Shown here: piece by piece, positions 1 to 39,525 of the stretch
Numbering within the stretch: position 1 is the stretch's first letter
How the letters are laid out: the number at the start of each line of letters is the position of its first letter
Source of the DNA: Clostridia bacterium
Lineage (GTDB): Bacteria; Bacillota; Clostridia; TANB77; CAG-508
DNA length: 39,525 bases
Reading direction: 5' to 3'
NCBI GenBank assembly: GCA_045602745.1
Contig: JAZSCD010000139.1
Location: 1 to 39,525 of the forward strand
The notes under the pieces: generated by a model
Seen by the model: only the letters and a program-made list of their open reading frames with translations
Told to the model about the DNA's origin: nothing
Databases searched by the model: none
Position numbers and translations under genes: made by a program

Positions 1-18827: not shown

Positions 18828-19440
18828 TATTTAATCCCCTTTTCTTTTATAAACACAATGCAATAATATACTAGGAATCGAACCTACTTATATGAGTTTT
18901 CCTGCTCACTCGTTACACCAGTTCACGATACTATTTACCAAAATAGATAAAAATTTCAGGAATTGAACCATTTTATATTATTGCATTCTATCTATAAACA
19001 CTACAAAGCAATATTATGGTCTTCTTGCGTTAATTACTCGCAAGCAATATGCTTTTCTAGGATAAAATAATACAAATAGCATACTTACCGTATTATTCTC
19101 TACCTGTGCCTAGATATTTTTTAATATTGCTTTATACTATCTATAGAAGTACATCGCCTCAGCTTTGTACTCCCCTGCTATGCAGAATTTTAATAGATAA
19201 TAACTAGGATATAGCTTGTCTCCATTGCTTCTTCTTTCCTCCAAATAAGATGGTAAAATATAAATGCGTGCTAAATTTATATATTAATGTTGCCTAGTAC
19301 TTTAATATCAATATGTACGGATACTTTATAGTCCACCCGTAAAGACACTCCACGGCTTGTTTTTCACCGCCTCAGGTATCCTGCTTTGCAAGATATTACT
19401 CCCTGGCAGGCTACCATAGGATACCGTTATCAATTCCCCC
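18828..19440 (-). ncRNA. candidate large structured RNA (unclassified; context resembles GOLLD/ROOL-type phage RNAs)
   Basis: ~610 nt without ORFs in a tightly packed genome; visibly more G+C than the flanks; nested helices (GGTATCC 19375-19381 / GGATACC 19419-19425; CCTGC/GCAGG inside); duplicated motif cgcctcag...tactccc(c)tg at 19155-19178 and 19368-19407; adjacent to tRNA-Pro. Confidence 0.35.
18862..18937 (-). tRNA. tRNA-like element, non-canonical (possible pseudo-tRNA or part of the large RNA)
   Basis: Good D-arm (TCGT-GAACTGGTGTA-ACGA) and T-arm (TAGG-TTCGATT-CCTA), but the anticodon stem GTGAG/CTCAT encloses 8 nt (CAGGAAAA) and the acceptor pairs poorly. Confidence 0.25.
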
Positions 19441-19516
19441 TGGTCTAGATATAAGGATTTGAACCTTCACCTAATCTGTCCAAGAGACTTGTGCTACCAA
19501 ATTACACCATACCTAG
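19441..19516 (-). tRNA. tRNA-Pro (anticodon UGG), CCA encoded
   Basis: Hand-folded cloverleaf: acceptor CTAGGTA/TATCTAG, D stem GTGT/GCAC, anticodon stem AGTCT/AGATT, loop CT-TGG-AC, T loop TTCAAAT, discriminator A, CCA; one 49-65 mismatch. Confidence 0.8.
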
Positions 19517-19726
19517 ATTTATAAAATATGTAGATAAGGATTTGCACCTTATATGAAAGCCTTCAGATATACCAACAAACAGCTTTCCTCGACTTTGCCC
19601 TTACTCTCTCCTCGTTGATTTTAAGAGTGTCTACTATTGCAATTTCGATATTATCTTTCTACTATCTACTTTGCTTTACCAATTATAAATTAAATCTATA
19701 ATTGTCTATTCCACCACTACATATTT
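19517..19726 (-). ncRNA. ORF-free segment ending in a tRNA-like T-arm/acceptor (unclassified)
   Basis: TAAGG-TGCAAAT-CCTTA T-arm-like hairpin (19537-19553 region); 3' CTACATA pairs with TATGTAG about 200 nt upstream; no D or anticodon arm recognisable. Confidence 0.2.
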
Positions 19727-19918
19727 CTAATTTTTAAATACACATTGCAAATCTCCATTGATATTTCTTGTTATATGGCATAAATCAGTTGTTTTATTTT
19801 TGCAATCTTTGCATTCTTTTCTTCTAAATTGTTCAAATTCTGATTTTAGTTTATTTGCATGTATTCTTTTCTTTTTCTTGTATTCTCTCATAATGTTGTC
19901 GGCTACGTAACTTTTCAT
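19727..19918 (-). CDS. hypothetical Cys-containing small protein
   Basis: 63-aa ORF, last gene of the early block. Confidence 0.5.
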   Translation of the reverse strand: MKSYVADNIMREYKKKKRIHANKLKSEFEQFRRKECKDCKNKTTDLCHITRNINGDLQCVFKN

Positions 19919-19942
19919 ATTTCATTCCTCCAACTATGTGTA

Positions 19943-20224
19943 TTATATCACATTTTTTGATTTCTCGCAACTCTGTTTTAATAATTTATATTTTTGCTTT
20001 ATTAAACATAATTCTTCTTTCAATGTTGCCTTTTCATCTTCTGCAATATAATACTTATTTAATATAGTTTTATATTGGTTATTTTGTATTTCATAATCTT
20101 TACTATTAACAAAATACTCGTTATAACACGCGACAATCCATTCTAAGTCATTTTTTATTTGTGTGTTAGTAATTTTATCTTTATATTCTATTAAACGTCT
20201 TATTTTGTCTTTTTCATAAACCAT
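19943..20224 (-). CDS. hypothetical protein
   Basis: 93-aa ORF, same-strand packing. Confidence 0.5.
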   Translation of the reverse strand: MVYEKDKIRRLIEYKDKITNTQIKNDLEWIVACYNEYFVNSKDYEIQNNQYKTILNKYYIAEDEKATLKEELCLIKQKYKLLKQSCEKSKNVI

Positions 20225-20376
20225 AACATTTTCTCCTTTAAAAATATTATGCCTTTTCTTTGATGTATTTTATCTCTCCATAATTCTTTGTCTCTCTCCA
20301 ACTCTTAAACTTATTACATTCTTCTTTTGTATCTACTTCTTTACAGAAATATCTTTTAGAACAACATTGACATAGT

Positions 20377-20745
20377 TTAGTCATTATTTTTATCCTTTCT
20401 TTTGATATATCTAATAATTTCGTTGATTTTATCTATTATGATTATTTGACTATTAGACCAAACTTTTACTGTTCCGTCAAAAACATAAGCACATTCTTTA
20501 TTTATTTCTTCTATATTATCTTCTAATATTTCAACTTCATAGCTTAAAATTCTTAAATGGTCTATTTTATAATTAAATGATACTTCTTCATTGTCTATTA
20601 CCCATATATAACCAGGATAAGTACTTGAATATTTGCATTTAATAATATTTCCATCTTCGTTGATGATATTAAATTTTGTATTATTTTTTAGTTCTCCATT
20701 TGCTATCATATTTAAAAGTTCAATCATCTTTATCTTTTTATTCAT
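20377..20745 (-). CDS. hypothetical protein
   Basis: 122-aa ORF; RBS GGAGGAG lies in the 3' end of the upstream gene. Confidence 0.55.
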   Translation of the reverse strand: MNKKIKMIELLNMIANGELKNNTKFNIINEDGNIIKCKYSSTYPGYIWVIDNEEVSFNYKIDHLRILSYEVEILEDNIEEINKECAYVFDGTVKVWSNSQIIIIDKINEIIRYIKRKDKNND

Positions 20746-20954
20746 CTTCTCCTCCTATCCAGCCGAAGCTCTTTCATAAAGTCACAGACTTCTTTCATTC
20801 CATATAATCTTGACAAATATTTATCGAATTTTATTTTTCCACCATACCTTTTATATCTTCCATAGTTTCTATTTTCCTCTGCCAAGCTAATTAATCTTTC
20901 AACCTCTTTACAATAATTTTCAACTGTTTCTTTTATCTCATCTGCCTTACTCAA
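20742..20954 (-). CDS. hypothetical protein; contains the only in-frame CGG not followed by an informative frame test
   Basis: 70-aa ORF (TTG start); CGG is codon 64 (plus ccg 20763-20765). Zero frame ends ...KEL-R-LDRRRR*; the +1 frame would end ...KEL-GWIGGEDE* at 20738. Confidence 0.5.
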   Translation of the reverse strand: MSKADEIKETVENYCKEVERLISLAEENRNYGRYKRYGGKIKFDKYLSRLYGMKEVCDFMKELRLDRRRR

Positions 20955-20956
20955 TA

Positions 20957-21190
20957 TTATCCCTCCTTTATTTGCTCATAATCAAATATTTCACATAAGT
21001 GGTCTACAACATCTTGAATACTTTGACTATCATCTCCTATAAATTCGCCATCAACAAAATAATTTGTTATTGTAGAAGTAGTTACTCCATCAGATTCTAA
21101 TAAACATTCTTCACAAATTATTTCGCCTGTATCTTTATTTTTATAATAATAATCAGCATACTCGCTTCCACATATTTCACACTTACTCAA
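20957..21190 (-). CDS. zinc-ribbon protein
   Basis: 77 aa, CEICG...CEEC. Confidence 0.55.
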   Translation of the reverse strand: MSKCEICGSEYADYYYKNKDTGEIICEECLLESDGVTTSTITNYFVDGEFIGDDSQSIQDVVDHLCEIFDYEQIKEG

Positions 21191-21205
21191 TATTATCCGC
21201 TCCTT

Positions 21206-21427
21206 TCAAAATCTTTGTGTTATACTATGTGCATAAGTTGTTCCTAATTCTGTTTTTGCATCACACTCTGGACATCTCACATATCTTTTATATTGTTCTG
21301 GACTAGTTGTATATGCTAATGATGTATCTATCATTATATCATGTTGCTCATATTCAAACTTACATCCACATATACATTTTATTATTTTATTTTCTTGATA
21401 AAAATTTCCGTGTTCTAATACTCTCAT
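21206..21427 (-). CDS. zinc-ribbon protein
   Basis: 73 aa, CICGC...CPEC. Confidence 0.55.
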   Translation of the reverse strand: MRVLEHGNFYQENKIIKCICGCKFEYEQHDIMIDTSLAYTTSPEQYKRYVRCPECDAKTELGTTYAHSITQRF

Positions 21428-21448
21428 ACTTCCTCCTAACTGCTCCCT

Positions 21449-21610
21449 TTAAAGTCTTAATAACCATATAGCAAAATTATCTTTGGCATCTATTATTTTA
21501 TGTTTTAAAGGGTGCGCTATTCTATCTATTTTTTCTTCAAGTTCTAATTCTTCTTTTATTCTTTTCTCTTGTTCTTTGAACCAATCGTTATCCATCCATT
21601 CTCCCCACAT
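21449..21610 (-). CDS. hypothetical 53-aa protein
   Basis: Hand-translated MWGEWMDNDWFKEQEKRIKEELELEEKIDRIAHPLKHKIIDAKDNFAIWLLRL; GGAGG RBS preceded by the 17-nt palindromic element. Confidence 0.4.
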   Translation of the reverse strand: MWGEWMDNDWFKEQEKRIKEELELEEKIDRIAHPLKHKIIDAKDNFAIWLLRL

Positions 21611-21622
21611 AATTATTTCCTC

Positions 21623-21850
21623 CTAACTGCTGTATATTACAGCCTTAATACTTAAAATTTTTTTCATTGAATATTCTTCTGTTTCTAAAATATGGTCTAA
21701 TTGTTTTGAAAAATCTTCTAGTAATCTTATATATTCTTCTTTATTGCAGTATGGATTATAAAAGACTTTTTCTTGCTTTGTTGTTTCAATTTCATAATTG
21801 TAATATGCTTGTAATTTTTGTATTTTTAAAATTAAACCTTTATAACTCAT
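21623..21850 (-). CDS. hypothetical protein
   Basis: 75-aa ORF; RBS preceded by the 17-nt palindromic element. Confidence 0.5.
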   Translation of the reverse strand: MSYKGLILKIQKLQAYYNYEIETTKQEKVFYNPYCNKEEYIRLLEDFSKQLDHILETEEYSMKKILSIKAVIYSS

Positions 21851-21882
21851 TATTACTCCTTCTGCTGTATATTACAGCTAAA

Positions 21883-22023
21883 TTAATTACATAAATCTAT
21901 ATATTTAAAACTATCTTCTAAACACTTTTCTAAACATTCTATTAGAAAATCTGTTAATTCTACTTTTCCATTTTCTTTATATGTACTTATAATTGTTTTT
22001 ACCATCATTTGATATTCTTCCAT
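21883..22023 (-). CDS. hypothetical 46-aa protein
   Basis: Hand-translated MEEYQMMVKTIISTYKENGKVELTDFLIECLEKCLEDSFKYIDLCN. Confidence 0.35.
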   Translation of the reverse strand: MEEYQMMVKTIISTYKENGKVELTDFLIECLEKCLEDSFKYIDLCN

Positions 22024-22039
22024 CTTTAATCCTTCCTTT

Positions 22040-22381
22040 CTACTCATCAACTATTTCAAAATAACAATCTACATCTGGTCTCATTTTAAATTTTTGACTA
22101 GTTTTACTAAATACTCTTATAACTCCATTTTCTGGTATAACTATACCTAATCCTTCCAACGGATTTTTAGAAGGATTTATAGCTGTAGCATCGCTTTGTG
22201 TAGTTAATAAATACTTCTCTTTTTTTTCAGTTTCGCCAATAATATACATTTGTCTACACCCACTATATTTATCTCTTTCATTTGTTGGTAAAATATAAAT
22301 CGTATTAAATAATAATTCTTTTTTTATAATATTAAGCTCGTGTTTACATTCTTTCAAAAAATCTTTTTGTGTTCTATTCAT
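22040..22381 (-). CDS. hypothetical protein
   Basis: 113-aa ORF. Confidence 0.5.
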   Translation of the reverse strand: MNRTQKDFLKECKHELNIIKKELLFNTIYILPTNERDKYSGCRQMYIIGETEKKEKYLLTTQSDATAINPSKNPLEGLGIVIPENGVIRVFSKTSQKFKMRPDVDCYFEIVDE

Positions 22382-22400
22382 ATTAATCCTTCCTTTCTAC

Positions 22401-22634
22401 TTAATCCCATACCCTAAAACCTATTTCATATTCAGTCACACTATATCCATAATCTTTTAGACAATTTGCAACTGTTTCATTTATAAAATCTCTAAAATCT
22501 CCATTTAATATTCTTTGTATTGTATGAATATCATAAATTGATAAATTATACTTTTTTAATATTCTTGATTTCCCTGTATCATATAATTTTGATAATTCTT
22601 CTTTTAACTTTTGTTGTTTATCAATCGGTTTCAT
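22401..22634 (-). CDS. hypothetical protein
   Basis: 77-aa ORF. Confidence 0.5.
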   Translation of the reverse strand: MKPIDKQQKLKEELSKLYDTGKSRILKKYNLSIYDIHTIQRILNGDFRDFINETVANCLKDYGYSVTEYEIGFRVWD

Positions 22635-22690
22635 ATCCTACTTCCTTTCACATTTTTCTAATGACTTTTTATATGTTTTATCACATTTTT

Positions 22691-23053
22691 CTAATCAGTT
22701 TTAACTTTATAACTTATAGATTCCATCATTTCTTTTGTAACTACTGTTTTTATATCTTCTTCATTTGTTAAATATTCTGTTGTAGTTGTTATTTCTCTTC
22801 CCCAATCTAATCCAGTTTCTATTTTTTCAACTAGTTCTCCATTTACATAGTCTCCTTCACAAATGAGGTCTATTAAGTTAGGAGAATGTTTTAATTTTTT
22901 AATGTTATCTATACTTGTAAATGCTACTTTTTCATTTTGGCATAAGCATACTTTTCTATAATCATTGTTGTCAAATTTTATGTTTATATGAGATATTATA
23001 AATATACCTTGATTACTTCTTACAAATTCATTTACTTTTATTTCATTTTCCAT
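22691..23053 (-). CDS. hypothetical protein
   Basis: 120-aa ORF. Confidence 0.5.
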   Translation of the reverse strand: MENEIKVNEFVRSNQGIFIISHINIKFDNNDYRKVCLCQNEKVAFTSIDNIKKLKHSPNLIDLICEGDYVNGELVEKIETGLDWGREITTTTEYLTNEEDIKTVVTKEMMESISYKVKTD

Positions 23054-23056
23054 AAA

Positions 23057-23275
23057 TTAGTCCTCCTCTGCATAATATCCTAATATTTTAAACTTATCAT
23101 TTAATACTTTTCCTGCATATAAACCTGTGCCATTATATGCAATTAATTTTAAATCATTTATATATAATCTATATGTTAAACCATACTCGTATCTTAATCT
23201 TATATCTTTTTTAATTTTTCCTTTTGCAATTTCTTGTATGATTTCTAAAAGAGAAACTTCATCTCCTATTTTCAT
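23057..23275 (-). CDS. hypothetical protein
   Basis: 72-aa ORF. Confidence 0.5.
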   Translation of the reverse strand: MKIGDEVSLLEIIQEIAKGKIKKDIRLRYEYGLTYRLYINDLKLIAYNGTGLYAGKVLNDKFKILGYYAEED

Positions 23276-23279
23276 ATAT

Positions 23280-23705
23280 CTACTCCTTTTCTAAAAGTGA
23301 TTGCATAACATCTTTATAAATATCATTTTCTTTTCTTGCATCCTGTACATCATCATACCAATAATAATCTTTACCATATTCTATTTTGGCATTATGTATT
23401 ATGTTGTTATTCTTTTGCATCTTTTCACCTATTTTTGCTTTTATTTTGTCTTTGCTGACATAATTATAATTAACCCATTTCATATTTACCATTTCTTCTG
23501 TTCTTTCAATAGGTTCTGCACAATCTGATTGTGTTTTATTCTTCTCTTTTAATTCTTCTATTTCTTTAGATTGTTTTTCTATTAGATTAGCTGCTTGTTT
23601 TATAGCTTCAAATTTTCCAACTGATAAATAACCATTTTGTTCATATTCTTGTTCACAATATCTTAATTTCTTTATTAAATTTTCTTTTTCTTCATCACTT
23701 AACAT
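23280..23705 (-). CDS. hypothetical protein
   Basis: 141-aa ORF. Confidence 0.5.
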   Translation of the reverse strand: MLSDEEKENLIKKLRYCEQEYEQNGYLSVGKFEAIKQAANLIEKQSKEIEELKEKNKTQSDCAEPIERTEEMVNMKWVNYNYVSKDKIKAKIGEKMQKNNNIIHNAKIEYGKDYYWYDDVQDARKENDIYKDVMQSLLEKE

Positions 23706-23719
23706 TGTTTTATTCCTCC

Positions 23720-24040
23720 TTACATATCTGGATTTCCTAAAAATAAATGCTCATTCTGACATCTTTCTTGACTATCTTTTAAACATTGTAACAATATTTT
23801 ATTTTTCTCTTTTTCTTTTTCAAGCTCTTGTTGTAACTCTCTATACCTTATAATTAATTCTAAAGTTACTTGATGTTCTTCTAATATTCGACCATTTCCA
23901 TATTGTATTGTTTTTTCACAGTGTTGTTCTAATTTATTTAAATTTTCTTCTGTCAAAAAAGAAATAGGCTGTTGCATATACTTACAACTGAATTGTTTAT
24001 TCCATTCATCTATAGGCATCATTAACTCTTCTATATCCAT
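23720..24040 (-). CDS. hypothetical protein
   Basis: 106-aa ORF. Confidence 0.5.
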   Translation of the reverse strand: MDIEELMMPIDEWNKQFSCKYMQQPISFLTEENLNKLEQHCEKTIQYGNGRILEEHQVTLELIIRYRELQQELEKEKEKNKILLQCLKDSQERCQNEHLFLGNPDM

Positions 24041-24314
24041 TTACTTACACCTCTCTTCAAAATATTTTCTAATTTGTTCTTTTGTTTTAATATTATTATC
24101 AAAATCGCAACCTGTATAAATATGGTCTATCATCAACTCTATTATCCTATCCCTTTCTTTAACAATATCCATTAAATCTGCTATTCTATTATTAGCTTCA
24201 TATAAATCTGATTGAGTGTTTTCCAACTCTTTTAAAATCTTCTTTACTTCATCTGCATTTAATGTGCATCCGTTTTTCTTTATAATAATTTAACTTTGAT
24301 TTTAATTTATCCAT
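24041..24314 (-). CDS. hypothetical 90-aa early protein, requires a +1 shift at CGG (plus ccg 24270-24272)
   Basis: ATG overlapping the upstream stop (TAATG) gives MDKLKSKLNYYKEK-CGG-...stop after 7 codons. Skipping the C gives GCTLNADEVKKILKELENTQSDLYEANN..., in frame with track ORF 24041..24226, which otherwise has only a TTG start. Confidence 0.55.
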
Positions 24315-24496
24315 TATTCCCACATCTCCTTAAAAAATTCATTGTAACATTCATGGCAAAAGTCCCATACATCATCTCCATATTCTTCTGATGTTACTTT
24401 TACTCTGTGTTTTTCTATAACTGATATAGTCTTACCACAACGATTACACATGTATATACTTTCTAATTTATTTTTACGGTTAATTTTTACTAACAC
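24314..24496 (-). CDS. zinc-ribbon protein
   Basis: 60 aa, CNRCG...CHEC. Confidence 0.55.
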   Translation of the reverse strand: MLVKINRKNKLESIYMCNRCGKTISVIEKHRVKVTSEEYGDDVWDFCHECYNEFFKEMWE

Positions 24497-24499
24497 TAT

Positions 24500-24883
24500 T
24501 TATACTTCCTTTATCTCTAAAATAACTTTGCTTTCCTTTGCATACTCAAATGTATCTGTAAATCCTGTTACACAATTTCTATTATCATCTTTTAGCTTTC
24601 CTGCTTTTACCATTGCATCTAATATAAACTTTTTAGCAAAACATACATTGTCTAAATCTCGCTTTTTGTTTTCTTCTATCCAATGAAAATGTATTTGTAT
24701 AGGCTTTTCATACTTGGGTAATCTGTTTATATACCATTCTATATCTTCTTCTACTTGCTTTTTCATATTAGCCCCTGCATATCTGTTTTTTCTGCATTCA
24801 TTTATGTAATTGTTTAAACTAGGCAATCTTAAAGGTATTTCTATTTTATCTACATATTCTTTAGCTATTACTTTGTTTTCCAT
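24500..24883 (-). CDS. rusA: RusA-family Holliday junction resolvase
   Basis: 127 aa; ...KKRDLDNVCFAKKFILDAMVKAGKLKDDN... matches the RusA D-L-D-N / DD motif pattern. Confidence 0.7.
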   Translation of the reverse strand: MENKVIAKEYVDKIEIPLRLPSLNNYINECRKNRYAGANMKKQVEEDIEWYINRLPKYEKPIQIHFHWIEENKKRDLDNVCFAKKFILDAMVKAGKLKDDNRNCVTGFTDTFEYAKESKVILEIKEV

Positions 24884-25137
24884 ATTTCCTCCTCGTATTG
24901 TGAAAATTCACCTATTATTTCTTTCATTGTAGGTATTTCTCTTGTATTTAACCATTCTCTAAATTTTTTCTCACAACTTTCGCATAAATCAAAATCTTTA
25001 TATGGTGCAGATTGTCCTCTTTTTGATTTATAATAATGATTTATTCCTACAAACCCTTTTTGTGCAACATATCTTATTTTTTCTCCACATTTATCGCATA
25101 TATAATTTGCTTTCCATCTATTACTTCCTAAATTCAT
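24868..25137 (-). CDS. zinc-ribbon protein
   Basis: 89 aa, CDKCG...CESC. Confidence 0.55.
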   Translation of the reverse strand: MNLGSNRWKANYICDKCGEKIRYVAQKGFVGINHYYKSKRGQSAPYKDFDLCESCEKKFREWLNTREIPTMKEIIGEFSQYEEEIWKTK

Positions 25138-25267
25138 TTAAGTACTCCTGTTTCCACTCAACTTTTTCATTCCATTTACATTTATAAACTCCTATAAAAT
25201 TAGGATTTTCTAATCTTTGACAGCCTAGGCAGTCTTTACATACTCCTATTAGTTTTTGATATTTCAT
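25121..25267 (-). CDS. hypothetical Cys-rich 48-aa protein
   Basis: Hand-translated MKYQKLIGVCKDCLGCQRLENPNFIGVYKCKWNEKVEWKQEYLNEFRK; start abuts the upstream stop. Confidence 0.4.
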   Translation of the reverse strand: MKYQKLIGVCKDCLGCQRLENPNFIGVYKCKWNEKVEWKQEYLNEFRK

Positions 25268-25672
25268 TTATTCCTCCATATATTTACATTTTTGTAACAA
25301 ATGTAATGCTAATTCCATATAATCTTTTACTTGATTTTCATCTGGCAAACCCCAAGTTGCAAAACCTTGCAATGTATCACATCCAGAACACGAACCATAA
25401 TAAGTATTTGTGTAAACATATTCTTCTACTGATGGTTGATAAGTACTTCTATGTAAAATAAATATTTGTGTTCCTTGATAATCTCCATCATCAATTACAA
25501 GCATATTTTCTATATCAAATTTTCCATAATCTATGTCTCTATTTACAACATTTTCAAATAATAACCTTACTATTTCTTCGTATGTACCATACTCTTCCTG
25601 TTTTGTATTTCTAAAATAATCTTCTAAATCATTTTTATGCTTATTCCAACTTTCAACAAATTCTTTAATCAT
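25268..25672 (-). CDS. hypothetical protein
   Basis: 134-aa ORF. Confidence 0.55.
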   Translation of the reverse strand: MIKEFVESWNKHKNDLEDYFRNTKQEEYGTYEEIVRLLFENVVNRDIDYGKFDIENMLVIDDGDYQGTQIFILHRSTYQPSVEEYVYTNTYYGSCSGCDTLQGFATWGLPDENQVKDYMELALHLLQKCKYMEE

Positions 25673-25764
25673 CTTTCCTCCTCCAAATTAACTTGAACTA
25701 TTTTATAATCTACTTTTAACTCTTCTACATAAACTACTTTACATTCCATAATTTATCTTTCCTC

Positions 25765-26139
25765 TTAATATTTTTCTATTTTAATACCATCTTTTATTAG
25801 CATTTCTCTGTACTCTTTTCTGTTATATTCTCCGTTGTAAAATCCTTTTATTGTTTCTGATAAATCGTCAACAACCGCTTTAAGCCTTTTATTTCCAAAT
25901 CGTGTTGATTCTCCAAAATGTAAGGCATACATTAAAGCTGTATCAACATCTTTTAATCTTTCAGCATATTGTTCTAAATAATAATCCTTATATCTATTTC
26001 TGTAAAATTCTGCTAATCTTCTTTCAAAGTCTTGCCCCCATTTTAATATTTCTTTTTTATCTTTGTTTTTAGCACATCTTTGTAATCTGTTTAATTCGTT
26101 TGTATCAAACATTTCAACTATATTCTCTTGTTCTTTCAT
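25765..26139 (-). CDS. hypothetical protein
   Basis: 124-aa ORF, ATGA overlap with upstream gene. Confidence 0.55.
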   Translation of the reverse strand: MKEQENIVEMFDTNELNRLQRCAKNKDKKEILKWGQDFERRLAEFYRNRYKDYYLEQYAERLKDVDTALMYALHFGESTRFGNKRLKAVVDDLSETIKGFYNGEYNRKEYREMLIKDGIKIEKY

Positions 26140-26348
26140 ATTTCAAATCCTCCTAATACCTCATCAGATGTTACTTCCTGATATTTTTCTATTTGTCTTA
26201 TTATTACATCAACCTTATTATAAACTTTAAATAATTCATTTAAGTATTTGTCACAATCTTCTGGGTGTTCATCTAAATAATTACAACCATTGTACAATCT
26301 GTTTAAATTAAAATTATAATCCATTTTTAACTCTTTTAAATCTACCAT
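26136..26348 (-). CDS. hypothetical protein
   Basis: 70-aa ORF overlapping helicase stop. Confidence 0.5.
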   Translation of the reverse strand: MVDLKELKMDYNFNLNRLYNGCNYLDEHPEDCDKYLNELFKVYNKVDVIIRQIEKYQEVTSDEVLGGFEI

Positions 26349-27346
26349 GGCAATTCCTCCTTTGAAATATTTTCATAATTGTATTTTAATTTTTCCTTTT
26401 CTTTTTCTTCATTATACAATTTTCTTGATGGTATAAAAGTTCTTAAATCTCTGTCATACTGTAATCCTACTAAACTTGTTTTAAAATTTTGTCCTTTTGT
26501 TTTTATTATTTCTAATACAGTATCTACAGTTTGTAAATCATAATCTAAATTAAACAACTCTTTTTCAAGTTTTTCTTTTTCTTTGTTATCATTTCTTATT
26601 TTATCCATTCTCATTATTGATATTATATTTCCTGCTTTGTTACTTAAATTACTGCTTCCTAAAATATCATGTTCAGATAATCGTACTTGAAATCTTTCTG
26701 TTTTTCTAGGGTGTGCAACTAAATGTATATGTACTTTTTTATTTACTGCAAAAGTCCTCAATTTTTCCATTATGTTTGTTTGTTCTTGAAATACATTGTC
26801 GCTCTTAATATCTATCTGCATAAAGTTATCTAAAAAGAACACCCTTATTTTTTCTTTTTTCCTTACCTCTTCCATAGCATATAACAATGTATCTATATCT
26901 CTTGCACTTTCATTGTTAAATATAAATATTTTATTTCCATAAATTTTTTCTAATTCTTGTGCTTTTACTTTAGTAACAAAAGTGTCTTTTACTATGCTGT
27001 TTCTATATTGTACTCTTACTAAATCTTTTTTACTTGATGCTTGAATGTATAAATTATTTTTAAAATCTTCTTTTGTTTGCTCTCCATTAAAGAAAAACAC
27101 CCTTTCTCCTTGCTCTATTGTCTTTTTTGCTATCATTGTCATAACTGTAGTTTTACCAGCATTTGTTAATCCAGTCCATATTGTTATAAGCCCCATTTCA
27201 AATCCTGATATATTATAATCTAAATCTTCTATTCCTGATAAAACTCTTATCTTTGAAACATTATTATACTTTACATCATCTAGTCTATAATATAATTCTT
27301 TAACTTCGGTTTTACCCAATATTTTAACTCTTTCATCATCTGTCAT
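26342..27346 (-). CDS. DnaB-like / RecA-fold replicative ATPase (helicase)
   Basis: 334 aa; Walker A GLTNAGKTT, Walker B-like VFFLDNF; follows a primase-zinc-finger-like gene. Confidence 0.7.
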   Translation of the reverse strand: MTDDERVKILGKTEVKELYYRLDDVKYNNVSKIRVLSGIEDLDYNISGFEMGLITIWTGLTNAGKTTVMTMIAKKTIEQGERVFFFNGEQTKEDFKNNLYIQASSKKDLVRVQYRNSIVKDTFVTKVKAQELEKIYGNKIFIFNNESARDIDTLLYAMEEVRKKEKIRVFFLDNFMQIDIKSDNVFQEQTNIMEKLRTFAVNKKVHIHLVAHPRKTERFQVRLSEHDILGSSNLSNKAGNIISIMRMDKIRNDNKEKEKLEKELFNLDYDLQTVDTVLEIIKTKGQNFKTSLVGLQYDRDLRTFIPSRKLYNEEKEKEKLKYNYENISKEELPW

Positions 27347-27903
27347 TTTTTAGCCTCCAAATATAACTTTATTTTATCGCTTTCACTTGTATTTGTAAAT
27401 AATTCAAATTGATATTCTAATTTTGATTGTTCATCATATAAATATTTTAATACTTCTAAATTATGAAATTGTTTGCATACTTCAATACATTTACTATTAG
27501 TTTGAATCTTATTGCATATATCTACTAAATGCTCATTATGCCATTTAAGCACTAATTCTTTTGCTCTTTTTTCTTCTTCTCTTTTCTTCTTTATGTTTTT
27601 TAAAATTTCTTCTGTTTCATATTCATTGCCTATACTAATATTAAAATCATAACATAATATTTCTAATGCTTTGGCTGGTGTTGTATTAAAATATTTCTCT
27701 ACAAAGCTTATAATATCATAATGTGTACTATCTCCAAAATCATGTATTCCTTTATTAGATACACAAAAACTTGCTGTTCTTTCACTTCTAAATGGGCTTT
27801 TATACCATATACCTGTAGAAGTTGTTTTAATTGGTGTGCCTAAATATCTAGTAACAACTTCTTTATTAGTTAGCATTGTTTTTATTTCTTTAAACTTATT
27901 CAT
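27343..27903 (-). CDS. primase CHC2 zinc-finger-like protein with non-conserved metal ligands
   Basis: 186 aa; YKSPFRSERTASFCVSNKGIHDFGDSTHYDIISFV aligns by eye to CPFH.E.TPSF.V....F.CFGCG..GD.I.F of DnaG N-termini, but C/H ligands are replaced. Confidence 0.5.
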   Translation of the reverse strand: MNKFKEIKTMLTNKEVVTRYLGTPIKTTSTGIWYKSPFRSERTASFCVSNKGIHDFGDSTHYDIISFVEKYFNTTPAKALEILCYDFNISIGNEYETEEILKNIKKKREEEKRAKELVLKWHNEHLVDICNKIQTNSKCIEVCKQFHNLEVLKYLYDEQSKLEYQFELFTNTSESDKIKLYLEAKK

Positions 27904-27908
27904 ATTTT

Positions 27909-28568
27909 TTACTCCACATAATCTAATATATAGCTATTAAAGAATGTATCTCCATGTTTTATAAATTGCTGTTCTATTTTATTTTCTTCGCATTCTTTAG
28001 CATATTTACGAACAGCATAATACATTTGCTCATCTGTTATTTTCCTAGTAATAGAATTAATCTTTCTACCTTTTAACCAGCCGAAATAATATCCTTCTGC
28101 TTTAGACTTACCCTTTTTATTAGGATATTCTTTCCATATTAGCTCAAAATGATTTCTCAATTCTTCATCTTTTGATGAAGGTATATCTTTTTCTTTGTTA
28201 TTATTAAAATTGTTATTATTAGTATCTTGATTTTCCGTATCCGAAATTTTCGTACACGGTAAATTTAGGTTTATTTTATATATATTATTGCTAAATCTAC
28301 TTTCATTCTTTGATTGACTTATCTGTATATAATTGCTTTCTTTTAATTCTTTTAGATATTTTCCTAAAGTATCATTTGTAATATTTAAGTCAAAACACAT
28401 CTTTTTTCTACTAGGAAACGCATCTTTTCCTTTGCCTGAATAACTGCACAAATAAGCATATAATCCTTTAGCTTGTAATGATAATTGATTATCTTGCATT
28501 ACTATCTTTGCTATAAAGCCATATCCATTCTTAAATATTCCGTCTAATTCTAAAATGTTATTTTCCAT
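27909..28568 (-). CDS. replication initiator/organiser-like wHTH protein
   Basis: 219 aa; N-terminal wHTH-like region typical of phage replisome organisers, N-rich linker, first gene of the replication block. Confidence 0.5.
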   Translation of the reverse strand: MENNILELDGIFKNGYGFIAKIVMQDNQLSLQAKGLYAYLCSYSGKGKDAFPSRKKMCFDLNITNDTLGKYLKELKESNYIQISQSKNESRFSNNIYKINLNLPCTKISDTENQDTNNNNFNNNKEKDIPSSKDEELRNHFELIWKEYPNKKGKSKAEGYYFGWLKGRKINSITRKITDEQMYYAVRKYAKECEENKIEQQFIKHGDTFFNSYILDYVE

Positions 28569-28697
28569 TTTATCCTCCTTTCCTCTATAATATTTGACAA
28601 ATTTTAATTTCTATGGTATATTATATAAAAAGGTTTTTGATATTTTTATTAAAATTCTTTTTAAATCCATAGATAATAGTTAGGACTTGTCATACCA

Positions 28698-28856
28698 CTA
28701 ACTATTATTTTTTTGCATTTCATCATACTCTTTAGCATATTTATCAAGCATTTCTCTAACTGCTGTTGATAAGTCTTTACCTTTGCATTTCAATACAAAA
28801 ATAGCTTTATTTTTCTTTTCTGTATCAACTCTTTTAATGTTCATATCTGATAACAT
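28698..28856 (-). CDS. ribbon-helix-helix (Arc/CopG-like) small regulator, 52 aa
   Basis: Hand-translated MLSDMNIKRVDTEKKNKAIFVLKCKGKDLSTAVREMLDKYAKEYDEMQKNNS; GGAGG RBS; own sigma-A promoter. Confidence 0.5.
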   Translation of the reverse strand: MLSDMNIKRVDTEKKNKAIFVLKCKGKDLSTAVREMLDKYAKEYDEMQKNNS

Positions 28857-28880
28857 ATTATTCCCTCCTTTCTGTCTATA

Positions 28881-28909
28881 CTTATATAATACTTTTTATA
28901 ATTTGTCAA
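28881..28909 (-). promoter_or_regulatory. sigma-A-type promoter
   Basis: Minus strand TTGACA (rc of 28904-28909), 17-nt spacer, TATAAG (rc of 28881-28886). Confidence 0.55.
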
Positions 28910-28929
28910 TAGTTTTTCAAAAATATTTC

Positions 28930-28968
28930 ATTACATTTTTGTTACAGAAATATTACAAAATTATTACA
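28930..28968. repeat. four RTTACA repeats phased at exactly 11 bp (candidate operator/iteron array)
   Basis: attaca 28930, gttaca 28941, attaca 28952, attaca 28963; lies between the two RHH genes, just upstream of the promoter. Confidence 0.6.
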
Positions 28969-28977
28969 AAAAAGAGG

Positions 28978-29112
28978 CTATTTAACCCCTTTTTCGTGGG
29001 CATACTTCTCTACTGCTCTACTTAAAGATACAGTCATAGGTACGCCATCTCTCTCTTTTATTTTTTTTAATAATTCATATATATTAGCATCTATTTTAAT
29101 TGATAATTGCAT
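28978..29112 (-). CDS. ribbon-helix-helix (CopG/Arc-like) small regulator, 44 aa
   Basis: Hand-translated MQLSIKIDANIYELLKKIKERDGVPMTVSLSRAVEKYAHEKGVK; GGAG RBS. Confidence 0.55.
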   Translation of the reverse strand: MQLSIKIDANIYELLKKIKERDGVPMTVSLSRAVEKYAHEKGVK

Positions 29113-29126
29113 TGTTTTCTCCTTTC

Positions 29127-29417
29127 TCAAAATGGCAAATCTGATTCTGATGTAAAGTAATTTTCTTCTTGTTTAGGTTCATCTTGTTTAATTTCCATAG
29201 CAATTATTTTTGGTACCTTTTTTCCATCTTTGCTTTCATAAAAACTAATAAACCCTTTTGTTATTTCTATAATAGATTTATCTTCTGGTTCTATTCCTTT
29301 AGGTAATTGTAATTGCATAAACATATTTGAATAACTTCCATCTTGATTTTTATTAGATATAGAACAACTATATCCGTATTTTCCTTTATAAATTTTTGTT
29401 TTTCCTGTTATATTCAT
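29127..29417 (-). CDS. SSB-like protein (short OB-fold candidate with acidic DLPF tip)
   Basis: 96 aa ending ...SESDLPF, the canonical SSB C-terminal tip; sits in the recombination/replication block. Confidence 0.5.
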   Translation of the reverse strand: MNITGKTKIYKGKYGYSCSISNKNQDGSYSNMFMQLQLPKGIEPEDKSIIEITKGFISFYESKDGKKVPKIIAMEIKQDEPKQEENYFTSESDLPF

Positions 29418-29558
29418 TTAATTTTCCTCCTTGTTATTTAATTTATTTTCAATAATATCTAATTGTGCTTTTATTATTCCTAAATGTATGCTATCAAATA
29501 TCAATACTACCATACTAATAACATATAAAATTAAAAAATTCCTTGTTAATTCATTCAT
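29418..29558 (-). CDS. hypothetical 46-aa membrane protein
   Basis: Hand-translated MNELTRNFLILYVISMVVLIFDSIHLGIIKAQLDIIENKLNNKEEN; stop abuts SSB-like start. Confidence 0.35.
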   Translation of the reverse strand: MNELTRNFLILYVISMVVLIFDSIHLGIIKAQLDIIENKLNNKEEN

Positions 29559-29574
29559 TTATTTATCATCTCCT

Positions 29575-29754
29575 TTAAAAATTAGGCATTGAGTCTCTTA
29601 TGTCTGCAACTTCAAACATAAATTGTTCTAATTTTTCATCTATTCTATTTTCTTTTATTCGTATAGTATATACAAAATCTTTATCATTTAGCATTTCATC
29701 TATTATATTGTTTATTTTATTTTTTAAGTCTGTTTTACCATCATAAGTAATCAT
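29575..29754 (-). CDS. hypothetical 59-aa protein
   Basis: Hand-translated MITYDGKTDLKNKINNIIDEMLNDKDFVYTIRIKENRIDEKLEQFMFEVADIRDSMPNF. Confidence 0.35.
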   Translation of the reverse strand: MITYDGKTDLKNKINNIIDEMLNDKDFVYTIRIKENRIDEKLEQFMFEVADIRDSMPNF

Positions 29755-29805
29755 TTTTAATCATCTCCTTTAATATAGGTTGCCAATAATGTTTGTTTGA
29801 ATGTA

Positions 29806-30159
29806 CTAATATGTCCATATAAATCCACCGGCCGTTTTCTGTCTGCCACATCTACATTTTTTTATTGACATATAACATACCTTAGTTGCTTGACTTGCCA
29901 AATTTGCACTTTCATATTCTTTTATAAAATTTCCGTTTAAATCATATTGCTTAACTGGTTTAGATATAGGATGATTTTTCCCTTTTTTACCTAGCATATT
30001 TTTAGGAGCAATATGAAAACCATTCTTATATGAATATTTCACATTATACGACCTATCACACCATTCTAAATTATTACTTTGATTATTGTCCTTATTATTA
30101 TCTTTATGATTTACTTCTTTGTAATTATTTGGATTTTCTATAAAAGCCTCTGCAACCAA
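29806..30159 (-). CDS. 5'-truncated HNH_3-type homing endonuclease remnant with C-terminal IENR/NUMOD-like DNA-binding part
   Basis: Starts (TTG) inside the conserved RLVAEAFIENP...VNHKDNNKDNN..NLEW motif; the N-terminal half usual for this family is absent; frame closed by TGA 7 codons upstream. Confidence 0.5.
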   Translation of the reverse strand: MVAEAFIENPNNYKEVNHKDNNKDNNQSNNLEWCDRSYNVKYSYKNGFHIAPKNMLGKKGKNHPISKPVKQYDLNGNFIKEYESANLASQATKVCYMSIKKCRCGRQKTAGGFIWTY

Positions 30160-30548
30160 CCTATTTCTTTTGTATTTTCAATTATTTTCTTTAAAATTGG
30201 TCTATATTTTTTTTGATTTTTATGTACAACATTTAAATGACAATTTTCACAAAGTATTATGCAATTGTCAACATTGTTTGTTAAGTCTTTTCCTCTACCA
30301 TCTATATGGTGTAAGTGCAGATTTAAACTTGTACCACATAATCTGCATTTATACTTATCTCTTTGCATAACTTTGTTATATGTTTCTTCTGTTACTGTTA
30401 TTCTTTTATTGCTTACTTTTTTTATGGGCTTATTCACACGAGGTTCAAATTTAAGGCATTTTTTACAGTTATCTATATAAGTTATTGTTTTTAATAATTT
30501 GCACCTTAAACTGCCATTTAAACATTTTGATAAATATTTACAATACAT
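30138..30548 (-). CDS. HNH endonuclease
   Basis: 136 aa; CRLCG...HLHHIDGRG...NCIILCENCH. Confidence 0.75.
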   Translation of the reverse strand: MYCKYLSKCLNGSLRCKLLKTITYIDNCKKCLKFEPRVNKPIKKVSNKRITVTEETYNKVMQRDKYKCRLCGTSLNLHLHHIDGRGKDLTNNVDNCIILCENCHLNVVHKNQKKYRPILKKIIENTKEIGWLQRLL

Positions 30549-30549
30549 T

Positions 30550-30894
30550 TTATACTCCTTTTGTATTTCCGTATTCTCTACTCAATTGATTTTCTAATAT
30601 TCTAATCATTAATTTAATTGTTTGTATATACTCCAAATTTGCATTGTATTTTACTTGTGCTGTATCTCTTTCAAATCTTAATTTTGCTATATCTTCATAA
30701 CCATATATAACTTGATTAATTAAAGTAACTGGCAAATCTTGACTTCTTAATTCTAATGCTTTTTTATTTACTGCTATTTTATAATCTCTCTCACATTCTG
30801 CTAATTTATAGCCATTTTGTGCCAATTCTTTTATTGCTTTATCTAACATCTTTTGTTTTTCTTGAATTTCTTGCCATAGTTCTATTTTAATCAC
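30550..30894 (-). CDS. hypothetical protein
   Basis: 114-aa ORF. Confidence 0.55.
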   Translation of the reverse strand: MIKIELWQEIQEKQKMLDKAIKELAQNGYKLAECERDYKIAVNKKALELRSQDLPVTLINQVIYGYEDIAKLRFERDTAQVKYNANLEYIQTIKLMIRILENQLSREYGNTKGV

Positions 30895-31177
30895 CTACTT
30901 CAAATATTATTGTTTTATCATCTTTTATATTAAATTTAGATTTCAATTTTTGTAAATCATCTTGTGCAAGTTTAAACATATCAGTATGCCCTATTTTCTT
31001 CCATTCTTTAGGATTAGCTGTACTTGTTTTATAAAAGCTTCCTTTTTTCCATTTGCCTCTAATGTTTTGTAATACAAAATATGTATCTTTATTTTCTCCT
31101 AAATAAATTCCAACTCTAACATCAATATGTCCTGCCCAAGGATTTTCAATTATATCTCCTAATTTATATTTTTCCAT
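30887..31177 (-). CDS. hypothetical protein
   Basis: 96-aa ORF. Confidence 0.55.
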   Translation of the reverse strand: MEKYKLGDIIENPWAGHIDVRVGIYLGENKDTYFVLQNIRGKWKKGSFYKTSTANPKEWKKIGHTDMFKLAQDDLQKLKSKFNIKDDKTIIFEVGD

Positions 31178-31180
31178 ATA

Positions 31181-31822
31181 TTACTCCTTTACTTTTGATT
31201 TAAAGTCGTTTACTAAATTTGCATAATCTTTTATTTTTATTTCACTTGTTGAAGTATATCCATATTGACTTAATATTAATTCTACTACTTCATCTTTTAT
31301 TCCTGCATTTTCTATTGATTTGTTTAAGGCTTGTACTTTTATTTTATCAATTACTTTTTCTGCATTTAATTCATTTTGCATTTTATAATCTGTTTCTGCA
31401 CTTGATATTTTATCAGGGTCTTCTCCTGTTGGTATTGCAAATGTTCTTAATAGCATATATTTATAAGCATAAGTCATAGCTTTTCCTACTGCTTTGTCTT
31501 GTGTATCAACTCCACTTCCATTGCTTTCCACTTCTATAAAATCGCTTACGTCATCTATATTTTGTATTCTGTATCTAGTATGTACATCTGCTCTTTGATT
31601 TACTGATTTGTCTGTTCTTATAAGTTCTGTAACTGTGCTTTCTTGCATAATTGGAATAATTACTATTCCTTGTTTTACCAATTCTTTTCTAACTATTGTT
31701 GTTACTTTTTCTTCACTTATTGCTTTATATTTTGTGTTTGCAAATTCTACTTTATCATCTTTTGTTAAATATTCAATAGCTTTCATTACTTCACTAATTT
31801 TTTGATATATATTCATTTTCAT
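31181..31822 (-). CDS. erf: ERF-family single-strand annealing recombinase
   Basis: 213 aa; ...GSGVDTQDKAVGKAMTYAYKYMLLRTFAIPTGEDPD... matches the ERF core motif. Confidence 0.75.
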   Translation of the reverse strand: MKMNIYQKISEVMKAIEYLTKDDKVEFANTKYKAISEEKVTTIVRKELVKQGIVIIPIMQESTVTELIRTDKSVNQRADVHTRYRIQNIDDVSDFIEVESNGSGVDTQDKAVGKAMTYAYKYMLLRTFAIPTGEDPDKISSAETDYKMQNELNAEKVIDKIKVQALNKSIENAGIKDEVVELILSQYGYTSTSEIKIKDYANLVNDFKSKVKE

Positions 31823-31870
31823 ACCTCCTAAATACTATATTATCTTCATCTATCAAATCCCAATAACACA

Positions 31871-32071
31871 TTATTTTTGTTCCTCCTCTTTTTGTTGTAC
31901 ATATATTTTCCATGCTTCTTTTTTTCTCTCAAAAAACTCTTCTTCTGACATACTCATTCCTATTACTAGGTTGTATACTTCTAATTCTTCATTTATTAAA
32001 TTCCACATTTCTTTTAAATGGTTTACTTGCTTTCTTAAGTTTTCAATTTCAAAATCTTTTATATCTTCCAT
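31871..32071 (-). CDS. hypothetical protein
   Basis: 66-aa ORF. Confidence 0.5.
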   Translation of the reverse strand: MEDIKDFEIENLRKQVNHLKEMWNLINEELEVYNLVIGMSMSEEEFFERKKEAWKIYVQQKEEEQK

Positions 32072-32073
32072 TT

Positions 32074-32229
32074 CTAGTCTCCTTTATAATCTAATATTGA
32101 ATTTAATCTTTCTTTAATGTAATCAATTAAAAGTCCATTAGGTTTTAACCCATTTTCAATTTCTTTTGCAATTACATCTGTACAATCTTCTATAACTTGT
32201 AATATACATAATGCTTGTTCTTTTTTCAT
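32074..32229 (-). CDS. hypothetical 51-aa protein
   Basis: Hand-translated MKKEQALCILQVIEDCTDVIAKEIENGLKPNGLLIDYIKERLNSILDYKGD; GGAG RBS. Confidence 0.4.
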   Translation of the reverse strand: MKKEQALCILQVIEDCTDVIAKEIENGLKPNGLLIDYIKERLNSILDYKGD

Positions 32230-32231
32230 AA

Positions 32232-32390
32232 TTAACTCCTTTCCATATCCTGTAAAGTTTCTATCATACTTTTAATCATAAATTTGTCTAATGGCAAATT
32301 GTTTTGCAATTCTTTCTCAATGAAATTCAAATAATCTTTTAGTTTACTTATTCTTATTTCATTTAATTTTCTTGATGAAATATCTTCCAT
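32232..32390 (-). CDS. hypothetical 52-aa protein
   Basis: Hand-translated MEDISSRKLNEIRISKLKDYLNFIEKELQNNLPLDKFMIKSMIETLQDMERS; GGAGG RBS. Confidence 0.4.
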   Translation of the reverse strand: MEDISSRKLNEIRISKLKDYLNFIEKELQNNLPLDKFMIKSMIETLQDMERS

Positions 32391-32402
32391 AATAAATCCT
32401 CC

Positions 32403-32546
32403 TTATCCAAAATATCCTATTGTGCTAAAAAATTCTATGCCTTTTGTTTTTAATGTATAAATTAAAACAGCAACTATTGCTATATTAAAAATAATATATA
32501 GATTTCTAGCTACTGTTTTCCAATTTATTCTCCATTTTTTCATCAT
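32403..32546 (-). CDS. hypothetical 47-aa membrane protein, first early gene
   Basis: Hand-translated MMKKWRINWKTVARNLYIIFNIAIVAVLIYTLKTKGIEFFSTIGYFG; GGGAGG RBS; 30 nt downstream of the early promoter. Confidence 0.4.
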   Translation of the reverse strand: MMKKWRINWKTVARNLYIIFNIAIVAVLIYTLKTKGIEFFSTIGYFG

Positions 32547-32578
32547 ACATTACCTCCCTTTCTTTATTTTATATTTGT

Positions 32579-32607
32579 ATTATACTACTTTTTACTACCT
32601 CTGTCAA
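32579..32607 (-). promoter_or_regulatory. consensus sigma-A early promoter
   Basis: Minus strand TTGACA (rc of 32602-32607), 17-nt spacer, TATAAT (rc of 32579-32584); inverted repeat CTTAC-N4-GTAAG just upstream (32642-32655). Confidence 0.7.
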
Positions 32608-32665
32608 GTGTTTTTTATAAAAATCTTAAAAAAATTTTATTCTTACTCTCGTAAGTGTTTTACAA

Positions 32666-32696
32666 TGCAAAAGAAAAAAGCTCCAAAAAAGAGCTT
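32666..32696 (-). terminator. rho-independent terminator (second of a tandem pair)
   Basis: AAGCTC-TTTTTTG-GAGCTT followed by TTTTTCTTTTG on the minus strand. Confidence 0.55.
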
Positions 32697-32756
32697 CTTC
32701 GAATAGGTTGGACCCCCTATATAAATATTATATCATTGTTTATAATAAAAATCAAT

Positions 32757-32794
32757 GTCAAAAAGGAAAAAGTCCGCAACAAAAGTTACGAACT
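32757..32794 (-). terminator. rho-independent terminator after the lysis genes
   Basis: 10-bp stem AGTTCGTAAC-TTTT-GTTGCGGACT followed by TTTTCCTTTTT on the minus strand. Confidence 0.65.
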
Positions 32795-32845
32795 TAATCA
32801 GTAATGTAGATGATAATTTTATTATACACTTATTTTGAAATTTTG

Positions 32846-33646
32846 TCAAACTAATTTATTTACTTCTTTTTGTACTTCTTTATAATTATATCCAGCTTTT
32901 TCCAAAGCTTTTTTTCTTGCATCTCCATTTCCCCATTTACCGTCAATTACTTCTTTTGCTATTTCTTTAATAGATTTTTTATTTTTAAGTAGTCTGTTTA
33001 CTTCATCTTGTACTTTTCTATAATTATATCCAGCTTTTTCAAGTTTCTTTTTACGTTCTTCTCCAGAACCCCATTTTCCGTCTATAACTTCTTTAGCAAT
33101 TTCAGTTACTGATTTTTTATTTGTATTAGAAGAGCTATTTTCTTTTTCATATTTAATATAAGCACATTTACCCCAATTTGTCCATCCTCTAGTTTTAGCA
33201 ACTGTTTTTATTATTCTAAAAGTTCCGCCACTAACTGTACATTCATAAGTATATTTGTTTCCATCATATACACCAATATGTCCATCCATCCAAACAAGCA
33301 ATCCTTTTATATTAGGTATAGATGAAATTTTTCCTTTTTCTGTACATTTATTATACATACCATTTGCTGACAAATCATATTTGCTATTATATTTTACATT
33401 TCCAAACCCACCAAATAAATAGCATTTTATTAAGCCTACACAATCATAAGCATATTTATATTTTCCAACTGCATTTCTTGCATTTCTTTTTCTTTGTTCT
33501 GTTCTATAAAATGATGGGTATTGTTTTATTTTTGCCTCTACTAAAGAAGATGTAAGTCTTTGTCCAAATGTTCCATATATATAATAATTTGAGTGCTTAT
33601 AACATTTTATTGTATTTTCTAATAATCCAATATTTGTAAGTGACAT
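32846..33646 (-). CDS. endolysin: NlpC/P60-type peptidase domain plus two CW_7 (Cpl-7-like) cell-wall-binding repeats
   Basis: 266 aa; catalytic-type DCVGLIK Cys and GHIGVY His; tandem EIAKEVIDGKWG.G..RKK.LEKAGYNY..VQ.EVN.L repeats. Confidence 0.8.
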   Translation of the reverse strand: MSLTNIGLLENTIKCYKHSNYYIYGTFGQRLTSSLVEAKIKQYPSFYRTEQRKRNARNAVGKYKYAYDCVGLIKCYLFGGFGNVKYNSKYDLSANGMYNKCTEKGKISSIPNIKGLLVWMDGHIGVYDGNKYTYECTVSGGTFRIIKTVAKTRGWTNWGKCAYIKYEKENSSSNTNKKSVTEIAKEVIDGKWGSGEERKKKLEKAGYNYRKVQDEVNRLLKNKKSIKEIAKEVIDGKWGNGDARKKALEKAGYNYKEVQKEVNKLV

Positions 33647-33648
33647 AA

Positions 33649-33747
33649 TTATTCCTCCTCTTCAACAATTTCTACTTCTTGTTCTTCCATTTCAGATTGT
33701 TTTAGTATCTCTTCTTCAGATACCTCCATTATATTATCTTTTTGCAT
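33649..33747 (-). CDS. hypothetical 32-aa acidic peptide
   Basis: Hand-translated MQKDNIMEVSEEEILKQSEMEEQEVEIVEEEE between holin and endolysin; may be non-functional spacer. Confidence 0.25.
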   Translation of the reverse strand: MQKDNIMEVSEEEILKQSEMEEQEVEIVEEEE

Positions 33748-33749
33748 AA

Positions 33750-34028
33750 CTACTCTCCTTTGCTAAGTTCTTGTATTTTAGTTAATAAGTCATGCAATAC
33801 ATTTGCACCTCTACTAATTAAAATTCCAGTTAATACACTTCCTAAAATAGGAAATATTTCAAAGTCTAATATTTCAAATAAATTTATCTTAGTGCCAATT
33901 GCAACTATTATGCTTACAATTAAAGAACCTAATCTATTTATACTAAACTTTCCATTTTCAAAAGTCATTCTTAAATTTTCCCATATAGCTTCACATAATA
34001 AAGCTAATATAATTACTTTTATCATCAT
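33750..34028 (-). CDS. holin
   Basis: 92 aa; two or three hydrophobic segments, ...GILISRGANVLHDLL... motif common in clostridial phage holins; immediately upstream of endolysin. Confidence 0.75.
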   Translation of the reverse strand: MMIKVIILALLCEAIWENLRMTFENGKFSINRLGSLIVSIIVAIGTKINLFEILDFEIFPILGSVLTGILISRGANVLHDLLTKIQELSKGE

Positions 34029-34045
34029 AGTAAATCACTCCTTTT

Positions 34046-39525: not shown

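Follow-up and report, generated by a model that had tools for sequence, protein, structure and literature searches.

The tRNA regions of phages T4 and T5 carry small stable RNAs of unknown function that are co-transcribed with the tRNAs (in T4, 'species 1 and 2', or RNA C and D). These regions also carry free-standing homing endonucleases, such as T4 SegB. A different combination of tRNA-like and other structure is found in bacterial Y RNA and YrlA, in which a long stem is joined to a tRNA-like domain and the RNA binds Ro60. Long double-stranded stems also serve as processing sites. In Bacillus subtilis, RNase III cuts the stems that flank pre-rRNA and pre-scRNA, as well as sites in the early RNA of phage SP82 (PMC4838370, PMC1935012), and in pre-rRNA and pre-scRNA it cuts both strands of the helix, freeing the inner RNA (PMC1935012, PMC4838370). 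The polypurine/RBS sequence of SP82 is described as a 5' stabiliser in the passage of PMC7509114 that cites Hue et al. 1995.

Here we describe a non-coding region at positions 18828-19726 of a 39,525-nucleotide stretch of DNA (the whole stretch analysed, hereafter the window). A sequence-only reading had proposed that the region encodes one large ornate phage RNA, perhaps of the GOLLD or ROOL type and perhaps of a new class. We find instead the arrangement of a T4/T5-like accessory RNA array: a tRNA gene adjoins structured RNAs of its own strand within a single non-coding block that has no internal terminator and for which co-transcription is predicted. As in T4 and T5, tRNA genes stand head-to-tail with non-tRNA structured RNAs in one block (its transcription here being predicted), an RNA starts exactly at the end of a tRNA (module C, directly after the CCA), HNH or homing endonuclease genes lie inside the block in some relatives, and content is mosaic between related phages. 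Unlike T4 and T5, the genome is small (~40 kb) with all genes on one strand, the array holds one or two tRNAs, and it lies directly before the packaging operon. To our knowledge, the long-stalk hairpins described below have no counterpart in T4 or T5.

The region also resembles GOLLD and ROOL in its phage or prophage context beside tRNA genes, its metagenomic origin and its non-coding structured RNA (PMC5737381, PMC12286853). It differs from them in matching neither model and in lacking a conserved 580-800 nt architecture, multistem junctions or pseudoknots, being composed of units of 50-200 nt. Among the relatives, too, no architecture of ROOL size is kept, their arrays spanning 242 to 915 nt and differing in content.

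A non-coding region of seven blocks

The 899-nt gap at 18828-19726 is the largest non-coding gap of the window and about three times the next largest gap separating minus-strand ORFs. The earlier claim that it is free of ORFs is borne out, as the longest ORF on either strand is 35 aa. A protein-coding gene or pseudogene was rejected on this evidence, and a small frame in module C is interrupted by stops in two of its four copies (L021 and L037). Six-frame tblastn of the region matched only homologous non-coding modules, spread over all frames. On the minus strand the region reads as seven blocks, in the order U1, tRNA-Pro(UGG), C, A, B, E6 and E5, followed by the RBS of the first gene of the packaging operon (Table 1).

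Table 1. Features of the array and its flanks, listed in minus-strand order.
Feature	Position	Strand	Description and basis
Near-consensus sigma-A-type promoter	19942..19970	-	TTGCGA, 17 nt, TG-n-TATAAT; 10/12 match plus TG extension
U1, tRNA-like element	19526..19723	-	7-10 bp acceptor-like outer stem and T-arm-like hairpin, with an insert of ~120 nt between them
tRNA-Pro(UGG) gene	19441..19516	-	C1-G72, A73, encoded CCA end; ARAGORN and RF00005
Module C	19313..19440	-	G+C-rich structured RNA of ~125 nt, beginning directly after the tRNA CCA
Module A	19197..19311	-	5' hairpin with loop GUACUAGGCAAC, variable interior, then AUAUCCUAGUUA
Module B	19143..19191	-	two hairpins: CUGC-AUA-GCAG, then GGAGUACA...UGUACUUC
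E6	18993..19145	-	24-bp stalk, 105-nt payload of two hairpins; inverted repeat and MFE fold
E5	18848..18996	-	23-bp stalk, 103-nt payload; inverted repeat and MFE fold
Polypurine RBS leader and ATG of the first gene after the array	18825..18847	-	AAAGAAAAGGGG and ATG; read from sequence

The region is richer in G+C than the window as a whole (33% vs 28%), as had been noted, but the enrichment is local and its peak is limited to 19143-19516. The most G+C-rich 300 nt of the whole 39.5 kb begin at 19326 (0.41). Enrichment is confined to tRNA-Pro (0.40), module C (0.46) and module B (0.39), with A, E5 and E6 (0.29 each) and U1 (0.32) at or near background.

Rfam models were searched with cmscan over 18700-19850 on both strands at E<=10, over the whole window at gathering thresholds and over seven related loci at E<=1. 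Within 18700-19850 the matches were the tRNA, a 19-bit match to tRNA-Sec and two chance matches to eukaryotic families. GOLLD (RF01998), ROOL, tmRNA, RNase P and introns, all named beforehand as candidates, gave no match even at E<=10. Nor did GOLLD or ROOL appear across the whole window at gathering thresholds, and ROOL was likewise absent from the seven related loci. Likewise, 6S RNA, Y RNA/YrlA, T-box, self-cleaving ribozymes, group I/II intron and RNase P RNA were found neither in the region at E<=10 nor in the seven relatives at E<=1. The suggestion of novelty holds to this extent: a part of the structure has no counterpart among Rfam families.

A tRNA-Pro gene and two tRNA-like pieces

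The canonical tRNA-Pro that had been read from the sequence is confirmed by ARAGORN, as Pro(tgg), and by Rfam RF00005 at 52.1 bits (gathering score 29). An orthologous copy is carried by the related locus L029, and the gene is probably functional. CCA is the main proline codon (125 of 205 overall, and 85 of 125 for genes below 18900), a preference that fits a phage tRNA-Pro(UGG), the reader of CCA.

Two further tRNA-like fragments had been reported; both exist, but they are weak and neither reaches the tRNA gathering score. One, at 18863-18934(-), scores 19.2 bits to tRNA-Sec (E 0.79); ARAGORN needs a relaxed threshold to find it and gives it an anticodon loop of 8 nt. The other, U1, has no Rfam match and is called by ARAGORN only with a 118-nt 'intron'. 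ARAGORN detection of such weak pieces needs thresholds of 80-85%, and U1 needs -i -ps85.

The acceptor-like stem of U1 is UAUGUAG/CUACAUA, and its outer stem is complementary at 10 of 10 positions (19524-19533/19717-19726). Its T-arm-like hairpin, UAAGG-UGCAAAU-CCUUA, is identical to the T-arm of tRNA-Pro at 16 of 17 positions. No homolog of U1 was found by blastn among 94 fetched loci. We rejected U1 as a tmRNA, as it has no tag frame, no G3-U70 and no model match, and ARAGORN -m finds no tmRNA in the region. A group I intron within a tRNA was also rejected, 118 nt being too short and no model matching.

Modules C, A and B are conserved, structured units

Four copies of module C are known (window, L021, L029 and L037). 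Each abuts the 3' end of a tRNA, which is tRNA-Pro in the window and L029 and tRNA-Trp in L021 and L037. The copies share an invariant core of 33 nt, GUGGAGUGUCUUUACGGGUGGACUAUAAAGUAU. In the hairpin UAUCUUGC-AAA-GCAGGAUA (19395-19388/19384-19377), three pairs are changed on both sides, and in the helix ACGGU/GCCGU (19427-19423/19356-19352) one pair is changed on both sides.

These data bear on the helices that had been proposed by eye. The complementary words GGTATCC/GGATACC and CCTGC/GCAGG are present, but each of the other three module C copies breaks one or two of the pairs, and the two helices also overlap the covarying hairpin at 19395-19377. The pairing CCGT/ACGG is compatible with all four copies; it sits in invariant sequence and competes with two other helices. 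A duplicated motif pair had also been pointed out, and CGCCTCAG followed by TACTCCC does occur at 19155-19174 and 19368-19403 (exactly two occurrences in the window vs none in 100 shuffles, in a post hoc test), but relatives keep only the GGGAGUA half.

A search with a degenerate word based on the module's 5' end retrieved no further copies. An 18-mer from the module matched 19 metagenome stretches, but in 18 of them the match was due to chance and lay within one unrelated high-G+C sequence. Two motif resemblances were set aside: the T-box-like GGGUGGAC of module C has no model match, and the hammerhead-like CUGAGG...GAAA lacks what the hammerhead core requires and is not conserved in L029.

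In module A, ACUAGG is the complement of CCUAGU. The conserved ends of the module are found in L001 (two copies), L015, L019, L021, L028, L029, L057, L065, L085 and L090, and the interiors among these relatives are ~25-110 nt long and unrelated in sequence. Module B is also present in L021, L029 and L060/L063, and in L072/L074 it stands among unrelated genes, preceded by a lysin gene and followed by tRNA genes. The second of its stems shows covariation (GGAGUGCA/UGCACUUC).

E5 and E6 are members of a long-stemmed hairpin family

The last two blocks of the region, E5 and E6, represent a family of long-stemmed hairpins without a match in Rfam. Stalks of the family are 22-26 bp long inside arrays, and every motif-flanked module found has a stem of at least 19 bp. 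Across 17 distinct stalks, 94.4% of positions are paired vs 73.8% in shuffles, a level reached in 0 of 500. Both sides change in 14 of the 24 stalk pairs, and the covariation score is 0.58, compared with 0.20 for shuffles and 0.05-0.17 for slid partners. All 17 stalks have U-G at pair 7 and a G-G mismatch at position 9. The stalks hold many G-U pairs (dozens of G-U cells) and no pair of the A-C type. G-U pairs would appear as A-C type on the opposite strand, and the stalk is therefore a sense-strand RNA. The basal 9-11 bp are conserved in sequence beyond the needs of pairing, a pattern that a specific protein, a site acting in the DNA or a junction for recombination could explain equally well.

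Payloads range from 51 to 122 nt across the family, and at least nine payload types occur among relatives. In the window, L029 and L081 the same stalk is combined with different payloads, and in L090 a stalk with no payload stands directly before the RBS. Orthologs of E6 are found in L065 (92% identity) and L094, in which the payload hairpin CUUGCG/CGCAAG (19044-19024) becomes CUUACG/CGUAAG and UUUGCG/CGCAAA, respectively. The payload of E5 includes the weak tRNA-like stretch at 18863-18934, with its T-arm-like hairpin abutting the 3' strand of the stalk. This arrangement of stalk and T-arm-like hairpin recurs in L081-L083, and blastn of the E5 payload interior against the fetched loci returned no homolog.

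Several described elements were compared with the family. Integron attC-like cassettes were rejected, as their core sites do not fit and the payload here lies inside a hairpin, not between hairpins. A retron ncRNA and a Ro60/Y RNA were rejected as well, the window encoding neither a reverse transcriptase nor Ro60. Like Y RNA and YrlA, E5 and the last module of L081 join a long terminal helix to a stacked T-arm-like hairpin; unlike them, they have no Rfam match and no Ro60/TROVE gene in the window, and most payloads of the family are not tRNA-like.

The stalks have the length and helical character of RNase III sites (22-26 bp, 94% paired), and cleavage itself is predicted. They share with the RNase III hairpins of T7 (R sites) and of SP82 early RNA a conserved intergenic position, a length of about two turns and a fixed internal mismatch (PMC4838370). 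As in those phages, the hairpins are repeated in one phage between functional units, and the last is adjoined by a polypurine RBS. However, the stalks have no sequence similarity to the T7 and SP82 sites, and their apical loops hold structured payloads of 51-122 nt (one relative has a plain hairpin). The stalks of 16S/23S pre-rRNA and B. subtilis pre-scRNA are comparable in that a long helix is formed by sequences flanking a folded RNA (PMC1935012, PMC4838370). Here, in contrast, the payloads are short and hypervariable, and stalks with different payloads share a conserved basal sequence.

Related phages carry mosaic arrays in the same slot

Relatives whose terminases (TerL) are 84-99% identical carry arrays of about 240-930 nt in this slot, with differing module sets and orders. 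Only 242 nt separate the same flanking genes in L015. The block order of the window is tRNA-Pro, C, A, B, vs A, B, tRNA-Trp, C in L021. Blastn against all fetched loci returned a different set of relatives for every block. Across related phages the blocks are kept, lost and rearranged independently of one another. Some relatives have HNH endonuclease genes inserted within their arrays, and the payload families E1, E2 and E3 each recur in several arrays.

Compensatory changes, which the sequence-only reading had named as a check, are present among these phages in the stalks, module C, module B and the E6 payload, in each case within a block. Folding is also consistent across arrays, with 13 of 13 being 20-60% more stable in the sense than in the antisense direction. 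For the window the values are -217.8 vs -160.5 kcal/mol (z-scores -3.0 vs -1.8). The structure of the array is specific to the sense strand.

All relatives of the array are metagenomic phage contigs or MAG contigs, the MAGs being labelled Bacilli, Mollicutes, Lachnospiraceae and Clostridia. When the region was compared by blastn with 50,697 phage records from GenBank, none matched. IMG/VR, a collection from which the window is absent, was scanned for two exact words of the G+C-rich core and yielded 0 matches, and half of the GTGTTTATAGATAGAAT matches (L022-L026) were stalk-less chance matches. A TerL-based scan of species genomes yielded five MAG contigs, none with the window's modules at blastn level. 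Look-ups of the exact flanking small proteins found nothing, and in the literature we found no specific described equivalent of the array.

Transcription context and proposed processing

Downstream of the array, on the same strand, lie a 70-aa gene, a 117-aa gene, TerS, TerL and portal, the order of a packaging-morphogenesis operon. The RBS leader begins immediately after the base of the last stalk, and the junction of stalk base, AAAGAAAAGAGGUAA and ATG is found in every related array. The near-consensus promoter stands upstream of a 63-aa gene, outside 18828-19726, and is conserved in L001 and L015; it is the likely source of transcripts through the array. No terminator-like site occurs in 18300-20300, hence none between this promoter and the packaging genes. 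Promoters within the array were discounted, as promoter-like sites are no commoner there than in shuffles (12 vs 13.1). In L029 and L037 a terminator-like hairpin lies 5-15 nt before the first tRNA of the array; the window is without the promoter-terminator head that is present in several relatives, which tells against the account proposed next.

Our preferred account, to which we give a little better than an even chance, is that the region is a transcribed non-coding leader or spacer of the packaging operon, a mosaic of independent RNA cassettes on the coding strand that is cut by tRNA-processing enzymes and RNase III. The array would be co-transcribed as part of a long transcript from the strong upstream promoter, and in several relatives this transcript would have to read through the terminator at the head of the array. 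RNase P and 3' trimming would release the tRNA that reads the preferred proline codon CCA. A factor specific for double strands, with RNase III of the host as the most plausible candidate, would cut or bind the two-turn stalks (22-26 bp). This would separate the small RNAs from the mRNA, whose 5' end would be protected by the stem remnant and the polypurine RBS. Payloads may be insertions in the apical loop of the stalk, swapped when recombination occurs at the conserved bases of the stalks, perhaps aided by the HNH endonuclease genes of some arrays. The covariation of the stalks is unusually clean, and their position suggests a role in making late mRNA.

Alternative explanations

The proposal that the whole ~900 nt forms one large, ornate and structured RNA like GOLLD or ROOL was right in part: the region is non-coding, and its conserved, covarying structure is on the coding (minus) strand beside a tRNA. 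The phage context, the adjoining tRNA, the purely metagenomic phage and MAG relatives and the better fold of the sense strand than of its shuffles (z = -3.0) would all suit such an RNA. However, there is no GOLLD or ROOL match at E<=10, and the 0.9 kb is not kept as a unit, its blocks being independently present, absent and reordered. Each block closes on itself, no conserved inter-block or long-range helix was found, and 242 nt suffice in this slot in L015. These comparative data already contradict a single large RNA, and we find it scarcely credible. Neutral debris, in which decaying duplicated tRNA genes and recombination scars accumulate at a hot spot for accessory DNA and selection acts on tRNA-Pro only, would account for the degenerate T-arm copies in U1 (16 of 17 identical to tRNA-Pro) and the E5 interior, the absence of homologs elsewhere for U1 and the E5 interior, the rapid turnover of arrays even at 84-99% TerL identity and the HNH genes inserted in some of them. 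Yet the stalks hold their 22-26 bp of pairing and the invariant mismatch position through complete sequence replacement. Compensatory changes in C, B and the E6 payload, the greater stability of the sense direction in every array and the recurrence of module B in an unrelated phage context also weigh against it, and we regard neutral decay as improbable.

A function at the level of DNA is more improbable still. The repeated TATAGATAG / GTGTTTATA words and long inverted repeats might be terminase sites (pac/cos), cruciforms, or targets of site-specific recombination or homing just upstream of the packaging genes; the array does lie upstream of terS, the basal words are conserved in sequence and repeated ~150 bp apart, and cassette-like mosaicism with neighbouring HNH genes would fit. 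However, the stems pair only with G-U allowed and on the coding strand only, and the distal stems covary freely, unlike a sequence-specific DNA site. Moreover, two genes separate the array from terS, and it varies in size and content, whereas a packaging site would need to be conserved. Stronger than either, and still distinctly unlikely in our judgement, is the idea that small RNAs acting in trans are what the payloads, module C and U1 represent. They might mimic tRNAs, serve as decoys for host defences that target tRNA or sense RNA, or be cofactors of a phage process, with the stalk a mere handle for excision and exchange. Three copies of E6 with two independent compensatory changes, the recurrence of the E1, E2 and E3 payloads in several arrays, the T-arm-like hairpins abutting the stalk in E5 and L081, the loop AGUAAUUAA common to hairpins with different stems and the 33-nt invariant core of module C all point this way. 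Against it, a payload-less stalk exists, payloads are highly interchangeable and often unique, the window encodes no partner protein (Ro60, reverse transcriptase or similar), and beyond one 19-bit match there is none to the Rfam tRNA, Y RNA and tmRNA models.

Significance

Judged from the sequence comparisons, the region is pieced together from a proline tRNA gene, relics resembling tRNAs and small folded-RNA modules that can be swapped independently, and a single giant RNA is removed from consideration. We also entertain, tentatively and as a somewhat unlikely reading, that the stalk-and-payload hairpins may be a new class of phage RNA cassette. The 22-26 bp stalk with its fixed G-G mismatch would serve recognition or processing, and the interchangeable payloads would act in trans, some of them being tRNA-like (for example, defence decoys or helpers of late expression). 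Arrays would diversify by cassette exchange, and module C would be a second new small RNA, produced by the cut that forms the 3' end of the tRNA.

The analysis removes the false lead of a new giant RNA and puts a concrete, testable object in its place. The phage tRNA genes sit here within fast-evolving arrays of small structured RNAs. Should the stalks be processing sites, the array would be a compact case of a small Firmicutes-type phage coupling tRNA supply to the maturation of late mRNA. If the payloads act in trans, such arrays would be a store of exchangeable small phage RNAs of a kind that Rfam does not yet include.

An ORF-free region composed of separate RNA blocks

Since the minus strand carries all genes of the 39.5-kb window, the region 18828-19726 is read in descending coordinates, which is its 5′ to 3′ direction. 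As the sequence-only reading had claimed, it is free of ORFs (the longest on either strand is 35 aa), and the second-longest gap between minus-strand ORFs has only about a third of its 899 nt. It is also richer in G+C than the window (33% vs 28%) and holds the 300-nt G+C maximum of the whole sequence (0.41, starting at 19326), although the enrichment is confined to 19143-19516, with A, E5 and E6 (0.29) and U1 (0.32) at or near background. The canonical tRNA-Pro is the sole sound tRNA gene of the region; the proline codon preferred by the phage is CCA (125/205 overall, 85/125 in genes below 18900). Two further tRNA-like pieces are real but weak (see table), of which U1 has a perfect acceptor-like stem of 7-10 bp and a T-arm identical to that of tRNA-Pro at 16/17 positions. 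The duplicated motif pair CGCCTCAG...TACTCCC is present in exactly two copies, just where it had been seen; copies of modules C and B in relatives keep GGGAGUA only.

The same reading proposed that the region is a single large ornate phage RNA resembling GOLLD or ROOL. A permissive Rfam scan (E<=10, both strands) returned the tRNA, a 19-bit tRNA-Sec match and two chance matches to eukaryotic families, with no match to GOLLD, ROOL, tmRNA, RNase P, intron, 6S, Y RNA, T-box or ribozyme families; a scan of seven related loci at E<=1 picked up tRNAs alone. The region found no match among GenBank phage records, and relatives (L-numbered metagenomic phage and MAG contigs) were gathered via TerL in IMG/VR, conserved words, TerL in species genomes, and homologs of the downstream 70-aa protein. 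Phages that align with the window at 75-88% DNA identity across the packaging genes do not have the 0.9 kb in common with it. In L015, just 242 nt separate homologs of the same two flanking genes, and the slot in other relatives holds ORF-free arrays of 466-915 nt. When compared by blastn with all loci, the region breaks into blocks, each with its own relatives, and the order of these blocks differs: tRNA-Pro, C, A, B in the window; A, B, tRNA-Trp, C in L021; and tRNA-Pro, C, A, B, tRNA-Trp, D in L029. A single ornate RNA would predict the reverse of these separate relatives and differing orders, and we regard the single-RNA reading as scarcely credible.

HNH/NUMOD homing-endonuclease-type genes lie in or beside the arrays of L019 (5237-5737, +), L037 (about 7000-6600, -) and L092 (593-1141, +), and their insertion may drive the cassette mosaicism. 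At the array head of L019 (4700-4905, +) and L066 (1-150, +) is a G+C-rich element of ~200 nt, gcaggttgaaagcgtgggttccacag...ggagtcacgctttgagcc, which appears highly structured and matches no Rfam family at E<=1.

Features of the array, in minus-strand order, and of the rest of the window
Feature	Position	Strand	Relatives	Remarks
U1, weak tRNA-like piece	19723-19526		none	called only with a 118-nt 'intron' allowed
tRNA-Pro(UGG)	19441-19516	-	L029 only; equivalent place in many others is tRNA-Trp	ARAGORN and Rfam agree, 52 bits
Module C	19440-19313		L021, L029, L037
Module A	19311-19197		ten loci, interiors unrelated
Module B	19191-19143		L021, L029, L060/L063; also L072/L074, unrelated gene context
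E6	19145-18993		L065, L094	stalk-and-payload hairpin
E5	18996-18848		stalk and T-arm end in L081-L083	stalk-and-payload hairpin; interior unique
Weak tRNA-like piece	18863-18934			19 bits to tRNA-Sec (E 0.79), 8-nt anticodon loop
117-aa protein	18261-18614	-		HExxH motif (HEIIH); two genes downstream of array
Skipping-rope RNA (RF02924)	13429-13599	-		full-length match, 53.9 bits vs gathering score 36.7
tRNA-Cys(GCA)	37298-37371	-		63 bits; far from array, in 117-nt inter-ORF gap

The skipping-rope RNA, a class without known function (PMC5737381), sits within the head-gene module, in the gap between ORFs 13595-14572 and 13168-13368. tRNA-Cys is the second tRNA gene of the window.

Stalk-and-payload hairpins

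The region's two strongest inverted repeats (arms of 25 and 26 nt, with 103 and 105 nt between) are both members of the E family, in which a long stem, the stalk, surrounds a payload. In all related arrays, starts of the form UAUA(A/G)AUAG or UAUAAUUGU pair with a downstream ...GUGUUUAUA or ...AGAGUUAUA, yielding a stalk of 22-26 bp around 51-122 nt. Counting pairs in an alignment of 17 distinct stalks, we found 94.4% of cells paired, compared with 73.8% in shuffles (0/500), and a covariation score of 0.58, compared with 0.20 in shuffles and 0.05-0.17 for slid partners; the modules were chosen by flanking words and not by pairing, and the sequences are related, hence the shuffle figures are not probabilities. 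Both sides have changed in 14/24 pairs, while pair 7 is U-G and position 9 a G-G mismatch in 17/17 stalks. The E stalk family is well supported.

G-U cells occur by the dozen in the stalks and A-C cells are absent, so the helix can form only in sense-strand RNA. Predicted folding of the window array gave -217.8 kcal/mol for the sense and -160.5 kcal/mol for the antisense strand, and the gene direction was far more stable in all 13 arrays. On these grounds, we read the blocks as RNA of the coding strand.

Different payloads are carried on the same stalk in the window, L029 and L081, and the last stalk always abuts a polypurine leader, AAAGAAAAG(A/G)GG, and the start codon. The hairpin of the E6 payload, CUUGCG/CGCAAG, reads CUUACG/CGUAAG in L065 and UUUGCG/CGCAAA in L094. 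In the payload of E5, a T-arm-like hairpin immediately adjoins the stalk's 3′ strand, as in the last module of L081.

An identical 9-nt loop, AGUAAUUAA, is found on the unrelated stems CUUGCG/CGCAAG (window 19038-19030, -) and GUGG/CCAC (E3 payload of L037/L060), and modules C and D contain related GAGUAAU words; these could represent a shared motif for recognition or loop-loop contact. L090 has a payload-less stalk (2510-2566, +) immediately upstream of the RBS, in the form of a plain hairpin of ~57 nt that has the conserved base of the family. In L065, a stalk-like module with a 19-bp stem (4830-4982, +) lies ~2 kb downstream of the main array, just before a purine-rich RBS, so the element may not be limited to one slot.

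Modules C, A and B

All four known copies of module C, the region's G+C-rich core, start at the nucleotide after a tRNA CCA, that of tRNA-Pro in the window and L029 and of tRNA-Trp in L021 and L037, and share an invariant core of 33 nt. On a hand-corrected alignment, the hairpin UAUCUUGC-AAA-GCAGGAUA (19395-19377) has three pairs altered on both sides, and L037 swaps the whole stem for UAUUCUAUU/AAUAGAAUA. One pair is altered on both sides in each of the long-range helix ACGGU/GCCGU and the helix GGGA/UCCU; because the two cross, they imply a pseudoknot or alternative folds. The nested helices GGTATCC/GGATACC and CCTGC/GCAGG put forward earlier overlap the covarying hairpin, and every one of the three other copies breaks one or two of their pairs; CCGT/ACGG is possible but sits in invariant sequence. 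The open frame through module C meets stops in L021 and L037, and six-frame searches matched solely homologous non-coding DNA in all frames, so no part of the region is a decayed gene.

The module B stem covaries, with GGAGUACA/UGUACUUC exchanged for GGAGUGCA/UGCACUUC. In L072 (2913-2965, +) and L074 (8197-8145, -), module B stands directly after an endolysin gene and before tRNA-Gln and tRNA-Trp, and thus appears to move with tRNA genes, not with the packaging leader. In module A, a conserved 5′ hairpin has ACUAGG (19296-19291, -) in its loop, and in most relatives the complement CCUAGU (19208-19203, -) occupies the loop of a 3′ hairpin; this complementarity points to a kissing-loop or pseudoknot within the molecule, enclosing the variable interior. 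The word CUAGGCA recurs inside the E6 payload at 19113.

Covariation among related phages is present in the stalks, modules C and B, and the E6 payload.

Proposed transcription and processing

Downstream on the same strand are genes for 70-aa and 117-aa proteins, TerS, TerL and the portal; the 117-aa protein matches only phrog_1233, a PHROG family of unknown function (E 3e-26). Upstream of the array, a near-consensus extended -10 promoter lies at 19970-19942, ahead of a 63-aa gene, and the stretch from this promoter to the packaging genes has no terminator-like site. The arrays of L029 and L037 open with a terminator-like hairpin that leaves only 5-15 nt to the first tRNA, so that in these two phages the array can be made only by read-through.

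Array heads in L021 (4957-4850, -), L029 (5280-5143, -), L037 (6590-6409, -), L057 and L060 begin with an extended -10 promoter and a short leader with AAAAGGUCCC, and the terminator-like hairpin then comes immediately before the first tRNA, a layout like that of a promoter-terminator pair under antitermination control. The gene just upstream in L029, and apparently in L021, encodes a small regulator-looking protein. The window has neither the promoter-terminator head nor the regulator-like gene.

We propose that the array is part of the late-transcript leader. tRNA-processing enzymes would free tRNA-Pro, thereby setting the 5′ end of module C, and the two-turn stalks would be cleaved or bound by a double-strand-specific factor, for which RNase III is the most plausible candidate. 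The mRNA left after cleavage would have its 5′ end shielded by a stem remnant and the polypurine RBS. In B. subtilis, RNase III cuts stems around pre-rRNA and pre-scRNA, as well as phage SP82 early-RNA sites (PMC4838370, PMC1935012), and SP82 also has a polypurine sequence that works as a 5′ stabiliser, according to Hue et al. (1995; cited in PMC7509114).

Alternative readings and known systems

The payloads, module C and U1 could instead be trans-acting small RNAs for which the stalk is a handle; we think this unlikely, though worth bearing in mind. Less likely still, the region may largely consist of decaying tRNA copies and recombination scars. A role as a DNA element, such as a site for packaging or recombination, is improbable, as the G-U pattern is strand-specific.

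Among known systems, two come closest in function. The tRNA regions of T4 and T5 contain co-transcribed small stable RNAs and homing endonucleases, and HNH genes likewise lie in or beside three of the related arrays. The other parallel is with phages T7 and SP82 and their RNase III hairpins. Neither the stalk-and-payload family nor module C matched an Rfam family, and we therefore see here not a new giant RNA, but a new form within a familiar type of phage non-coding region.
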